Shown here: positions 1-64,000 of the stretch, piece by piece
How positions within the stretch are numbered: position 1 is the first letter of the stretch
Layout of the letters: the number at the start of each line of letters is the position of its first letter
Virus record (IMG/VR): IMGVR_UViG_2706795974_000001
Coordinates: 9,753 to 73,752 of that record
DNA from: a virus
Lineage: Duplodnaviria > Caudoviricetes
Length of the DNA: 64,000 bases
Strand: one strand, 5' to 3'
Program-made: the position numbers and the translations under genes
The notes under the pieces: model-generated
What the model was told of the DNA's origin: nothing
What the model saw: the letters and a program-made list of their open reading frames with translations, nothing else
Databases searched by the model: none

Positions 1-632
1 ACTACGGCACAATCACCCAGCGTCGTCATCCTGAGATGATTCGCGCAGTTCTCAAGAGTCTTTACGGCGATCCGGTTGAGAAGTTTGATCGCAACAACTA
101 CGCGATCAAGTCGCCGCAGTGGCGCGAGTCGTCTAAGTGGACCGAGAACTCGGGCGAAGAGATTCGAGAGTTCCACCTGAACCACACTATTATGCAGGAA
201 CTCAAGGGCGTTATGGACACAAACAAGATTGTGTCTTATGAGTTTCTGAACAGCCTTACAGAGTCACAGCTTGCTGCATACCTTCGCACGTCACTTGTGT
301 ACGCGGATGGCAACCACACCGTGCGCCAGGATTCTCTGATGCAGAAGTCTCGCGAGGCTGCTGAACGATTCCAGTACGCTTGCACTCTGTATGGAATTGC
401 AACAACGCTGTATCACCAGAAGCCTGATGCTCGGTTCCCGAACGACACCGGCATGTGGGTTGTGAGTATTCGCCGCAAGGAGTACTTCAATCCGCGCCAG
501 GCCTCACAGTCGCACCGGGGCGGCAGGTTCAAGTCCGAGTGGGTAGACTACTCTGGAATCGTCTGGTGCCCCACCACCGCGAACGCGACCTGGCTGGCCC
601 GGCGTAATGGCACGGTGTATTTCACCGGCAAC
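1..632 (+). mobile_element. Intein with LAGLIDADG homing endonuclease (C-terminal part) in the portal gene
   Basis: LAAYLRTSLVYADG is LAGLIDADG-like. YSGIVWCPTTANATWLARRNGTVYFTGN followed by Ser matches intein blocks F/G, with terminal Asn at 630-632 and +1 Ser at 633. Confidence 0.9.
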
Positions 633-1445
633 TCACAGATGCGTGGCGCGGACTTTGAGCGCTACCTGACGCGCCTCGACGAGGAGATGAGCCTTGCACT
701 CTTTACGCCCCTTCTGCTGCTGCGGACAGCCGATGCAGGTGGATTTAACCAGGGGGTTGCTCACACTCAAGTGTACCTGTGGATGCTCAACGCTGTGGCG
801 GGCGACATGGCAGAGTATATCGACAAGTACGTTCTGCGGTACATGGCAATCTACAACTTCGGTCCCAAAGCCAAGCTCCCACGAATCCGCTTTCGGAAGC
901 TAGGCACCGCGCAGCAGGAGACCCTGCGTGCAATCGTCCAGGCGATGATCGGCAAGGGTCAGGTCAAGCCAGATGTCACCGAGCTCGGCCAGCACATCGG
1001 CCTCACCCTCGAGGAAATTGAAGAGGTTACTGAGCCCGGTCCCGATCCAGACGCTGTAGACGAGGACGACGAAGAGCTCGGCGACAACGGCAACAAGGAC
1101 GGGCGAGTCGGTCGACCTGAGCGATTGAAGGATCAGGACGGAATCAAGCCGGGGTCCACCACCAAGCAGATCAGCGCTCGTATTGCGGAACAGATTAAGC
1201 GCGCATACAAGCGGAACGATTTGCTCGATTGGAAACCGGCTCCGGGATTCCATCGGCAATTGACGGGCGAACTACAAGCAATGGGCCACATGGACGCCCG
1301 GCGTGCGGCGTCGGTGTTCAACGACACCGTGATCGGCGTGCTGTCCGAATCGGCAAAGTTGGACTGGTCATCGGCAGAGGAGTTCATTGCCTACGCCGAG
1401 GGCATCATCAACGCTGAAGGAGAGAAGCTCTATGCCTCTGCCTAG
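1..1445 (+). CDS. Portal protein (Mu gp29/DUF935-like), 5'-truncated by the window edge and intein-interrupted
   Basis: The frame is open from nt 3. The C-extein SQMRGADFERYLTRLDEEMSLALF...GGFNQGVAHTQ...IDKYVLRYMAIYNFG resembles the DUF935 portal C-terminus, and the gene lies upstream of protease and capsid. Confidence 0.75.
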   Translation, partial: YGTITQRRHPEMIRAVLKSLYGDPVEKFDRNNYAIKSPQWRESSKWTENSGEEIREFHLNHTIMQELKGVMDTNKIVSYEFLNSLTESQLAAYLRTSLVYADGNHTVRQDSLMQKSREAAERFQYACTLYGIATTLYHQKPDARFPNDTGMWVVSIRRKEYFNPRQASQSHRGGRFKSEWVDYSGIVWCPTTANATWLARRNGTVYFTGNSQMRGADFERYLTRLDEEMSLALFTPLLLLRTADAGGFNQGVAHTQVYLWMLNAVAGDMAEYIDKYVLRYMAIYNFGPKAKLPRIRFRKLGTAQQETLRAIVQAMIGKGQVKPDVTELGQHIGLTLEEIEEVTEPGPDPDAVDEDDEELGDNGNKDGRVGRPERLKDQDGIKPGSTTKQISARIAEQIKRAYKRNDLLDWKPAPGFHRQLTGELQAMGHMDARRAASVFNDTVIGVLSESAKLDWSSAEEFIAYAEGIINAEGEKLYASA

Positions 1446-3942
1446 CCTAACGGGCAACCCGGTCAAATACGGTAAGGTCACATGGACTGGCCTTGTGTCC
1501 GCAATGGACTCTCTCGATGAGGACGACAATCCAGACATCGACGCGATCACCGGCACGATTATCTTCAAGCCGAGTGCGCCGTACCTGAAGTCTCCTTCGT
1601 CCACTCCGAAGTTCACCGTCGCACTGATGAACCGTCAGGTCAACATCGCCGACGCGCAGATTGACGAGCAGGGTCGCAAGTACATCAAGCTGGAAGCGAG
1701 CGTCGGCGATGTACAGCCCGACTCCTTCACATGGACTGCGGTGTTCAACCTCGCATACAAGGGCGTATTCGTCACCATCCCGAACGCAACCTTCCAGCTC
1801 CTGGAAGGCCAGGAGATCGACCTCACCGACCACATCCCGCCAGCGGACTCGGCAGCCCCGACGTCGCCAATGGTCAACGATGTATTCATCGCTCGCAGCC
1901 AGGCCGTCGCAGCCCGCGACGAGGCGATTGAGGCGCGCGACGAGGCGGTAGAAGCGGTGTCGGGCATCCCGACTGAAGTTTTGACCATACCAGTCGCCGA
2001 CGCTACGTATGCCCCGACCTACGGGGCGATCCTCGCCGCCAGCTACGGGGTGTCGCCGTCGGCGACCCGCGCCGAGAACGTCGCCCGGTTGCAGGCGGCG
2101 GTGAATGCGGCGATCGCGGCGGGCACGAACCTCATCCTGCCCACCACCGGGCCGGGCGAGACGATCAAGGTCAACGGCACCGTCACCATCGGCGGCGCGG
2201 GCGGTATCGAGATTCAAACCCCGGGCCGGTGCGTGTTCGACCAGTCGGTGCGTGAAGCGGTGTTCAAGGTGTCCGCGCCGAACGTCATCATCCGGCCCGG
2301 ATTCGAGTTCGTGGGCACCGGCCTGAACATGACCGGCTCGGGCGGTCCGCTGGAATACGTGCGGTTCGCCGCCGTGTGGCTCGACGGCGGCTCACACGGG
2401 GCGCGTGTCTACAACATGAAAGCCACCGGCTTCCACCGCGCCCTGCGGATCGACGCCTCACTCACCGAAACCCCCGAGGTGGTGCCGAACCTGCGCGACA
2501 TCATCGTCGACGGCGTGCTCGCTGTGGATTGCTGGACTGGTGTGTCGGTGGCCGGTGTGACCGACCTGGCGCTGTCCAACATTCGCGGCAACTACAAGAA
2601 AGCATTCGCTACCGACGACACCGACACCGCGCAGCCGCCGCACCTCATCTACATCATCGACCGCGAATCGGTAGGCCGCCTCAACTACAACGTGTCCATC
2701 CGCCAGTGCCACGCCTGGGACGGTGCCGACGGTGCCGCCTATGCCCTCAAGGGTATTCGCGGTTACTCCTACGACGGACTGTTCGCCCGCAACTGCGAGG
2801 GCATTCTCGACCTGATCAACCTCACCGACGGCAAGGCTGGGTCGGCGGTCTCCATCGACGACGTGTATCCGGCCGCCGGGGCGCGGGCGTCGGTGGCGAT
2901 CAAGAACTCTGTCCGCGCCGAGGTGCGGGCTGTGGTGACCGCCAAGACCGGCAACTACGGACGGCTGCTATACGTGGAGGGCGGCACCGAGGACTCGTTC
3001 ATCGACGTCGACCTCACCGTCAACAAGACGACCGCCGTCACCGGCAACAACAACGGTGTTGGGCGGGTGTCGGGCAAGCGCAACGAGGTGCGGGCACGGG
3101 TCACCAACCTCGGAGCCTCCATGCAGGCCGCGCTGTCGGTGTCGTCCTCAGGGTCTGAACGCAACACCATCCACGATCCGGTCACCGCCGGTTCATTCCG
3201 GTATCCGATCGAACTGCTGCAGGGCTACAACCACGTCGTCGAATACGACGCCCGCCGCCTGGTCCCGGATGCAGTGGCCGGGGCTGGGGCGACCTCCGTG
3301 TTTGTCGATGCCGGTGCGGTGCGCCCGCTGCTGCGCAACCGGGCCGTCGGCGACGTACTCGGCACCGGATGGTTCGACAACTTCAACCGCACCGACGGCG
3401 CCAGCCTGACCTTGACGACCGACGGGCAGGCGTACACCATGCTCAACGGCGCCAAGTTCACCACCGTGGGTAACGCTTCGTTCTGCAACCTCGCCAATAT
3501 CGGGGGTGCGTTCGCGCTCCCGGCGGGGGGCACCCCGAACGGCACCTGGCGCGTCAAGATTGGTACACCCGGTGTCGGCACCGACGGGTTCGTCTTCCGC
3601 ACCGACTACGCCCCAGCGGGCGGGTCGGCGTTCCCGGTCGACGGTATCCGCCTGGGCTACAACACCTCCACCTCGGATGCGAGGCCCCGGTTGCAGACCC
3701 GGCTAGGTGGGGGGTCGTGGACGACGGTGGCGACCGCACCGAATGGGACGGCAGCGGTGGCGGGGTCGGAGTTCGTGATCACGGCCTCCGGCACGGCGAT
3801 CACGGTGACGTTGGACGGTACGTCGATCTTGACCTACACCGACAACGATCACGGGTCGCGGGTGGCCTCGGGTCTGTTCGTGAACACCCCGGCGACGGAT
3901 CAGTGGAAGATCGACGAAATCCAGTTCACCCCGGCCGCCTGA
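1432..3942 (+). CDS. Virion spike/fibre with parallel beta-helix (pectate-lyase-like) and C-terminal lectin-like domain; putative polysaccharide depolymerase
   Basis: ATG at 1432 overlaps the portal end. An N-terminal adaptor domain and short coiled coil (ARDEAIEARDEA) precede NVARLQAAVNAA..GTNLILP and repetitive Asn/Gly/Val beta strands, then FDNFNRTDG...a ConA-like C-terminus. Confidence 0.65.
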   Translation: MPLPSLTGNPVKYGKVTWTGLVSAMDSLDEDDNPDIDAITGTIIFKPSAPYLKSPSSTPKFTVALMNRQVNIADAQIDEQGRKYIKLEASVGDVQPDSFTWTAVFNLAYKGVFVTIPNATFQLLEGQEIDLTDHIPPADSAAPTSPMVNDVFIARSQAVAARDEAIEARDEAVEAVSGIPTEVLTIPVADATYAPTYGAILAASYGVSPSATRAENVARLQAAVNAAIAAGTNLILPTTGPGETIKVNGTVTIGGAGGIEIQTPGRCVFDQSVREAVFKVSAPNVIIRPGFEFVGTGLNMTGSGGPLEYVRFAAVWLDGGSHGARVYNMKATGFHRALRIDASLTETPEVVPNLRDIIVDGVLAVDCWTGVSVAGVTDLALSNIRGNYKKAFATDDTDTAQPPHLIYIIDRESVGRLNYNVSIRQCHAWDGADGAAYALKGIRGYSYDGLFARNCEGILDLINLTDGKAGSAVSIDDVYPAAGARASVAIKNSVRAEVRAVVTAKTGNYGRLLYVEGGTEDSFIDVDLTVNKTTAVTGNNNGVGRVSGKRNEVRARVTNLGASMQAALSVSSSGSERNTIHDPVTAGSFRYPIELLQGYNHVVEYDARRLVPDAVAGAGATSVFVDAGAVRPLLRNRAVGDVLGTGWFDNFNRTDGASLTLTTDGQAYTMLNGAKFTTVGNASFCNLANIGGAFALPAGGTPNGTWRVKIGTPGVGTDGFVFRTDYAPAGGSAFPVDGIRLGYNTSTSDARPRLQTRLGGGSWTTVATAPNGTAAVAGSEFVITASGTAITVTLDGTSILTYTDNDHGSRVASGLFVNTPATDQWKIDEIQFTPAA

Positions 3943-4009
3943 CCCCGCCCATATCTCCCGGTATGCCGCGCGCGGTTTGTTATTGACTCACAATAGAAAG
4001 ACTGGTGCC

Positions 4010-4315
4010 ATGAAACCAGAGTCGAGACACCCACTGAGGTGTACGTGCAGAACACAGCCGCTGCTTGCTTACTACGGCAGAAACAGCAGGGGTCGGGCGT
4101 TTGTTCACGTAGCTTCATTCAAGAACAAGCGTCCGATCTCGCAGGTGTACACCACGGCACCCATATCCGTATGGTGCCCGGTGTGCGGTAAGTGGTGGAA
4201 CATCTTCGTGAAAAACGAGAAGCTCACTGCCGAAGAACGCCAGAGCGCTCCCCCGGTTCCGGAGCAAAAATCCAAATCGCGGGTATTGCTGGACAACCCG
4301 CCGAACGACCAGTAA
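4010..4315 (+). CDS. Small Com-like zinc-ribbon protein
   Basis: LRCTC...LLA...ISVWCPVCG resembles the Mu Com motif RCxxC..LLA..IxCPxCG. Confidence 0.5.
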   Translation: MKPESRHPLRCTCRTQPLLAYYGRNSRGRAFVHVASFKNKRPISQVYTTAPISVWCPVCGKWWNIFVKNEKLTAEERQSAPPVPEQKSKSRVLLDNPPNDQ

Positions 4316-4329
4316 GGTTTGGTGACATT

Positions 4330-5544
4330 ATGACCAACGCAACGCTATCGCCCGCGCAGCGCAGGAACTGCGTCTTCGTTCGGAACCTGGGCGCCCCAGT
4401 CAAGACCTACGAGAAGAAGGTCGATGACAAGTCGGGCAACGGTGGGACGGTAGATGCACTGATCATCGAGGGCAAGCCGATCTTCCGGAGCGGCACGTTC
4501 TCTGACAGCATGGGCATCGAGCACACGTGGGAAACCCTGCACTTGCAGCAGATGGTGGATCACGCAGCGCTCCTGTCCAGCCGTGGCATCTTCGAGGACG
4601 TGCCGGTTCGCAAGGGTCATCCCGACTGGGGTGGACTGTTCAGCGATCCCGTCCGCAATGCGATGGACGAGCTCATTGGGTACATGGGCAACTTCCGAAC
4701 GGAAGAGAGGGTCAACCCAGCCGACGGTCAGACCTACACATACTTGCTCGCAGACCTCGAAATTCTCGAAGAGAACGCGATCAAGAACATCAAGAGCGGT
4801 CTGTGGCGGAACGTCTCCGCTGAGATCAGCACATACGTCACCAACGGGAACGCAGAGTACTGGCCAGTCATGTACGGGGTGGCCTACGTAGACATCCCGG
4901 CTGTCGAAGGGCTCAAGTCTCAGCACTCGAAGGCGGCGAATCAGTTCAGCATCATCCTGGAGGAAGACATGGGACAGACGCCCAACAACCCGAACCCGCC
5001 GGTCCCCGGCGCTGGCGAGGCAAGCAGCGAGGGGAACAACAACACCGTGAGCAGCCACAGCGCCCCGGCTCAGCAGCCCTTCGCGTTCAGCATCGGCGGC
5101 AAGACGACCACCGACTTCGCTGCCGTGCAGGCACACATCAACACCCTCGAGACCAGCATCGCCGGGCTCGAGCAGTTCAAGCGCGAGTCCCTCGAGGCTG
5201 GGCGCGTCGCCTACGTCAAGTCGCTGATCGACGCCAACAAGGTGCCGGCCACCGAGGAGGCGAAGTTCATCGAGTACGCCAAGAAGCAGACCGAGGAAGG
5301 CTTCGCCGAGTGGAAGTCCATGATGGACTCCATTCCGGCCATGTCGATCACCGCCAAGCAGGGCGCGGGCTTCTCGCAGAGCCCCGAGCAGACCCAGCAG
5401 GTTGACGCGACCGCCGAGCGGATCGACGTTCTGAAGTCCATCGTGGCATCGCACTCGATGGGCAACCGCATGACGAAGGAGCAGATCATGGAGCAGCCTT
5501 CGTACAAGGAGCTCAAGCAGCTCGACCCGAGCTTCGTCCTCTAG
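4330..5544 (+). CDS. Capsid maturation protease/scaffold (Mu gp32-like)
   Basis: PVRKGH, LWRNVSAEI and VAYVDIPAVEGL motifs, then a coiled-coil scaffold C-terminus; head-module position. Confidence 0.8.
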   Translation: MTNATLSPAQRRNCVFVRNLGAPVKTYEKKVDDKSGNGGTVDALIIEGKPIFRSGTFSDSMGIEHTWETLHLQQMVDHAALLSSRGIFEDVPVRKGHPDWGGLFSDPVRNAMDELIGYMGNFRTEERVNPADGQTYTYLLADLEILEENAIKNIKSGLWRNVSAEISTYVTNGNAEYWPVMYGVAYVDIPAVEGLKSQHSKAANQFSIILEEDMGQTPNNPNPPVPGAGEASSEGNNNTVSSHSAPAQQPFAFSIGGKTTTDFAAVQAHINTLETSIAGLEQFKRESLEAGRVAYVKSLIDANKVPATEEAKFIEYAKKQTEEGFAEWKSMMDSIPAMSITAKQGAGFSQSPEQTQQVDATAERIDVLKSIVASHSMGNRMTKEQIMEQPSYKELKQLDPSFVL

Positions 5545-5580
5545 GTTCGCGGCCACCCACAACAAGAAGGAAGATACACG

Positions 5581-6051
5581 ATGGCTGATTTCGTGAAGGG
5601 CCGCGAAGAGTACGCGGTCCACGGCAAGCGAAACATCCTGCGCCACGCGCACCCCGGCAGCTACACGGTCCAGTCGAAGACCATCTCGCACGAAGCCTTC
5701 CCGGTCGCCGAGGATGCTGACGGCAACCCCGACTACGTCCTGCAGGAGGGCGAGGTTCTCGCCGTGCTGACCTCCGGCGCCCATGCGGGCAAGGTAGTTC
5801 CGTTCCAGCTCGACGGTACCGAAGCCTTCACCGACGGTCGCTCGACCACGGACAACCTGGTCGGCGTCTGCAAGGACTACTTCGGCTGGGAGCTGTCCGA
5901 GCGCGACGTGGAGGCTGGCGTCCTGAATCGCGGCCACCTGGTTCAGGCCTGGTGCACCATCCGCGACGCGGACGGCAATCGGGTCGCCCTGACCAACACG
6001 GTCGCCGATGCGCTCCGTGGCAAGAAGAACCTCGACATCCTCTTCTCGTAA
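5581..6051 (+). CDS. Capsid decoration protein
   Basis: 156 aa between scaffold and capsid, with LQEGEVLA..GKVVPF...GVC pattern and strong RBS AAGGAAG. Confidence 0.65.
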   Translation: MADFVKGREEYAVHGKRNILRHAHPGSYTVQSKTISHEAFPVAEDADGNPDYVLQEGEVLAVLTSGAHAGKVVPFQLDGTEAFTDGRSTTDNLVGVCKDYFGWELSERDVEAGVLNRGHLVQAWCTIRDADGNRVALTNTVADALRGKKNLDILFS

Positions 6052-6063
6052 GGAGACATACAA

Positions 6064-7263
6064 GTGACCGCATCACTGGGCATGTTCAACAAGCCCCAGC
6101 CGTCCGCCCACGGAGCGCAGCCGCTGGACAAGCTGATCCGCAAGGAGGTGGCACTCGGCGTCATCAAGGAGATCGTGAAGCCCGAGGATCACATCGGACT
6201 CACCCTCTTCCCCTTCAAGGAAGTCCCGACCGACGACTACATCTTCTCGTACGTCAAGGGTCTGACAACCGGCCTGGCCCCCGCCATCGCCGAGTCGGCC
6301 GAGTCAGAGCTCGCCCAGAAGGACAGCGGGCTCGCCAACCAGGGCCGTGCGTCGATCATCGACTGGCGACTCAAGGACCACTACGACGCCGCCGACGTGC
6401 AGCGCTTCCTGGACCTGCAGCTCCTGGCCGAGGCGAATCAGTTCGGCCCGTACGGCCTGCCGAACACCCTGATGGGTGACGTCAACCAGCTTCCGCAGCG
6501 CATCCAGCGTGACACCGAGGAGCGCCGTCGCCGCCTCGACAACCGAGCTGAATGGCTGATCATGCAGTCGCTCAGCAATGGCGGCATCGCCTACAACGAC
6601 GGCAACATCAAGTTCTCCGTCGACTGGAAGCGCCCCGCCGATCAGCAGGCACAGGCACCCGCCTCGGGCACTTACGCAGGCACCACGCACGATCCCATCG
6701 GCGACATCAACAAGATCAAGCGACTGATCTACAACCGCTACGGCGTCCTGATCACTCGCGCGATCTGCTCGAACAAGTTCCTGCTGAGCCTCGTCAACTC
6801 GGACAAGTTCATCCTCCGGGCCGGTCTGGGCACCGCCAGCAACTCGGGCATTTCGCAGTCGGACATCCCGTACCTCATCAACGGCTGGGGTCCGCAGGTT
6901 GCAATCGACATTGTCGAGCAGCAGACCGGCGTGAAGTTCATCGAGTACGATTCGGGCTACCGCAGCAAGCCCGACTTCGCGCAGGGTCCGGTGACCTTCA
7001 ACCGCTACCTGCCGGAGAACCGGGTCATCTTCCTGCCGGACGACAACGCGATGGCCGAGTACGACTCGTCGGACATCGGCCTCGGCAAGATGCTGACCAG
7101 CCCGCACAGCATGGGCAACGGTAGCGCGGGCTTCTACATGTGGGAGCAGGACACCACCGACCCGTGGGGCAAGAACATCGGCACCGGCATCAAAATGTTC
7201 CCCCTCTTCCCTCACATGGAGCTGACGTACACGATGGACGTCACGCTTCCGTCCGATCTCTAA
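6064..7263 (+). CDS. Major capsid protein (HK97 fold, lambda E-like)
   Basis: 399 aa with strongly biased codons. RRRRLDNRAEWLIMQSLSNG, HDPIGDI and RYLPENRVIFLP are typical of the phage capsid E family. Confidence 0.9.
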   Translation: MTASLGMFNKPQPSAHGAQPLDKLIRKEVALGVIKEIVKPEDHIGLTLFPFKEVPTDDYIFSYVKGLTTGLAPAIAESAESELAQKDSGLANQGRASIIDWRLKDHYDAADVQRFLDLQLLAEANQFGPYGLPNTLMGDVNQLPQRIQRDTEERRRRLDNRAEWLIMQSLSNGGIAYNDGNIKFSVDWKRPADQQAQAPASGTYAGTTHDPIGDINKIKRLIYNRYGVLITRAICSNKFLLSLVNSDKFILRAGLGTASNSGISQSDIPYLINGWGPQVAIDIVEQQTGVKFIEYDSGYRSKPDFAQGPVTFNRYLPENRVIFLPDDNAMAEYDSSDIGLGKMLTSPHSMGNGSAGFYMWEQDTTDPWGKNIGTGIKMFPLFPHMELTYTMDVTLPSDL

Positions 7264-7272
7264 GGAGGAGAT

Positions 7273-7467
7273 ATGGCGAACAAGAGCACGGTCGTCTTCC
7301 GCAAGAAGGGTGCACGCGGTGGAGTGAACCCCGGCACCGCTGGCACGAACGCAGGGCTCCTGCCCTACGGCGCGCAGACCGGCGGGCAGTCCAGCGCCGA
7401 TCCGGTCAAGTCGGTGAAGGCGATGCAGGACAAGAACCGACGCGCCATCGGCTACGGCCAGCGCTGA
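7273..7467 (+). CDS. Small basic hypothetical protein
   Basis: 64 aa, RBS AAGGAGG, capsid-like codon bias. Confidence 0.6.
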   Translation: MANKSTVVFRKKGARGGVNPGTAGTNAGLLPYGAQTGGQSSADPVKSVKAMQDKNRRAIGYGQR

Positions 7468-7472
7468 GAACC

Positions 7473-7512
7473 CGTCCAGCCAGGGTTCACCCCCGCGACC
7501 CCTGGCTGGACG
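7473..7512 (+). terminator. GC-rich stem-loop after capsid genes
   Basis: 13-bp perfect arms CGTCCAGCCAGGG / CCCTGGCTGGACG; no U-tract. Confidence 0.55.
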
Positions 7513-7533
7513 CCCTCACCTTCAAGGAGAATC

Positions 7534-7818
7534 ATGGCAGAGAACGAAGTGACCATCGAAGCCGAGACCGAGGAAGGTCTGGCCATCGGTCGGCCCGACA
7601 ATCCCGAAGCCGCCGTCGAGGCCGACAAGCCGGTCTACTCGGACGAGGAGCGTGACGAGTACGCACGCTTCGGCGCGACCCCGCTGCCCGAGGCTGGCTC
7701 GTTCGGAGCAACCCTCGAGTCCGACAAGGACGAAGAGGTCAAGGAAGAGAAGAAGCCGGAGCCAAAGAAGTCGAGCACCCCCTCGACCCCGACTCCGCCG
7801 TCGAGCCCGAAGGCCTGA
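7534..7818 (+). CDS. Acidic hypothetical protein
   Basis: 94 aa, RBS AAGGAG. Confidence 0.65.
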   Translation: MAENEVTIEAETEEGLAIGRPDNPEAAVEADKPVYSDEERDEYARFGATPLPEAGSFGATLESDKDEEVKEEKKPEPKKSSTPSTPTPPSSPKA

Positions 7819-7824
7819 TAAAGG

Positions 7825-8343
7825 ATGCCGACTAACCGCGCAGTGTACTGCACTGATGCTGCTATTAAGACGCACGTGCAGAACATCAAGCTGCCTACAG
7901 GTGTAACCTGGGACAGCCTTGCCGAGACCGCCTCGAATGAGGTGGACTCGAATCTCGGTGTGCGGTACGTCACTCCAATTCAGGTTTCGGCCAATGATCC
8001 GACGCAGAAGGCCGCCGCCTACTGGCTACAGAATGTGACCAGTATGGTGGCGGCCGGGCGTCTGATGCTTTCTATTGCAGCACCCGGTTCGCAGGACACC
8101 GCCAACAGTTACGGTCAGTACCTGCTGCGTAACGCGCAGCAGTTGATGAACGACGTAATCAGTGGCAAGGTAGACCTCCCGGGCGCAGAGGAAGTCCCCG
8201 CGAATGGCTCGACCATTCAGGGTCCGACCGTCCTCAACCAAGATGCTTTCTCCCAGGTGGACTTGTTCTACGACAACTTCATGCCTGAAGGAATTGTGCC
8301 AGGCCGCACAGTGCGACCGGGAGGTACGCCGTGGCCGATGTGA
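7825..8343 (+). CDS. Head-to-tail adaptor (Mu gp36/DUF1320-like)
   Basis: N-terminal YCT, ASNEVDSNLGVRYVTPI and LMNDVISGKVDL match the gp36 pattern. Confidence 0.7.
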   Translation: MPTNRAVYCTDAAIKTHVQNIKLPTGVTWDSLAETASNEVDSNLGVRYVTPIQVSANDPTQKAAAYWLQNVTSMVAAGRLMLSIAAPGSQDTANSYGQYLLRNAQQLMNDVISGKVDLPGAEEVPANGSTIQGPTVLNQDAFSQVDLFYDNFMPEGIVPGRTVRPGGTPWPM

Positions 8344-8825
8344 TTCTCGAAACGATTGTCGATGTACGTCGGCCGACGCTTCGGATCAAAGCGTTCCAGG
8401 ACAAGGTCGAGGGCGCGAGCCTTGCAGGTTTCATGCAAGGATTCGCCGCCCCGCTTCTTCAGGATCGCGCCTCTGACCGCTTCGATCAGGACGGTGACAG
8501 CGCTTCGGGAAAGTGGAAGCCGCTGCAGGAGTCCACGATCCAGCGCCGCGAGAAGGCGGGCTACGTCCCGATCAAGATCAATGAGCGCACAGGAGCCATG
8601 CGGGCCTGGGTGGAAAGTGCGCAAGGCAGAATTACTGCAGTGAAGTACGCCGCCGTTCTGGAATGGCCTGGCACTCCGTCTAACCGCACCATCGGCCGAA
8701 AGTTGAAGGTAGCGCAGATGGGCCTGCCCGAGCCGTATACCCCAAAGCGGCCTGTCGTTGCAGTTGAAGGTGAAGACTTGCTGACGATTCTCGTCGCAAT
8801 GGAGAATTGGATTGGAGCGCCGTGA
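8331..8825 (+). CDS. Virion morphogenesis/tail completion protein (Mu gpG-like)
   Basis: DRFDQDG..SGKWKPLQESTIQRR...P.RP motif. Confidence 0.7.
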   Translation: MADVILETIVDVRRPTLRIKAFQDKVEGASLAGFMQGFAAPLLQDRASDRFDQDGDSASGKWKPLQESTIQRREKAGYVPIKINERTGAMRAWVESAQGRITAVKYAAVLEWPGTPSNRTIGRKLKVAQMGLPEPYTPKRPVVAVEGEDLLTILVAMENWIGAP

Positions 8826-9307
8826 TAGACAATCCCGGTGACATCTTCTTTCCATACAACGCCATCGCGGTTCTGGAGAACGCAACTCGGGCGGTCATCG
8901 ACCCCACACTCAACTTCGAGCGACGCAGACTTCTGGTAACCGATCCCAACGATACCGTAGGCTTTGTGCCTGTGAGTTGGAATCCGGTAGCAGGAGAAGT
9001 GGGCAGACACGAGTCTTCGATTCAGCTCTACACGCTTTACGTTCAGACGCTCATCGTTGATCCAGATGAGGCGCGAGGACTGCAGACCCATTCCTACTTC
9101 GCAAAACGCATGAGGGAAATGCTTGTGCGGAACGGGGCTCTACGTGTAGCGTTGGGTTCACTTGAGACGGTGGACCCGGCGGGCGTCAGAGAGAAGACTC
9201 TACAGTTCCGAGTGGGCGAGCAGGTCTTCCATAACCAGGAAACCGACGGCAACTGGCGGTACCTGAGCACGCTCGAGCTTCGGCTCGAAACCCAGATCAG
9301 TAACTAG
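8822..9307 (+). CDS. Tail terminator/completion protein
   Basis: GTG at 8822 overlaps the upstream TGA; size and position before the major tail gene. Confidence 0.55.
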   Translation: MIDNPGDIFFPYNAIAVLENATRAVIDPTLNFERRRLLVTDPNDTVGFVPVSWNPVAGEVGRHESSIQLYTLYVQTLIVDPDEARGLQTHSYFAKRMREMLVRNGALRVALGSLETVDPAGVREKTLQFRVGEQVFHNQETDGNWRYLSTLELRLETQISN

Positions 9308-9321
9308 CAAAGGGAGTTGTA

Positions 9322-9642
9322 ATGGCTGAAGCGCCAACACCCGACGAGCTCGAGGCCAAGCGCCGGGAGCTCGCCGAGCTGCGTAAGGCAAACGCAGAGA
9401 AGGCCTCGGGACGTGACAACGAAGCTTCGGACAAGCGCCGCCAGGCCGAGTACGAGGCACTGCAGGCCGAGATCAACTACGAGCTGCAGGCCCAGGCCAT
9501 CCTGGATGGCAAGCCGCTGCCCGTGTTCGAGGAGTCCGAAGTGAACACTCCGCCGGATAACTCGACCGTCTCCACGCCGCCCAGCCCGCCGAGTGCCTAC
9601 AGCTCCTCGGCGTACAACGACGACGACGAGAACGGAGAGTAA
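9322..9642 (+). CDS. Hypothetical protein (coiled coil, acidic tail)
   Basis: 106 aa, RBS GGGAG. Confidence 0.6.
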   Translation: MAEAPTPDELEAKRRELAELRKANAEKASGRDNEASDKRRQAEYEALQAEINYELQAQAILDGKPLPVFEESEVNTPPDNSTVSTPPSPPSAYSSSAYNDDDENGE

Positions 9643-9645
9643 GTC

Positions 9646-10665
9646 ATGGGTGTCAGTTCACAGCAGGGCGTCTTCGCTCTCAAGACCCAGACCGCACGCG
9701 GAGTCACAGCCACCGACATTGGCACGACTGGTGTCGCCATGTACCGCACCGGCGGCTCGATGACCCCGAACCGCGAGCTGATGATCCCCGACGCGGAGAT
9801 CGGCGGAGGCCGCGACGTCCCCGACGCACTGCTCGGTCCCATCTCGTTTGGCGGTGACATCGAGTTCTACACTCGATTCACCTCTATCGGTGTTCTACTC
9901 AAGGCCGCGCTCGGTGCGCCCGTCTCGGCTGCGGGCACCGCTACCGGCACGACGGTTCACACCTTCACCCCAACCGACGCGACGACCTTGCCGTTCCTGA
10001 CGGTGTACGAGCGCATCGGTGCGGATCTGGAGCGCATCCTCTACACCGACTGCGTGGTCAACACACTGCACCTCGAGTCGGATGCAGATGGCTACCTGAC
10101 CGGCACTGCTGGCCTCATCGGCTGCCGTGGTCTGTTCGGTACGCCGGATGTGGATGTCTCGGACGTGCTGGACGAGACCACCATCACGGTCGGTACCAAC
10201 ATCCAGGTGCTCTACGACTCGGCCAACATCAAGCCGAAGTCGTTCAGCATCGACATCAACAACAACTTCGAGGACGACGACTTCCGTCTCGGTTCGTTCT
10301 ACCTCGAGGACCTCACGCCGAAGCGTCGTGAGATCAACGGGTCTCTCACCCTGCGCCACGAGACCAAGGACCTCATGCGGCAGGCGCTGCTTGGTTCTTC
10401 GTCCGCGACTCAGGCCGGCGGTCTCACTACGAAGAAGCCGATCAAGATCGTTATCTCCACCTACGGCGAGATTCCCGACTCCGATCCGGCAACGCCGTTC
10501 GGTCTCGAGCTGGAGTTCCCCGAGACCGTGTTCGAGCCCTTCGGCTTCGAGCCCTCGGGTGACGACATCCTCGAGTCGGATGTGACTTTCCAGGCGGTGC
10601 GCCCCGTCTCATCGACCCCGGTTATGACGGCGACGCTGACCAACGGCGCTTCTGCCGTGGTCTAA
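9646..10665 (+). CDS. Major tail (tube) protein
   Basis: 339 aa with biased codons; HTFTPT...PFLTV, DCVVNTLHL and SFSIDINNN..RREING are tail-tube motifs. Confidence 0.85.
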   Translation: MGVSSQQGVFALKTQTARGVTATDIGTTGVAMYRTGGSMTPNRELMIPDAEIGGGRDVPDALLGPISFGGDIEFYTRFTSIGVLLKAALGAPVSAAGTATGTTVHTFTPTDATTLPFLTVYERIGADLERILYTDCVVNTLHLESDADGYLTGTAGLIGCRGLFGTPDVDVSDVLDETTITVGTNIQVLYDSANIKPKSFSIDINNNFEDDDFRLGSFYLEDLTPKRREINGSLTLRHETKDLMRQALLGSSSATQAGGLTTKKPIKIVISTYGEIPDSDPATPFGLELEFPETVFEPFGFEPSGDDILESDVTFQAVRPVSSTPVMTATLTNGASAVV

Positions 10666-10690
10666 GCCCCCCCGGTTACCTCCTGGGGTC

Positions 10691-10738
10691 AGAGTCCCCT
10701 GCACCAAAGTCGGCGAACCCTTTGGTGCAGGGGACTCT
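10691..10738 (+). terminator. Perfect 19-bp hairpin between major tail gene and tRNA
   Basis: AGAGTCCCCTGCACCAAAG / CTTTGGTGCAGGGGACTCT. Confidence 0.6.
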
Positions 10739-10742
10739 CCAG

Positions 10743-10814
10743 TGGTCCGTAGCTCAATGGCAGAGCGCCCGACTGTTAATCGGGTGGTTGAAGGTTCGAG
10801 TCCTTCCGGTCCAG
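10743..10814 (+). tRNA. tRNA-Asn(GTT), CCA not encoded
   Basis: D arm AGCTCAATGGCAGAGC; anticodon arm CCCGA-CT-GTT-AA-TCGGG (GTT at 10775-10777); T arm GAAGG-TTCGAGT-CCTTC; acceptor stem with one T-T mismatch; discriminator G. Confidence 0.92.
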
Positions 10815-10863
10815 CTATACAACTGAATAAAGAAGTCAACTAAGACCAGTGAAAGGGTCACCA

Positions 10864-11457
10864 ATGACACACGCAGGAATCCCCACCCGCGAGCAGGACA
10901 CCTCGGACTTCGAAGGTCGGCCCGAAGCGGAGCGCGCCAATGCCGCCGCACTGGCTGCGGGCGAGGTTGTCGAGGAGAAGCAGTTCGTTGACTACTTCGC
11001 GGCCCCGCTCCCGCAGCGCTGGTACCTGCCGGACGGCGTTCAGTACTTCGAGTACCAGGAACTCCGCGAGGGCGGCAAGGCTGCCTACGAGAAGCTGACC
11101 AACAAGGACATCCGCGTTCAGCGCTCGACCGGAGACGCTCGCCTGTCGGTGGACCCCGCGATCCAGCGACAGTCTCTGATCCGCCTGTCGGTCACCGACG
11201 TGCACCTGATCCAGAAGGACTCGGGCGGTCGCCCGCAGGTGGTGCCCTTTAACAAGGAGCGCCCGGGCAAGTTCTGGGATAACCTGTTCACCTTCTTTCC
11301 GGCCGTGCTCATCGACAAGCTCCACCAGGAGATCGTGAAGGCCAACTCCTGGCTGGCAGCCGACGACGACGTCGAGGCGCTGAAGGAAGAGCGCGAGCGC
11401 CTTGACGAGCGCATCCAGCGCGCCGAGGAGGAGCAGGCAAAAAAGCTCTCCTCGTAG
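10864..11457 (+). CDS. Tail assembly chaperone (gpG equivalent)
   Basis: Lies between tail tube and tape measure; ends ...AKKLSS. Confidence 0.85.
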   Translation: MTHAGIPTREQDTSDFEGRPEAERANAAALAAGEVVEEKQFVDYFAAPLPQRWYLPDGVQYFEYQELREGGKAAYEKLTNKDIRVQRSTGDARLSVDPAIQRQSLIRLSVTDVHLIQKDSGGRPQVVPFNKERPGKFWDNLFTFFPAVLIDKLHQEIVKANSWLAADDDVEALKEERERLDERIQRAEEEQAKKLSS

Positions 11458-11732
11458 AGCAGGCCGCCGACTTCGTCAAGGGGAACAAGATAGCCAATCC
11501 CCACCCAGCCCTGCTGATATACAGCAGGCTGGAGGCGATGAAGTGGTCCATCCCCTACGCGCGGGGCGCACTCGAGGATCAGAGCGTGATGCTGCTTCGG
11601 TGCTTCGACATCATCAACAGGGTTAAGGCTGAACACCAGCGGCAAGAACAAAAGCGTCGCGAGCAGGAGTCCAAGTCTAAGAGACCATCACCCAGGGGTG
11701 GGTCTAGACCAACGGGGCGACGGCGACGCTGA
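10864..11732 (+). CDS. Tail assembly chaperone, -1 frameshift product (gpGT equivalent)
   Basis: Slippery A-AAA-AAG at 11439-11445. The -1 frame is open from there (ALLVEQAADFVKGN...MKWSIPYARGALEDQ) to the TGA at 11730-11732. Confidence 0.85.
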
Positions 11733-11773
11733 CACAACGAGGGCAGTGCTTGCGGGCACTGCCCTCGTTGTGT
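11732..11773 (+). terminator. Perfect 18-bp hairpin before the tape measure gene
   Basis: ACACAACGAGGGCAGTGC / GCACTGCCCTCGTTGTGT. Confidence 0.55.
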
Positions 11774-11841
11774 ATAGTAATGCCTACTTGCACGGGCACA
11801 CGAGGCCCATTCAAATGGACCTCGAAGTCTGGGAGTAGGCG

Positions 11842-14800
11842 TTGAACACGACCGCGGCGAATATCCTCATCACCGCTCAGGCCCGTCAGGCACAGGCGCA
11901 GCTTGCCCGTATGCAGGCCGCGCTTCGTGGACTCCAATCAACCGCCCAGGGCGCCAACGCGGCGCAGGCGACCGCTGCTAACGCAGCCGCAAAGCAGATC
12001 GAGGCTGCCGAGGCAAAGAAGGCTAACGCCGCCGCCCGCGCAGCGCTCGCGATTGAGAACTCCAAGCTTCGGGAGATCAAGGCCGAACAGGCATCCCAAG
12101 TCGCCGCCGCAAAATCAGCTGCGGCTATATCTGTAGCTCAAACAAAGGCAGCGCAAGCCGCCGAGGTGGCCGCGGCCAAACAAGAAGCCTCGGCAGCGAA
12201 GATCGCAGCCGCTGTCGAGGCGGGTGCGATTAAGCAGGCCCTCGCTGCCGAGAAGATGGTTCTCGCACAGCTCCGGGTTGCTGCTGCAACCGAGGCCGCG
12301 CTCGCACGTCAGATTGCTTCGGATAACGCCGCAGCCCTGTCCGCAGAGAAGAGGGCGGCGGCGGAGATCGCAGCACGCGAGTCCACCAACATCGCCACAA
12401 TGCGGGCTGTCGCATCAGCCGAAGCTGCCGCCGCGCGCAAGATTGCATCGGACGCACGCGAGGCGCTGCAGGCTCAGGTGCTCGCCAACGCGGAGACAGG
12501 AAGCGCAAACAAAGTTGTTACCGCTCGACTGCGACGCGCAGCGCAGATTGCGGCCGCCAACCTGCAGACGATCAACTCGAACAACGGCGCAGCCATCGCC
12601 GCTGAGGTGGCCGCATCCCGCGAAGCTAAGGCTGCCCGCGATGCTGCACTCGCCAAGATCGAGTCGGCGCTAAAGGCCGAGACTTCTAACGCTCGCACTT
12701 CCGCGTCCAATGCAGCGGCTGCTGTTAGCGCACAGGTGGCTGCCATCAAGGAGATCGAGTCTAGGGCTGCCGCCGACATGGCGCGCGTCAACAGCGCGGC
12801 CATCGCGGCAGCAGAGAACGCCAAGATCGTATCGTCGGATGCAGCAGTCGCAAACGCTGCTGCCATCGCGGCCGCCAAGGTTAAGGTGTCAGAGGCCGAG
12901 CAGGCGGCGGCAGCGCAGATCTGCGCGCAGCGCACCGCAGTCGCTGAGGCGGAAAAGACTGCGGCTCGCACTGCGGCCGCAGCCGCCGCCGCGGTCGAGA
13001 GTTCGAAGATTGCTGCATCCGAGGCGCGCGCCGCCGCCGCAGCCGAGACCGCGGCCCTCAAGATTCAGGCCGCAAACGAGCGTATCGCTGCGTCGAACGT
13101 CACCGCCGCCGCGAGCACCCGCTCCTGGTCGGCAAGTATGACGGCCGCAGGTTCGCGTATGCAGTGGATCGGCAAGCAGTTGTCGCAGAACTTCACCGCA
13201 CCGATGCTTCTCGCAACAGGCATTGGAGTCAAGTTCGGGCTCGATCTCGAGAAGGGCATGACACGCCTTCGCAAGGTCTATGGCGACCAGGAGATGGAGC
13301 AGTACAAGCTCCGCACTGGCATCGACCTGGTGAAGCTTGAGACTGATGCTTTGCGTGGAGCGGTCATCGCGCTCTCGAACGCATATGGCATCCAGGCCGA
13401 CGAGGTTGCCAACGTTGCAGCAGAGTGGGCCGCAGCTGGTAGCTCGGGTGCGGCGCTTGCCAAGCAGACTGAACTCACAATGAAGACAATGGTCCTCGGC
13501 GAGATGGACGCCGAGGAAGCAACCAAGTCCCTCATTGCCATCCAGGCGCAGTGGGGTGCTGTCACTGAGACTGTCACCGACAAGCAGAACAAGCTGTCGC
13601 TAAGCTCGCGCCAGGGTGCGAAGGATCAGCTGTCGCTGACCACCATCCTCCGTCAGCTGAACGCAGTGGAGAACGAGACCGGCACCACCATGAACGACCT
13701 GGTGGTGGCGTTCTCCCGTGCCTCTGGTGTTGCGCGCACTGCCGGTCTTGATACCGCAACCCTCGCTGCAGCAACCGCCGCCCTGGTCCCCGCAGCCGGT
13801 ACCGCAGCCGAAGCCGGTAACGCCCTCAAGACGATCATCAGCCGAACGCTTACGCCAACCCGCGAAGCTTCGCAGATCATGAATCTGATGGGCATTAACA
13901 CCAAGGGCGCTGCGTGGCAGAGTATGAATGCCGCCCAGCGACTTGCTGAACTGTCGAAGCGGTTTGGCGAGTTGACTGGTGCACAGAAGGCCCAGGTCTC
14001 CGCGTCCCTCGGTTCGCGCTACCAGGTTAACAAGCTTGAGGTGTTGTTTGCATCCCTCGCCAACACCACTGGTTATTACCACAAAGCTCTCGGACTGCTC
14101 GCTAATCAGTCCGAGGTTGTCCGCATCGCGGAGCAGGAGCTTAACGAGGTCCTGACATCGCAGCCGCAGATGCTCCAGCAGGCTGGCGTCATCATCCAGA
14201 ACAGCTTGATGAAGGCTATGGTGCCCATGATCCCGGTGGTCATTCAGATCACCCAGTGGATCGGTAAGATGTTCAACGCCTTTGCTAGCCTCCCCCCGGG
14301 TATCCGAACAACCATCGTTGCTGCAGGACTTTTTCTCGCGACGGTCGGCCCCATCATCATCTTCCTTGGCATTTTCAAGCTCGCCCTCGGTCAGCTGACC
14401 CCGGCGATTATCTTCTTTGGCAAGATGCTTCTGTCCCCGATCACGGGACTCGTTCGACTTGCAGCTGCAATGCTGCTGCCGCTGGCTAACGTCGCACGGC
14501 TCGGCGGAGTGCTTCTCGGGCTGGGCCGAATCTTCATGGCTATCCCGGCAATCGGAATGCTCATGGTTCGCGGTGTCGGCTTTGCGATGACAGGTATGCA
14601 GGCCGCGACCGTCGTCGGCATGGCAGGTGTCCGCGCCGCGTGGGCCACCTCCTGGGCGGCAATGATTACCTTCCAGACCGTCGCTGGAATCGCAATGACG
14701 ACGCGGCAGGCGGTCATCTTCACGCTGATGCTGGCCGCGCAGAACGTCTGGGCTGCCGCGTCGCTCGCAATCCAGAAGGGCTGGGGCGCAGCGTGGGTTG

Positions 14801-17800
14801 CACTCACGGCCATCTGGAAGGCCGCTGACCTCGCTATTCGTTCTACCTACGCCGCCACGGTGGTTGCTGCTCAGGCGACGTGGCAGGCCCTCTCGTTGGC
14901 TGGCCAGCGCGCATGGGCAGCGGCGTGGATTGCACTCACGGCAGGCTGGGCAGCGGCCGGTCGCATGATGGCGGTCGCCTTCGGGTTCGGCCAGCTCGCC
15001 ATTCAGAAGGCGTGGCAAGCCGCATCGCTCGTTCTGTCCGCAGCATTCTGGAAGAAGGCGTGGGGAATCTTTGCCGCAGGCAACCGTGGCCTGCTGGCAA
15101 TCGTAGCCGGTGGAGGAAAGGCGCTGCTGGCGCTGTTCGCTTCGCCCTGGGCTATCGCCATCGCGGTTGTCATCGGCCTGCTGGTTCTGTTCCGCAAGCA
15201 GATCAAGGCCGCGTGGAACAACATCCTCAACTACTTCCGCAACATCCCCAAGGAAACTGCGGCAAGTCTGTCGCCGCTGACGAACCTGTTCGTCAAGGCC
15301 AAGAACGGTATCGTTCGAGCATTTAATGCGCTCCCCGAGGGCGTAAAGAACGCGATGCTCAAGGTCGTCTCCATTGTTGCAATGGCGGCGCGCAAGGTCT
15401 ACGAACTGTTCAGCTACCTAAACCCGTTCGCGCGCCACTCGCCTTCCTTGGTTGAGAATGTCACGAACGGTATGGCAGTTGTTAACCAGCAGTTCGCCAA
15501 TGCTGCGCGCAATGCGACGAGCCATATCAACAGCATCCACAAGGCAATCAAGAGCCTCGACGGTGCCAGTATCGGACTGAAGAATCAGAACTCGCAGGCA
15601 GACCGCGCCGAGTTCGAGGACACCGCCACAAAGGCTGGCGTGGGTGCAGCACTGCCTGCATACGATGCACTCCAGCGCGAGGTCGAGCAGTCCAAGAAGT
15701 ACATGGACCAGCTCAACGCCTCGATCAAGGCGCAGGAGGCGCACCTCAAGCGAATCAAGACTGCGGTCGAACAGTACGATGCTGTCATCGAGGAGATGAA
15801 CTCGTCGCTAGAGACCACCAAGGCCATCCAGGATTCGGTCAACACCGCCCTGGACGGAGCCAAGGCTCGCTATGAGCGCTTCTCTAACGCGCAGATCGAG
15901 GGCACGCAGGCAGCCGAGGACGCCATCTTCAGCAACACGATGGCCCAGAAGCGACTGCAGCTTCAGATCGCCAAGATGGAAGAAGAGTCCGGCACGATCG
16001 ACAGTGTCACCGACTCCTACTCCAAGCTGCAGGGCGAGATCGAGAACCTCACCGCCAAGCAGACCGAACTTCGAAAGGCTGGCGCAGGGTCCGACATCCT
16101 CGGTACATACGACAAGATGATCGCGGACCTCAAGAGCCAGCAGTCGGGGCTCATCACTGGCGGAGCTGACAGCCCGGCAGGCAAGATCGCCGCACTGCAG
16201 TCTTCCCTGGAGAAGCTGCAGAAGCAGGCCGAGATCATGGACCTAGAGAAGGCCCTCAAGTTCGACAGCCTGAATCGTAACCTCGAGAAGTTCAAGTCGA
16301 ACGTCGAGGAGATGCCTTACGGGCAGATCATGTCGGGGCTCGATCAGTCGCGGCAGTCGGTCAACTCCCTGCAGTTCGCCTACGATACCCTCGACACGGT
16401 GATGGCGGGCCAGCAGGCTCGCATCGACGCGATGCAGGCGCAGCGCGATGCACTGCAGAAGACCTATGATGCCGAAGAGAAGAAGCTCGAAGCCGTCCGC
16501 GAGCAGTACAGCTCGGTCGAGGAAGCTGTTCGCAGTGGCGAACAGGCTCTTGATGATTTCTCGTCGGCTGCGGAAGAGGCCGTTCGCCGACAGGAGGAAG
16601 CTGCACGCGCTGCCGAGGAGACATCAAAGAAGCTTAAGGAGAAGAAGGGCGGCGGTGCCGGGGACGGAGAGAGTGACCTCTCGCCCGGCGCGCAGAACTT
16701 CATCGACGCAGCTGCAGGAGACTTCGAGACCTTCGGTGGTGGTGCAACCATCAGCCGCGAGGGTGGGCCTGGGTCGCAGGTTGCTGAGATCGACCAGTTC
16801 ACCAACGACCTGACCAAGGGGCTTGAAGAATCCCTCGGCTCCATGAACCCGTTCACTCCTCTAAAGAACGCATGGAACAAGACGGTCTCTTGGTTCCAGG
16901 GTGTCGCTCCAGGTATTGGTGACGTTTTCAGTAACGTCGGCTCGTCCATTCGCGGAGCCTTCGGTGGCAACCAGGAGGAGGGCATTCGGAAGATCACCGA
17001 GGCCTTTAAGAACTCCAACATGAGTGTCGAGGAATACAAGAAGGCACTCGACGCGATCGGTGCCGACTCCTCGTACAACGCTCGAATGAAGTACATCCAG
17101 GAGGACACGTCATTCTTTGGCAGCCTCTGGGATAGCGTCTGGGGTAAGATCGGCGGGCCGGTCAAGAAGGTCTGGGGTGTCGTCGAGAACTTCGGCAAGC
17201 TTATTGGCGGACTGTTCGGAGACGATCTCAAGACAACCCTCTCCGAACTCGGTAATGGGTTCTCGGGCATCTTTGATAAGATCAAGGGTCCGATCCAGAA
17301 CTTTATCGACACGATCATTCCCGCACTCTCGGTTGCGGCACAGCACCTTGCGCCAGTCTTTGGTGCGGTAATTCTTGTGCTCGAAGTTCTGTGGGAGGTG
17401 ATTAACGGCGCGATTGGCCCGGTGTTCAGTTGGCTCGGCGACATCATCGGTGCTGTCATCAACATCATCACTGGCGTCATCAAGGTCATAATGGGCGCCA
17501 TGAAGGTTATCCAGGGTGTCGTCCAGGTCATCATCGGACTCTTCAAGGGTCTGTTCACGATGGACTGGGGCATGTTCATCGACGGCCTGAAGAATATCTT
17601 CGGTGGGTTTGGCGACATGTTCGGCGGCATCGTTGACATCGTTAAGGGCATCTTCGTCGCCATCTGGAGCACCATCAAGAACGCTGGTAAGCTGATCTGG
17701 AATGTGGTCTGGGGCCTAGTCAAGGGCGTCATCGACTTCTTCGTCCACCTGTGGGATGTCCTGGTCGGACACTCGATTATTCCTGATATGGTCAAGGCGA

Positions 17801-20800
17801 TCATTGATTGGTTCCTCCAGCTGCCGGGCAGAGTGCTCAGCATGGTCTGGAACTTCATCCTGAAGCTGATCGGATTCTTTGCTAGCCTGCCAGGGAGGAT
17901 TCTCTCGGCAATCGCTACACTCGGCTCGATCCTTTGGAACGGGATCAGCGCTGCGTTCACCTGGCTTGTGGATAACGGACCGGGGCTGCTGCTTGGGTTC
18001 TTGACATTCATTGGAACTATCCCACTCAAGGTCATCGAGACCCTCGCCGGCTTCGGCATGAAGCTCTTCGAGTGGGCCAAGGCCGGATTCCAGTTCATGG
18101 TCGACAAGGGTCCAGACATCCTCATGGGTGTTCTGAACTGGATCGGCGGCATCGAGTGGAAGCTCATCAACGGGCTCCTCGGCTTCGGCCAGAAGCTGTG
18201 GGACTGGATGAAGGGCGCATGGCAGTGGGTCGTTGACAAGGGCGGCGACATCATCGCGCCGGTCCTGAATTACTTCAAGGAACTGCCTGGCAACTTCATC
18301 CGCGGCCTGGGTAACATCGGCTCCAAGCTTTGGGAGTGGATGAAGGGCGGCTGGGACTTCCTTGTCAACGATTTTCCGAACATCATCAAGGGTGCGCTGG
18401 ACTTCATCGGTGGAATCCCCGGCAAGTTCCTTCGCCGACTCGGCAATGGCCTTACCGTGATGTACAACTACGGCAAGGACATCATCCAGGGTCTGATGAA
18501 CGGAGCTGGTGAGCTGCTCAAGAAGCTTGGCGACTGGTTCCTCGATAAGGTCCCCGGCTGGATCAAGACGCCCTTCAAGAAGGCGCTCGGCATTGCATCG
18601 CCGTCGAAGGTGTTCGCTGGCTACGGCGAGAACATCGGCGAAGGTCTGATCGTCGGCATCGGAAACATGCAGGGCCAGGTCGAGCAGGCTTCTATCGCAA
18701 TGGCTGCCGCAGCCGACAAGGGCGAGGTCGGTGGCATTTCGGTCTCGGCCGTCGCTGACACTTCATCCGTGGGTGGCACCGTGTCCGCATTGGAGGGTGC
18801 CGTTGCAGCATCCGGCCCGGTGGGGGTCGATACGGCGGCATCCGGCCCGGCGGACATCCAACCCATGCTCGACGCCGCAATTGCAGCGTTTGAAAGCTTT
18901 GATTCCACCATGCAGTCGAAGATGGCTGCGTTCATCGCTGCCGTCCAGGTCATGTTCGCCTCGATGGTTAGCGCGGTCCTGGCAACCCTGTCGCAGGTTA
19001 GCATCGGCGGAACCACGTCGTTCACCCAGCTGCAGACGTCGGTACTCGCCATCGTCACCGCGATGGTCGCTGCGGTCAACGCACAACTCCAGCAACTGAT
19101 CAGCTACGTGAACCAGTTCGGCGTGCAGCTGACCACAGCGTGGGCGTCCGCCTGGTCGGCGTGGCGTTCGGAGACCACAGCCGGAGTTGACCACACGCTC
19201 GACGAGTGGCAGCGCATGGCAGATGGTATGCGGAGCGTCTTCGATAACGGTATCGCGCCGATCTTCGAAGACATCGGGACCATGTACACCACCCTCGAGG
19301 GTGCGACTCGAACCACTGTTGATAACGTCGGAACCACCTGGGCTGAGGTTGAGACCAAGACCAAGAAGCCTGCCGGTATTGTTATCAATGAGGTCTACAA
19401 TAAGGGCCTTCGTGGAGCATGGAACAAGTTCAACAAGTTCCTCGGGGTAGACGAACTGCCCGAGTTCACTGTTGCATACCGCACTGGCGGTCCCGTCTGG
19501 GGCTCCGGAAACGGCACGTCCGATAGCGTGAACGCGCGCCTGTCGCGTGGCGAGCATGTCATCACCGCCAAGGAAGTCGAGGGCGCTGGTGGCCATAAGG
19601 CTGTCATGCAGGTTCGACAGATGTGGCGAGCTGGTTTGCCAGCCTACGCGATGGGTGGACCAGTCGACCCGAAGGCTCCGCCGTGGCCCGGCGAGGCGAA
19701 CCTCAAGCCAGCAGCTATCCTGGCTCGGCGCAACATCCACAAGTACTGGCCGATGGTTCGCGAGATTGGCGGTTACCGCCCAAGCGATCCGTACCCCGAT
19801 CATCCCTCGGGACTCGCGCTCGACATTATGGTTGGCAACTCGAACCCAGTGGGCGACGAGATTAATGAGTGGCTGCATCGGAACATGGTTCCGCTTGCGC
19901 TGAACTACACCATCTGGAAGCAGTTCTACCGGCCAGCCGGTGGGGTTGGCAACCTGATGGAGGATCGCGGCAGCATAACCCAGAACCACTTCGATCACAT
20001 TCACGCACTGTTCAACGATAACGGCGTGCCGGGCATTAAGACGGGCGGCATCGGCGGATCGAGTGGTGGAGCTCCCATCGATTACGAGAAGATTGTCCGC
20101 GAGTCCTTCAAGGCTGACATGGACGAGGTTCGCAAGAGCCTGCCGGTCATCCCCGGAGGGATCGGCCAGTGGCCGAAGGTGTCTGCAGATGTGGCAGAGA
20201 AGATGGCACTCAAGCATCTCCTCCCCATCGCAAAGAAGATGAGCATCTCGACCGGATCGACCGCCTCCGCCTGGGCGGGTGCGCCAGATGCATCCGTTGT
20301 GGAGAAGGTCAAGGCTGCGGTCGCAATGTACGGCTGGGATCAGGGTGCGGAGTGGGAAGCGCTTAACCAGCTGATCGGTCACGAGTCTTCGTGGAACCCG
20401 AACGCGCAGAACCCGAGCTCGACTGCGTACGGTTTGTTCCAGTTCCTTGATTCGACCTGGGCTACTGTTGGCGGCACCAAGACTTCCGATCCCTACCTGC
20501 AGGCTGTCTACGGTGCGCGCTACATCAAGAACCGCTATGGAAGCCCTTCGGCGGCCTGGGCATTCTGGCAGAACCCTCAGCCCAATCCCTATGGTGGAAA
20601 CTGGTACGACAACGGCGGATACCTGCAGCCCGGCTCGCAGATTGTTCACAACCAGACCGGCGGACCCGAGCCTGTTCTCACCGCCGTCCAGTGGGCCGCT
20701 ATGTTCGACCTGGCGAGTCGTCCGCCCGTTACCGAGGACACGCTGCAGGATGCGGTCGAGAAGGCCAACATTGCAACCGGCAACACAGACGATGCAACGA

Positions 20801-21810
20801 CCACCGCCATTATAAAGGGCATGGATGTCTGGTCGAAGGCCTGGACTCCGGCGATGGTGGATGCGTCTGACGCGACAACTGTTGCCGCGGACAAGGTTGC
20901 CGAGGCTGCCGACAAGCAGACCGCAGGTACGGTCATGCTCAGCAAGAGCCTCGGCAAGTACGACCAGCAGATCAGCGCACTGTCGAAGGCCCTCGTGGCA
21001 TTCTCCAACAGCGCACAGCAGTCTGTGAAGGTCACGGTCAACGTCAAGACTGGCGAGTCTACCACCACAGGCACCAGCAGTGTGGGCACTAACGAGCGTG
21101 GCGAGCAGGTCATCACCGTTGAGGCTCCGACCTTCGAGGCCTGGGCTCCGACGCTCAACGCGATCGCAGACCTCATCGAGGTTCTGCCGAAGGCTGAGCG
21201 TGACTGGGCTGCCGACAATCCGGTCGCTGGCGAGACTGAGCAGCAGCGCAAGATGCGTATTGCCCAGAACAACTTGACCAACTACGCCAAGGGAACCTAC
21301 GGAGTTCTTCAGGAAGTCGGCCCGGTCGCCCTGCGGCACACCGCGATCATTGGCACCGCAGTGGAGAAGCTTGTCAAGGAGGACGCCGCCGCCTGGTCGG
21401 CAGCCCTCGCGGCAATCGCGTCGAACAACCCAGCGGGTTACGCAGTCGCCGTGTTGCTGGTTCTCAAGGAAGTCGCAACGTTGCTTCCCTTGATTTTGGC
21501 AGCCATCCTAGACATTGTTCCCGCGCTAATCCGTGCTATTGTTAGGTTCCTCACTCAGTTTATGCCTGATTCAGTGTTCGCATACGCGGACATGGCTGCA
21601 GCTGAGGCAGCTGTCCAAGAACAGCAAGAGGGCGGAGCGACCGCGATGGGGCAGGGCCAGCGGTACCCGACTGATGCAATGTCAACTTCGAATGGCAACG
21701 AGAGTATCACACTGAACATGTACGGAGACTTGGTTATGCCGAACGTCAGCGACGGCAGCGATGCCAGTGACTTCATTGACCAACTGCGAATCCTGGCAGG
21801 TGGCTCGTGA
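11842..21810 (+). CDS. Tape measure protein (3322 aa) with peptidase-like and lytic transglycosylase domains
   Basis: TTG start; Ala-rich N-terminus; TMP core (LNAVENETGT..DLV.AF.R); W/F 11/22-residue periodic segments; DHPSGLALDI..NHFDHIH; ESSWNPNAQN..AYGLFQF..STW. Confidence 0.95.
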   Translation: MNTTAANILITAQARQAQAQLARMQAALRGLQSTAQGANAAQATAANAAAKQIEAAEAKKANAAARAALAIENSKLREIKAEQASQVAAAKSAAAISVAQTKAAQAAEVAAAKQEASAAKIAAAVEAGAIKQALAAEKMVLAQLRVAAATEAALARQIASDNAAALSAEKRAAAEIAARESTNIATMRAVASAEAAAARKIASDAREALQAQVLANAETGSANKVVTARLRRAAQIAAANLQTINSNNGAAIAAEVAASREAKAARDAALAKIESALKAETSNARTSASNAAAAVSAQVAAIKEIESRAAADMARVNSAAIAAAENAKIVSSDAAVANAAAIAAAKVKVSEAEQAAAAQICAQRTAVAEAEKTAARTAAAAAAAVESSKIAASEARAAAAAETAALKIQAANERIAASNVTAAASTRSWSASMTAAGSRMQWIGKQLSQNFTAPMLLATGIGVKFGLDLEKGMTRLRKVYGDQEMEQYKLRTGIDLVKLETDALRGAVIALSNAYGIQADEVANVAAEWAAAGSSGAALAKQTELTMKTMVLGEMDAEEATKSLIAIQAQWGAVTETVTDKQNKLSLSSRQGAKDQLSLTTILRQLNAVENETGTTMNDLVVAFSRASGVARTAGLDTATLAAATAALVPAAGTAAEAGNALKTIISRTLTPTREASQIMNLMGINTKGAAWQSMNAAQRLAELSKRFGELTGAQKAQVSASLGSRYQVNKLEVLFASLANTTGYYHKALGLLANQSEVVRIAEQELNEVLTSQPQMLQQAGVIIQNSLMKAMVPMIPVVIQITQWIGKMFNAFASLPPGIRTTIVAAGLFLATVGPIIIFLGIFKLALGQLTPAIIFFGKMLLSPITGLVRLAAAMLLPLANVARLGGVLLGLGRIFMAIPAIGMLMVRGVGFAMTGMQAATVVGMAGVRAAWATSWAAMITFQTVAGIAMTTRQAVIFTLMLAAQNVWAAASLAIQKGWGAAWVALTAIWKAADLAIRSTYAATVVAAQATWQALSLAGQRAWAAAWIALTAGWAAAGRMMAVAFGFGQLAIQKAWQAASLVLSAAFWKKAWGIFAAGNRGLLAIVAGGGKALLALFASPWAIAIAVVIGLLVLFRKQIKAAWNNILNYFRNIPKETAASLSPLTNLFVKAKNGIVRAFNALPEGVKNAMLKVVSIVAMAARKVYELFSYLNPFARHSPSLVENVTNGMAVVNQQFANAARNATSHINSIHKAIKSLDGASIGLKNQNSQADRAEFEDTATKAGVGAALPAYDALQREVEQSKKYMDQLNASIKAQEAHLKRIKTAVEQYDAVIEEMNSSLETTKAIQDSVNTALDGAKARYERFSNAQIEGTQAAEDAIFSNTMAQKRLQLQIAKMEEESGTIDSVTDSYSKLQGEIENLTAKQTELRKAGAGSDILGTYDKMIADLKSQQSGLITGGADSPAGKIAALQSSLEKLQKQAEIMDLEKALKFDSLNRNLEKFKSNVEEMPYGQIMSGLDQSRQSVNSLQFAYDTLDTVMAGQQARIDAMQAQRDALQKTYDAEEKKLEAVREQYSSVEEAVRSGEQALDDFSSAAEEAVRRQEEAARAAEETSKKLKEKKGGGAGDGESDLSPGAQNFIDAAAGDFETFGGGATISREGGPGSQVAEIDQFTNDLTKGLEESLGSMNPFTPLKNAWNKTVSWFQGVAPGIGDVFSNVGSSIRGAFGGNQEEGIRKITEAFKNSNMSVEEYKKALDAIGADSSYNARMKYIQEDTSFFGSLWDSVWGKIGGPVKKVWGVVENFGKLIGGLFGDDLKTTLSELGNGFSGIFDKIKGPIQNFIDTIIPALSVAAQHLAPVFGAVILVLEVLWEVINGAIGPVFSWLGDIIGAVINIITGVIKVIMGAMKVIQGVVQVIIGLFKGLFTMDWGMFIDGLKNIFGGFGDMFGGIVDIVKGIFVAIWSTIKNAGKLIWNVVWGLVKGVIDFFVHLWDVLVGHSIIPDMVKAIIDWFLQLPGRVLSMVWNFILKLIGFFASLPGRILSAIATLGSILWNGISAAFTWLVDNGPGLLLGFLTFIGTIPLKVIETLAGFGMKLFEWAKAGFQFMVDKGPDILMGVLNWIGGIEWKLINGLLGFGQKLWDWMKGAWQWVVDKGGDIIAPVLNYFKELPGNFIRGLGNIGSKLWEWMKGGWDFLVNDFPNIIKGALDFIGGIPGKFLRRLGNGLTVMYNYGKDIIQGLMNGAGELLKKLGDWFLDKVPGWIKTPFKKALGIASPSKVFAGYGENIGEGLIVGIGNMQGQVEQASIAMAAAADKGEVGGISVSAVADTSSVGGTVSALEGAVAASGPVGVDTAASGPADIQPMLDAAIAAFESFDSTMQSKMAAFIAAVQVMFASMVSAVLATLSQVSIGGTTSFTQLQTSVLAIVTAMVAAVNAQLQQLISYVNQFGVQLTTAWASAWSAWRSETTAGVDHTLDEWQRMADGMRSVFDNGIAPIFEDIGTMYTTLEGATRTTVDNVGTTWAEVETKTKKPAGIVINEVYNKGLRGAWNKFNKFLGVDELPEFTVAYRTGGPVWGSGNGTSDSVNARLSRGEHVITAKEVEGAGGHKAVMQVRQMWRAGLPAYAMGGPVDPKAPPWPGEANLKPAAILARRNIHKYWPMVREIGGYRPSDPYPDHPSGLALDIMVGNSNPVGDEINEWLHRNMVPLALNYTIWKQFYRPAGGVGNLMEDRGSITQNHFDHIHALFNDNGVPGIKTGGIGGSSGGAPIDYEKIVRESFKADMDEVRKSLPVIPGGIGQWPKVSADVAEKMALKHLLPIAKKMSISTGSTASAWAGAPDASVVEKVKAAVAMYGWDQGAEWEALNQLIGHESSWNPNAQNPSSTAYGLFQFLDSTWATVGGTKTSDPYLQAVYGARYIKNRYGSPSAAWAFWQNPQPNPYGGNWYDNGGYLQPGSQIVHNQTGGPEPVLTAVQWAAMFDLASRPPVTEDTLQDAVEKANIATGNTDDATTTAIIKGMDVWSKAWTPAMVDASDATTVAADKVAEAADKQTAGTVMLSKSLGKYDQQISALSKALVAFSNSAQQSVKVTVNVKTGESTTTGTSSVGTNERGEQVITVEAPTFEAWAPTLNAIADLIEVLPKAERDWAADNPVAGETEQQRKMRIAQNNLTNYAKGTYGVLQEVGPVALRHTAIIGTAVEKLVKEDAAAWSAALAAIASNNPAGYAVAVLLVLKEVATLLPLILAAILDIVPALIRAIVRFLTQFMPDSVFAYADMAAAEAAVQEQQEGGATAMGQGQRYPTDAMSTSNGNESITLNMYGDLVMPNVSDGSDASDFIDQLRILAGGS

Positions 21811-24338
21811 GTCGGATCATCCATCGGCCCAACCAGGCCGTAGACTACGGCACGGTAGAGACCAACGGGTCAGGCAACGTCCTCGGCGACAACAACAACA
21901 GTACCCGCAAGCAATACTACGAGGACTCGGGCAGCATCCTGCTGTACCCGACCTTCGATCCGGGTGCTGTGCCCACAGGGCGAAGCATCATTGCGGTCCG
22001 AGCGGGACACAAGCAGCAGAACGGTGGTTCGCTGCTGGTACTGCACAACGGCTGGGTGATGGGCTACCTCCGCATCAACGGTCAGCGGTACGGCAAGACG
22101 CGCGCTTACAAGCAGGACGGCTACAGTACCAGCGTGCGCGAGGTCGAGGGCGAGGCGCTGTACAATACGGGGTTCAAGCCCTGGACGGCAGCCGACATCA
22201 ACAAGATGACGACCGATGTCGGCGCAGCCACCGGCGAGTTCGGTCCGAACAAGAAGAAGTTGTGGTGTATCTGCAACGAGTCGTACATCATCTTGGTGAT
22301 CGACGACGACGTTCAGGTTCCCACTATCAACTACCCCCCGCACGCCTCTACCATTGCAACGAGCTCGGTTGACTTTAAGGGCAACGTCGTTGTCACCCAG
22401 CCCGAGCAGCCGGTGGGCTGCGTGTTTCAGGTGAGCCGCTCGCAGTACTTTGATGACGACACGGTACAGACGTTCGTCGGCGGGCTCGTGCAGACCAATG
22501 GCAACACTAGCAACTTCGACTCGAAGGTTGGCGAAGACTCGTACACCAACCTAGGCCCCGGTCGCTGGTATGTCCGAGTCAAGGGCAAGGACTACCGAGG
22601 CGTCGAGTCCCCGTGGGGCGACACGACATACTTCGACATCGTTCACGCAGCGCTTCCTGTTCCACAGGTGAACAACCCTGGGCCGGACTCCATGAAGAAT
22701 ACTCCATACGGATACCGGGAGGCGACCTTTGCAATTGACCCTCCAGGCGAGCGTTACGTCGGCATTGAGTGGCAGTTTAGCAAGGTGTCTGACTTTAGTA
22801 GCGGTGTTATCTCGTGGAAGAATAACGCCGTCGGTCGGTACAACAAGGGTCCTGTCGGTTACACCGCAGACCCTGATCCCAGTGTTACCCCCGGTCTGCA
22901 CGGAGACAAGGTCTCGACCGACGACCCAGACCAGTACCTGACACAGGGAACTTGGTACGTGCGCGCCAGAGCTGTGGACGTGTGGGAGCAGACCGGCAAC
23001 TGGTCTACCCCGCACTCGTTCACCGTCTCGCACCCGCCGACCGTGCAGCAGCCCTGGCCTGACGCGGGCAAGGCGTTCGACGACGATGCCTTCCCGGTGC
23101 GCTGGCAGTTCGGCGACGCCTGGAAGGGTGACGTGCAGAGCGCATATCGAGTCATCGTGCGCGATCCCACGAACACCACAGTCATCCACGACACCACCAA
23201 GATCGAGAGTCCGTTCAACACGGCGAAGGTGACGATCCCCGACGCCTGGCTAGAGCAGACGCTGAACCTGTCGATTCAGGTGTGGGACCGCGACGACGTT
23301 GCGAGTACAGTCTGGACAGGTACGTTCCGTCATTCGAAGGCCCCCTTCATCACCCTGCCGTATCCAGAGCCTGACGAGGCCATCATCACCGGCCAGCCGA
23401 ACCTGACCTGGTCGGCAACCTTCGCGCCTGGGCAGTCGCAGAAGTCTTACCACATCGCGTTCATCCGAAGGGATACCGGGGTGATCGAGTGGAAGATGAA
23501 GACCCCAGCCCTCTCATCTGACATGTTCTGGAACGCCCCCTCGGTGGTCCTGAAGAATGTCAGCGCCTACCAGTTGGCGTTGACGGTTACAGATACGCAG
23601 GACCTGTACACGACGCTGCTGCGGAACTTCAGCACCGATTACGTGCGGCCTCCACAGATATACTGCTCGGTGTTCGTGGCGAACTACGAGGAAGATGGAT
23701 ACGTCAAGCTGCTGTGGCCAGCGACTACCGTCGACCCGCAGTTCGTAGAGTACCGTCTCTACCGTCGCAACGTGGACATCGAAGATGCTACGTGGGAGCA
23801 GATCGGAACAGTTACTGATCCCGAGCAGTGGGAGTTTCACGACTGGAGCACGTCGGGTCCGTACCGCTACCAGTTCGCCATCACGCAGGTGGTCATGCTC
23901 TACGGAGCGCTGGTGGAATCTCTGCCAGACGAGTACGGAGAGATCGTGCAGGTTCAGTCCAGTCACTACTGGCTGATCTCGCCGAACAACGAGGAGCTTA
24001 ACACCAAGCTCTACCACATCACCGACGACAAGTATGTCAGCAAGCTGGAGTCCAGCTCGCACGACATCATCGGTGGTGGCACTCGGTTTAACTTCGGAAA
24101 GCCAATTGGCATTGAGGGCTCCCTGTCTGGTTCCATCAAGGGTGGCTCGCCTGTCACAGTGAAGCAGGCCCGCGAGCGGATCGAGCGAATCCAGACCGAG
24201 ATGCAGTGGTGCTACCTGCGCGACCCTTTCGGTAACTACACCAAGGTGGCACTGGGGGAGATCTCGATCGGTCGCATACCGGGTGTCGGTACATCCGAGT
24301 TCGTTGACATCGAGATTCCTTACACCGAGGTGAAGTGA
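21807..24338 (+). CDS. Minor tail protein with tandem Ig/FN3-like domains and distal-tail-like C-terminus
   Basis: Immediately after the TMP; repeated WYVRVKG/WYVRARA and LTWSA FN3-like strands. Confidence 0.75.
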   Translation: MSRIIHRPNQAVDYGTVETNGSGNVLGDNNNSTRKQYYEDSGSILLYPTFDPGAVPTGRSIIAVRAGHKQQNGGSLLVLHNGWVMGYLRINGQRYGKTRAYKQDGYSTSVREVEGEALYNTGFKPWTAADINKMTTDVGAATGEFGPNKKKLWCICNESYIILVIDDDVQVPTINYPPHASTIATSSVDFKGNVVVTQPEQPVGCVFQVSRSQYFDDDTVQTFVGGLVQTNGNTSNFDSKVGEDSYTNLGPGRWYVRVKGKDYRGVESPWGDTTYFDIVHAALPVPQVNNPGPDSMKNTPYGYREATFAIDPPGERYVGIEWQFSKVSDFSSGVISWKNNAVGRYNKGPVGYTADPDPSVTPGLHGDKVSTDDPDQYLTQGTWYVRARAVDVWEQTGNWSTPHSFTVSHPPTVQQPWPDAGKAFDDDAFPVRWQFGDAWKGDVQSAYRVIVRDPTNTTVIHDTTKIESPFNTAKVTIPDAWLEQTLNLSIQVWDRDDVASTVWTGTFRHSKAPFITLPYPEPDEAIITGQPNLTWSATFAPGQSQKSYHIAFIRRDTGVIEWKMKTPALSSDMFWNAPSVVLKNVSAYQLALTVTDTQDLYTTLLRNFSTDYVRPPQIYCSVFVANYEEDGYVKLLWPATTVDPQFVEYRLYRRNVDIEDATWEQIGTVTDPEQWEFHDWSTSGPYRYQFAITQVVMLYGALVESLPDEYGEIVQVQSSHYWLISPNNEELNTKLYHITDDKYVSKLESSSHDIIGGGTRFNFGKPIGIEGSLSGSIKGGSPVTVKQARERIERIQTEMQWCYLRDPFGNYTKVALGEISIGRIPGVGTSEFVDIEIPYTEVK

Positions 24339-26077
24339 TGGCGAACCCACCTCGCGAGGATATTCAGCGCGCGTTCCTCGAGCCCACCGTCCAGGTCATC
24401 CGCCGCCTGGAGATTTACGAAGAGGACGGCGAGACCCCCTGGCGGCAGGACATCTGGGACGATCTGCTTGTTAGCGGTTCGGTGAGCCTTGACTACAACC
24501 GAGACGAGCGCCGCGCATTCGATGTAGAGCTCGACAATAGCTACGGGGACCTCAACCCCAAGGCCGGTGAGCTGTGGTACGACAAGCGATTCAAACTGTA
24601 CTACGGCATCGAGCTCAACCAGAGTGACCGTGGCCCGAGGGTCGCAATCGTTGAGCAGTACCTGGCCAACGGGCAGGCCGAGGAACTCAAGAGACACCTG
24701 TCAATGAACGGGATCACCGAGGTTCACTACCTACCGTCGGCGACTGACTACGAGCACGTGCAGAACTATGACGTGCTCGTAGCCATCTCTTCTACCAGCA
24801 TTCAGAAGATCGCTTTCCTAAATCAGTGCTACAACCGTGGCAAGGGAATCGTTACCTTCTCTAACGATCAGACATCATCGTCAATGCCGTCTATCATCGG
24901 TAATGCGGGTGTGGAAACGGTCGTTCCCGCGTCGGAGCGCAATTATGCTCCAATTGCGGGCGCGTCGGACCTATCCGTAGGGTGGGACGATTGGAGTACG
25001 GATGATGTTAAGGCGTTCCGCAAGGTGCTCGCACCAGCGTCGGGCGCAAAGACAATCGCAACAGTTGATGACGGCACCGGCCAGTGGGTTGGGGCTGTCG
25101 CTCGGGAGGACTCCAACAATAGGCGGTGGGTGCACACCACGCTCTCGCACTTCGGGGAGGGTGTGCTTGGGTCTGACTACGAATCGTTCGGACGCTATGC
25201 GTCTCGAATCGTGTCGTGGACTTCAGCGTACGAGGCCCTCGACTTTTGGGAGATTCAGCTCGGCGAGTTCATGGCCGACTCAATCTCGGTGGGGGGTTCC
25301 TATGCAACAGTCAGTATCAGTGGACGTGATCTAACCAAGCTTTGTCAGCAGTCGAAGTTCGTAACCTCGACTACATTTACCAAAGACACGCCTATCGAGA
25401 GCGTCGTCAAGACTGTCGCAACGAACGCAGGAATCTCCAAGTTCAGATTGCCGATTACCGGCAAGGCTCTAGACAAGGACATGACTTGGGAGCGCGACAC
25501 TGCTCGCTGGGATGTGATTCGTGATGTCAGTAACTCTAACAGCTACGAGGTCTTCTTCGATAACGAGGGCTATCTCGTCATGCGTGAGTTCCGTGATCCG
25601 CTCACCACTCCGGCCACTCTTGAGCTTAGCACTGGCGTGGGAGGTAATCTCGTATCTCGTGGCGGGAAGACCTCCGACTCAAATCTTTTCAATCACATTG
25701 TTGTTGTTGGCGAATCTTCTGATTCATCGACTCCACCTGTGTATGCAGAGGCGATTAATACTTCTCCGACTTCGCCAACGAGTGTGTCAGAGATCGGGGA
25801 CCGAGTCTCAATCATTACCTCGAGCCTCGTAACCACCATCGCCAAGGCGCAGGAGTATGCTGACGCACTGCTCGCGGTGTCGGCGCTCGAGGAGTTCGAG
25901 CTATCATTCGAGTCCACACTCCTGCCGTGGATTGAAGTCGGAGACATCGTAGAGATGGCGCGCTCCGACGACCGTTACTGGGGGCCAGACCGTTACCTGC
26001 TTACGAGTCTGTCGTTCCCGCTGGACCTGTCCCCGATGTCTGGGTCCGGTAAGAGAACAGAAAAGGTAGAGGGCTGA
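24338..26077 (+). CDS. Minor tail protein (baseplate hub/Tal-like) with an inserted alpha/beta domain
   Basis: Hub motifs GSVSLDYNRDERRAF, ISGRDLTK, RWDVIRDV, VFFDNEGYLV and LLPWIEVGDIV. Confidence 0.75.
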   Translation: MANPPREDIQRAFLEPTVQVIRRLEIYEEDGETPWRQDIWDDLLVSGSVSLDYNRDERRAFDVELDNSYGDLNPKAGELWYDKRFKLYYGIELNQSDRGPRVAIVEQYLANGQAEELKRHLSMNGITEVHYLPSATDYEHVQNYDVLVAISSTSIQKIAFLNQCYNRGKGIVTFSNDQTSSSMPSIIGNAGVETVVPASERNYAPIAGASDLSVGWDDWSTDDVKAFRKVLAPASGAKTIATVDDGTGQWVGAVAREDSNNRRWVHTTLSHFGEGVLGSDYESFGRYASRIVSWTSAYEALDFWEIQLGEFMADSISVGGSYATVSISGRDLTKLCQQSKFVTSTTFTKDTPIESVVKTVATNAGISKFRLPITGKALDKDMTWERDTARWDVIRDVSNSNSYEVFFDNEGYLVMREFRDPLTTPATLELSTGVGGNLVSRGGKTSDSNLFNHIVVVGESSDSSTPPVYAEAINTSPTSPTSVSEIGDRVSIITSSLVTTIAKAQEYADALLAVSALEEFELSFESTLLPWIEVGDIVEMARSDDRYWGPDRYLLTSLSFPLDLSPMSGSGKRTEKVEG

Positions 26078-28098
26078 TGGCTACAGGCTTTGGCGAATGG
26101 GGCAATAGCGTCAAGGTCCACCAGGTGCTGCAGCAGATCGCTCGCAATGAAGTAGAGCGTTTGCGACCGGCGTCGCGGTTGGCCGAGGTGACGAGCATTG
26201 ACCAAGAAGCAAAGAAGGTGATGGTCAAGTTCGTTGGTGAGACCAACGAGGTTCCAGTACCCTTCAATTCCACTGCGCCTGCGAACATCGGGCAGTGGGT
26301 CCGAGTTGGTGGAACAACTCACGATCGCTATGTGGAAGATGTCATCGGAGAGAGTGCAACCGACCGCAGACTTGGGTTCGCCGAGGAGCAGATCGGCGCA
26401 CTGCTAGCCGAGGTTGTCGGCCCGGACTACTCGCAGAAGGATGCCGAGGAGTTGGGCACCACCATCGGCGAGTACTTCGAGAGCGTCGGCGGGGACGTAG
26501 ACCTCACAGGGTTAGAGCAAGCGATCGGCGGTGGCTACTCCGGCAGCGATGAAAAGCTCAACAGCATTCAGGGCCTAATCGCCCGCATCCGCCGACTGGC
26601 TGGCGGTATCGTAAGTCCAAACCGCATTCCCCAGCTCAACGTCGGAGCTATCACCAATGAGCCGGGTGCGAACCTGCTGTCCTCCTTCGGTGGTTTCAAC
26701 AGCGCTGATGCAATCACCGGGGATGGCATCTGGGCATTCGATCCAGACGTCGGTAAAGAACAGCCCGGTTCCGCTCGGACCACTGGTAACGGCACACTGC
26801 GAATCCTTTCATCCGAGGCTATCGCAGTATCCCCCGGCCAGGTCCTAGAGATTGGGGGCTGGGTCAAGTGGCAAGACGTCTCGGCAACCGGCTCCGCGTT
26901 TCGACTGCTCGTAGTTCCCTACGTCGGTGTGGGCTCCTTGTCTCCAGTAGAGATCGGCAAGGTTACCTCCCCGGCTGCCAGCGGAGAGAACACCTTCGCC
27001 CCGACGAGCTGGACAGTACCTGCGAGCGTTGACTATGTGCGCGTTCGTATCACGGTCGAAGCAACTGTTGCCTCGGGCACGGTGTGGTGGGATGATCTGG
27101 TTCTTCGCAAGGCTGGCACAACACTCCCTCAGACTTATGTTGGAGGCTTGGCGCAGAAGCTGATTGAACTTGATGACAACGACACTGGGCTCGACGACGC
27201 AATCGGCAACCTCGCAAAGAACATCAACGATGCTGTGAACGCAACCGTCGAAGATGTTGGTGAAGGTGTTGGCGACATCCTCCAAACCTTCTTTACCATC
27301 TTCAACCTTAACCGTCAGTCCAAGGCTGCTGAGGCTGCTGCCCTCGAAGCGAAGCAGATTCTCGCCGCGATGAACAATCAGGAAGAGACCGGCGGCGAGG
27401 GCATGGCCTGGGCTGTAGACTTCCCCAACGGCAACAACGATCCCCTGCCATCAGGCGATTGGCAGAACGTCTACAACATCGTACTTCGCACCGAGGGCGG
27501 AGCAGGCGCTCCCGGCTCGGGTGGCGCAACCCCCGGCTGGGCGGTCACGACGCGCACCACAAACTCGGATGCCCAGAAGTGTTCGTTCATTATCTCGTAT
27601 ATCAACGGCTCCGATCAGGAGTCGGGCTGCATGGTCAGGGCCACGTCCAACCTGTCATCGGCAGTGATGTGTACAGTTCGAGAGAATGGCAAGCTGTTCC
27701 TTGGTCGCGTCTCGGTGTCGGGCACTTCGATCAGTGTTCTGAATACATTCCTGAATGTCACCCACTCCGCAGGCTTCAAGGTGGGCGACCAGGTGGAGGT
27801 TAGGTGTAACGGTACTTACTACTACATCTACAAGAACGGCAAGCAGATCTACTCGTACAACGACACCGGCAACGTGGTTCCAGTCGGAGCCTCCAATCGC
27901 TACTGCGGTATGTACATGGAGCGCGAGCAGGTTCTGCTCATCATGTACACGTCGCCTCGGTTCGCTTCGTTCTACATGTCAGACTGGTACATCCCGCCAG
28001 GCGGTCCGATCAACGGACTCTGGCAGGGGTCGCTGATTCAGTACAACGCCCTAACCACCAAGCTGGACACGGTGGCCTACTTCATCACCCCGGCGTAG
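26077..28098 (+). CDS. Minor tail protein: OB-fold tip domain plus carbohydrate-binding modules (receptor-binding candidate)
   Basis: N-terminal gp5/gpV-like OB motif; CBM-like NLLSSFGGF...VWWDDLVL; ConA-like C-terminus. Confidence 0.65.
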   Translation: MATGFGEWGNSVKVHQVLQQIARNEVERLRPASRLAEVTSIDQEAKKVMVKFVGETNEVPVPFNSTAPANIGQWVRVGGTTHDRYVEDVIGESATDRRLGFAEEQIGALLAEVVGPDYSQKDAEELGTTIGEYFESVGGDVDLTGLEQAIGGGYSGSDEKLNSIQGLIARIRRLAGGIVSPNRIPQLNVGAITNEPGANLLSSFGGFNSADAITGDGIWAFDPDVGKEQPGSARTTGNGTLRILSSEAIAVSPGQVLEIGGWVKWQDVSATGSAFRLLVVPYVGVGSLSPVEIGKVTSPAASGENTFAPTSWTVPASVDYVRVRITVEATVASGTVWWDDLVLRKAGTTLPQTYVGGLAQKLIELDDNDTGLDDAIGNLAKNINDAVNATVEDVGEGVGDILQTFFTIFNLNRQSKAAEAAALEAKQILAAMNNQEETGGEGMAWAVDFPNGNNDPLPSGDWQNVYNIVLRTEGGAGAPGSGGATPGWAVTTRTTNSDAQKCSFIISYINGSDQESGCMVRATSNLSSAVMCTVRENGKLFLGRVSVSGTSISVLNTFLNVTHSAGFKVGDQVEVRCNGTYYYIYKNGKQIYSYNDTGNVVPVGASNRYCGMYMEREQVLLIMYTSPRFASFYMSDWYIPPGGPINGLWQGSLIQYNALTTKLDTVAYFITPA

Positions 28099-28100
28099 CC

Positions 28101-28688
28101 ATGGCAGAGCCGATTGAAACTGGGTCACGAACATCGAGTGGTTCCTACTCTCTCGCTGTTCCAAGCTGGGCTGATGTCATCGACTATGTTATAGTAGGCG
28201 GCGGCGGGGCAGGCAGCGATGGAACCTCGTACGGTTCCGGCTCGGATGGTCCGGATGGTGAGGTTTACTTCGGTTCAGTGAGGGTTCGTCCTGGATCGAC
28301 GCTGGCCTGCTCTGTGGCAACGAACAGCGCGAGCAGTAACACTACGATCAACTTCGTCTCCTACACTGCCAGCTCCGCTTCAGGTCCGAGAAAGTCCAGC
28401 AACATTGTCAATGTCACACCAGTAATCGAGGGTGATCCGGCATCTGGGGCTTGGGCGTGCGACATTGGCACTGCTGGCAACGGCGGCGCTGGCGGATCAA
28501 GCGGCGTCGTCGGCGAGCCAGGGTCCGGCTCGCCTGGTAGAGCCGGCGGTCTGTTCTGGAGGTTCAGGAAGGCCGCCCAGGTGCCGAGGCTGGGATCGAA
28601 GCGTGCGCAAGATATATACATCGGCACAAAGAAAGTCGATGCTATATACATAGGCACGAAGAAGGTCTGGGAAAAGCCAGTCAACTAG
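28101..28688 (+). CDS. Glycine-rich minor tail protein
   Basis: VPSWADVIDYVIVGGGGAG; C-terminal IYIGTKKV duplicated. Confidence 0.65.
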   Translation: MAEPIETGSRTSSGSYSLAVPSWADVIDYVIVGGGGAGSDGTSYGSGSDGPDGEVYFGSVRVRPGSTLACSVATNSASSNTTINFVSYTASSASGPRKSSNIVNVTPVIEGDPASGAWACDIGTAGNGGAGGSSGVVGEPGSGSPGRAGGLFWRFRKAAQVPRLGSKRAQDIYIGTKKVDAIYIGTKKVWEKPVN

Positions 28689-28697
28689 GAGGTAACA

Positions 28698-28868
28698 ATG
28701 TCTGACATCACTTTCACCCACCCCGAAGTCAACGGGGTAACGTTCACGCTCAGCGCTGACCAGGGGCAGCAGTCAAGTATGCTGACGCTTCGTGGGTACA
28801 GCGATGACATGAAGGACGAGTTCGGCAACCCGAAGCTCCTCCTCGAGGTAGGCTTCCCGAACCCATGA
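28698..28868 (+). CDS. Small hypothetical protein (56 aa, not in the ORF track)
   Basis: RBS AGGAGG; MSDITFTHPEVNGVTF...EVGFPNP; TGA overlaps the next ATG. Confidence 0.7.
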   Translation: MSDITFTHPEVNGVTFTLSADQGQQSSMLTLRGYSDDMKDEFGNPKLLLEVGFPNP

Positions 28869-29767
28869 GTCTGTGGTCGCCCGAGGGTCCTCCGATAGAT
28901 GAGGGCTACGAGGTATCTTGGGAAACAGGCGAAGGCCCAGCGCTGCCGAACTGGGAGGCCGGGTGGGGTAACATCTTTCCTGGTACCGCTGTAGATGAGA
29001 TAGTGTTCGAGGACTCTGCCCTGGTTCGCAGCAAGGCTGCTATCATTGACTCGGTTGTCTTCGAGGATGCTGTGTCTGCTTGGATAACTCGCCTGCCAAA
29101 GGATGCGGTCGACGAGTTTGTGGTAGAGGACAGTGTCTCGGCCTACATCTCTCGACTGCCTCGAACGTTTGCCGATGAGTTTGTGGTAGAGGACTCCGTA
29201 TCTGCTGCATTCACAGCGATGCCGCCAGCGACCACAACCTTTACTTCCGTTGGCTCGTTCACCTATACCATACCACCCTGGTGCAAGTACATTGACATCA
29301 TCGCACTCGGCGGCGGCAAGGGTGGGCAGACCGGCTCGGGCGCAATTAACCTGGCAGGTTCGGGTGGCCTTCCTGGACAGTGGGCTGCGGCAACCCTGCG
29401 ACGAGGGGCTGACATTCCCTGGAGTGAGGCGCAGCTTACTGGAACCGTCGGAGCTGGCGGTGCAGGTGGTGCAAACTCTGATAACGCACCTGGTGGAAAC
29501 GGAACGGCCTCAACCGTCACCGCCTCGGCTGGAACGCTTTCCGCTGCGGGCGGAACTGGAACGAACAGCGGGCGCGATGGCCCCGGTCCTGGCAATTACA
29601 TATATCTTGGTACCGAGTACGAGGGCGGCGCGACCGCGGTGAATAACGGACAGGCTGGCAACCCACCCGGCGGCGGCGGAGCTGGCGGTAACGGTGGCAT
29701 CTTCGGAATCAGAACTCGTGGTGGCGCTGGTGCGCGGGGTCAAGTGTGGATTCGAGCATACCAGTGA
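28865..29767 (+). CDS. Glycine-rich minor tail protein with internal acidic repeats
   Basis: YTIPPWCKYIDIIALGGG domain; four DExVxEDSVSA-like repeats. Confidence 0.7.
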   Translation: MSLWSPEGPPIDEGYEVSWETGEGPALPNWEAGWGNIFPGTAVDEIVFEDSALVRSKAAIIDSVVFEDAVSAWITRLPKDAVDEFVVEDSVSAYISRLPRTFADEFVVEDSVSAAFTAMPPATTTFTSVGSFTYTIPPWCKYIDIIALGGGKGGQTGSGAINLAGSGGLPGQWAAATLRRGADIPWSEAQLTGTVGAGGAGGANSDNAPGGNGTASTVTASAGTLSAAGGTGTNSGRDGPGPGNYIYLGTEYEGGATAVNNGQAGNPPGGGGAGGNGGIFGIRTRGGAGARGQVWIRAYQ

Positions 29768-30012
29768 TAGTATCTGGCACCATGACAATGGACGTAAGCG
29801 AAGGTTCGGTCATCATTCCACTAGGGTCTTCGACTACTGCCTCGAATCATCCAGAGTACGACATTCAGTTCTCCTACGATTACGGGCCGTTCGCAGACCC
29901 CAACGCTCCGGCGTTCGACTTCCTTGCCGACAGGCTAGAGACTGACGGAACAATCACACGCAACCTGGAATGCACAAGCCTTCCAGGTCGAGTCACGATA
30001 GCGAAGGTATGA
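29764..30012 (+). CDS. Hypothetical tail-region protein
   Basis: GTGA overlap start; fills the gap between tail genes. Confidence 0.5.
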   Translation: MIVSGTMTMDVSEGSVIIPLGSSTTASNHPEYDIQFSYDYGPFADPNAPAFDFLADRLETDGTITRNLECTSLPGRVTIAKV

Positions 30013-30013
30013 G

Positions 30014-30379
30014 ATGGCAAAAACGAACGTCCACAAGCGGGCCTTGGCCGACGCCGCTGCGGCGATGGGCAACCGAGTTAAGCTGCACTCGGGAGACCCT
30101 GGCACCAGCGGAGCAAACCTCATCACCACAACTCCCGCTTACGCTAACACCACCTGGGCGGCAGCGGTTGATGGCACTGGTAGTGACACAGGCAAGGCGG
30201 TAGTTGTGGGCTCGGCTGTGAGCTTGCAGATTCCACCCAACACGACTGCATCTCACTACGGAATATACACTTCGGGTGATGTGTTTTTGCGTGGCGGAGC
30301 ACTTGCCGAAGGTGCTATATCCTCCACCGCATCTGGCGCCGTCACCATCGACGTGTCACCTGTACTCAAGGTGAGCTAG
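30014..30379 (+). CDS. Small minor tail protein
   Basis: KLHSGDPGTSGAN motif, common in actinophage tail genes. Confidence 0.65.
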   Translation: MAKTNVHKRALADAAAAMGNRVKLHSGDPGTSGANLITTTPAYANTTWAAAVDGTGSDTGKAVVVGSAVSLQIPPNTTASHYGIYTSGDVFLRGGALAEGAISSTASGAVTIDVSPVLKVS

Positions 30380-30395
30380 TTGCCGAGTTCAATGC

Positions 30396-30424
30396 TTGAC
30401 CTGTAGTACCAATCACTGTATAAT
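30396..30424 (+). promoter_or_regulatory. SigA-type promoter of the lysis cassette
   Basis: TTGACC-N17-TATAAT, with TG immediately upstream of the -10. Confidence 0.75.
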
Positions 30425-30449
30425 TGGGCCATCTCAAACTGGAGGTAGC

Positions 30450-30887
30450 ATGACCAACAACTTGCCACTGGCACCCGGTTCGGTGCCCAGCGCACCGCCG
30501 AACATCTTCAACATTCGCTCGAAGAACGACGTCATCGCACTGTTGTACTTCGCCATCCCGATGGTGCTGGGCATCCTTGTTATCTATGGTGCCATCGACA
30601 ACAACACCGCACTCTTCTGGGGCGGCGCAGCGACCTCGATCATTCAGCTGATCTTCCAGTTCGTCCGCACACAGGAATACGCGCGTCGCGCAATCTACAC
30701 AATCTTGAACCTCGTCAACGCAGGACTCCTGATCTACGTCGCGGGCTGGAGCCCCGAGCACCTCGAGAATCTGATGCCACTGCTGGCCCTCCTGCTGGGC
30801 GGCACCGCAGCCGGTATCGGCAGCCAGAACGTCAACACCACCGGAGACGGCACAGCTCTCCGCGTCGTTGACGGAGAGGTTGTCTGA
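30450..30887 (+). CDS. Holin-like membrane protein (about 4 TM)
   Basis: RBS GGAGG; four hydrophobic segments; first gene of the lysis cassette. Confidence 0.6.
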   Translation: MTNNLPLAPGSVPSAPPNIFNIRSKNDVIALLYFAIPMVLGILVIYGAIDNNTALFWGGAATSIIQLIFQFVRTQEYARRAIYTILNLVNAGLLIYVAGWSPEHLENLMPLLALLLGGTAAGIGSQNVNTTGDGTALRVVDGEVV

Positions 30888-30908
30888 CCCGCGCATCCGC
30901 ATTGCAGA

Positions 30909-30945
30909 GCGCGGGCCTGGAGTCTTACTCCTAGCCCGCGCTTTT
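30909..30945 (+). terminator. Intrinsic terminator-like hairpin inside the lysis cassette
   Basis: GCGCGGGC...GCCCGCGC with inner GGAGT/ACTCC pairing, followed by TTTT. Confidence 0.55.
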
Positions 30946-30962
30946 GCAGATTGGAGATAAGA

Positions 30963-31283
30963 ATGATCGTCTACCACAGGAACAACTTCCGCCAAGAGTC
31001 CTACCCAGAAACCGAAGATCATGTTCGCCGACACATCTCCTCGATCGCCAGCGCAACCGATGATGAGTTCGAGTTCTACGACCAGGTGAAGATCGAGACG
31101 ACACAGATCGACCACGGCTGGCGCGTGTACGGGGAGCTCGACCGCGATCCGGCCTACGACTACACGGTGCCAGAAGACTTCGAGATGCCCGGCGAGGACG
31201 AATACCAGAGAGGGTTCGGCGAGCGCTGCATGACACCAGAGGAGCTCCAGGAGCACCTGCTCAAGAAGGAGGGGCTCGCGTGA
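30963..31283 (+). CDS. Acidic hypothetical protein upstream of lysins
   Basis: RBS GGAG; stop overlaps the amidase GTG. Confidence 0.65.
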   Translation: MIVYHRNNFRQESYPETEDHVRRHISSIASATDDEFEFYDQVKIETTQIDHGWRVYGELDRDPAYDYTVPEDFEMPGEDEYQRGFGERCMTPEELQEHLLKKEGLA

Positions 31284-31915
31284 ACGGAGCTCAAGTCATT
31301 GGCGCCATTGCCAGGCGCAATGTAGAACTCGGCGGCAGGTCTGTCTATACCAGGGGCTGGGAGACTCGGGGTAACGGTCAGTCGCCCGCCTACCAGGGCC
31401 TGCTCCTGCATCACACGGCAGGAGGGCGCAATGTCAACATCGACCAAATCCTCATCGACGGACGCTGGGACCTTTCGGGACCGCTGTGCAACTTTTGCAT
31501 CATGTACGATGGGGACCTTGGGGTCATTTCTGCAAACCCTGCGAACCACGCTGGCGCGAGCGGAGGCTGGGATACGTCTCCGTTTCCGCGCACTGGTCTC
31601 TTCAATCGCCAGATCATTGGCTGCGAAATCCAGTACCCAGGCGTCGAGCCCATGTCCAACGCTCAGTACGAGACCGCGAAGCGACTCTCCATTGCCACGC
31701 TAGAAGTACTCGGCAAGCCCCGTGATACCCGCTGGATTAAGTTTCATCAGGGTACGTCCATAGAGGGCAAGTGGGACCCTGGTTACGCAAATGGTAAGAC
31801 CTACAACATCTCGGAGTTCCGCAAGGACGTACTCGGGATGCGGCCGACAGGAGAGGATGAGAACAGCGCGGCCTGGCTCGACAACTATCGCCAGCTGTTC
31901 GGGTACCCAGAATGA
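31280..31915 (+). CDS. Endolysin, N-acetylmuramoyl-L-alanine amidase (Amidase_2)
   Basis: LLLHHTAG, ANHAG, IGCEI, KFHQ and KWDPG are Zn-amidase motifs. Confidence 0.88.
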   Translation: MNGAQVIGAIARRNVELGGRSVYTRGWETRGNGQSPAYQGLLLHHTAGGRNVNIDQILIDGRWDLSGPLCNFCIMYDGDLGVISANPANHAGASGGWDTSPFPRTGLFNRQIIGCEIQYPGVEPMSNAQYETAKRLSIATLEVLGKPRDTRWIKFHQGTSIEGKWDPGYANGKTYNISEFRKDVLGMRPTGEDENSAAWLDNYRQLFGYPE

Positions 31916-32745
31916 CCACTCGCTACCATCCCCTCAAGAAGGGGTACATCATCACCAGCCCCTTTGGCTGGCGAGCGTTCGATAACGCGGTGCACCAAGG
32001 TATCGACTTCGGAGCCTCTAACGGGACCGCCGCCGGATGGGACGTGCACGCCATACAGGCTGGGACCGTGTTGTACATAGGGGCAGCGCAGGGGTACGGT
32101 GGACCCGCGCCGCACGGGTGGATCGTGATTGATTCCGACGATTCGCAGGGTTCAGGTGTGTTCGAGTACGGACACATCACCGCAGTCAGCGAACTCAGGG
32201 TTGGCTCCAAGGTGAGTGCCGGACAGAGGATTGCCACCGTCAATCCAAACAAGGCTACCAATGGTGGAGTTGCCCCTCACCTGCACGTCTCGTATATGCC
32301 CTACGAGTACAACCCGAGCAAGAAGAAGGACTTCGCCCCCCTTCTCAACGGAGCTCTGTACCCAGGTCAAGCCGCGACACCAGAACCTGCACCTGCACCA
32401 TCAACCGGAGGGACCAACATGTCTCATGCATCTGATGTACGAGTTCAGCTGAGGGGGCCAGGCGATAACGGCTGGACCCAGCTAGCACCGCAGCCCGATG
32501 AAAAGGGCAATCGGTTCAGCATCTTCAAGGGCAAGAACGTCACCGCCCAGACGGTGGTCGAGGCACTAGCCACTGTCGTCTTCGAGTTGACCTACCGCCT
32601 GCCGAGCGCTGGACGCGGGTTCAACGACTACAAGGCTCGCAAGGGGGACACAGTCCTCGGCCTGGCTGGAAACGCAGCAGCCATCGCCGCCGAAAACCAG
32701 GTTATCCTCAAGGACATTCAAGCCAAGCTCGACGCCAAGGGGTAG
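31912..32745 (+). CDS. Endolysin, M23 peptidase
   Basis: HQGIDFG (HxxxD), EYGHI and PHLHVS (HxH). Confidence 0.9.
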   Translation: MTTRYHPLKKGYIITSPFGWRAFDNAVHQGIDFGASNGTAAGWDVHAIQAGTVLYIGAAQGYGGPAPHGWIVIDSDDSQGSGVFEYGHITAVSELRVGSKVSAGQRIATVNPNKATNGGVAPHLHVSYMPYEYNPSKKKDFAPLLNGALYPGQAATPEPAPAPSTGGTNMSHASDVRVQLRGPGDNGWTQLAPQPDEKGNRFSIFKGKNVTAQTVVEALATVVFELTYRLPSAGRGFNDYKARKGDTVLGLAGNAAAIAAENQVILKDIQAKLDAKG

Positions 32746-32750
32746 GGGCT

Positions 32751-33203
32751 ATGGGCTGGCGGTTCAGGCCCCTCGAGGATAGCAGCCCAGCTGTTCCCGA
32801 CAAGGTGGAGGCCATGAAGCTCTACCTTGCGATAGAGTCCTATGCGTTATCAGCGTTCGCCATCTACTATGGTCTGTTGACCTACAGGTTTGGAGAATCC
32901 CTCTGGCCACCAGGACGCAGCGCGCTGTCGGTGCCTTATGCGCCGCAGTCGTGGGGAACTGCAATGATCGTACTTGCGATCCTCACCATGATTGTCTCTC
33001 ACAGGAGAATCAGATGGTCCAAGTATGTATCACTGACGATGAAACTGATGTGTCTAGTGTGGGGAGTGTTCTCCGCTACGTTCGTCATAGACATCGTCTT
33101 TCACAGCGCAGGCCCCAATGCGTACCCGCCGATGGGGGTGTACTTTCTCCTGGCAGTAGCCTGCGCGAACCGATCAAGTCTGGAGGATCAATGGCGAGCT
33201 TGA
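32751..33203 (+). CDS. Membrane protein (about 4 TM), lysis cassette
   Basis: Four hydrophobic helices. Confidence 0.7.
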   Translation: MGWRFRPLEDSSPAVPDKVEAMKLYLAIESYALSAFAIYYGLLTYRFGESLWPPGRSALSVPYAPQSWGTAMIVLAILTMIVSHRRIRWSKYVSLTMKLMCLVWGVFSATFVIDIVFHSAGPNAYPPMGVYFLLAVACANRSSLEDQWRA

Positions 33204-33739
33204 GGCGTGCCACCCTGCATGGCACTGCTGCTATTCGCACTACATTACGAGCAGTATTAGGCCACACGAGGGTCGTCGCTTCAGGCTCATATCCATTGTA
33301 CAGACTGGTTTGTCTGTTCGGAATCATAAGCGCACTCTTGGCGTTCGCATACCGGCAGTGGCCTCCATCATTTGCGGAGTCTACCGATGGGAATCTTTTT
33401 GCAGGGATCGTGTTCTCGGGTATGCAACTCGTCGGATGCACTTCCATCATCGTTGGTATGTACCTTCACGGCGAGGTCAACCCTAAGCCGACCAGGGTCC
33501 AGACGTCACTGGCTGTTGAGCGATTCGGGACAGTACTACTCATTCCGGTCATCGCTACCTACACATACGGAGTGATACTGAACAACCAGGGACCGCCCAC
33601 GACCTGGGCAACGAGCGCGCTGTTTGCGTTCGGCCTGTACCTGGTGATCCGGTTCTTTGAGATCGGTCGAGCACTGAAGGAAGTTCAAAGGCCGCTTGAA
33701 GAATGCCGCCGCGATCCACAGGGAGATGAGTGTGAATGA
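33191..33739 (+). CDS. Membrane protein (about 4 TM), lysis cassette
   Basis: ATG at 33191 with RBS GGAGG; four hydrophobic helices. Confidence 0.7.
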   Translation: MASLRRATLHGTAAIRTTLRAVLGHTRVVASGSYPLYRLVCLFGIISALLAFAYRQWPPSFAESTDGNLFAGIVFSGMQLVGCTSIIVGMYLHGEVNPKPTRVQTSLAVERFGTVLLIPVIATYTYGVILNNQGPPTTWATSALFAFGLYLVIRFFEIGRALKEVQRPLEECRRDPQGDECE

Positions 33740-34064
33740 CGTCATCACTCTGCTGCTTGGTGGAGGGCTTGCAGCGAGTATTATCGAAATCGTCAAGTTT
33801 GTTGCAACTCGTCAGCAGGTAAAGCGCAAGGACGAGGCGGCCTCCAACAACGAGAATGCTAGCGCACAGGCAACCATCGGCGGCGCCTGGAGGGAGCTGT
33901 GGCAGACCAACGAGCAGTGGTCCAGGGAACTAGAAAAGCTTGTGAAGCACGAACGGGAGAAGAGCGAGAAGCTTGTGGACCTTGTCCAAAAAGCAGCCCG
34001 CCTTCTCCCGTCGGATCAGGCCGATCCCATTCTTGATGAGATGCATGTGATACGGAGTTCTTAA
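33726..34064 (+). CDS. Single-TM coiled-coil membrane protein ending the lysis cassette
   Basis: VITLLLGGGLAASIIEIVKF followed by an amphipathic coil. Confidence 0.7.
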   Translation: MSVNDVITLLLGGGLAASIIEIVKFVATRQQVKRKDEAASNNENASAQATIGGAWRELWQTNEQWSRELEKLVKHEREKSEKLVDLVQKAARLLPSDQADPILDEMHVIRSS

Positions 34065-34306
34065 TACTCCGAGTCCATTCGGTGGCGAGGATGGGGAGTC
34101 TCGTCACCTACGAGCGGCCCATGACGACTGAAGTCATGGGCCGCTCCTTCTTCTTTGCACGGCTTGTCTGTGCCTTCGAGCCGACCGCACTTGCTGCAGT
34201 ACTTCTTCATAACGGTTACTCCCAACACGCGGTTGAGGAACCAACCCAGTACAACGAGACCGCCAACGATCAAGCTGTACAGGGTCCACTCAGCCACTGT
34301 ATTCAT
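34061..34306 (-). CDS. Small membrane protein with Cys motif
   Basis: N-terminal TM, CxxC...C; converges on the left arm with overlapping stop codons (TTAA). Confidence 0.55.
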   Translation of the reverse strand: MNTVAEWTLYSLIVGGLVVLGWFLNRVLGVTVMKKYCSKCGRLEGTDKPCKEEGAAHDFSRHGPLVGDETPHPRHRMDSEY

Positions 34307-34307
34307 T

Positions 34308-35510
34308 CTACTCCTTGATAAGCCTCGGCACCACCTTGGGCCGGGGTTCGCCGATACTCTCTCGGACTGACGAGCGCAACCTTGACTTCTGGATGGGAGT
34401 CAAGGCGTTGCCCTTCAGCAGCTTATCGACTTCGCTGTTGTTAATCTTTCCCATCGAAGAGAACAGATTATCACCAATGATCTCGCGCACCGTTGCCGGA
34501 TCATAAGACTTGCGCCGGGACGACTTGAACGCAACGTGGAAGTTCTCCGTGTCGAACTCGATCTCGTCAGACTCAATGGCGGACTTGAGGAGTTCTTCCT
34601 GGACTTCCTCGATGGCTTGCCTGATTGCCTTCTGCGCACCTTCGAGTTCTGCATACCGGCGAGCCATTGCGTCGCGGTCGCCAGCCAGCATCATAATTCC
34701 GCCCGCCTCAATGTTCTTTGTGAGCTCAGGACAGGTTGCTTTGACCGGGCAGAACTGGCACTCCGAGTTGAGCGTGCGCTTGCCAGGCTCTGGCTCAGCG
34801 ATAATACGCTCAGCAACCTTGCGGATGTACTTCCAAGTTGCAACGTTGTCGTCGCGTGTGAACTTCACTTCGACTGGGTCGTAGCGGAGCTGATCGAAGC
34901 AGACCCAAATCTCATCGGGGTTGAGCTCGAAACCCAGCTCCTTCTCGATCTCCTTCTTGGCTAGCATGATTGCCATACCATAGAGTCTGCCCTGCGGCTT
35001 CTGTCGAAGTGCTTCGGGGGTGAGGTGCTGTCGCCAGGTCTTGTAGTCCACAATGCGAACGATGGACTTTCCATCTTCCTCGAACCGATCGAGCCGGTCG
35101 AAGATGAAGGTGTAGGGCTTAGGTCCTGCCGACGTCTTGATCTCCACTTTAATCTTGCGCTCGACCATGAGCACCTCGACGTTTTCGAGTTGGGTGCGCT
35201 GGAACCAACGCTCCAGCATCTCAATTCCGTCTGCGTACCAAGGGTCTTTGGGGTCGGGCACCCGGTTGAACTGCTTCATGAAGTTCTGCTTAAAGAACGC
35301 CACGATGTCCGGCCAGTCCATGTCGTGAGTCTTGTCGATGTGCGCGCGCTGAACGATGATCTCCAGCGTGTCGTGAACCGCGGTGCCCAGACGCGCTGGC
35401 TCTGAACTACCTCCTGGGGTGGGCACGCGGTCAACCATCTCGACCTGGTACCGATAGGTGCAGCCCTCGAACACCTGGATGGACGATGCCGAGATGGATC
35501 GAAGTTCCAC
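34308..35510 (-). CDS. Cas4/RecB-like PD-(D/E)xK exonuclease
   Basis: SASSI..F..C, GTAVH, FDRLD, IVDYKT, Q..Y and CQFCPVKATCP (Fe-S staple). Confidence 0.9.
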   Translation of the reverse strand: MELRSISASSIQVFEGCTYRYQVEMVDRVPTPGGSSEPARLGTAVHDTLEIIVQRAHIDKTHDMDWPDIVAFFKQNFMKQFNRVPDPKDPWYADGIEMLERWFQRTQLENVEVLMVERKIKVEIKTSAGPKPYTFIFDRLDRFEEDGKSIVRIVDYKTWRQHLTPEALRQKPQGRLYGMAIMLAKKEIEKELGFELNPDEIWVCFDQLRYDPVEVKFTRDDNVATWKYIRKVAERIIAEPEPGKRTLNSECQFCPVKATCPELTKNIEAGGIMMLAGDRDAMARRYAELEGAQKAIRQAIEEVQEELLKSAIESDEIEFDTENFHVAFKSSRRKSYDPATVREIIGDNLFSSMGKINNSEVDKLLKGNALTPIQKSRLRSSVRESIGEPRPKVVPRLIKE

Positions 35511-35923
35511 TACTTGGCTCCTCTCTTAGTGGTTACGCCGCCCCAGATTCCGTCGGTCGAACCAGTGCGCTCGCGGTAGTCGAGGCACTCCTGTCTTACT
35601 GGGCAGCTCATGCAAATCTTCTTCGCGCGATTGGCGCGGGCCGCTTGTCCCCGGCCAGGGAAGAATGCGTCTGGATCGTGGTACCCTACACAGAGGGCGC
35701 GCTCGGTCCATTCTTCGGGGATGAGACTGAAGGAGGCTTGGGGCCCGGTGTCGCCGGGGCTTCCGAACTCTTCCCCTTCTCCGCAGTCGCAGGCTTCTCC
35801 GGTCCTGTCGGGTCGAAGAGAGAGGGCTGCGCAGATTCCGTTGCATCTAAAGGGCGGCGCCCCCCGCGCATTTCGAGCTCGAATGCTGTGGTTGGTTCGC
35901 CCTCTCCGAACAGCTCGCTGGCG
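35510..35923 (-). CDS. whiB: WhiB-family transcription factor domain in a frame lacking ATG/GTG/TTG
   Basis: EWTERALC...DPDAFFP...AKKICMSCPVRQECL...GIWGG; its TAG (35510-35512) overlaps the GTG of the nuclease; not in the ORF track. Confidence 0.85.
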   Translation of the reverse strand, partial: RQRAVRRGRTNHSIRARNARGAPPFRCNGICAALSLRPDRTGEACDCGEGEEFGSPGDTGPQASFSLIPEEWTERALCVGYHDPDAFFPGRGQAARANRAKKICMSCPVRQECLDYRERTGSTDGIWGGVTTKRGAK

Positions 35924-36108
35924 TCACGCTCGGCGTCGGTCTTGGCGTTGCTCTCGTTGGAGAAGGCCGTCTCCTGAAGGTGCGACTCGAAGGCCGTTTG
36001 GGTCGGTGCCTTCGCTCGAAAATCCTGGAACCCCTCCTGATCCATACCTCCGCGGATCGGGTGCATCTCGTCGGGCCCAGCCGGGCGCTTGAATTGCTGT
36101 TCAGTCAC
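35686..36108 (-). CDS. Hypothetical protein; probable N-terminal partner of the WhiB frame
   Basis: GTG with RBS AAGGAG; contains in-frame C-CCT-TTA at 35854-35848. Confidence 0.6.
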   Translation of the reverse strand: MTEQQFKRPAGPDEMHPIRGGMDQEGFQDFRAKAPTQTAFESHLQETAFSNESNAKTDAERDASELFGEGEPTTAFELEMRGGRRPLDATESAQPSLFDPTGPEKPATAEKGKSSEAPATPGPKPPSVSSPKNGPSAPSV

Positions 36109-36140
36109 AGTGACTCCTTGACGTCGGTGGTGGTGCTAGG

Positions 36141-36302
36141 TCACGATACCATGACGGGCACGGCATCGGGCCATCGGTTAGCGCGCCGGTCGCGGGTAAT
36201 GAAGTCGAAGAAGTACTCGTCGAATAACTCTGCGATCATTACTGTCGCTCGGTGCTCGATCTTGGTCCACCAGTGCTTGCGGTGCTTGCCGTTACGCTTC
36301 AT
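36141..36302 (-). CDS. Small hypothetical protein (53 aa)
   Basis: MKRNGKHRKHWWTKIEH...; ATG directly follows the upstream TAG. Confidence 0.5.
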   Translation of the reverse strand: MKRNGKHRKHWWTKIEHRATVMIAELFDEYFFDFITRDRRANRWPDAVPVMVS

Positions 36303-36437
36303 CTACAGCCTTCCCATCTTGATAAGTCGAACTATCTCGAACACTCCGAGCTGCCTCCAGCCCTTCATTCGCTTCCAGTATGACCCGCAGACGGGGCACT
36401 TGACTACCGTGCCCTCGCCTGCGGACTCACTGCCCAT
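36303..36437 (-). CDS. Small CxxC protein (44 aa)
   Basis: MGSESAGEGTVVKCPVCGSYWKRM...; TAG abuts the next ATG. Confidence 0.45.
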   Translation of the reverse strand: MGSESAGEGTVVKCPVCGSYWKRMKGWRQLGVFEIVRLIKMGRL

Positions 36438-36459
36438 CACCACCGAGTCGCAGCATTCC

Positions 36460-37179
36460 CTAGAGGTCGGCGAACAGGTCATCGCCTTCGCTCTCTAGCT
36501 TTCGTGCTGACGCTTCGTACCGCGCCGGATCGAGCTCGATGGCAACGGCATTTCTACCACAGTTCCGAGCCGCTCGGACGAGACTCCCCGACCCTCCGAA
36601 GGGGTCCACAAGGAAGGCACCCTCCTTTGTGGAATGCCTGATAAGAATCTCAAGCAGAGCCGTCGGCTTTTCGTGCGGATGGATGAGCTGATTCGGCCTG
36701 AGCTGCGGGATATGTAGTACACCGTTGCGCCGCTTGGCATATCGAGGCGCACGACCCTTCTTGAAGTACAGGATAAACTCGTGACCCTGACCCCACGACT
36801 CCAGATCGCCCATGCCAGGGCCATCCTTCTCCCAAACGAGGACAGCCTTGCGGTTGAACCCGAACTGGGGGGCGAACTCGTCGAGCATGACCAGCCAGTC
36901 CGAGAGAACCTGATACGAAGTGAACACGTAAAGGTCGGAGTGCTCCTTCGTCTTGGGCAGGAGGACTGACATGACATCCTTGAAGACCTTGATGGCGACC
37001 TCGGGGCTCTCATCATTAGCGATCTTTGTGGCATACTTCTTTCCGGCCTCGGTCACTGCCATGTTCGACAGGTTATCGACACCAAAGGGCGGGTCTGTGA
37101 TAATGCAGTCCACCGACCCTTCTTTGAAGCGCTGGCAGAGCTCAACAGAATCGCCCTGCCAGATCTGATGTACTTTCAT
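36460..37179 (-). CDS. DNA amino-methyltransferase (N6A/N4C, beta class), orphan
   Basis: GDS, IITDPPF (motif IV), HPHEKP and LVDPFGGSGS (motif I). Confidence 0.9.
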   Translation of the reverse strand: MKVHQIWQGDSVELCQRFKEGSVDCIITDPPFGVDNLSNMAVTEAGKKYATKIANDESPEVAIKVFKDVMSVLLPKTKEHSDLYVFTSYQVLSDWLVMLDEFAPQFGFNRKAVLVWEKDGPGMGDLESWGQGHEFILYFKKGRAPRYAKRRNGVLHIPQLRPNQLIHPHEKPTALLEILIRHSTKEGAFLVDPFGGSGSLVRAARNCGRNAVAIELDPARYEASARKLESEGDDLFADL

Positions 37180-37301
37180 ATCACCTTCTATAAGAGGTAG
37201 TGATGGGGGTCATATGGATCAGAGTCGTCAGAACCGCGCCCAATACTCGCCTAGCGCGCTGATCCGTATCGTTACCGCGAGTTCGACCACCATCCCAGCA
37301 A

Positions 37302-37571
37302 CTACTGGAAGACGATCTCGTCGTCGTCTGCGAACTCCACCTCGTCCAGCTCGATACCTACGATCGTGCCGCCAAGCTCTGCAACCAGAGTCTCGACGTC
37401 GGGGATGCTGCTGACGAGGTCATCGACAGCATCTTCGGCAAGTTCGATCTTGTCGTCACTCTCCAGCTCGGAGACGTCCTCGAGTTCGAGCTCCGTGAGC
37501 TTCTCTTCCAGCGCGTCTTCGTCGATCTTTACGGATGCGTCCTCGAGCTCGATCTTCAGGGTCACGATCAT
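37302..37571 (-). CDS. Highly acidic small protein
   Basis: 89 aa, very D/E-rich, RBS AGGAGG. Confidence 0.7.
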   Translation of the reverse strand: MIVTLKIELEDASVKIDEDALEEKLTELELEDVSELESDDKIELAEDAVDDLVSSIPDVETLVAELGGTIVGIELDEVEFADDDEIVFQ

Positions 37572-37573
37572 GT

Positions 37574-37801
37574 TCAGTTACCTCCTGCGTTGGTTTCGTC
37601 CTGTTCGATTGACTTGACACTGATGGCGACGTCGCCGCCGAAGTTGTAGATGACGTCCTCGAGTGCAACCTCGCCAGCAGTGAACAGTTGCAGGTCGTAC
37701 TCGACCGCCTCCTGGATGGATGTGACCGGGGTCTCTGACATCTTGTAGTTGTCGAGGTCGATCTTTGGATCGTCAATCTCGATGATTAGGTTGATCTTCA
37801 T
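37574..37801 (-). CDS. Acidic small protein
   Basis: 75 aa, translationally coupled. Confidence 0.65.
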   Translation of the reverse strand: MKINLIIEIDDPKIDLDNYKMSETPVTSIQEAVEYDLQLFTAGEVALEDVIYNFGGDVAISVKSIEQDETNAGGN

Positions 37802-38301
37802 GCGATCTTTCCATGCTTGAACGGTCGGCTCAGGTTGTACCTGAACTTGAAGATGAACGATTCGGCGAGTGAAGCGTGGACGCCGTTGCGCTGCAACTCC
37901 TCCGCGTTGTCACCTAGGCGAATGATCTCGTCGGCGAACTCTGCGAACACTCCCTCTGGCTTGCGGATGGAGCCGTCTTCGTTGTATGGGTCTGGGTGGT
38001 AGCCGCCCCCCTTCTTGTCGTTGAACCACAGCGGCGGCTCGTTGGCCCGCCAGGATTCGAAGGCCTCGCTGATCTCCGAGTGGAGCAGGGCGGTAATCTG
38101 CCCGAAGTTGCGGGCGCCTCCCTCCTCGTGGAAGCCGTGGGCCTCGGCGTTTGTCCAGCAGGCTGCCTGGATCAGGTCTAGCGCTTGTGCGATGAGGGTC
38201 TCGCCCTCGGTGGTGAGCTCACCAGTCTTGTGGTTGTACATGTGCTGGATGCTCGCACCTCCAATAAAGGGGGCTGCCTGCTGCTCTGATGGGTATGTCA
38301 T
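37798..38301 (-). CDS. MazG-like NTP pyrophosphohydrolase
   Basis: ALLHSEISEAFE...EFADEIIRLGD; ATG at 38301 with RBS AAGGAG. Confidence 0.75.
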   Translation of the reverse strand: MTYPSEQQAAPFIGGASIQHMYNHKTGELTTEGETLIAQALDLIQAACWTNAEAHGFHEEGGARNFGQITALLHSEISEAFESWRANEPPLWFNDKKGGGYHPDPYNEDGSIRKPEGVFAEFADEIIRLGDNAEELQRNGVHASLAESFIFKFRYNLSRPFKHGKIA

Positions 38302-38311
38302 TGTGCTCCTT

Positions 38312-38881
38312 CTAAGGTGTCCACACATTATCGGAGATGTTTCCACCGCCGAGTTCTCTGTTCAGCATAGTCTCCCATGCCTCCCGTCCCTCCGGCGAGA
38401 ACATTTCATCTGCTGGACAGATTGCAGTCTCTGCTGGAGAGAAGCCTTCGATGCTGTGGCGAATCTCGATCACCACGTAGGGAAGAGTTGATTGCCTTTG
38501 TGGGCCGATCAACCGCGCTAGGTTCTGGATTACCGCCCGGTCGTTGGGCAGGAACACACCCTGGAGCGCGTCCTCCGTTCCCTTTTGCATGTTGGTAACG
38601 TCGGCCCAATTTCGAGTTACAGTTTTCCCCTGCCGCGTCTTGTATTGAATGAGCTGGCGGCTGAATGTGTACCGAATCGAATAGTAAGGGCCAGGCAAGA
38701 TGGATGACCGCCCCTCGAGCTCGGCAACAAGCGCGTCCTGGTATTGCTTGAGCGTCTTGTTGGGCGAGACCTTGGGGAATGGCTTGCGGCCTGCGGTCAC
38801 AACGTAGATACTTCCCATAGCCCAGGGCTCAGGGTTGAGCGGAAGGGCTGCAGCCACGACGTTGGGGTACGGTTCAGACAC
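38312..38881 (-). CDS. rusA: RusA-like Holliday junction resolvase
   Basis: ADVTNMQKGTEDALQG...NDRAV matches RusA DxxN..K...D.L...D. Confidence 0.8.
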   Translation of the reverse strand: MSEPYPNVVAAALPLNPEPWAMGSIYVVTAGRKPFPKVSPNKTLKQYQDALVAELEGRSSILPGPYYSIRYTFSRQLIQYKTRQGKTVTRNWADVTNMQKGTEDALQGVFLPNDRAVIQNLARLIGPQRQSTLPYVVIEIRHSIEGFSPAETAICPADEMFSPEGREAWETMLNRELGGGNISDNVWTP

Positions 38882-39239
38882 GAGTATCTCCGTAGCTGGT
38901 GCGAATGAGGCGGTACGTTTCGCTGACCTCCCAGACCCGCATGTGCAGGAACTCTGCGATGTTCAGCTCCATCATAGCTCCGCGTGATCCGCGCCAGCCA
39001 GGCATGAGTACCAGGTCGGTACACTCCAGCAGGCCCTTGAGGTCCTCCCGAACGTAGACCTGGTAGGGCAGATCGCCAGGCTCGCCCGGCAAGGTGCGCG
39101 CAATCTCCGCCGGGCTGACAACCTCGTAGCCGAACTTGCGTAGCTCCCTGGCGAACAGGTCGAATCGCTCGAAGTTGTGCCCCTCGACGCCGGTCATTGG
39201 ACCCGCAAGGTAATACTTCTTGGGTAGCTCAATTGGCAT
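38874..39239 (-). CDS. DUF4406 / nucleoside-deoxyribosyltransferase-like protein
   Basis: YLAGPMTG...NF..F...SPAE...DL..LLEC...MPGWRGSRGA..E. Confidence 0.8.
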   Translation of the reverse strand: MPIELPKKYYLAGPMTGVEGHNFERFDLFARELRKFGYEVVSPAEIARTLPGEPGDLPYQVYVREDLKGLLECTDLVLMPGWRGSRGAMMELNIAEFLHMRVWEVSETYRLIRTSYGDTRV

Positions 39240-40372
39240 CAGGCACCTCGATCCTTTGGAATGTCAACGCGGGGCATGACTGCCGCCTCGAAGCCCTCGG
39301 CTGCGGTGAACTTCACCATCGAGGTGGTCTTGCTCGGGTTGTACATCATGGTGATGTCTTTGCCCGGGGCCTTGGTCATGACTTCAGTGAATGTTTCGAC
39401 CGAGAACAGGTACCTGACCATGTCATCATGCTCAGCTTCCGCGTGTAGCATGAGCGACTCCTCGATCTCCTCGGCAGAGTCGCGGTCCTTGATTGCCAGA
39501 GTCATCATGTCCCCGGCGATGTACAGGTCCAGGGCAATTTGTCGGTCTGACGAACCGATCTTCGACACCCTAGATAGTACACCCACGATAGTTTCCTTGT
39601 CAAACGAACACGAGGCTTCGTGCTCCTTCGACATCATTCTGTTCACCGGGTCAAACCGTTCTTCGAACAGTCCACATTTTATGTAGATGTCCTCGGTTGG
39701 GCTGATGATGAGGTTGTTCCCAAGTACGCCGACCTCGAGCTCTTCGATACTGCGGAGGATCGGGCCGATGATGCTGTAAGGCATCACCACATTGCTGCGC
39801 CCGTCAGCAAAGCTGTACTCGTTGGGCACACGAACAGCCAGCTTGCCGTTCGATGCGCAAAGGTATTCTTCGTCCATGTACACACCCGCCCTGGGCGGCA
39901 GCCCATCAGACGACACAGCCCAGCCGACCAGGTCGAGGCGCGACCCGAAGCCCTTCATCTGGAACATACCCTCGGGCTCGAACATGAACGACGCCTGATC
40001 GGGGTAGTCGCCACCTCGGATCAGAGGAGTGCTAGCCCTCATGCGACCGCTGGTGATGCGGAGCTTGCCGCCCTCGTCCTTGAACTTGCATGTACCGCTC
40101 ATCGGCAGGTTCGAGACGATACCGTGGGTCGAGGAGGAGGCGACGCGCCAGGTCGTGGGCTGGTCAACCTCCATGTCCTTCGGGTACAGGAACTCAGTGT
40201 AGAACAGCTCGCCGTTGGTGGTCCGCAGGATGACTGCCTCCTCCTCGGGGTCGAGGTCGAACACGAAGCCCTTGTACATATCCAGCTCGCGCCCGCGAGT
40301 AGGGGCAACGATGTTGGCACGCTTAATTGCGTCTGCCAGTGTTGCGTTGTTGAACTCTACAACAGTCGCCAC
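39239..40372 (-). CDS. dnaN: DNA polymerase III beta sliding clamp
   Basis: 377 aa, three-domain pattern; GGDYP, GVY, ASNGKLA, RFDPV and AVMP motifs. Confidence 0.82.
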   Translation of the reverse strand: MATVVEFNNATLADAIKRANIVAPTRGRELDMYKGFVFDLDPEEEAVILRTTNGELFYTEFLYPKDMEVDQPTTWRVASSSTHGIVSNLPMSGTCKFKDEGGKLRITSGRMRASTPLIRGGDYPDQASFMFEPEGMFQMKGFGSRLDLVGWAVSSDGLPPRAGVYMDEEYLCASNGKLAVRVPNEYSFADGRSNVVMPYSIIGPILRSIEELEVGVLGNNLIISPTEDIYIKCGLFEERFDPVNRMMSKEHEASCSFDKETIVGVLSRVSKIGSSDRQIALDLYIAGDMMTLAIKDRDSAEEIEESLMLHAEAEHDDMVRYLFSVETFTEVMTKAPGKDITMMYNPSKTTSMVKFTAAEGFEAAVMPRVDIPKDRGA

Positions 40373-40373
40373 A

Positions 40374-40571
40374 TCACGTCCTTACCGAAAGAGTAACTGT
40401 CACCTGATCCACGCCACCACGGTCGTCCTTGACCACGCTGACATTGAAGTCAATATCCTGATCCCCGTCGAGCCCTGCAATGAGTGACTCGAGGTGAGAA
40501 ACCTTGAGACCTCGGTACTGGGGATGCTTGTTGCTGAACTTGAGCTCCCTGCTGGAGCAGATCGCAGCCAT
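40374..40571 (-). CDS. Small hypothetical protein
   Basis: ATG at 40571 next to the exonuclease stop. Confidence 0.5.
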   Translation of the reverse strand: MAAICSSRELKFSNKHPQYRGLKVSHLESLIAGLDGDQDIDFNVSVVKDDRGGVDQVTVTLSVRT

Positions 40572-40573
40572 CG

Positions 40574-41200
40574 CTAAGCTCCCTGCAGGTCGGCGCAGGC
40601 TGCAGCCGGTCCGGTGACCCACTTGGCAATGCGACGCTCGAGGTCCACCGAGTGACGCAGGTCCTCGAGTGCGCGGTGGATCGGCGCATCCGGCGGACTG
40701 ACGTACTTACTCGGATCGTTGTCGATCTTATTCCACAGGTCGGGGCGGGTTGCCTTGAGCCGCTCCATGTCCGAGCTCGAGTCCACCACCCGGTAGTGGA
40801 AGTAGTCGTTGAGTTTCGGCATCTTCTGCTCGAGGAACTTGCGGTCGAAGTGAACCGAGCTTCCCCATACCGGCAGGCCCTTGATCTGGAAGTCCTTGAG
40901 ACGCCCGAGGATGCGGGCCTCGACTTCCTCGTAGGTGCTGGTGGCGGTGCCGCTGTCGATGAACTTGCGGAGCTTAGGGAACAACCCGTTCTTGTTGTGC
41001 ATTTCCCGCACCGGCTTGACAAAGCTGTCGTCATTCAGGCGCTGGACGATCTGCGGAGTGAAGACAAGACCAGCCAGGGTCTGACCCTCGACCTGTTCCC
41101 AGGTGTCTGTGTCCACCACCATGATGGCGAACTCGATGATCTCCTCGGTTACCGGGTTCAGGCCGGTGGTCTCGAGGTCGATAAACACTGCCTTGCTCAT
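40574..41200 (-). CDS. Oligoribonuclease-like DEDDh 3'-5' exonuclease
   Basis: FIDLETTGL.P..EEIIE, MHNKNGL, GSSVHFDRKFL...MP.L..YFHYR..D.SS and HRALED, as in Orn; ATGA-coupled start. Confidence 0.85.
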   Translation of the reverse strand: MSKAVFIDLETTGLNPVTEEIIEFAIMVVDTDTWEQVEGQTLAGLVFTPQIVQRLNDDSFVKPVREMHNKNGLFPKLRKFIDSGTATSTYEEVEARILGRLKDFQIKGLPVWGSSVHFDRKFLEQKMPKLNDYFHYRVVDSSSDMERLKATRPDLWNKIDNDPSKYVSPPDAPIHRALEDLRHSVDLERRIAKWVTGPAAACADLQGA

Positions 41201-41391
41201 CTGCTCTCCTTGTCCCTGCTGACGATGTAGTCGCGCACGTCCTGAAGTGGAATCAGATACCCCTTCCCTGGCCGGTGCGCGTTCGGAAACTTGCCCGCCT
41301 TCACCAGCTCGCGCACGTGTCCGGTCGTGACGTTGAGGATCGCCGCCACTTTCTTTGTGTCGAGCATGTCTCGCTCGGGTGCGACGTTCAC
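41197..41391 (-). CDS. Excisionase/MerR-like HTH DNA-binding protein
   Basis: MLDTKKVAAILNVTTGHVRELVKAGKFP...G.GYLIP. Confidence 0.85.
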   Translation of the reverse strand: MNVAPERDMLDTKKVAAILNVTTGHVRELVKAGKFPNAHRPGKGYLIPLQDVRDYIVSRDKESR

Positions 41392-41662
41392 TGTCCATCC
41401 TTTCGTAGTAAGCGTCTGTCTTGGTACTCTCGGTGCGCTCGACGAGCATGTACTTCCACAGAACCTCCGCGCACTGATCGCATATCTTCCTGGTTCTAGT
41501 AGAGGCTGGCGCGTTCCTGTAGTACCTGTCCCATTCGCACGAGTACTTGAAGTCCCACCGGCCCAGCTTCAACATCTTCACATCGAGGGGCACGATGTCG
41601 GCGTATTGGTCCTTTGGAAACTCGCACCCCCGCGTCTTCCAAGCGCAACCTTCAGCCCTCAT
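41388..41662 (-). CDS. Cys-rich protein whose frame has no stop before the exonuclease
   Basis: ATGA-coupled start at 41662, MRAEGCAWKTRGC...ICDQC; the end coordinate is nominal because the frame stays open to 40574. Confidence 0.5.
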
Positions 41663-41958
41663 GCCCCGAGATACACTTGCAACTTGATCGCGTTGAGGTC
41701 GTTGAGCACAGACTCGAGTGTTTCCACCCTCGCCTTGGCCTCGACATATCGAGCTTCGGGCACGACGACCGAACCGTTGTTGGCCTTCTTGCGGAGCAAG
41801 TCTTTGTGGTTCCGCTGCTCGTCGGCGAAGATGCGACGTGCATCTACCAACTGGGCTAGCAGTGTGAACTCGATCTTGTCGAGAACGCGCTGCGCCTTGC
41901 GAGACTTGAACCACCCGGTGAACAGAGGCTGGTGTGCCTCGTATTGCTCTTGCGTCAT
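41659..41958 (-). CDS. Hypothetical coiled-coil protein
   Basis: 99 aa, coupled on both sides. Confidence 0.65.
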   Translation of the reverse strand: MTQEQYEAHQPLFTGWFKSRKAQRVLDKIEFTLLAQLVDARRIFADEQRNHKDLLRKKANNGSVVVPEARYVEAKARVETLESVLNDLNAIKLQVYLGA

Positions 41959-43496
41959 AGCGTTCCCTCCAGTGCGGCGTTGAGCTTATCCATGAAGCTG
42001 CTTCCATCAGGACCCTTCGCCGAGCCGTTTCGGATGATCGTATCGAAGGAGTGTTCCTTGTCCTTGATGATCTGTTCGACACGATACTCCGCCGAGTTGC
42101 GGACCATGTAGTCGAAGACATGGATCGACTTGTGGCGCTCCGATCCGACACGACGCAGGCGTCCGACGCACTGGTCGTTGAGTCCGGGGCTAAACTCCTT
42201 GCCGATGAACTGTGCGTGATTCGCAGCAGTCATGTTCAGGCCCACGCCCATAGCCTTGATGATCCCGATGATGACTCCAGGCTCCTTGTCGGCTTCCCAC
42301 TCCTTGACGATGCCCTGTCGCTTGTCCTTGTCAACCCTGCCGTGAATCTCGTAGACCGGGGTGCCTGGCCGGGCAGCTTCGAGCCGACGCTTGTACGCTT
42401 CGAGCACCGGCGTGAACTGACTGAACACAATCAGCTTGTGGCCGTTGTCCAGAATCTCACAGGCGTCCTCGATGGCGAGGTCTAGCTTGGGGGACTCATC
42501 CCATTCCGGCACCAGCGTGCATGTCGAGGCGCAGATCTGACGAAGCCGCAGCTGTCGGACCATCGGCCACTCCAGCTTCTCGTCATCCTCCTCGGTCATG
42601 CCGGGAACGTACTTGGATAGCTTGTGCTCGGTGGCGAGGTAGTTGTACATCTCGCGGGGTCGGTCTACCAGAGACACCATGCGCTTAACGATCTGCACCT
42701 CGGGCAGGTCGATGACGTTGTCGATCTCACGACGCAGCATAACCTGGGACAGTCGAGCCTTGAGCTGCCGGTCGTTCTTGATGGACATGACTTGCTTGCC
42801 GTTGAACCCGCCGAGTACGCAATACTTCGCCTTGAATCCAGCGAACGTTCCCCATTCGCCGGGGGTCACCCAGTCGAGCAGGGTCCACAGGTCATCGACC
42901 TGGTTTGTCATTGGTGTGCCAGACATGGCGAGCCGACTGCGTGCAGCAATCTGGCTGATGTTCTTGTATGCGTTCGTCTCTTTGTTCTTGATGACGTGAG
43001 CTTCGTCGGCCACAAGGTAGTCGATGGTCATGGAGTTGAGCTGCTGGATGTGGTCACCCAGTGCCTCGTAGTTCAGGACCAGAATCTTGTGGTTGTCAAT
43101 CTTCTTGAACTCTTCGATCTGCTTGAAGCGGTCGATCATGTTGCCAGTCGCAACACAGTATGGGAGCTTGGTGAACTTGACGATCTCGTCCGCCCAGTTC
43201 ATGCGGAGGGATGCGGGGACCACCGCCACCATGATGCAGCGCTTCTCGGGATTCTTCTTTACCGAAGCCCAGATGCGGACGCCGAAGGTGAACAGCGCCT
43301 GAATGGTCTTGCCGAGTCCCATCTCGTCACCGAGGATCGCGCCCCGCTTGTCCTTCAGCCACTTCACGCCCTCCTCCTGGTAGGGCTTCAGCTCGATCTC
43401 GGGACGAATCCAGTAGTCGAGCGAGCCGCGCGAACGGGGCTTAGCTGGTACGAAGGATGCTGGGGACGAAGGGGGTGCGCTTGCCGGTGCGCTCAT
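41955..43496 (-). CDS. SNF2/SWI2-family helicase
   Basis: LKPYQEEG, ILGDEMGLGKT, DEAH, SGTPMTN, IVFSQF, GVGLNMT and QCVGRLRRVG; start uncertain (43496 preferred). Confidence 0.9.
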   Translation of the reverse strand: MSAPASAPPSSPASFVPAKPRSRGSLDYWIRPEIELKPYQEEGVKWLKDKRGAILGDEMGLGKTIQALFTFGVRIWASVKKNPEKRCIMVAVVPASLRMNWADEIVKFTKLPYCVATGNMIDRFKQIEEFKKIDNHKILVLNYEALGDHIQQLNSMTIDYLVADEAHVIKNKETNAYKNISQIAARSRLAMSGTPMTNQVDDLWTLLDWVTPGEWGTFAGFKAKYCVLGGFNGKQVMSIKNDRQLKARLSQVMLRREIDNVIDLPEVQIVKRMVSLVDRPREMYNYLATEHKLSKYVPGMTEEDDEKLEWPMVRQLRLRQICASTCTLVPEWDESPKLDLAIEDACEILDNGHKLIVFSQFTPVLEAYKRRLEAARPGTPVYEIHGRVDKDKRQGIVKEWEADKEPGVIIGIIKAMGVGLNMTAANHAQFIGKEFSPGLNDQCVGRLRRVGSERHKSIHVFDYMVRNSAEYRVEQIIKDKEHSFDTIIRNGSAKGPDGSSFMDKLNAALEGTL

Positions 43497-43722
43497 CAAG
43501 TAGCTCCCACTGGATCGGTTCGTAACTTCCTTCTTCGTTTCTGCCCTCGAGGAACTCGACAGGATAGCCGGGGAAATGTCGCTCAACCCAGTCGATGTAC
43601 GCCAGAGCCTCGGCGACAGAGGAGGGGACTGAGGTACTCCAGACCTCGAACAGGTCTCCTTCTCGGTAACGGTAACCTCGGAAGACTCGGTCCGCTTCTT
43701 GATTAGTTGGAACACGCCTCAC
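43441..43722 (-). CDS. Hypothetical protein
   Basis: GTGA overlap with the upstream stop; protein-like composition. Confidence 0.5.
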   Translation of the reverse strand: MRRVPTNQEADRVFRGYRYREGDLFEVWSTSVPSSVAEALAYIDWVERHFPGYPVEFLEGRNEEGSYEPIQWELLDERTGKRTPFVPSILRTS

Positions 43723-44009
43723 CCCCACTTCGTTTTGTGAAAACAACCGACGCACCCTCCATCTCGATCCAACGTATTGACTGCTTCTTCGAGACTGACG
43801 AAGTCGATGCCGCACCCTCGACAGGTGTGAGTGTCGGATCGAATGCCAGTCTTTTCCAGGTTGTACTGCCTGCGCTTGCTCTCCCGCTCGGCCTCCGTCC
43901 AGGCGGTGACGGCGGTTGTCTCTAGTAACTTCCGCAATGAATCGCGCTGCTCCTCGTTGAGCTGGTCAACGAAGTTCTTGAACCGCTCTTCTAGGCTTTC
44001 CGATGCCAT
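43719..44009 (-). CDS. Small protein with C-terminal CxxC/CxxC zinc finger
   Basis: CRGC...CVGC; RBS GGAGG. Confidence 0.65.
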   Translation of the reverse strand: MASESLEERFKNFVDQLNEEQRDSLRKLLETTAVTAWTEAERESKRRQYNLEKTGIRSDTHTCRGCGIDFVSLEEAVNTLDRDGGCVGCFHKTKWG

Positions 44010-44033
44010 TGTTTCCTCCGTCCTGTGGGCACT

Positions 44034-44075
44034 ATGAAAAGGGAACCGCCGCCAAAGTGACGGTTCCCTTTTCAT
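44034..44075. terminator. Bidirectional intrinsic terminator
   Basis: ATGAAAAGGGAACCG / CGGTTCCCTTTTCAT, with A- and T-tracts on both sides, downstream of the SSB-like gene. Confidence 0.75.
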
Positions 44076-44125
44076 CCTATCCTACTGATCAGCGAGTGAT
44101 CGGCACTCTAGCAGGGGAAGCCTGA

Positions 44126-45190
44126 TCAGAAGGGAGGCTCCTCATCTTCGTCGATCTGCACCGTGCCCGCTGCGGGAGCGGTGTCGGTGACCGGGGGACG
44201 AACCTTGCCCTTGGTGGAGATGACTACGTCCTCTGACTCCGGCTGCGGCTGCGGGCGAGCAGACTCGGGCTTGGGCTGCGGACGAGCGGGCTCTGGCTTG
44301 GGCTGCGGGGTTGCCGCAACCTCTTCGACCTCGGCGTCGATCACGTTGTTCTGGATGTCTCCATCGGGAACTGTGGCAGCTTCGGCCTCGGCGTCGTCAT
44401 CGACACGCGGCATCGGGTACTGCAGGAGGTAAGCCTGCGCCGACTTGAATGAATCGAAGTAGTCCTTGTAGGACTCGGGCGAGGTCTTGGCAACCTTGGT
44501 GAACACCGGGGTGCAGAACTTGACCATGCCGCGCTTGTTCACGTCGAGCGTGAGCTTGGTTGCGACCGTGAAGATCGGGGTCTTCTTGGCCGCGAACGGC
44601 GTGACGTAGGAGCGAGCGTTCTTGATACCCGACCGGCGAATGGTGAACAGTGCCGGGAACCAGGCATCAGCATCCTCGGGGTCCTGGTAGAGCAGCGGGA
44701 AGGTCCACTCCTCGGAGCACCAGGGCTTCTTGCCGGACGGGTCGGTGTTCCACTCCTTGAAGTGGCAGTCACCACAGCCGATGCTGGGCATCGTGAGCAG
44801 GTTACCCTCGGGTCCGACCTGCAACGGCTTGGCATCTGCCGGAGTGTACACGTCCTGGGCGGCCCATGGGAACTGCTTGGACTCGGGAAGCTCCGGGTCC
44901 ATGTTGGGGAAACCGTTGCGGAAGTCGGGAGACTTGCACAGCGGCGGGTCTCCGTCGGGTCCGTCCGACATCTCGCCCCACATGATGCGCGACTTGTGAA
45001 GGCCGAGCAGGATGACGGTCAGCTCGGAGAACAGTTCCTCCGTCTGACTGTTCTTGAATGCCGCCTCGGGATGGTCGATCGAGAGGCGGGGCATCGTCAG
45101 GTCGCGGGTGTCGAAGTCCTCGAGGCCGGTCTCCCCGCCCCACTCGACAACGTCAGTACCCGTGGTCTGACTGGGCTGCAAAGAAGTCAT
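44126..45190 (-). CDS. Putative ssDNA-binding/replication accessory protein
   Basis: DLTMPRLSI.H...ELTVILLG..KSR..W OB-like core, Pro-rich linker and acidic tail ending EEPPF. Confidence 0.55.
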   Translation of the reverse strand: MTSLQPSQTTGTDVVEWGGETGLEDFDTRDLTMPRLSIDHPEAAFKNSQTEELFSELTVILLGLHKSRIMWGEMSDGPDGDPPLCKSPDFRNGFPNMDPELPESKQFPWAAQDVYTPADAKPLQVGPEGNLLTMPSIGCGDCHFKEWNTDPSGKKPWCSEEWTFPLLYQDPEDADAWFPALFTIRRSGIKNARSYVTPFAAKKTPIFTVATKLTLDVNKRGMVKFCTPVFTKVAKTSPESYKDYFDSFKSAQAYLLQYPMPRVDDDAEAEAATVPDGDIQNNVIDAEVEEVAATPQPKPEPARPQPKPESARPQPQPESEDVVISTKGKVRPPVTDTAPAAGTVQIDEDEEPPF

Positions 45191-45269
45191 GCGATGATCT
45201 CTTTTCTTGTTGGCTTACTGGTTCATATGTTTCGCGGTGTTTCGTGACGGTATCCCTACCGACCTGTTT

Positions 45270-45298
45270 ATATTACTACATATTGGGTGGTTTGTCAA
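45270..45298 (-). promoter_or_regulatory. SigA-type leftward promoter
   Basis: TTGACA-N17-TAATAT. Confidence 0.75.
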
Positions 45299-45618
45299 CC
45301 GAAACTTTGCGGACGTTTCTTTGCCATCAATCGGCTGTTCACCTTTTCTGAATATCTGATCCCCTTATGCTTAAGCCAGAGCTTGAAGTCCGTTTCGGCT
45401 ACGCGCCAGATGGGCTTCTGATCCGGGGCGGCGATGTTGATTGCCCTCAATCGGTTCTTCATCGAGCCGACTGAACGGCCCGCAAGGAACAGCACTCGCT
45501 CCTCGAGGTACTCGGTCGAACAGTCGAGCATGAGCCCGACCTGCTGAATGGTATAGAAGAACTCACGCGCCGGGAAGTGAACCTCCGACGTCATAACGTC
45601 TTCGTCGAAGGAGCTCAT
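45295..45618 (-). CDS. Winged-helix/excisionase-like DNA-binding protein
   Basis: FYTIQQVGLMLDCSTEYL...WRVAETDFKLWL. Confidence 0.6.
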   Translation of the reverse strand: MSSFDEDVMTSEVHFPAREFFYTIQQVGLMLDCSTEYLEERVLFLAGRSVGSMKNRLRAINIAAPDQKPIWRVAETDFKLWLKHKGIRYSEKVNSRLMAKKRPQSFG

Positions 45619-45974
45619 ACCGGAGTGATGGCGGACTGGTCGGCAGTGCGGATTGGCTTCCAGTGCCGACTGCAAACTTCCTCCATGTTCACGCCAGCTC
45701 GGGTGACCCCGAACATCAGTGCGTTGCAGTAGTTGTACACCTGCTCCGCCGCCCAGGGGTTGAGGAGCAGTGCGTACGCTCCGCCGTTGCCCTCGGGGGT
45801 ACGGCGCTTCATGCTCTCCTGCTGGAGCTGGAGCATCATAGTGCGGATGCTCTGAGGTGCGGCGATGCTGACGCTGTGATCTTCAAAGCGCACGTACACG
45901 TACCGGCAGTCGCCGAAGATTTCGGTGCCGGTCCAGACGACATTCTCGGGTGCCTGTGGGATGGTGATGCTCAC
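45615..45974 (-). CDS. Hypothetical protein
   Basis: GTG with RBS GAGG; coupled. Confidence 0.55.
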   Translation of the reverse strand: MSITIPQAPENVVWTGTEIFGDCRYVYVRFEDHSVSIAAPQSIRTMMLQLQQESMKRRTPEGNGGAYALLLNPWAAEQVYNYCNALMFGVTRAGVNMEEVCSRHWKPIRTADQSAITPV

Positions 45975-45976
45975 GG

Positions 45977-46273
45977 TTACCTCGCTTTCTGATATGCAGA
46001 GTACGCTTCGTGTGGTCGTGCGGCGAACAGTATCGAGCGTACTTCCTGTGTCTGTCGATCCCTTTCGATGATCGTCCAGTAAAAGATTTCCTTGCTGCTT
46101 ACGAACAACCTGCACACCGACTCGATGCAGTGGCGTGGGGTGTACTCTCCCCAGCCCCTGCCGACTGGGTCACCTTCGCTGTCGTGCACTGACCAGTACC
46201 AGTGGCTAGCCTTCTCGCCGGCGGTGGTTGAGGACCCCGGCTTGATCTTGATGTGCCGGTAACGAGTGGTCAA
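45977..46273 (-). CDS. DUF1508/YegP-like small protein
   Basis: HWYWSVHDSEG..VGRGWGEY..R.C.ESV. Confidence 0.45.
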   Translation of the reverse strand: MTTRYRHIKIKPGSSTTAGEKASHWYWSVHDSEGDPVGRGWGEYTPRHCIESVCRLFVSSKEIFYWTIIERDRQTQEVRSILFAARPHEAYSAYQKAR

Positions 46274-46398
46274 CGCCCAGTCCGCTTCCTCTTCTTGCGG
46301 GCCTTCTCCTTCTTCTTGAAGAAGCGTTCAGCTTTGGCCTGCGCCTTGCGATCCTCCTTCTCTACACGAGCTATGTAGTCGTCGAAGCTGTCCTTCAT
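46270..46398 (-). CDS. Small very basic protein (42 aa)
   Basis: MKDSFDDYIARVEKEDRKAQ...KKRKRTGR; TGA overlaps the next TTG. Confidence 0.55.
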   Translation of the reverse strand: MKDSFDDYIARVEKEDRKAQAKAERFFKKKEKARKKRKRTGR

Positions 46399-47024
46399 CA
46401 CTTACCTTTCGCACGGCGACGGCAGGCCTCGAGCCCGTCGCGCATTCCCTCGACAGTCAGGTGCTGGAAGTACAGGGGCTTGCGATGAATCTTCGCGTAA
46501 CCGATCCGCTCCCAGCGGTTGAACACAGCGCCAATGGCTCCGGTGCTCGGGGGATTGTCTGGGTCGATCTGCTGGGCAATGAACTGTGGTGTGAGGAACT
46601 CGTCGAACTCGCCCATCATGCCTTGGTGGCACACGCGCTGGACCTCTGCTTCGAGTTGTCCCCGCCGCCGCTGGCCGGTGGGCGTTGCGGTGTAGGTGGG
46701 TGCCAATTCCACTAGCCCAGGAGCAATTTCGCTCGGACGTTCCCGTACCACGGTGGTAGTGGTGACCCCCGACAATGGAGCACCGTCAAGTTCTTCTGTG
46801 GGTTGTAGGTATTCCGACAGATCTGGGTACACTGCCGGAATGTAGTTTGGGTTCTGGTGCAGCCTCCGCTCGGCACCTGCCGCCTCGTACATCTTGTTGA
46901 ACTTGGTGTGGCAACTGCACTGGCAGACATCCAATAATGTACACACCTTCATCGGCTTGCCAGACGGGCTGACCGGAGCAGTCCCTTCGCAATGGCCGAT
47001 GCCACAGAACCCCGTCTTGTACAT
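46398..47024 (-). CDS. Cys-rich N-terminus plus winged-helix domain protein
   Basis: C..GHC...C...CQCSCH; FLTPQFIA...PSTGAIGAVFNRW. Confidence 0.6.
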   Translation of the reverse strand: MYKTGFCGIGHCEGTAPVSPSGKPMKVCTLLDVCQCSCHTKFNKMYEAAGAERRLHQNPNYIPAVYPDLSEYLQPTEELDGAPLSGVTTTTVVRERPSEIAPGLVELAPTYTATPTGQRRRGQLEAEVQRVCHQGMMGEFDEFLTPQFIAQQIDPDNPPSTGAIGAVFNRWERIGYAKIHRKPLYFQHLTVEGMRDGLEACRRRAKGK

Positions 47025-47035
47025 GTTATCTCCCT

Positions 47036-47551
47036 TCAGTCGTCGGTTGGTGTATCCCTAAAGGAGGTGTCCTCCTTCAGCTCTTCCTTTGATGCCCTAA
47101 GAGCTTCCATGTTAGGCACGTGAGTCTTGGTGACAATACTCGGGTCGGGGCCTTCCCATTCTCGCCGGAGTGTCTGGTGTCCACCCTCCGCCCAGCGTTC
47201 GCCCTCGCGGGTCCACAGTGTGACGTTGTCTCGGTACACGCGAGCGAAGTCTCCCGACCCGTTCTCGAATGCCTCGAGTGCCATCGCGTCACGCTGTGCA
47301 CACACTGGGTACGCCTCGGCGAATGCCATGTCGAACAGTCCCTTGAGTGCGGTCAGCTCGTCCACCCTGAGTCGGGTCAGCTCTAGGCTGATCTTCCCGA
47401 ACTCGTTGTTCATTGTCACCAGTACATCAGTGCCAGGCTCCATGCCTCGCGGCTTGGGCATGAGCTTGAGTACTGCGGTGAGGGTGAATGCCCTTGTCCA
47501 TGCCCGGCGCGACTCACCGAAGACGCCCGGTGCGTTGCCCTTATACTTCAT
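47036..47551 (-). CDS. Hypothetical protein
   Basis: Likely start at ATG 47551. Confidence 0.55.
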   Translation of the reverse strand: MKYKGNAPGVFGESRRAWTRAFTLTAVLKLMPKPRGMEPGTDVLVTMNNEFGKISLELTRLRVDELTALKGLFDMAFAEAYPVCAQRDAMALEAFENGSGDFARVYRDNVTLWTREGERWAEGGHQTLRREWEGPDPSIVTKTHVPNMEALRASKEELKEDTSFRDTPTDD

Positions 47552-47792
47552 TCTGGAGGTTTTGTGCCCGCCTGGCGCGCGCATTCCGCATCCTTTCAGT
47601 GCGAGACATATCGCGTGGGTAGTTGTAGTCCTTGTCCTTGCCGAGGCAATCGTCGCACATCCACTCGACAACGCGAGACCTGAACACGGTCGAAGCGTTC
47701 CCGATGCCAGCGAACATAGCCTTCTTGCTGGTCAACTCGTCTCGGCGCTTGTCCTTGCCGCACACAGTGCAGCAGTATATCGGTTCAGCCAT
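47541..47792 (-). CDS. Zinc-finger protein
   Basis: CTVC...MCDDC; basic tail. Confidence 0.65.
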   Translation of the reverse strand: MAEPIYCCTVCGKDKRRDELTSKKAMFAGIGNASTVFRSRVVEWMCDDCLGKDKDYNYPRDMSRTERMRNARARRAQNLQNEV

Positions 47793-47806
47793 TGTTCTCT
47801 TTCTAT

Positions 47807-48706
47807 CTAGAAGGGTTGAGGAAGAATGTCGTCATCGAATGATGGCCGCTCGCCAAGGACGCAGGTACGACAGCCGCCAACGACCGACAGGACCGCACGG
47901 TCGCTACTCATGGGGTCGAGTGCGGAGTAGCTCACATTGCACCAGTGGCAGTCATAGTCGAACCCGATGCCCAAGTCAATAACTCCATCCAGGGCGGCCA
48001 TGTATGCGCACACCAGCGTCTCTGGTTGGAGTCTGTAGTCGCTGGGAAACTCGCCTATGTTCAGGGCGATGGTGTCCACCACCCTGATGGGGGCTGACGG
48101 CGGTTCTGGATCGAGGAAGAACGGGCGGCACAAACCGATCACCTTGTAGGTATTGGTGTCCTCCTCGAACTTCGCACGGAAGCGTGCGTAGTGCCACACT
48201 ACATCTGAATCATCGTTCAGAGTGTATGCGATCGGCCAGTCGAAGTACGCCTCACTGATGATCGCCGCCATTAGAGTGTCAGCTATGACGCAGTCGGTTG
48301 GATTCGGAGTATCTGCTACAAAGTTTGGATCAGTGATCCGCTCACCGGCGATCTCGAAGCGGTACACAGCAACCGCTCCCGCCCCTCCGAATGCACGGGG
48401 ATACATGAAAGTGCCGTACACCCGGTTTACTGCCTCGAGTGGCACATTGAACAGAACACCTTGCGCTTTGGTGTCATCGCGCCAGATTGTGATCTCACCG
48501 TCAGCCACCGCGCTGAGCCCCCGCGAGTCCACAATGGGAAACTTGCCCGAAGTCATACTGACTTTCGAGGAATAAAAGCCCCCGTGCATCGTCAGGTAGT
48601 TAGCCATGTTAGAGGGGTTGCGGTAGTGCCCCTCTTCCTCGGGCTTGAATAGTGGCTCCTCAAGCTGGGCCAGTGCTTTCTTCAGGCCAATCACAGACAT
48701 GTTCAT
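47807..48706 (-). CDS. Hypothetical protein with acidic C-terminal tail
   Basis: RBS GGAGG; C-terminal CHWC..CRTC; ends FDDDILPQPF. Confidence 0.65.
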   Translation of the reverse strand: MNMSVIGLKKALAQLEEPLFKPEEEGHYRNPSNMANYLTMHGGFYSSKVSMTSGKFPIVDSRGLSAVADGEITIWRDDTKAQGVLFNVPLEAVNRVYGTFMYPRAFGGAGAVAVYRFEIAGERITDPNFVADTPNPTDCVIADTLMAAIISEAYFDWPIAYTLNDDSDVVWHYARFRAKFEEDTNTYKVIGLCRPFFLDPEPPSAPIRVVDTIALNIGEFPSDYRLQPETLVCAYMAALDGVIDLGIGFDYDCHWCNVSYSALDPMSSDRAVLSVVGGCRTCVLGERPSFDDDILPQPF

Positions 48707-49136
48707 CCCTCCCTTCGATGTACTTGGTGAGACTCCCGCTGAGGGGCGGGTTAATCTTGTCAGCGTGCCGCCTGAGTTCATCACGACTCAGCATCCCAAG
48801 ATCGGCGAATACTCTTATTGCCCTGGCCTCGGGGATACTGGATTGCGGAATCTTGCGGCGGCGTCGCCGCGACTTGCCCTGCCCTGCAGAACCCCATAGT
48901 TCTGATTGTACAGGTTCGACAGCTCGAACAACAGGTTCAGTTGCTTCGTCTTTTTCCGGGACGGTTTCTCCGGCTTCCTGGGCGGCAGTCGCTTGAGCTG
49001 GCGCTACTTTTCCTGCCTTCTTTGCTCGGCGGCTTCCTGCAGCTGCTTTCTTTTTGGCCTTCGGCTTTGCCACCCCATCGCATTCGCAGGGCGCCGCCTC
49101 GCAGAACATGCACAGCTCTGGTCCCTTCTTCGCCAA
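48660..49136 (-). CDS. Hypothetical protein (N-terminal CxxC-CxC, Lys/Ala-rich)
   Basis: ORF track; RBS GGAAGG. Confidence 0.55.
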   Translation of the reverse strand: MAKKGPELCMFCEAAPCECDGVAKPKAKKKAAAGSRRAKKAGKVAPAQATAAQEAGETVPEKDEATEPVVRAVEPVQSELWGSAGQGKSRRRRRKIPQSSIPEARAIRVFADLGMLSRDELRRHADKINPPLSGSLTKYIEGRDEHVCDWPEESTGPA

Positions 49137-49138
49137 GG

Positions 49139-49384
49139 TTAACCTTCCATCATCCTTGCGGAGTAGAAGCCGCTGGCGTAGGTGGCGAGCCCGATCCCCT
49201 CTGCGTAAGTACCTCCAACCAGTGCGGCGCGGTAGGCCTCCGCCTTGTTGAAGGGCGATGCCAGCCGCAGTGAGATGGACATGCAGGCAACGACGTCACT
49301 CTCATCAGCAGCGCCCGCTGCGATCAGCCACTTGTGAACAGCAGCTGTTGCGTCTGACTCCAACTGCTCGAGGTTCTCGCTCAA
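49139..49384 (-). CDS. Hypothetical protein
   Basis: TTG start with RBS AAGGAG just below a promoter. Confidence 0.6.
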   Translation of the reverse strand: MSENLEQLESDATAAVHKWLIAAGAADESDVVACMSISLRLASPFNKAEAYRAALVGGTYAEGIGLATYASGFYSARMMEG

Positions 49385-49412
49385 ATGTATGCTCCTTTGT
49401 TTGTGTCAGCTA

Positions 49413-49441
49413 ATAGTACCACATGCACGGGTAAATGTCAA
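49413..49441 (-). promoter_or_regulatory. SigA-type leftward promoter
   Basis: TTGACA-N17-TACTAT, preceded by TGTGG. Confidence 0.75.
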
Positions 49442-49444
49442 ACG

Positions 49445-50182
49445 CTAGAGCTTGGCGACTTCGTGTTCGTACTGTTCTTCGCTGATCTTCAACATGCCGA
49501 TGATGGCACCGGCGGGTATGTTCTTGCGGACCATGTTGACCAGGTGCGTGCGCTCGTCGTCGGTGAGGGCCTTGTACTTCCCCGTCTTGGGGTTGTCGCT
49601 GGGGGAGGATGACACGACCCCAGTCGGGCTAACCTTCTTCGGCTTGCCCACCTCCCTGGACGGCAGAGGCATTGGATTGTATCCCTTGCAGCCCGGGGTG
49701 TCCATGAACTCGATGTCACCAGTGTTCATGCGGTAACGCTTGAGCGCCCACTTGCTCACGGCAGTGACGTCCTCGAAGTGCGGAACACTCAGCAGGTGAA
49801 TGGCGTGGGCCAGCCCCTGCGCCTGACCCTGCAGCTTGAAGTAACCCTCGAGCTCGGGCTCGGTCATCTCGTCGTTCTTGAATCGTGGCCGCTGCTCCAT
49901 GATGGACTTCGTCACCCTGTCCAGCTGGTCCCAGATCTTCTCGATGATGCTAGCTCCCGCAGGCATGAGCCTCCCTTCGTCGTCGAGGATTCTTCGAACC
50001 TCTGTGTATGGGCATGTGCCGTTATCGTGATGGCGCTCGCGCTCTGCCTGTGCGCCTGCATTGCTTCGGTGGTAGGTGACCCAGGTGCAGCCATGAGCAC
50101 CACACTCGAACGTCCAGTCGAGGTGGTGCTCATGGTCTGGCTGGTTCACCGTGGGGAATATCTCCGGCCAGGTGGGGTACAT
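49445..50182 (-). CDS. Hypothetical protein with N-terminal C/H zinc motif and C-terminal HTH-like segment
   Basis: C..HGC...HH...C; LTDDERTHLVNMV...IIGMLKIS. Confidence 0.65.
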   Translation of the reverse strand: MYPTWPEIFPTVNQPDHEHHLDWTFECGAHGCTWVTYHRSNAGAQAERERHHDNGTCPYTEVRRILDDEGRLMPAGASIIEKIWDQLDRVTKSIMEQRPRFKNDEMTEPELEGYFKLQGQAQGLAHAIHLLSVPHFEDVTAVSKWALKRYRMNTGDIEFMDTPGCKGYNPMPLPSREVGKPKKVSPTGVVSSSPSDNPKTGKYKALTDDERTHLVNMVRKNIPAGAIIGMLKISEEQYEHEVAKL

Positions 50183-50358
50183 CAGAACTCCGTTGCCTCC
50201 ACGATCTCTTCCTCTTCGGGAAGGAGTGGGACCTCTAGCTCGTCCCAGATCGGGATGAGCCTTGATCGTATCCGGTAAGCGAGCTCGTCCATGTCGGAGT
50301 CGGGGTAGGTGTAGTACCCCAGCTCCTCAGGACCTGCGTAGTACGGGGGCCCCTGCAT
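50182..50358 (-). CDS. Small acidic protein
   Basis: TGATG coupling at 50358. Confidence 0.55.
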   Translation of the reverse strand: MQGPPYYAGPEELGYYTYPDSDMDELAYRIRSRLIPIWDELEVPLLPEEEEIVEATEF

Positions 50359-50591
50359 CAGGCGTCCAACGTCCACACCCGGAAGGCCTGCTCCCAGGCC
50401 GCAGGCACTCGGAAACCACCGACCGTGTTGAACACGAGTCTATTGCCCTCCATGATGAACACCGACTCGACAATGTCCTTGATGAACTTGCCCTGGTACT
50501 GGAACTCGATCTTCGTTCCGGGCAGGACACGACGTGCCTTCCGGGTGCCACTGAAGCTGTACTTCTTGGGTGCGAGCGCTGTCATTTGCAA
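50358..50591 (-). CDS. Small hypothetical protein
   Basis: RBS AGGAGG. Confidence 0.6.
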   Translation of the reverse strand: MQMTALAPKKYSFSGTRKARRVLPGTKIEFQYQGKFIKDIVESVFIMEGNRLVFNTVGGFRVPAAWEQAFRVWTLDA

Positions 50592-50617
50592 GGGGTTACC
50601 TCCTGGTGTTGTTGGGA

Positions 50618-51022
50618 TCAGTAGCAGCCGGCGCTGCTGTAGTAGTCGCTGTTGTCCTCGGCCTCGGAGACCTTGCGACCGTTGAGGAAGATGGCACAGT
50701 TGACGTAGCCGCCATCATTGTCGGTGACCCAGGCGTGGATGTAGCTTCCGTACTCGTCATAGACTCGGTAGTCATTCGAGATGCAGTGCACGTTCCCGTC
50801 CTGGGAGACATGACCTCGGACGAAGCGGACGTTGGTCTTGCTGACGCTGTTGCCGTAGCTGTTGGTGTAGTCAATATCCACTGTCGCTCCATTGTTCGAG
50901 CACATCCAGATACGCACGTCATCGTACTGGTCGGCCGATACTGCCTGCGCAGGGGCGGCGATGATGCCTGCGGCTGCGACGGTTGCGCCCAGGGCGGTGG
51001 CGATCTTGGCGGTGATGTTCAT
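50618..51022 (-). CDS. Secreted protein with signal peptide, MmpS-like beta domain
   Basis: MNITAKIATALGATVAAAGIIAAPAQA signal; NCAIFLNGRKVSE. Confidence 0.65.
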   Translation of the reverse strand: MNITAKIATALGATVAAAGIIAAPAQAVSADQYDDVRIWMCSNNGATVDIDYTNSYGNSVSKTNVRFVRGHVSQDGNVHCISNDYRVYDEYGSYIHAWVTDNDGGYVNCAIFLNGRKVSEAEDNSDYYSSAGCY

Positions 51023-51023
51023 G

Positions 51024-51347
51024 TCAGTTCTCCTCGGGGGTCTCGGTCTCGACGGGTGCGGTGGGCTCGGGCTCGGGGGTCTCGGTCACGACGACCTCCA
51101 CCTCCTCGGTCTCGACAACCGTCTCCACCACGGTCTCGGGTGCAGCGGGGGAGCCGGGGTCCTTGGCGACCGGGCCACCGACCTGCTCGACCTTCGGCGG
51201 ACAGGGTGCGAACTGTCCCGGTCCGATCTCGATTGCGCAGGGCATGGGCACCTTGGCCGGTGCGTGCGTGGGCTGTGCGATGGCAACAGCGGGCGCTCCG
51301 AGCGCGATGCCCAGTGCCGCTGCGAGTGCGATCTTCTTGATGTTCAT
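51024..51347 (-). CDS. Secreted Pro/Glu/Thr-rich protein
   Basis: MNIKKIALAAALGIALGAPAVAIA signal; two Cys; acidic VVET tail. Confidence 0.65.
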   Translation of the reverse strand: MNIKKIALAAALGIALGAPAVAIAQPTHAPAKVPMPCAIEIGPGQFAPCPPKVEQVGGPVAKDPGSPAAPETVVETVVETEEVEVVVTETPEPEPTAPVETETPEEN

Positions 51348-51400
51348 ACGGTACTCCTTCGGTTGTCGGTTGAGATATAACTGGTACTACCTTGGGTCCG

Positions 51401-51443
51401 AATGTAAGCCCGAGCCAAGATCCATTTGGCTCGGGCCTACATT
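51401..51443. terminator. 18-bp hairpin (one mismatch)
   Basis: AATGTAAGCCCGAGCCAA / TTGGCTCGGGCCTACATT. Confidence 0.55.
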
Positions 51444-51496
51444 ACTCTGCCCCGAATGCCTGGCAGTTGTCCCGTGGAGGACCAGGCATTACCGAG

Positions 51497-51922
51497 TCAG
51501 TCTTCGTCGCCCTCGCTGGTGGCGTCGGACTCGCGCTTCGAAGGCGGGTCCGCATGGAAGTGCGACAGCGGGGCGTGGTCGATCTCGTCGTGGAAAGCCA
51601 GCGCATTCTCCGGCGACATCTGGTTGATATCTGCCAGCGCGTAGCCGTGGCGATCCACGAGGTGACGCTTCACCGTGTCGAGGTTGACGAGGTTCAGGCG
51701 ACGCGCCTTCATCTCGGGCTCGGTCTCGAGGGCGATGCGGATGTCTGCGATGTTCGCCTTGGTGATGAGGGTAAGGGAAGCGCGACCCTTCTCCTTGAAG
51801 GCGATAGCCTCGGGCGAGGCGCTGGCGACGGTGCCGACGACGTACTCGTCGGACTCGGTGGTCTTTAGCTCGACCCGCTTCTCGGCGTAGTCGGTCAATG
51901 CGAGCTCGGTGGCCGCGGTCAT
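51497..51922 (-). CDS. Hypothetical protein with possible Sm/LSm-like N-terminal barrel
   Basis: RVELKT..DEYVVGTV...AIAFK...LITKANIADIRI; RBS AGGAGG. Confidence 0.6.
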   Translation of the reverse strand: MTAATELALTDYAEKRVELKTTESDEYVVGTVASASPEAIAFKEKGRASLTLITKANIADIRIALETEPEMKARRLNLVNLDTVKRHLVDRHGYALADINQMSPENALAFHDEIDHAPLSHFHADPPSKRESDATSEGDED

Positions 51923-51981
51923 GGTGTCCTCCTGGGTGGTGTTTGCGGTGGTCAGGGTGGTGGTCCGCCCGGTATGTGTTC

Positions 51982-52011
51982 ATAGTACCACATAACGGAC
52001 GGACCACACAA
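51982..52011 (-). promoter_or_regulatory. Leftward promoter
   Basis: TTGTGT-N18-TACTAT with the TGTGG extension seen at other promoters. Confidence 0.55.
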
Positions 52012-52043
52012 CCCGTCCCCCGGGGACTTTCGGCTGGGCGAAC

Positions 52044-52607
52044 TCACCCGGCGCGCAGGACCTGCAAGGTCTCGAGTCCGCCGACCCCCATGAACTTGAT
52101 GAGCTCCGACCACTCCACCGGGTCGTACCTGGCGGAAGACCCCGAGCTCAGGTGCCACCGGAGGTGGACCTCTGTCTCTCCGGGGCACGATGTGTCCCCG
52201 CAATTCGGAGTACCCTGCACCTGTCGAGTCTCGGGGATGCCGATGGCGGCGTAGTGGTATGCCTTGTCTGGCGTACTGCGCCATGTCTTGCGAAAGGCGA
52301 TGACCGGAGGCTCGCCGTCCGCGGTGAGCGCAGGCTCCATATGCAGCATCCGCTCTGTCAGCGACTCCTGCACAAGTTCGACGGTGACCTCCGCCTCCTC
52401 GAGTCGGCGCTCAACATCACGCTTCTCCTCGAGTGCCTGCGCCAGCAGACCAGCAAGCTCGCTGATCCCCATCTCTCGAGGCGGCGGGTTCAGTCCGCCC
52501 TTGAGCTCGAGCTTGCGGAGCTTGGACTCGCGGCACTTGGCCCGAGCTGCGCCGGTGTTCTCATGCCTGCAGTCCCGGTGACTGAAGCGAAGATTGCTGT
52601 CTGTCAT
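52044..52607 (-). CDS. Hypothetical protein (N-terminal H/C motif, coiled coil)
   Basis: HRDC.H..T...RAKCR; RBS AGGAGG. Confidence 0.65.
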   Translation of the reverse strand: MTDSNLRFSHRDCRHENTGAARAKCRESKLRKLELKGGLNPPPREMGISELAGLLAQALEEKRDVERRLEEAEVTVELVQESLTERMLHMEPALTADGEPPVIAFRKTWRSTPDKAYHYAAIGIPETRQVQGTPNCGDTSCPGETEVHLRWHLSSGSSARYDPVEWSELIKFMGVGGLETLQVLRAG

Positions 52608-52610
52608 GTG

Positions 52611-52850
52611 TTACCTCCTGGTAGTTCTGATTCGTTCGTCCAGCAGCCTTATCTTCAGGCCGATGTACTCATGGTCGGGCACCTCTTCGTACCGACCAGT
52701 CTCGGGATTCTTCCGCTCGATGGTGGTGAAGATGTTGGCACGGTCGATCTCGTTCATCGCCCGCACTGCATCTTCGAGTGTCGCCCAGGTGTTGGGGGTC
52801 ACCAGCTTGTAGGGTGTGTGCAGGATGGCACACCGAAATGACTCAGCCAT
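52611..52850 (-). CDS. Small hypothetical protein
   Basis: ORF track; coupled. Confidence 0.6.
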   Translation of the reverse strand: MAESFRCAILHTPYKLVTPNTWATLEDAVRAMNEIDRANIFTTIERKNPETGRYEEVPDHEYIGLKIRLLDERIRTTRR

Positions 52851-53091
52851 CCTTCTTGCCCTTCCCCTTGTCCTCGGATGGGGTGCGCCCGGTGATGCTT
52901 TCGAGCATCCGCTCGGCCTCCGCAGCGCGCTCGGCTGCGGTCTTCAGTTTGTACATCTTGGATACAGCCTCGGCCGCGATCACTAACACCTCACTGGCCT
53001 GCAGGTCCTGGTTCGAGAACATCTCCACCCGGTATTCCCGCTCGATCTCATCCTGGTTGCTGTCGTCTTCGATCTCGATGCTGACTCTCAC
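52843..53091 (-). CDS. Small hypothetical protein
   Basis: GTGA overlap start. Confidence 0.6.
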   Translation of the reverse strand: MRVSIEIEDDSNQDEIEREYRVEMFSNQDLQASEVLVIAAEAVSKMYKLKTAAERAAEAERMLESITGRTPSEDKGKGKKDG

Positions 53092-53378
53092 GACTTGAAA
53101 CCTCCATCCTTCATTACCTGTAGTCGAATCTTGCCCAGCTCTTGACGGGTTACGCCGCCCTTGATCTGGTACCCCTTTGGGTAATTGTACCTGCGCCGTT
53201 TAACGTAACCAGTGCCACGCTCAATCAGTGCTGTACGCCGCACACCGCAACGGTCGCAGAGCAGGGTCTCCCAGTATCCCTCTGTGGTGAACACGATGTC
53301 ACCAACTGCATCCCAGTCGTGACCGTAGATGCGGCAGCGCAGGTGCGCGGGATTAACGTCAGGCCCCTTTTGGTTCAT
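53088..53378 (-). CDS. Small zinc-binding protein (DUF1660-like)
   Basis: LRCRIYGHDW...LLCDRCG. Confidence 0.55.
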   Translation of the reverse strand: MNQKGPDVNPAHLRCRIYGHDWDAVGDIVFTTEGYWETLLCDRCGVRRTALIERGTGYVKRRRYNYPKGYQIKGGVTRQELGKIRLQVMKDGGFKS

Positions 53379-55291
53379 CGCAACCTCTTTCCCAGATGCT
53401 CAACCACCTTTCGGTAGTCCTTGGGGCTATTCACCTGGCAGGTGTCAAACCCATACTCCGTAGGCGAGTCAACGCCCATGCCTACTGCCATCAGCGTGAT
53501 GCGGTTCTTCGCGCAGTATGCGATCTCCGACTTAAGAACCTCGAGCTCCTCGTCGTAATTGGTGGCAGGCATCGCACCGTCTGTGTAGTACATCAAGATG
53601 CGATCCGTTGCCCGCATTGCTTCGAGTCGCTTGCGGTAGAACTGCAGGCTGTGTCCGTCCAGGTTGCCGCCACCCGAACCGAGTCGGCGCAGCGTGTCCC
53701 GCTGCTTGTCGCCCCATGTCTCGTCGGCTGTCTTGATTTGGTACATCTCGGGGTACAGCTTGTAGCCGCTGGCGTACCCGGTGGTGTGCGCCCAGACCTC
53801 GAACTTGATACCGAGTCGCCCGAGCACATCGGCCATTGCCAGTGCTGCGAACTTCTCTTCCTCCAGTGTCGAGCCCGTGGTCGAACCGCTGATGTCGATG
53901 CCGATGACCACAGCGTAATCCCGCTTGTCCGGCGTGATCTTCTTGCCGAAGATGCGGTCATCACCAAACGGCACACGCTTTGCGATGGTCTTGCCCACGA
54001 GCCTACCGCTGCGCTGGTTGCGCATACGCTGGGTGCGTGCGTTCTCACCGAACGCAACACGTGCCGCCGACAGTGCCGGCACAAGGTTGCGCTCGTCAGA
54101 CTTGAAGCGATCACGCTCGATTGTTCCGCGATAGCTGTTCGATGACTCGCCACCGCCGGGCGGTATGATACGAGGCGGAGCCACGTTCACAGGCACACGG
54201 TCGAGATGCTTCAGTGCCTCCAGCGCCTCGGCAATGTCCTCGGGGCGCAGGCCGTCTCCCTCACTGTCACCCTTACCCTCGTGCATCTGGTCACCGCCCA
54301 CACTGGGCGACGAGGTGCCATCAGTATCGGCGTCATCACTGCCGTCGATAGACAGGCCGTGCCCGAACACAGCCTTGAGTAGCTCGATGAGCTCCTTGAG
54401 CAGCTCCTCGACGTCGTCGTTCTCATCGACAGTCATGTGTCCGTTGTCGTTGAAGTATGCCAACGCCTGGAGCGCGAGCGCGAAGGACTCTTCAGTACCC
54501 GGCGAAGTCAGCATTGCGCTGATGATCCTGCGCACCTCGCTGGTGTCCACCAATGCCAGCACTTCGTCCTCGAAGTATCCCTCCAGGTCGGAGACGTCGA
54601 ACCGAGATGCGAACAGAAATGCCATGCACAACTGCTGATCGAACTCGAGGTCAATGTAGTGCTGCACAGAGCCGTCCTGCCTGTCCACACCCTCGAGCAG
54701 GAGGCGCTCACTCGTAGCCAGGAACACGTCCTCCTGGTCGGGGTCGAAGTCTATACGCGCCTTGTCACAGCGGATGTCCTCGGCAATCAGCATCAGCATC
54801 GACAGCCAAGGGTGACGCGCCGAGTTGACATGCGCAATCATCGGCTTGTCGTTGATGCTGTAGTTATCCGCGATCGAGTTCGTGATCCTCTCGAGCCACG
54901 GTTCGGCGAGCTTGTGCCAGTACCCATCACGCTGATTGAGAATGTTCAGCGCGTGGCTGTAGTTGACCTTGGCGAATGAGCCGTGCAGGATGTGCCCGAT
55001 CTCATGATGAAGAATCTCCATCAGCTCTTCCCGGGCGGCACACGCCGGGCAGACGGACATACCATCTGCCCGGCTGTTGCACATGCCGTTGTGCCGCTGC
55101 GGCTTGCCAAGTGCAAGCGGAGGGGCAATCGAGATTGTGTCGCCGTCGGTCATGCTGGACACTCCGGCGACCAGCTCGAGCTTGGGGTTGCCCGACATCT
55201 TCCGTGCGTACACACGCAGCGAAGGAATCATGCGCTGGAACTTCCGCACAGCCAACTCGGCCTGCTGCTTGCGCGTCAGCGTCTTGGTCAC
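53375..55291 (-). CDS. von Willebrand factor A (CobT-like) protein with N-terminal HExxH domain
   Basis: HEIGH; EDIR.D; MIDAS IDISGST, GNLDG and YTDGAMP. Confidence 0.88.
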   Translation of the reverse strand: MTKTLTRKQQAELAVRKFQRMIPSLRVYARKMSGNPKLELVAGVSSMTDGDTISIAPPLALGKPQRHNGMCNSRADGMSVCPACAAREELMEILHHEIGHILHGSFAKVNYSHALNILNQRDGYWHKLAEPWLERITNSIADNYSINDKPMIAHVNSARHPWLSMLMLIAEDIRCDKARIDFDPDQEDVFLATSERLLLEGVDRQDGSVQHYIDLEFDQQLCMAFLFASRFDVSDLEGYFEDEVLALVDTSEVRRIISAMLTSPGTEESFALALQALAYFNDNGHMTVDENDDVEELLKELIELLKAVFGHGLSIDGSDDADTDGTSSPSVGGDQMHEGKGDSEGDGLRPEDIAEALEALKHLDRVPVNVAPPRIIPPGGGESSNSYRGTIERDRFKSDERNLVPALSAARVAFGENARTQRMRNQRSGRLVGKTIAKRVPFGDDRIFGKKITPDKRDYAVVIGIDISGSTTGSTLEEEKFAALAMADVLGRLGIKFEVWAHTTGYASGYKLYPEMYQIKTADETWGDKQRDTLRRLGSGGGNLDGHSLQFYRKRLEAMRATDRILMYYTDGAMPATNYDEELEVLKSEIAYCAKNRITLMAVGMGVDSPTEYGFDTCQVNSPKDYRKVVEHLGKRLR

Positions 55292-56847
55292 TGCAGGCCT
55301 CCCTTCGGCATGTTCTGTCGTACGGTCTCGAGGACCATCGCCTTTGTCTCTGGCTCAAGGTAGTCGAGCACACCCAACGAGTACGCGCGCTCGAAGCCGA
55401 ACCACGCTGTAGCTCGGGCTACCTTGATCTGGTTGCGAACACCCCAGGTCAGGGGCAGCTCGCCGTTGTCACTCTGCTCGCGAATGATCCGAGCAATCGC
55501 CATCATCGCGTCGAGCGTGCTGTCCTCGATGTCATAGTTGTCGAGTGCGCACCGTGCCCGAATGATCTCCCGCTCGACGTTCTCTGGTGGCATGTCCACG
55601 AAGATGTGCATGAGTCTCGAGCCGTCAGCATCGCCGATGACCTGCGTGCCAACGTTGCGGTGGTCCCAGGCAGGGTTCATCGCCATGCCGAGGAAGCAGA
55701 ACGGATGACGCTCGATGATCTCGCCTTCGTTGGCATCGTTCACGAGCTGCTTGGAGTTGTCCGTGAGCGGACGGATGAACTGCCACACTTCGTTCGGCCC
55801 GGTGTTCGGCTCATCGAGTACAACGATGTTCGGCTTCTTCCAGGCGGCCACAAGCCGCCCGTCCTTGAACACCGTCTCGTTGTTCTCGAAGTGCATCTTG
55901 CCAGCCAGGTCGTCCTTCTCTGTCTCGCCGGTGATCGAGATGCGCTCGAACGGAATCTGCATGAGCCATGCCATGTAGCGAAACAGCTCCGTCTTACCTG
56001 TGCCAGCTTTGCCATGCAGTGCCGGGGTCTCATCGAGGTGGAACCACAATGCCGACACTGTGAAGGCCAGGCCCATGTGATCCACGTAGGTCTCTGGGTG
56101 CTCGTCGCTACCAGTCTGCGGAATCTTGGCCTGCTCCACTGGGCTGAAGAACTCCCGCTTGAACACCGGGATGTACACTTCCTTGTCGCCCTGGGTCAGC
56201 TTGCGCCAAGCTCTGATACCTGCGGCGTCCTGCTTCTCAGTGACTGGCCGGTCAGTAGGATAGGTGCTCGGCTCGATCGAGTTGTCGATGATGTCCTTGT
56301 CCATCACCTGCGGCGCGTCGTGTGGAGTCAGGTACTTCGCCAGCCCCGGCTTGATGTGCAGCGAGTCGAGCAGCATCTGCCGGTGTGCATCGACGTCGGT
56401 GACCTCGGCTCGGGTAGCCTCGCCGCAGTTGCGTGCGATATGCGCCGCCTTGAGGTCGGGGATCAGCTTGCCGAACTTGGCACACGCGCCCATCGGAATG
56501 CCGATCTTGTCAGAGATGGACACCGGCGGGATGTAGAAGTAGCACGCCTTGCAGGTCTTGGCCAGAGCCGAGCGCTTCTTGGGCGAATCCGGCGCGCCGA
56601 CTCCGATGCTCAGTGCGATTACGAACTCATCGCTTGGCTTGTTGTGCGACGAGCAGTTGGCGCCGACTTCATCGCAACGCTCCCGAACTTCTTCGGGAGA
56701 CATGCGCGGTGTTGACAGCACGACCCCTCGCACACGGCAGGTTGCGATGTTGACAGGCTTGCCGTAGAGCTTGGTCTGCTGCGCAGTGTCCGCTGCCGAG
56801 ACTGCGTGGTGGCACGTCAGGCACGAGCGGCTACGGTAATCGGTCAT
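55288..56847 (-). CDS. MoxR/CobS/NorQ-like AAA+ ATPase with Cys-rich N-terminus
   Basis: Walker A GKAGTGKT, Walker B VVLDE, AMNP and DADGSRL. Confidence 0.9.
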   Translation of the reverse strand: MTDYRSRSCLTCHHAVSAADTAQQTKLYGKPVNIATCRVRGVVLSTPRMSPEEVRERCDEVGANCSSHNKPSDEFVIALSIGVGAPDSPKKRSALAKTCKACYFYIPPVSISDKIGIPMGACAKFGKLIPDLKAAHIARNCGEATRAEVTDVDAHRQMLLDSLHIKPGLAKYLTPHDAPQVMDKDIIDNSIEPSTYPTDRPVTEKQDAAGIRAWRKLTQGDKEVYIPVFKREFFSPVEQAKIPQTGSDEHPETYVDHMGLAFTVSALWFHLDETPALHGKAGTGKTELFRYMAWLMQIPFERISITGETEKDDLAGKMHFENNETVFKDGRLVAAWKKPNIVVLDEPNTGPNEVWQFIRPLTDNSKQLVNDANEGEIIERHPFCFLGMAMNPAWDHRNVGTQVIGDADGSRLMHIFVDMPPENVEREIIRARCALDNYDIEDSTLDAMMAIARIIREQSDNGELPLTWGVRNQIKVARATAWFGFERAYSLGVLDYLEPETKAMVLETVRQNMPKGGLQ

Positions 56848-56901
56848 AATGTGGTGCACTCCTTTTCGGTAGTGAAGATGTAGGTCAGGCTCACGATGGT
56901 G

Positions 56902-56931
56902 ATACTACCACACATTAACAGTGATTGTCAA
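56902..56931 (-). promoter_or_regulatory. SigA-type promoter of the AAA+/vWA operon
   Basis: TTGACA-N18-TAGTAT, preceded by TGTGG. Confidence 0.75.
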
Positions 56932-57569
56932 ATCCTTTCTTCCCGTCGCAATTGTTCCCAGTAGTTGCGACGCCTGGTGTGCAACGAGCACAGCGGAACG
57001 AGTCGGTGTGCAGCTACCTGCACCAGCTTACAGCCACGCTGGATGTCCTCGACTGGAACTAGCGAGGCTTCGTCTTCGGCGAATGACTGCGCAACCTCGT
57101 GCACACACTCGACGCAGCGCCGCTCGGGGTGCACCAGCGTGTAGCTGATCCGCTTTTCCGCTGCATAGGTTGGGTCTGGTAGGAGCTCGTAGCCAGTCAC
57201 GCCGGTCTCCCTCTCGAGCCGTGCGAGTATCCGCTGCACCCGACTGATCTTCACGTAGAAGTCCTGCCACAAGCCACCGTCCTCTGTGTTGGCAGCGACT
57301 GTGACTGGGAACACTGGCTCCCTGTCCTCGGTGTGCATCGAACTGTTGAAGATCGCCGCACACTCGGTGGTGTCCTCGTCGTTCCAGGTGTCACAGTAGA
57401 TCGACTGCAGCCAGTTGCGGTGGATAATGCTGAAGTCCCCTATGTTCAGCTCGGTGTGGGTTGGCTCGTCGGGCACGCCCTCCAGGATGATCTCCAGTCG
57501 TGGGGGCAGCAGCCACTCGCCAGACAGCGCTGGTTCGTAGACCTCGGCGGCCACGACACGGAGACTCAT
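56928..57569 (-). CDS. Hypothetical protein with C-terminal CxxC...CxxH
   Basis: ATGA-coupled start at 57569. Confidence 0.6.
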   Translation of the reverse strand: MSLRVVAAEVYEPALSGEWLLPPRLEIILEGVPDEPTHTELNIGDFSIIHRNWLQSIYCDTWNDEDTTECAAIFNSSMHTEDREPVFPVTVAANTEDGGLWQDFYVKISRVQRILARLERETGVTGYELLPDPTYAAEKRISYTLVHPERRCVECVHEVAQSFAEDEASLVPVEDIQRGCKLVQVAAHRLVPLCSLHTRRRNYWEQLRREERI

Positions 57570-57919
57570 CCGAGCTCCATCGCGCGGGCGATCTCGTCGA
57601 GCTTGGACTCGCGTGCGAGGTGGAACCAGATCACGTCCACTCGACTGTCGCTCGGCGAACACTCCTCCAGATCGTCCCAACTGAACCAGGTTTCGCTCAT
57701 GTCCGACTCCAGCACAATTGCACCCTCGTCGTCGGCTTCGATGACGACGGCAGGATGCTCGCCGTAGATCAGCACTCGGTCATGCTGCTCGGGTACGCCA
57801 GAGAAGTCCACGTTGATAGGAACGGTGCAGTGCTTGCCAGCGCGTGCGAAGCACGCCGGGCACTCGACGTTCATTGGTGTCAGGCTGGTGCCGTCGGGCA
57901 GGTTCAGTCTCTTCATCAT
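57566..57919 (-). CDS. Zinc-finger plus SH3-like small protein
   Basis: CPACFARAGKHC; DRVLIYG..AVVIE. Confidence 0.6.
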   Translation of the reverse strand: MMKRLNLPDGTSLTPMNVECPACFARAGKHCTVPINVDFSGVPEQHDRVLIYGEHPAVVIEADDEGAIVLESDMSETWFSWDDLEECSPSDSRVDVIWFHLARESKLDEIARAMELG

Positions 57920-58353
57920 TCTCCTTTGGAACAGGGGTCATCAATGCCCGGTGAGTACTGGCTGATCTTTGCGTTCGCCTCGCCGATGCTGTGCCAGGCG
58001 TTGTTCATCTGCTGCTGAAGTCCGTTCATCTCTCCTTGCAGTCGCTTGATTACGAAGGGGTCGTTGGTCAGGAGGTTAACCTGTAGCTCGTCAAGTACCT
58101 CCTTCATCCTCCCCTTAGTCTCCGATAGAACCGATTGACCTTCGATCAGTTCAGTCACATGCTTCATGTAGTACTTGCACTTGGGTCCGACCGGACGCGG
58201 CACCTCCTTCTCGACAACGTGAGTCACCTGTACTGGTACACTCACTGGTTCATTAGGTTCCTCGGGGGCAGGGGACGACGCACTCTCGGCAGTCCATATG
58301 GCTCCCACCATACAGGCTCCGAGAATGAACGCCGCCACCTTTTCTTTCTTCAT
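57916..58353 (-). CDS. Membrane-anchored or secreted coiled-coil protein
   Basis: MKKEKVAAFILGACMVGAIW N-terminal TM/signal. Confidence 0.65.
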   Translation of the reverse strand: MKKEKVAAFILGACMVGAIWTAESASSPAPEEPNEPVSVPVQVTHVVEKEVPRPVGPKCKYYMKHVTELIEGQSVLSETKGRMKEVLDELQVNLLTNDPFVIKRLQGEMNGLQQQMNNAWHSIGEANAKISQYSPGIDDPCSKGE

Positions 58354-59351
58354 CAGTCCTGCGAGGCGGCTCCCGGCACCCACGGTCCGCGAGTGTTCTC
58401 GATGTACTCGACGATGTCGTCACGGTGCTGGATGCACTCGCTGCCCAGTCGGTAGTAGCGACTGCGGTCATCGGTGAGTTCCCGTCCGCAGTTCACGCAC
58501 TCTTCGAAGCGCTCGCCGTAACGATCAGCGCAGCCTTCCTTGTCCATCATCACCTGCACCAACAGGTCAGCGACCACGCTGCCGTGCACGGAGTTCTTGC
58601 CGGTGACCTGTCCGCTCGGCCAGAACTTCTGCAGCGGAAGCCAGTTGTCCGACGACTTGTACTTGACGTCTCGGTACTTCTGCCCGGTGCCGTCGTTCGT
58701 CTTGAGCTCGGCCACCTTCAGGAACACCGTCTGCTTCCCGTCGTCGGCGGTGACTGCATACCTGCCGTTGGGGATCATCCGCAAGACGTTGATGTCGAGC
58801 TTGTCCTTGACCTTCTCCTCTTCCGGCGCGGGGGTCAGTGCGGTGGACAGATCACGCTGATCCTGCGGTACGTCTTCGAGCGCCTTGAGCTGGTCGATGA
58901 TCTGGCTGGCAGCGAGCATCGTCGGAATGCCACCCTCGACTCGTGCGAACTTCTCGTCACACATCTTGTTGATGAGCCAGCCCTGCTTGTCGGTTGCGAC
59001 TCGACGCGAGCGGCCGTCGCCTGGATTGTTGGGGCCTGCCTTCACCACACGCTGGGCCACCTTCCCGCCAGTGGTCGGGGACTTCACGGTCGCGCTGGAG
59101 CTGATGCCCAGCGCCTGTGCCCGTCGCTCGAGGTCGCCGAGTGTGGCGATTGTGGTGCTCAGGAAGGTGTTGTGCCTGGTCAGCTCGGTGGCTACCTCAG
59201 TCTTGAGCCTCGCGGCCTCGACCATGATGTCGTGCAACGCATCCGCGACGGATGGAGGCTGTGCCACCGTCGTGCTGGGCGCCGGGGAGGTGGTGGTCGG
59301 CGTGGTGTCGGTGGTGGTGTCGATGGCGGTCGGCGCGGTGGTGTCGGTCAT
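58353..59351 (-). CDS. DUF6011-domain protein with Thr-rich N-terminus
   Basis: CVNCGRELTDDRSRYYRLGSEC. Confidence 0.7.
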   Translation of the reverse strand: MTDTTAPTAIDTTTDTTPTTTSPAPSTTVAQPPSVADALHDIMVEAARLKTEVATELTRHNTFLSTTIATLGDLERRAQALGISSSATVKSPTTGGKVAQRVVKAGPNNPGDGRSRRVATDKQGWLINKMCDEKFARVEGGIPTMLAASQIIDQLKALEDVPQDQRDLSTALTPAPEEEKVKDKLDINVLRMIPNGRYAVTADDGKQTVFLKVAELKTNDGTGQKYRDVKYKSSDNWLPLQKFWPSGQVTGKNSVHGSVVADLLVQVMMDKEGCADRYGERFEECVNCGRELTDDRSRYYRLGSECIQHRDDIVEYIENTRGPWVPGAASQD

Positions 59352-59375
59352 CACGCACACTCCTTTCGGTAGTGG

Positions 59376-59507
59376 TTAGTCATCTTCTTCGAAGTCGTCG
59401 TCGTCTGGGGGGCAGCAGTCGTCACACAGGTACCGCTGGGCGCCTTCGCACCAGGACCACAGCGGGTCAATGAGTTCCCCACACTCGTCGCAGCGGGTAA
59501 CCCTCAT
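59376..59507 (-). CDS. Small zinc-finger protein with acidic tail (43 aa)
   Basis: MRVTRCDECG...LCDDC..DDDDFEEDD; ATGA coupling. Confidence 0.6.
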   Translation of the reverse strand: MRVTRCDECGELIDPLWSWCEGAQRYLCDDCCPPDDDDFEEDD

Positions 59508-59686
59508 GCGGTGCGCCGGATCGGCTGGTGCTGCTGGATCGGCTGGTGCTGCTGGAGCTGCGCGATGATGAACTGCGCGTGTGGGTAGGCGAAGGTCGGC
59601 ACCGCCTCGGTTCCGTACTCGGCGGCGTGACGAGGACGGCGCTTGGTGAGGTTGACCTTCTTGTTCTTCCACGAATTGATCTTCAT
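59504..59686 (-). CDS. Small basic protein with an 18-nt tandem duplication (QQHQPI x2)
   Basis: Extended RBS ACCGAAAGGGG; repeat at 59518-59553. Confidence 0.6.
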   Translation of the reverse strand: MKINSWKNKKVNLTKRRPRHAAEYGTEAVPTFAYPHAQFIIAQLQQHQPIQQHQPIRRTA

Positions 59687-59726
59687 GTGTGCTTCCCCTT
59701 TCGGTGGTGACTGGGACTAGGTTGAG

Positions 59727-59764
59727 AACAGCCCCTGCCACATCCCATGATGGCAGGGGCTGTT
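59727..59764. terminator. 14-bp hairpin
   Basis: AACAGCCCCTGCCA / TGGCAGGGGCTGTT. Confidence 0.6.
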
Positions 59765-59766
59765 AG

Positions 59767-59846
59767 TGGCCGGGTGAGAATCGAACTCACGCAGGTGTGG
59801 GTGCCCTGATCCTTCCACCCTTCGCTACGCGTCGGGCACTCGGCCG
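59767..59846 (-). ncRNA. tRNA-like element (intact T arm, partial acceptor stem, non-canonical D/anticodon region)
   Basis: GTGAG-TTCGATT-CTCAC then CCGGCCA, pairing with 5' GGCCG. Confidence 0.5.
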
Positions 59847-59848
59847 AA

Positions 59849-59881
59849 CCTACCGGGCAGGCTGGTCACCTGCCCGGTAGG
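59849..59881. terminator. 13-bp hairpin downstream of the 314-aa gene
   Basis: CCTACCGGGCAGG / CCTGCCCGGTAGG. Confidence 0.6.
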
Positions 59882-59887
59882 GTAGTG

Positions 59888-60832
59888 CTAGTTCTTCGTC
59901 GCTCCCTTGACACCAGCCGCATTGACTCCCGGCGTGATGCCCGGGATGTTGCAGCGGCTGGCGTCACCCTGGGGGAACAGTCGGGCCGACACAGCGCCCG
60001 AGCTGGGCGCGTCATCGCCGTACTCCTCCGAGCGGTGCTTCACGATCTCGGACACGGTCAGGAAGGTGCCCGGTGCGACCCCCTCGAAGGCGCTCGCGAT
60101 GTGGTTCCCCACGTTGCGACGGACTCCGGTGAAGGGTGCTCGGGTGCCACCGCTGGACCGGCGCGCGCCGACGCCCTTGCCCTGGAACACCTTCACAGCG
60201 GCCTGGGCGATGCCGGTCAGTTCCGGCTCGTCGCCACGGGTCTCCTCGTCGGCCTCCTTCCAGTCGAGCCACTCGTTCGCCTGGTTGAACGCGGCCTCGG
60301 TGCTCGGCACCTCGTAGCCCTCGGCTTCCTCGGGCACGCGGTTGGTCAGGAGCTCGGTCGCGAGTTCCAGGATAGCCACGCGCTCGCCGAAGGCCACCTT
60401 CGGGTCAACCTTCGGTGCCGACGCCTTCGGCGCGGCCTTCGTGGTGCGGAGCTTCTCCGACACCTCGTTGAACGAGACCGCCTTGATGTACTCACCGGCG
60501 GGCAGCGCGGCCTTCATGGACTCGTCCACGAAGTCCTTCGCGAGGTTCTTGTACTTGATGCCTCCGGTCACGTTCCGGTAGGCCTCGGCCACCTTCTCGA
60601 GCGCGACGGCGTCCACGGTGCCGGTGCTGGGGTCAGCCGCCTCGACGGCCTCGGTGACGACCTGCTTGAACGCCTCGACTGCGGGCAGGTGCTCGGCGTC
60701 GGCTGCGGCGACCTTGGCGGCCTTGTCGTCGGCGGTGTTCTCGGTCACATTGTCCTCCTGGTTGGTCTCGGTGGTGTCGAAGTCGGTGGTGTCGAAGTCG
60801 ACGTCGGTGTCGAAGATGTCGGTGCGTGCCAT
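59888..60832 (-). CDS. Probably abundant protein with C-terminal winged-helix domain
   Basis: Capsid-like codon bias; RBS AGGAGG; DTDVDFDTTDFD repeat; FLTVSEIV...PSSGAVSARL. Confidence 0.75.
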   Translation of the reverse strand: MARTDIFDTDVDFDTTDFDTTETNQEDNVTENTADDKAAKVAAADAEHLPAVEAFKQVVTEAVEAADPSTGTVDAVALEKVAEAYRNVTGGIKYKNLAKDFVDESMKAALPAGEYIKAVSFNEVSEKLRTTKAAPKASAPKVDPKVAFGERVAILELATELLTNRVPEEAEGYEVPSTEAAFNQANEWLDWKEADEETRGDEPELTGIAQAAVKVFQGKGVGARRSSGGTRAPFTGVRRNVGNHIASAFEGVAPGTFLTVSEIVKHRSEEYGDDAPSSGAVSARLFPQGDASRCNIPGITPGVNAAGVKGATKN

Positions 60833-60939
60833 GATTGTTACCTCCTGGTTTGGTGCCCGCCATGGTGGCTGGGCGGTTGAACTACGTCTACCCTACCTCG
60901 TTGTGTAGGGCAGTGTCTACTAATCCGGTACTACCACGG

Positions 60940-60955
60940 TGTGATCTACGTCACA
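60940..60955. promoter_or_regulatory. CRP/GlxR consensus site
   Basis: TGTGA-TCTACG-TCACA within CGGTGTGA..TCACACCG. Confidence 0.6.
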
Positions 60956-60961
60956 CCGTGC

Positions 60962-61042
60962 CTAATCCCGCCGTGCGAACGTTGCCCACACGATAGCCGC
61001 GATGACCAACACGACGAAAAGGTGCCCACCGTGGAAGATCAC
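60962..61042 (-). CDS. 26-aa single-TM peptide
   Basis: GTGA overlap; MIFHGGHLFVVLVIAAIVWATFARRD. Confidence 0.5.
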   Translation of the reverse strand: MIFHGGHLFVVLVIAAIVWATFARRD

Positions 61043-61197
61043 CTGATCACGTCCGAACGTGTCCAGCCAGTGGTCGCCGGTTCCACGCCGGACGCCATGA
61101 GGCGCTCGAGTTCCCGTTTTTCGCCGCGCCGGAGTCGGCGTCCTCGGTGGTCCTGGTTGGTCACGCGGGCGCTGTTGCGCTTGATCGTCTTGCTCAT
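61039..61197 (-). CDS. Small Arg-rich protein (52 aa)
   Basis: Extended RBS ACCGAAAGGG; MSKTIKRNSARV... Confidence 0.6.
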   Translation of the reverse strand: MSKTIKRNSARVTNQDHRGRRLRRGEKRELERLMASGVEPATTGWTRSDVIR

Positions 61198-61313
61198 TGT
61201 TGCAACCCTTTCGGTGTTGGTGCCGGTTGTGCTGAGTCGGATGACTCCCGCCTAAACGTAGGGCAGTGTTTCACGTGAAACACTGCCCTACGCGGCTGGT
61301 ACATCCGCTTTTA
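61198..61313. repeat. Intergenic cassette copy 1, with parS in a 36-bp palindrome
   Basis: TGTTTCACGTGAAACA at 61267-61282; palindrome 61257-61292. Confidence 0.85.
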
Positions 61314-61631
61314 GAACGCCTGCCGGTTGTTGACGTACTCGTGCGCCCAGCCGCTGTCATCGCGCGAGGTCCGAACCACGCCCTGGGCATCGAACCACAG
61401 CTCCATGTAGCTACAGCTGTAGTCGCACTCGTCGCGCTCGAGCTCGAGGACCACGCAACGGTTAACCTCGGCGAGCTCGTCGTCGTCCCAGTCCTCGCGT
61501 GCTCGACGCGGTACCCAACCGATTACGGTCAGCGCCTGCATAGCGTCGATCACGCGGCTTGTCTGTCGCTCGGTCCAGCACGCTGTGAACGCCTCGACGA
61601 CAACCTCGCGCTCTGCCACGATTGAAAACAT
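61311..61631 (-). CDS. Hypothetical protein
   Basis: Extended RBS ACCGGAAGGG. Confidence 0.65.
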   Translation of the reverse strand: MFSIVAEREVVVEAFTACWTERQTSRVIDAMQALTVIGWVPRRAREDWDDDELAEVNRCVVLELERDECDYSCSYMELWFDAQGVVRTSRDDSGWAHEYVNNRQAF

Positions 61632-61731
61632 GTTGCAACCCTTCCGGTGTTGGTTATGCGAGTCGGATGACTCCCGCGAACGCTCGATGTTTCACGTGAA
61701 ACATCGAGCGCCGCTGGTACACCCGCTTCTA
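61631..61731. repeat. Intergenic cassette copy 2, with parS in a 30-bp palindrome
   Basis: TGTTTCACGTGAAACA at 61688-61703; palindrome 61681-61710. Confidence 0.85.
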
Positions 61732-61733
61732 GA

Positions 61734-61922
61734 TCAGTTGTCGATCACGGTCACGTCGTTGATGTCTACCAGGTCATAGTCGCCTGTGTCCCACAGAACG
61801 TTAACGATGTTGTCGTGCGCGAAGCCGTCTGGATCAACGGCCGGATATTCGACTACGGTCCCCTGGATATGCGGCTCGTTCGTGAAGAAGACACGGGCAT
61901 TAGTGCGAACGGTTGCGTGCAT
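61734..61922 (-). CDS. Small SH3/KOW-like protein
   Basis: RVFF..EPHIQGTVVE...VNVLWD.G....V. Confidence 0.55.
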   Translation of the reverse strand: MHATVRTNARVFFTNEPHIQGTVVEYPAVDPDGFAHDNIVNVLWDTGDYDLVDINDVTVIDN

Positions 61923-61944
61923 TGTGCTAACCACTTTTCAGTTA

Positions 61945-62352
61945 CTACGCGGCGCGACGACGGGCAAGGCGTGCCTTGTTACGGGCACGACGACGGTCGG
62001 CGCGTTCACGCGCGATACGGGAATCGGACTTCTTCGGCGCGGGCCGAACGGGCCGGGTGCGGATCACAGGTGCGTTCTGGATGTCTTCGATCATCCTTTC
62101 ACGTTCGCGCTTCGCGTAGAAAGCGCGCGCCAGCTCGTCGGGATCGTTCGACACAATGGGGTCGCCGCCCAGGTGCCAGTTGTTCTTGTTAATGGCCTCG
62201 TTGTTGTTGGCGTCGATCTGGTTCAACTCGGCGCCGGTGTTGCCAAGGTTGGCTGATAGTGGGGTCGGACGTGTTGCGGTAACGGACTGGCGCGCTGTTA
62301 CCTTCACGTCGCGCAGAACGCCATAGCCGTGCCCGTTGATGTTGTGCTTCAT
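61945..62352 (-). CDS. Hypothetical protein with Arg-rich C-terminus
   Basis: Extended RBS ACCGAAAGGG; first gene below the non-coding region. Confidence 0.65.
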   Translation of the reverse strand: MKHNINGHGYGVLRDVKVTARQSVTATRPTPLSANLGNTGAELNQIDANNNEAINKNNWHLGGDPIVSNDPDELARAFYAKRERERMIEDIQNAPVIRTRPVRPAPKKSDSRIARERADRRRARNKARLARRRAA

Positions 62353-62954
62353 GGCAACCCTTTCGGTGTTGTTTTCGGTTTAATTGTTTCCGATAAACCG
62401 TTCAATTCTTTTTCGGAATTGAACGGTTTAGCGAAAACAATTAATTAAATGGATCTTAATTAATTGTTATTCGCCGGAATTGATAACCTGTCGGTTCGAT
62501 TAATCAATTCCAAGATTGATCAGGGTCGCATATCCGATATACAATCGGCACCTTTTCAATCGTTGCGCAATGTAACCCGTTCACGATTACTCGGACAAGT
62601 CTACGAGTAGTTGCCGCTATCTATGAAACACTGCGCCTAATGTGTTGCACCCTATCCGTGTGACCGCTGGCGCCCTACCGCAGCGCTGGTCATCCATCTT
62701 TTCGGAATCGGTATGCGCGGATGAACCTATCCGCGCACCTGTGCAATTGTCCTACTAGTACCGTCGTCGCGGGTAATGGGAACCATCCGCGCGCTAGGTA
62801 GTAGATAGGTTGTTGTTGCGCGCTAGCGACCTTCGTAGATGCGCGCGGCCTAGAGGCGGCTCAATCGCGCGGACCGCGATTGCGGTCCCGGTCGAACTAA
62901 CTAACAACTAACAACTACGAACCTAGCCGGGTGGTACTAGCTATGTCTAGCGGT

Positions 62955-62970
62955 TGTGATCGTTCTCACA
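62955..62970. promoter_or_regulatory. CRP/GlxR consensus site
   Basis: TGTGA-TCGTTC-TCACA, 5 bp upstream of TTGACT. Confidence 0.6.
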
Positions 62971-63032
62971 AACCATTGACTAGTGGTACTAGTTGTGGTA
63001 TCACGCGCCTCATGTGGTATAGAAAGGTGTGT

Positions 63033-63291
63033 GTAGTTGAGGGTTGCAACTACCCGCCGGCGTCAGGGTAGTTGAGGGTTGCAACTACCCGCCGGCGTCA
63101 GTGTAGTTGAGGGTTGCAACTACCCGCCGGCGTCAGTGTAGTTGATAGTTGCAACTATGTGGTTGGTACAATGAGTGGTACAAAGTAGTTGAGGGTTGCA
63201 ACTATGTGGTTGGTACAATGAGTGGTACAAAGTAGTTGAGGGTTGCAACTATTATGTAGCGAGTCATAGTAGTTGCAATGTGCAACTACTA
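63033..63291. repeat. Tandem array of GTAGTTG-N7-CAACTA(C/T) palindromes with 35- and 47-bp periods
   Basis: Copies at 63033, 63068, 63103, 63138, 63185 and 63232, plus a variant inverted repeat at 63267-63291. Confidence 0.9.
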
Positions 63292-64000
63292 GGTAAGCCT
63301 TACCTGAGTAGACATGTGTCTAGACATCCGTCCAGTGGGCGGTTTGTACCAGTGGTTGTAGCAGAGCAATGGTTGGTACAAACGAGGGTCGGCGGAGTGT
63401 ACATCGTGGCGTGCGGATTGACAAATTGTGAAGTCCAATATGTGGGATGAGCGGCCATTTTTCGACGGTTACCGAGAGGCGTGTGTAACGCGCGTTTACC
63501 GTGGTCGGAGGTGGTACTAGTCGGTTACCGGACCTGCCTGTAACGGCCGCTCGTGGACGAAAATTGATGTTTGGGCATACGGGGTACCAAAAGGGGGTCT
63601 AGGCCGTTAGCGTGCGATCTAGGGGGCAGAGCACACATTCTCGTTTTTGTCAAACCGGCCCGCAAACCCTAGATGTAGGGTTGAGAGTTGACATTCTCGC
63701 CCAAATGTGCATTGATTCGTAAATATGCGCTATCTCAAATGTCTGGTTTACTATCGTGAATGTTTGGTCATGAGAAAAAAATGAGTTTGTTATGAGGAAC
63801 TTCTAGTTTCGGCGCAGCGCACTTTTAGTTTCGGTCACCCGAAAAGTCGTTGTACGTTGCAACGAAAATTATTGTTCGGCGCGCCGAAACTTTATTGTTC
63901 GGTGGGCCGAAACTTCGTTGCGACTTGCAACTAAATCGAGTTTACCAGCGTGAATCTGGGATGCAACTTTGGAAAGGGGATTGCGGCTAGCGAAGCTCTC

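Follow-up and report, generated by a model that had tools for sequence, protein, structure and literature searches.

A conserved slippery heptamer and a probable programmed −1 frameshift into a WhiB domain in Gordonia and Tsukamurella phages

Background

In insertion sequences of the IS3 family (IS911, IS150, IS3), an in-phase X XXY YYZ heptamer within a short ORF, OrfA, leads to its fusion with a −1 ORF that has no start codon of its own, giving OrfAB, as is known in the field (PMC13313380, PMC4066793). Two products with a common N-terminal domain result, and the long one bears the functional domain. It is likewise established that a −1 frameshift in Escherichia coli dnaX sets the ratio of two products of one gene, tau and gamma; there it is the shorter product that arises by shifting, with Shine-Dalgarno (SD) and hairpin stimulators at the site. 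Annotated programmed frameshifts of tailed phages are almost confined to the tail assembly chaperone gene, where the G/GT shift (lambda, actinophages) is conserved in position. WhiB-like (Wbl) proteins, among them WhiB1-7 and the TM4 phage WhiB (structures 8dy7, 5oay and 6ono), are built around a domain with four Cys and a G[IV]WGG turn.

The locus described here appears to combine features of these systems. By analogy with OrfA/OrfAB, an in-phase heptamer in a short ORF would fuse that ORF to a startless −1 frame, the two products would have the same N-terminal domain, and the longer would carry the functional domain. It differs from IS3 elements in that the product would be a phage regulator rather than a transposase, that C CCU UUA takes the place of A AAA AAG/A as the heptamer, and that neither a pseudoknot nor a hairpin nor a conserved SD-like stimulator was found at the site. 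As in dnaX, a −1 shift would set the ratio of two products, and as in G/GT the phage site is conserved in position. Unlike the G/GT site, it belongs to the early/replication arm, where a DNA methylase and a Cas4-like nuclease are its neighbours; it uses another heptamer, would add a transcription-factor domain, and is unannotated in all eight records examined. The C-terminal 62 residues form a full Wbl domain with the four Cys and the G[IV]WGG turn; unlike known Wbl proteins, this one has no initiation codon of its own and would add an unrelated 87-aa N-domain and an invariant C-x3-C...C-x-C-G-E-G motif, which would define a new Wbl architecture. The −1 mechanism itself is textbook; the gene class is new for it. 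The phage would thus have a second programmed frameshift, in a regulatory gene, and would offer a simple and testable example of recoding in the high-G+C Actinobacteria, a group whose frameshift signals are little known.

Methods

The window is the whole stretch of DNA that was analysed (64,000 nucleotides, positions 9,753 to 73,752 of IMG/VR record IMGVR_UViG_2706795974_000001); coordinates refer to it, and the features of the locus lie on its minus strand. The phage part of the comparison set comprised Montyvirus (CS2), GTE7/GMA7 (CS1), Demosthenesvirus/Kvothe (CS4) and Tsukamurella phages TIN2-4. The metagenomic part comprised three contigs reached through ORF1 homologues and seven more distant ones reached by searching an N-domain profile against 1.84 billion proteins. 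A pattern scan of IMG/VR matched nine contigs, all already in the set. The lowest identities in the set were about 43% for the N-domain and 52% for the −1 part.

The phase of substitution was followed in seven gap-free CS2/CS3 sequences by counting variable columns at each codon position of the −1 frame, position 1 of which is the wobble position of the zero frame.

Results and discussion

By sequence comparison, the region shares 99.9% identity with Gordonia phage Teal and 21 other Woesvirus genomes, a group named cluster CS3 by Pope et al. 2017 (PMC5559632). In minus-strand order, the genes are a DNA methylase (37179-36460), small ORFs, ORF1, the WhiB frame, and a 400-aa Cas4-like PD-(D/E)XK exonuclease (34308..35510). 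No promoter-like or terminator-like sites were found within 35300-36500.

ORF1 (35686..36108) encodes a zero-frame product of 140 aa from a GTG at 36108 to a TAG at 35688-35686. As originally predicted, the ORF has a strong ribosome binding site: AAGGAG can be read directly at 36114..36119, 5 nt 5' of the GTG. A conserved 85-aa N-domain (35852-36108), marked by DFR, three T-A/G-F motifs and GGR, is followed by a tail rich in P, S, T, K and E. The tail, which had been described as low-complexity, is poorly conserved and variable in length (about 50-85 residues past the shift site); its conservation was no better than that of a non-coding frame. The three spaced T-A/G-F-E/Q motifs of the N-domain (QTAFE, ETAFS and TTAFE) are kept in all lineages and look like repeated short binding motifs. 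Relatives of the N-domain outside its own family were found neither in Pfam nor in the ESM Atlas (best score 0.83) nor with the profile against 1.84 billion proteins; a match to that profile in a 1533-aa protein (P0014) was spurious, the protein being a repetitive Y_Y_Y/Ig protein. ORF1 is a member of phrog_6890 and carries the RefSeq/PHROG label 'endonuclease', as do RefSeq relatives L004-L007. No nuclease domain or motif was detected in it, and a Pfam search relaxed to E 10 matched nothing; the label seems to have been propagated without support.

Relative to ORF1, the WhiB frame is the −1 frame; it stays open from 35923 to a TAG at 35512-35510, in agreement with the original prediction of a complete WhiB motif between these positions. 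Its last 62 sense codons (35525..35710) make up the WhiB domain, with the pattern C-x25-C-x2-C-x5-C followed by GIWGG, and match Pfam PF02467 (E 3e-17, 63.4 bits against a cut-off of 23.6) and the PDB WhiB chain 8dy7_H (4e-15). The cluster cysteines C55, C81, C84 and C90 were invariant in 16 sequences. In the GIWGG turn (residues 102-106), G102, I103, W104 and G106 were invariant as well, and G105 was replaced by A in 2 of the 16. The frame had been reported to contain no ATG, GTG or TTG; this holds upstream of the domain, but one such codon, the only one in the frame, is present inside it (ATG 35609..35611, the M of ICMSC). That ATG is the start of a 33-aa CDS in GenBank relatives, the product of which has two of the four cluster Cys.

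Between the heptamer and the WhiB domain, the −1 frame encodes a linker (35711..35848) unmatched to known families. It has four invariant Cys codons (35845-35843, 35833-35831, 35791-35789 and 35785-35783), the last directly followed by G-E-G (35782-35774). The resulting motif, C-x3-C, a variable spacer of 13-41 residues and C-x-C-G-E-G, was present in 16/16 sequences. Across these 16 sequences (down to 52% identity), C4, G6, C8, G19, C22, C24, G25, E26 and G27 were invariant, the four extra cysteines that the original prediction had pointed out being among them. The motif had no match in Pfam or the PDB. A SPASM-like assignment of the stretch from Atlas clusters (0.83) was rejected since the score was within noise. 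AlphaFold2 models of the Cys4-WhiB part reached a pLDDT of 44 with 10 sequences and 58 with 16, the extension staying below 50 and thus at low confidence. The Cys4 motif is probably a second metal site, perhaps for Zn or Fe-S.

The slippery heptamer, C CCT TTA (35848..35854), had been proposed as an in-frame cgC-CCT-TTA, and its bases are indeed ORF1 codons in the X XXY YYZ phase (Pro86 CCT, Leu87 TTA). The window holds four copies of C CCT TTA against 2.1 expected, so presence alone means little, and the significance of the site comes from in-phase conservation in diverged relatives. Both the heptamer and the split frame are kept in such relatives. The split-frame arrangement is common to about 80 public Gordonia and Tsukamurella phage records, and it was found in each of the four CS subclusters and the Tsukamurella TIN phages, as well as in ten metagenomic lineages. 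Every locus consists of ORF1, an overlapping −1 frame ending in the WhiB domain, and the Cas4-like nuclease, except that contig L038 breaks off before WhiB. No homologue with both parts in a single frame was found. One candidate for a WhiB with an extension, LilPharaoh (H38), was rejected as an ordinary 89-aa WhiB.

In-phase C CCT TTA was present at 17 phage loci (CS1-CS4 and TIN) and at 8/10 metagenome loci (L039, L040, L052-L054 and L056-L058), amounting to about 15 diverged lineages. The other two metagenome loci have variants: C CCT TTC in L038 and, at the equivalent place in L055, an in-phase A AAC CCT that sits 6 nt past the opening of its −1 frame. Within 1905-2015 of L038, an ENA contig with 1.8x coverage, the phage locus switches abruptly to an opposite-strand bacterial gene of the dihydrolipoamide-dehydrogenase type. 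The contig is probably a chimeric assembly, and at this coverage its CCCTTTC variant counts as weak evidence. Depending on the lineage, the zero-frame codon preceding the heptamer specifies R, L, A, T, V or P, and its last base is always C. At the C CCT TTA loci, the Pro codon is always CCT, which makes up 12% of Pro codons, and the Leu codon is always TTA, the rarest codon in the phage (about 0.55 per 1000; a rough gene call puts it at about 10 in 18,000 codons). Constraints of this kind appear to act at the nucleotide level and are those expected for tRNA re-pairing.

The position at which a ribosome would have to change frame can be narrowed further. A stop codon leaves the −1 frame open for only 3 nt ahead of the heptamer in L053 and 6 nt in L054; in all CCCTTT lineages the distance from the heptamer start to the first invariant Cys codon is 9 nt; and a canonical start upstream of the Cys4 motif in the −1 frame was found in no lineage. 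Taken together, these limits would leave ribosomes about 12 nt in which to enter the −1 frame, a stretch that coincides with the heptamer and pins the shift site. The same observations weigh on the possibility that the WhiB frame is translated alone, from a near-cognate start or by re-initiation, with the heptamer incidental. Rare ATC, ATT and CTG starts do occur in bacteria, and a GTG or ATG directly precedes the WhiB domain in the CS4 phages of the Kvothe group (L005:1423-1623) and in JGI contig L057 (L057:1695-1898), which could make a stand-alone WhiB of 66-67 aa besides the fusion. However, any such start would come after the invariant Cys4 motif, whose first codon is 9 nt past the heptamer start, the closed −1 frame of L053 leaves no room for a ribosome binding site and a start, and the alignment contains no conserved near-cognate codon there. 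Re-initiation would also lose the first WhiB Cys, which precedes the ORF1 stop. Since the heptamer and the Cys4 motif are still conserved in CS4 and L057, the fusion itself appears to be selected. Independent translation of the WhiB frame is very improbable as an account of the locus.

Substitution patterns indicate which frame is under selection. In the 252 nt before the heptamer, variable columns were distributed 55/17/16 over positions 1/2/3, with the excess at the zero-frame wobble position. The counts were 11/11/16 in the 168-nt overlap and 2/3/26 in the WhiB-only part, where the −1 wobble position takes nearly all of the change. The phase of substitution changes from the zero to the −1 frame at the heptamer. 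Within the overlap, the −1 frame of the seven CS2/CS3 sequences had 14/56 variable residues, compared with 20/55 for both the zero frame and the untranslated +1 frame. A wider frame-aligned set pointed in the same direction, with synonymous/non-synonymous values of 0.40 in the −1 frame versus 0.24 in the zero frame, and BLOSUM scores were higher in the −1 frame in 10/10 lineage pairs. G+C by codon position in the overlap (0.67/0.64/0.58) was flat and does not favour the −1 frame. The comparison of lineages thus demonstrates, at the level of sequence, the site, the switch of frame and purifying selection on the −1 frame.

These data also bear on whether the annotated 33-aa ORF from the ATG at 35611 is the sole product, with the WhiB part upstream of it a decaying relic. 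The gene is called in this form in 6/8 of the GenBank/RefSeq relatives examined, and PHROG 11832 is made up of such stubs. Against this, the stub is without 2/4 of the cluster Cys, there is no Met at that position in CS4, L040, L052, L054, L055, L056 or L057, and purifying selection in the −1 frame is strong upstream of the ATG (2/3/26; invariant YHDPDAFFPG). A relic of this kind is extremely improbable.

A further alternative is that the −1 change arises by transcriptional slippage, or by an assembly or sequencing indel, rather than on the ribosome. C3T3 is a short double homopolymer, and the evidence examined consists of contigs rather than raw reads or RNA. Across three studies, the assembled contigs of four sequencing runs (two at 159x and 434x coverage, one a food-fermentation metagenome) nonetheless had no indel at the site. 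The check for an indel that had been proposed thus came out negative in four independent assemblies, to which 22 near-identical independent genomes can be added, and the arrangement is identical in about 80 records and in metagenomes. Transcriptional slippage requires runs of about 7 or more A/T, and the X XXY YYZ form, relevant only to tRNA re-pairing, is retained in the variant heptamers. An origin at the RNA level or in an indel is accordingly given almost no weight.

The preferred reading is a real, conserved programmed −1 frameshift yielding a 199-aa N-domain/Cys4/WhiB fusion, to which we assign a probability of about 0.88 on comparative grounds. The original prediction had named this heptamer as the site of such a shift, and it gains support from the conservation, the pinned entry window, the phase switch, the invariant Cys and the intact sequence at the site. 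The proposed transframe CDS is join(36108..35848, 35848..35510), spanning 35510..36108 on the minus strand (87 + 112 = 199 aa). Ribosomes would start at the ORF1 GTG at 36108, and most would probably stop at 35686 and release the 140-aa protein made of the N-domain and its poorly conserved tail. A fraction would slip back one base on C CCU UUA (35854-35848) and read on to the TAG at 35510. The resulting product would contain 87 codons of ORF1 and 112 codons of the −1 frame, beginning with AGA at 35848-35846, and would consist of the N-domain, the C-x3-C...C-x-C-G-E-G motif and a complete WhiB [4Fe-4S] domain. In this phage, frameshifting would be the only route to a full WhiB domain, and the only complete WhiB domain that the phage has would depend on it. 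That the slip takes place on the ribosome, that the ratio of the two products is important and, as originally suggested, that the amount of the regulator is tuned in this way, we infer.

Two forms of slippage would give different junctions. The likelier is a tandem −1 slip of tRNA-Pro (CCU to CCC) and tRNA-Leu (UUA to UUU), with the junction ...RRP-L-RC.... Alternatively, slippage might occur in the P site only, with the A site empty and awaiting a scarce tRNA-Leu(UAA), which would give ...RRP-F-RC.... The junction originally written, ...RRP-F-RC..., fits this second form but not classical tandem slippage, for which L takes the place of F.

No codon is rarer in phage and host than UUA, which a scarce bldA-type tRNA-Leu(UAA) reads. 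As a very rare A-site codon, it may promote the slip by pausing, but such a pause cannot be general because L038 and L055 are without UUA. Slippage would be expected to rise when that tRNA is limiting, and on this basis the frameshift could be regulatory rather than fixed in ratio: a fusion with two metal sites would report the physiological state of the host, and the short product would compete with it. We consider this regulatory extension unlikely. The phage has no tRNA-Leu gene.

Elements that might stimulate the programmed frameshift were sought around the heptamer. A single-sequence fold of the downstream RNA indicated no structure (z = +1.66), and a consensus fold of eight sequences downstream of the heptamer had an energy of −1.65 kcal/mol with no covariation and no conserved hairpin or pseudoknot. 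There was no Rfam match at the frameshift locus. An SD-like GGNGG is located 5-6 nt upstream of the heptamer in cluster CS phages, L040 and L057, and is absent in most of the more distant metagenome lineages. In E. coli, C_CC.U_UU.A is among the heptamers that are shift-prone without stimulators, and C_CC.U_UU.C is listed as a highly efficient frameshift heptamer (Sharma et al. 2014, PMC4066793).

None of the eight GenBank/RefSeq records examined annotates a frameshift at the WhiB locus. The 33-aa stub, named 'WhiB family transcription factor' or 'hypothetical protein', is present in six; two have no WhiB CDS, and one record has a WhiB-like CDS of 66 residues. Because the WhiB gene is annotated as a stub or missing, surveys of actinophage regulators and gene-family tables are wrong for this phage group. 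Full-text searches found no literature report of a WhiB made by frameshifting. Frameshifting is absent from the text of a phage WhiB gene survey (PMC8612146), and a WhiB frameshift is unmentioned in the PRFect paper, in the Gordonia phage overview (PMC5559632) and in the CS genome announcements.

At its 3' end, the WhiB frame runs into the nuclease gene. As had been noted, its TAG (35510..35512) overlaps the nuclease GTG (35510-35508), the two codons having a G in common. The stop overlapped or abutted the nuclease start in the window and in 6/6 relatives whose junction was read (L008, L012, L014, L015, L039 and L040). The junction reads TAGTG in the window and ATGA in the TIN phages, and an AGAGGAG Shine-Dalgarno sequence lies within the WhiB tail. 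Translation of the nuclease may be coupled in part to frameshifted ribosomes.

Elsewhere in the window, a single tRNA gene, tRNA-Asn(GTT) (10743-10815, plus strand), is located directly upstream of the tail assembly chaperone gene (10849-11457, plus strand). The chaperone gene contains an in-phase A AAA AAG at 11439-11445, and its −1 frame runs on to about 11732, directly before the gene for the 3322-aa tape measure protein. This A AAA AAG is the expected G/GT frameshift site, and its heptamer differs from that of the WhiB site.

Follow-up and report, generated by a model that had tools for sequence, protein, structure and literature searches.

Two parS palindromes in the early region of Woes

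The window analyzed here, a stretch of 64,000 nucleotides, is from Gordonia phage Woes and matches Woesvirus-group phages of Gordonia at 95-98%. It covers bases 9753-73752 of a virus record of 73,752 bp that carries direct repeats at its ends. Woes belongs to subcluster CS3, has G. terrae 3612 as its host and a genome of 73,752 bp with a 184-bp terminal repeat (PMC5559632). It is classed as a lytic phage. The early genes at the right end of the window are small, lie on the minus strand and form a leftward operon that runs from the right genome end. Two sites of the chromosomal parS type were found in this early operon, within 440 bp of each other; the right end of the genome is 2.0-2.5 kb away. 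The features of this region are as follows (coordinates are those of the window):

61039-61197, minus strand: gene of a 52-aa basic early protein (phrog_9304) with an arginine-rich stretch, downstream of Module A and the same in phages that have parS and phages that lack it
61232-61311, minus strand: Module A, an intercistronic stem-loop that separates the genes of the 106-aa and 52-aa proteins (folding energy -53.7 kcal/mol, z -5.6)
61257-61292, no strand: perfect 36-bp palindrome of parS-1, in which 10-bp GC-rich arms (CGTAGGGCAG/CTGCCCTACG) enclose the core
61267-61282, no strand: parS-1, an exact 16-bp host-type putative ParB site, invariant in eight aligned CS3 genomes
61311-61631, minus strand: gene of a 106-aa acidic early protein (phrog_12137) between the two parS modules, a divergent allele
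61658-61729, minus strand: Module B, the other stem-loop copy, which separates the genes of the 62-aa and 106-aa proteins (folding energy -46.4 kcal/mol, z -5.0)
61681-61710, no strand: perfect 30-bp palindrome of parS-2, in which 7-bp arms (CGCTCGA/TCGAGCG) enclose the core
61688-61703, no strand: parS-2, an exact 16-bp host-type putative ParB site with a central variant in the phages Newt and Bianmat
61734-61922, minus strand: gene of a 62-aa early protein (phrog_15601), upstream of Module B
61945-62352, minus strand: gene of the 135-aa first early protein (phrog_10038) with an arginine-rich C-terminus, conserved at 99-100% identity whether or not a phage has parS

The first-pass annotation of the window had described a 16-mer present twice, each copy centered in a perfect palindrome (36 and 30 bp) with arms that differ. 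Reading of the sequence and a mismatch scan confirmed this: TGTTTCACGTGAAACA has exactly two copies in the window, with no further site at up to two mismatches and none expected (100 shuffles), and neither palindrome extends beyond its 36 or 30 bp. In the complete 73,752-bp genome the 14-mer core likewise has two copies, both within parS-1 and parS-2. Each Woes site matches the chromosomal-type parS palindrome TGTTNCACGTGAAACA at 16 of 16 positions, so that the tips of the two hairpins are alike (16/16) while their arms are unrelated (CGTAGGGCAG vs. CGCTCGA). The core is A+T-rich and is set in G+C-rich stems. A random 16-bp palindrome would equal parS with a probability of 4^-8 (~1.5e-5).

Profile searches of the complete genome with PF02195, PF17762, TIGR00180, and PF13614 (ParB_N, ParB HTH, ParB, and ParA-type ATPase) gave no matches, and the annotation of Hello, a phage 97% identical to Woes, contains no integrase, repressor or partition gene. 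The lack of parA, parB and integrase, first noted for the window, thus extends to the complete genome. On the basis of the profile searches, a phage-encoded ParB or ParA was rejected, and so was a phage or plasmid ParABS partition cassette, as no ParB/ParA of its own adjoins the sites or occurs elsewhere in the genome. A temperate plasmid-prophage was rejected in view of the gene content of the near-twin Hello. The Hello annotation lists a sliding clamp, a DnaQ-like subunit, a helicase and a primase; since no catalytic DNA polymerase is annotated, Woes probably depends on the host replicase.

Several other elements were observed in the right arm. The parS sites are 1.3-1.8 kb away from an array of iteron-like repeats and a segment rich in A+T. 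In the 1.6-kb non-coding right end, positions 63031-63278 hold six copies of the palindromic unit TAGTTGAGGGTTGCAACTA with spacing classes of 35 and 47 bp, an array that could serve as an origin or as an operator array. The genes that start at 61197 and 61631 also have the core of this repeat unit, GTTGCAAC, overlapping their ribosome-binding regions. Immediately 5′ of the first early gene, the A+T-rich segment 62353-62480 carries nested perfect palindromes (AATAACAATTAATTAA...TTAATTAATTGTT and AAACCGTTCAATTC...GAATTGAACGGTTT), with weak, sub-threshold Rfam matches. Perfect CRP/GlxR-type boxes (TGTGA-N6-TCACA) are located at 60940-60955 and 62955-62970, each in a non-coding part of the early right arm; the window contains no others, and 0.09 are expected in it. 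On the minus strand of an intergenic region at ~59700-59887, two long hairpins enclose a T-arm like that of a tRNA (GTGAGTTCGATTCTCAC) together with a stem resembling an acceptor stem. The same tRNA-like region occurs at L123:1323-1530 and L124:2077-2284, and ARAGORN made no tRNA call for it.

A conserved stem-loop module with variable tips

Each parS site forms the tip of a ~75-nt module located between small early genes, and the window contains two copies of this module and no more. On the sense (minus) strand both copies consist of the upstream stop codon, box1 GCGGRTGTACCAGC, a long hairpin and box2 GGGAGTCATCCGACTC; in Module A the order is box1 GCGGATGTACCAGC, long hairpin, box2 GGGAGTCATCCGACTC. 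In both cases box2 is followed on its 3′ side by a spacer of ~25 nt and then by GAAAGGGTTGCAAC and the ATG of the next gene. The TGGTACA motif of box1 (plus strand; 61295-61308 and 61713-61726) recurs in the non-coding right end at 63160-63390, where, for example, TTGGTACAATGAGTGGTACAAAG is present twice. This motif may be a common protein-binding or promoter element.

Further CS3 phages (Lahirium, Anamika, Bianmat) and phages of subcluster CS2 (Monty, BirksAndSocks, Hotorobo, Jellybones, BenoitCattle, Chelms, GourdThymes) have the same module with its boxes at the corresponding place, and their hairpins differ in sequence from those of Woes. Alignment of 12 modules yielded a consensus structure of 23 pairs, 11 of which have changed on both sides. 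Paired cells amounted to 95.7% on the consensus structure vs. 83% in shuffles and at most 41% with slid partners, and the observed covariation score was reached by none of 500 shuffles. The closing helix between box1 and box2 covaries as well, from CCGGATG/CATCCGG in Monty to CCAGACG/CGCCTGG in BenoitCattle. On the sense strand the alignment contains 10 G.U cells vs. 5 A.C mismatches, and in MrWormie the change 61263 G>A in the parS-1 palindrome allows G.U pairing in RNA of the minus strand but not of the plus strand. The earlier proposal that the hairpin arms are selected for pairing is therefore upheld by the compensatory changes in 11 of the 23 pairs of the CS2/CS3 module.

An intrinsic (Rho-independent) terminator was rejected, as the modules have no U-tract (tails UUUAGG and UUCGCG) and a terminator scan was negative at both of them. 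Rfam gave no credible match at the modules. In IMG/VR the box2 pattern was found, besides chance matches, in BirksAndSocks and Hotorobo only, and the two matches to the module pattern in metagenomes, both in unrelated sequence, appear to be due to chance. Judged from its pairing, the module is most likely a conserved structured RNA element of the early mRNA, of the processing or stability hairpin kind.

The tips of the module have a different distribution from its pairing. Seventeen phages are 99.5-100% identical to Woes across the cassette, and two sites were present in all six of those whose complete records were scanned, including Newt, in which site 2 has one central mismatch. Bianmat, which lies outside the Woes group, has one module with a CATGTG variant and a second module without parS. 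In the entire records of Lahirium, Monty, BirksAndSocks, Kvothe (CS4), and GTE7 (CS1) there was no site at up to three mismatches, and the module tips of Anamika, Hotorobo, Jellybones, BenoitCattle, Chelms, and GourdThymes are without parS. Among the CS1-CS4 genomes examined, parS was thus retained in the near-clonal Woes group only, and its conservation therefore carries little weight. The search for the core in related phages, as suggested in the first-pass annotation, was positive within the Woes group and negative in Lahirium, Anamika, Monty and other CS2 phages; beyond the immediate lineage the hairpin of the CS2/CS3 modules stays but the core does not, which largely corresponds to an outcome that the same annotation had listed as a refutation of its reading. 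That reading is weakened by this and is supported in part. In this comparison only one tight group, made up of Woes and its 17 near-identical phages, has the parS tip, and the hairpin module is evidently older than its parS tip, because relatives keep the module with other tip sequences.

The tip is normally unconstrained, because the two modules of Anamika have identical arms and flanks and different tips. In Woes the situation is reversed: the tips are identical and the arms unrelated, and this pattern is thus not expected from plain duplication and drift. A tip that is usually unconstrained yet identical in both Woes modules argues for sequence-specific selection or for two separate acquisitions. 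The Woes hairpins are also longer (30-36 nt vs. 24-28 nt in relatives), which together with the A+T-rich core is as expected for insertion of a palindrome at the loop. The variant of site 2 in Newt and Bianmat is 61696 G>A on the plus strand, i.e., CACGTG>CATGTG on the sense strand (C-to-T). It falls inside the RNA hairpin loop, where it leaves the RNA fold unaffected, and it strikes the center of parS.

A phage-encoded factor might also recognize the core, either as a DNA operator or as an RNA tip bound by an arginine-rich early protein in the manner of lambda N/boxB. Such a factor would fit the identity of the tips within one genome, the arrangement of a conserved linear box and then a hairpin, as in nut sites, and the arginine-rich stretches in the first early (135-aa) and the 52-aa proteins. 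However, these two proteins are 98-100% identical between phages with and without parS, i.e., whatever the tip, so there is no co-variation; since the same arginine-rich proteins occur in phages with different tips, antitermination of the lambda N/boxB type that co-varies with the tip was rejected. The sole lineage-specific gene of the cassette encodes the acidic 106-aa protein, which counts against a phage factor as well, and the exact identity with host parS would be left as a coincidence. We regard a phage-encoded factor as very unlikely. The 106-aa protein shares 41% identity with its counterpart in parS-less relatives, has no Pfam family above the cut-off, belongs to one PHROG without assigned function and has a low-confidence Atlas model; neither Pfam, PHROG nor this model established a link of its gene to ParB.

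parS in the host family and in other viruses

An endolysin-based scan yielded two close relatives of Gordonia, namely Tsukamurella sputi and a Williamsia MAG. The exact 14-mer was present in 183 of 201 genomes sampled from the GTDB family of the Williamsia MAG, with one to nine copies per genome. In the genomes listed from this sample the copies were clustered, and the reversed 14-mer used as a control was found in none of them. In Williamsia and Tsukamurella the 14-mer cluster is located 1-4 kb upstream of parB. Natural parS variants in the parB-adjacent clusters of these two related host genomes never vary at the position that is changed in Newt and Bianmat. Thirteen of the 15 host sites sampled extend the palindrome by 2 bp or less. 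Its frequency in the family and its proximity to parB identify the 14-mer core as the family's parS, and from this we infer that the same sequence is also G. terrae's own parS. The host-type identity of the Woes sites, claimed in the initial reading, is in this way supported at the level of the family.

The function of the sequence is known from C. glutamicum, in which ten identical 16-bp consensus sites recruit ParB as detected by ChIP, whereas sites with three or more mismatches do not (PMC7083940). A single parS site is enough, ParB spreads up to 16 kb on each side, and ParB is required for SMC loading (PMC7083940).

Host-type parS sites were observed in many other viruses. The exact 16-mer was detected in at least 119 IMG/VR contigs vs. 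2 for the reversed, equally palindromic control, which makes the control ~60 times rarer. A ParB_N match was found in 2 of the 46 IMG/VR records checked and was absent in 12 of the 13 records that are at least 90% complete. On these IMG/VR counts, orphan sites of the host parS type would seem to occur widely in phages and to have received too little study. Viral sites with a palindrome at least 3 bp longer on each side than the 16-mer numbered 13, vs. ~2.5 expected, and in five loci from unrelated viral contigs (L077, L065, L109, L049, and L078) the parS 16-mer is centered in longer perfect palindromes. The location of parS at a hairpin tip may thus be a recurrent arrangement.

Some of these records have features of their own. 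In L077, L065, and L109 the palindromes are followed by T-runs, which gives them the look of terminator hairpins. Two small, low-G+C IMG/VR records with inverted terminal repeats may be phi29-like. A 64-kb viral genome of 72% G+C (G233, locus L090), rated 100% complete, contains three exact parS sites within 620 bp and has neither a ParB_N match nor a relative among isolated phages. The high-G+C contigs with multiple orphan parS sites (L090 and L078) had no match among isolated actinophages.

The same data bear on whether the identity with parS could be a neutral by-product of chance or recombination. The element would then work only as an RNA stem-loop, and ParB may bind it inconsequentially. 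This would account for the conserved pairing of a module whose tips differ by lineage, for the restriction of the parS tip to a near-clonal group and for the tolerance of the central mutation of Newt and Bianmat, which lies in the RNA loop; moreover, in a scan of ~250,000 windows a few chance matches to the 16-mer are expected. It does not readily account for a common 16/16 tip on two hairpins with unrelated arms, for an A+T-rich tip in a G+C-rich stem, for the probability of ~1.5e-5 given above or for the rarity of the reversed control in viral contigs. Taking both sides together, we consider a neutral by-product possible and somewhat unlikely.

Candidate roles of the parS tips and known systems

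In the reading that we prefer, and for which we see the chances as evenly balanced, a parS palindrome took over the loop of an RNA hairpin and, as duplex DNA, loads host ParB. The older module would most likely be an RNA element of the early polycistronic transcript, a hairpin with a part in processing, stability or attenuation, comparable with those between T7 early genes. The parS palindrome would have come to occupy the loop of both module copies in the Woes sublineage, lengthening the stem, and the RNA structure would tolerate it because a palindrome at the loop extends the stem without disruption. As duplex DNA, the parS tips would provide two nucleation sites for host ParB-CTP, which would load there and spread across the early region and the right end. 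The spread ParB would tie the phage DNA to the ParA/SMC segregation machinery of the host, as Spo0J is implicated in doing for phi29. What the phage would likely gain is that its genomes are positioned or inherited in slow-growing or dividing cells, and a secondary possibility is that ParB would be titrated away from the host origin.

Loading of host ParB by the Woes sites is plausible because ParB binds the same sequence in related hosts (PMC7083940). It is supported by the 16/16 match, which occurs twice and is absent elsewhere in the genome, and by the lack of a phage ParB/ParA. Against it stand the absence of the core outside one tight group, the success of parS-less relatives on the same host strain and the change of Newt and Bianmat in the central CACGTG, at a position that is fixed in the parB-adjacent clusters of two related hosts. 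Perfect palindromes of 30-36 bp could also extrude as cruciforms, which would destroy the duplex site. In vivo ParB binding and any benefit to Woes are what we infer from these observations. The near-isogenic phages share a common laboratory host and thus represent natural controls by parS dose: two intact sites in Woes and Hello, one intact site and a center mutant in Newt, one mutant site in Bianmat and none in Anamika and Lahirium.

The two sites might instead act as a regulatory roadblock or a sensor of the host state, with ParB and the CRP/GlxR-type boxes throttling early transcription in a non-growing host. This would be akin to Spo0A on phi29 and to KorB/ParB silencing on plasmids. ParB-CTP clamps are weak roadblocks for RNA polymerase, which counts against such a role, and the parS-less relatives retain the same operon. 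In its favor, both sites fall within the presumed early transcription unit, in successive intergenic regions. The region is flanked by the two perfect TGTGA-N6-TCACA boxes, and in phi29 the early promoters are repressed through sites for a host protein, the Spo0A boxes (PMC2731898). On balance, a roadblock or sensor function seems to us highly doubtful.

An extension of ParB loading, which we hold to be unlikely, is that Woes-type phages have an alternative infection program similar to that of phi29, by which a supposedly virulent phage would be maintained as a segregating episome until the host grows again. The CRP/GlxR-type boxes would sense the starved host and restrain the early operon, and the two parS sites would let the idle phage genome ride the ParABS/SMC system of the host into both daughter cells. 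If this were true, a centromere in an RNA-hairpin loop would be a general means to add a DNA site to a compact operon.

Should host ParB load as in our preferred reading, hitchhiking on the host centromere, as known for phi29, would be extended to actinobacteriophages and non-sporulating hosts, and the sites would offer a concrete, mutable handle on the persistence and positioning of lytic-phage DNA. An RNA stem and a DNA centromere in one sequence would also be an instructive case of overlapping codes.

Elements comparable to the module are known from other phages. The RNase III hairpins of T7 early genes and the nut boxA/boxB of lambda are long, irregular, conserved stem-loops with flanking boxes and no U-tract, and the Woes modules are likewise intercistronic stem-loops with conserved boxes that lack a U-tract. 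They differ in that the Woes module has no match in Rfam, and in that the elements of T7 and lambda are not known to double as a host centromere. Centromere-like sites on a phage genome are shared with the plasmid-prophages P1, N15, and those with the parABS of the mycobacteriophage RedRock type (PMC7157519); these are temperate and carry their own ParA/ParB and their own parS, whereas Woes has neither protein and uses the sequence of the host. With the ParB-CTP/SMC system of C. glutamicum, Woes shares the identical 16-bp sequence, one copy of which loads ParB and SMC in that organism (PMC7083940). On Mycobacteriales chromosomes the sites are located by oriC/parB, whereas in Woes they are on a phage and inside perfect palindromes of 30-36 bp.

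The closest parallel is the Bacillus phage phi29, which has five host-type parS sites bound by Spo0J of its host and for which Spo0J was implicated in the segregation of the phage genome into the prespore (PMC2731898, citing Meijer et al., 2005). The use of host centromere sites by a lytic phage is therefore a principle already established by phi29 and is not new; in the literature we found no description of host-parS use by an actinobacteriophage. Both phages are classed as lytic, have no partition genes of their own and carry several copies of the host ParB site. Both also have sites of other host regulators near early genes, and the combination of CRP/GlxR-type boxes and parS in Woes recalls that of Spo0A boxes and parS in phi29. 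Differently from phi29, the host of Woes is a non-sporulating actinobacterium, so that spore entrapment cannot be the purpose. Woes has two sites, no more than 440 bp apart, in the early operon, where they form the tips of RNA-type hairpins that are conserved, and they are limited to one sublineage. Compared with phi29, Woes is of interest for the probable dual RNA/DNA use of the element, for a host that does not sporulate and for the natural series that leads from phages with two intact sites through one to none.
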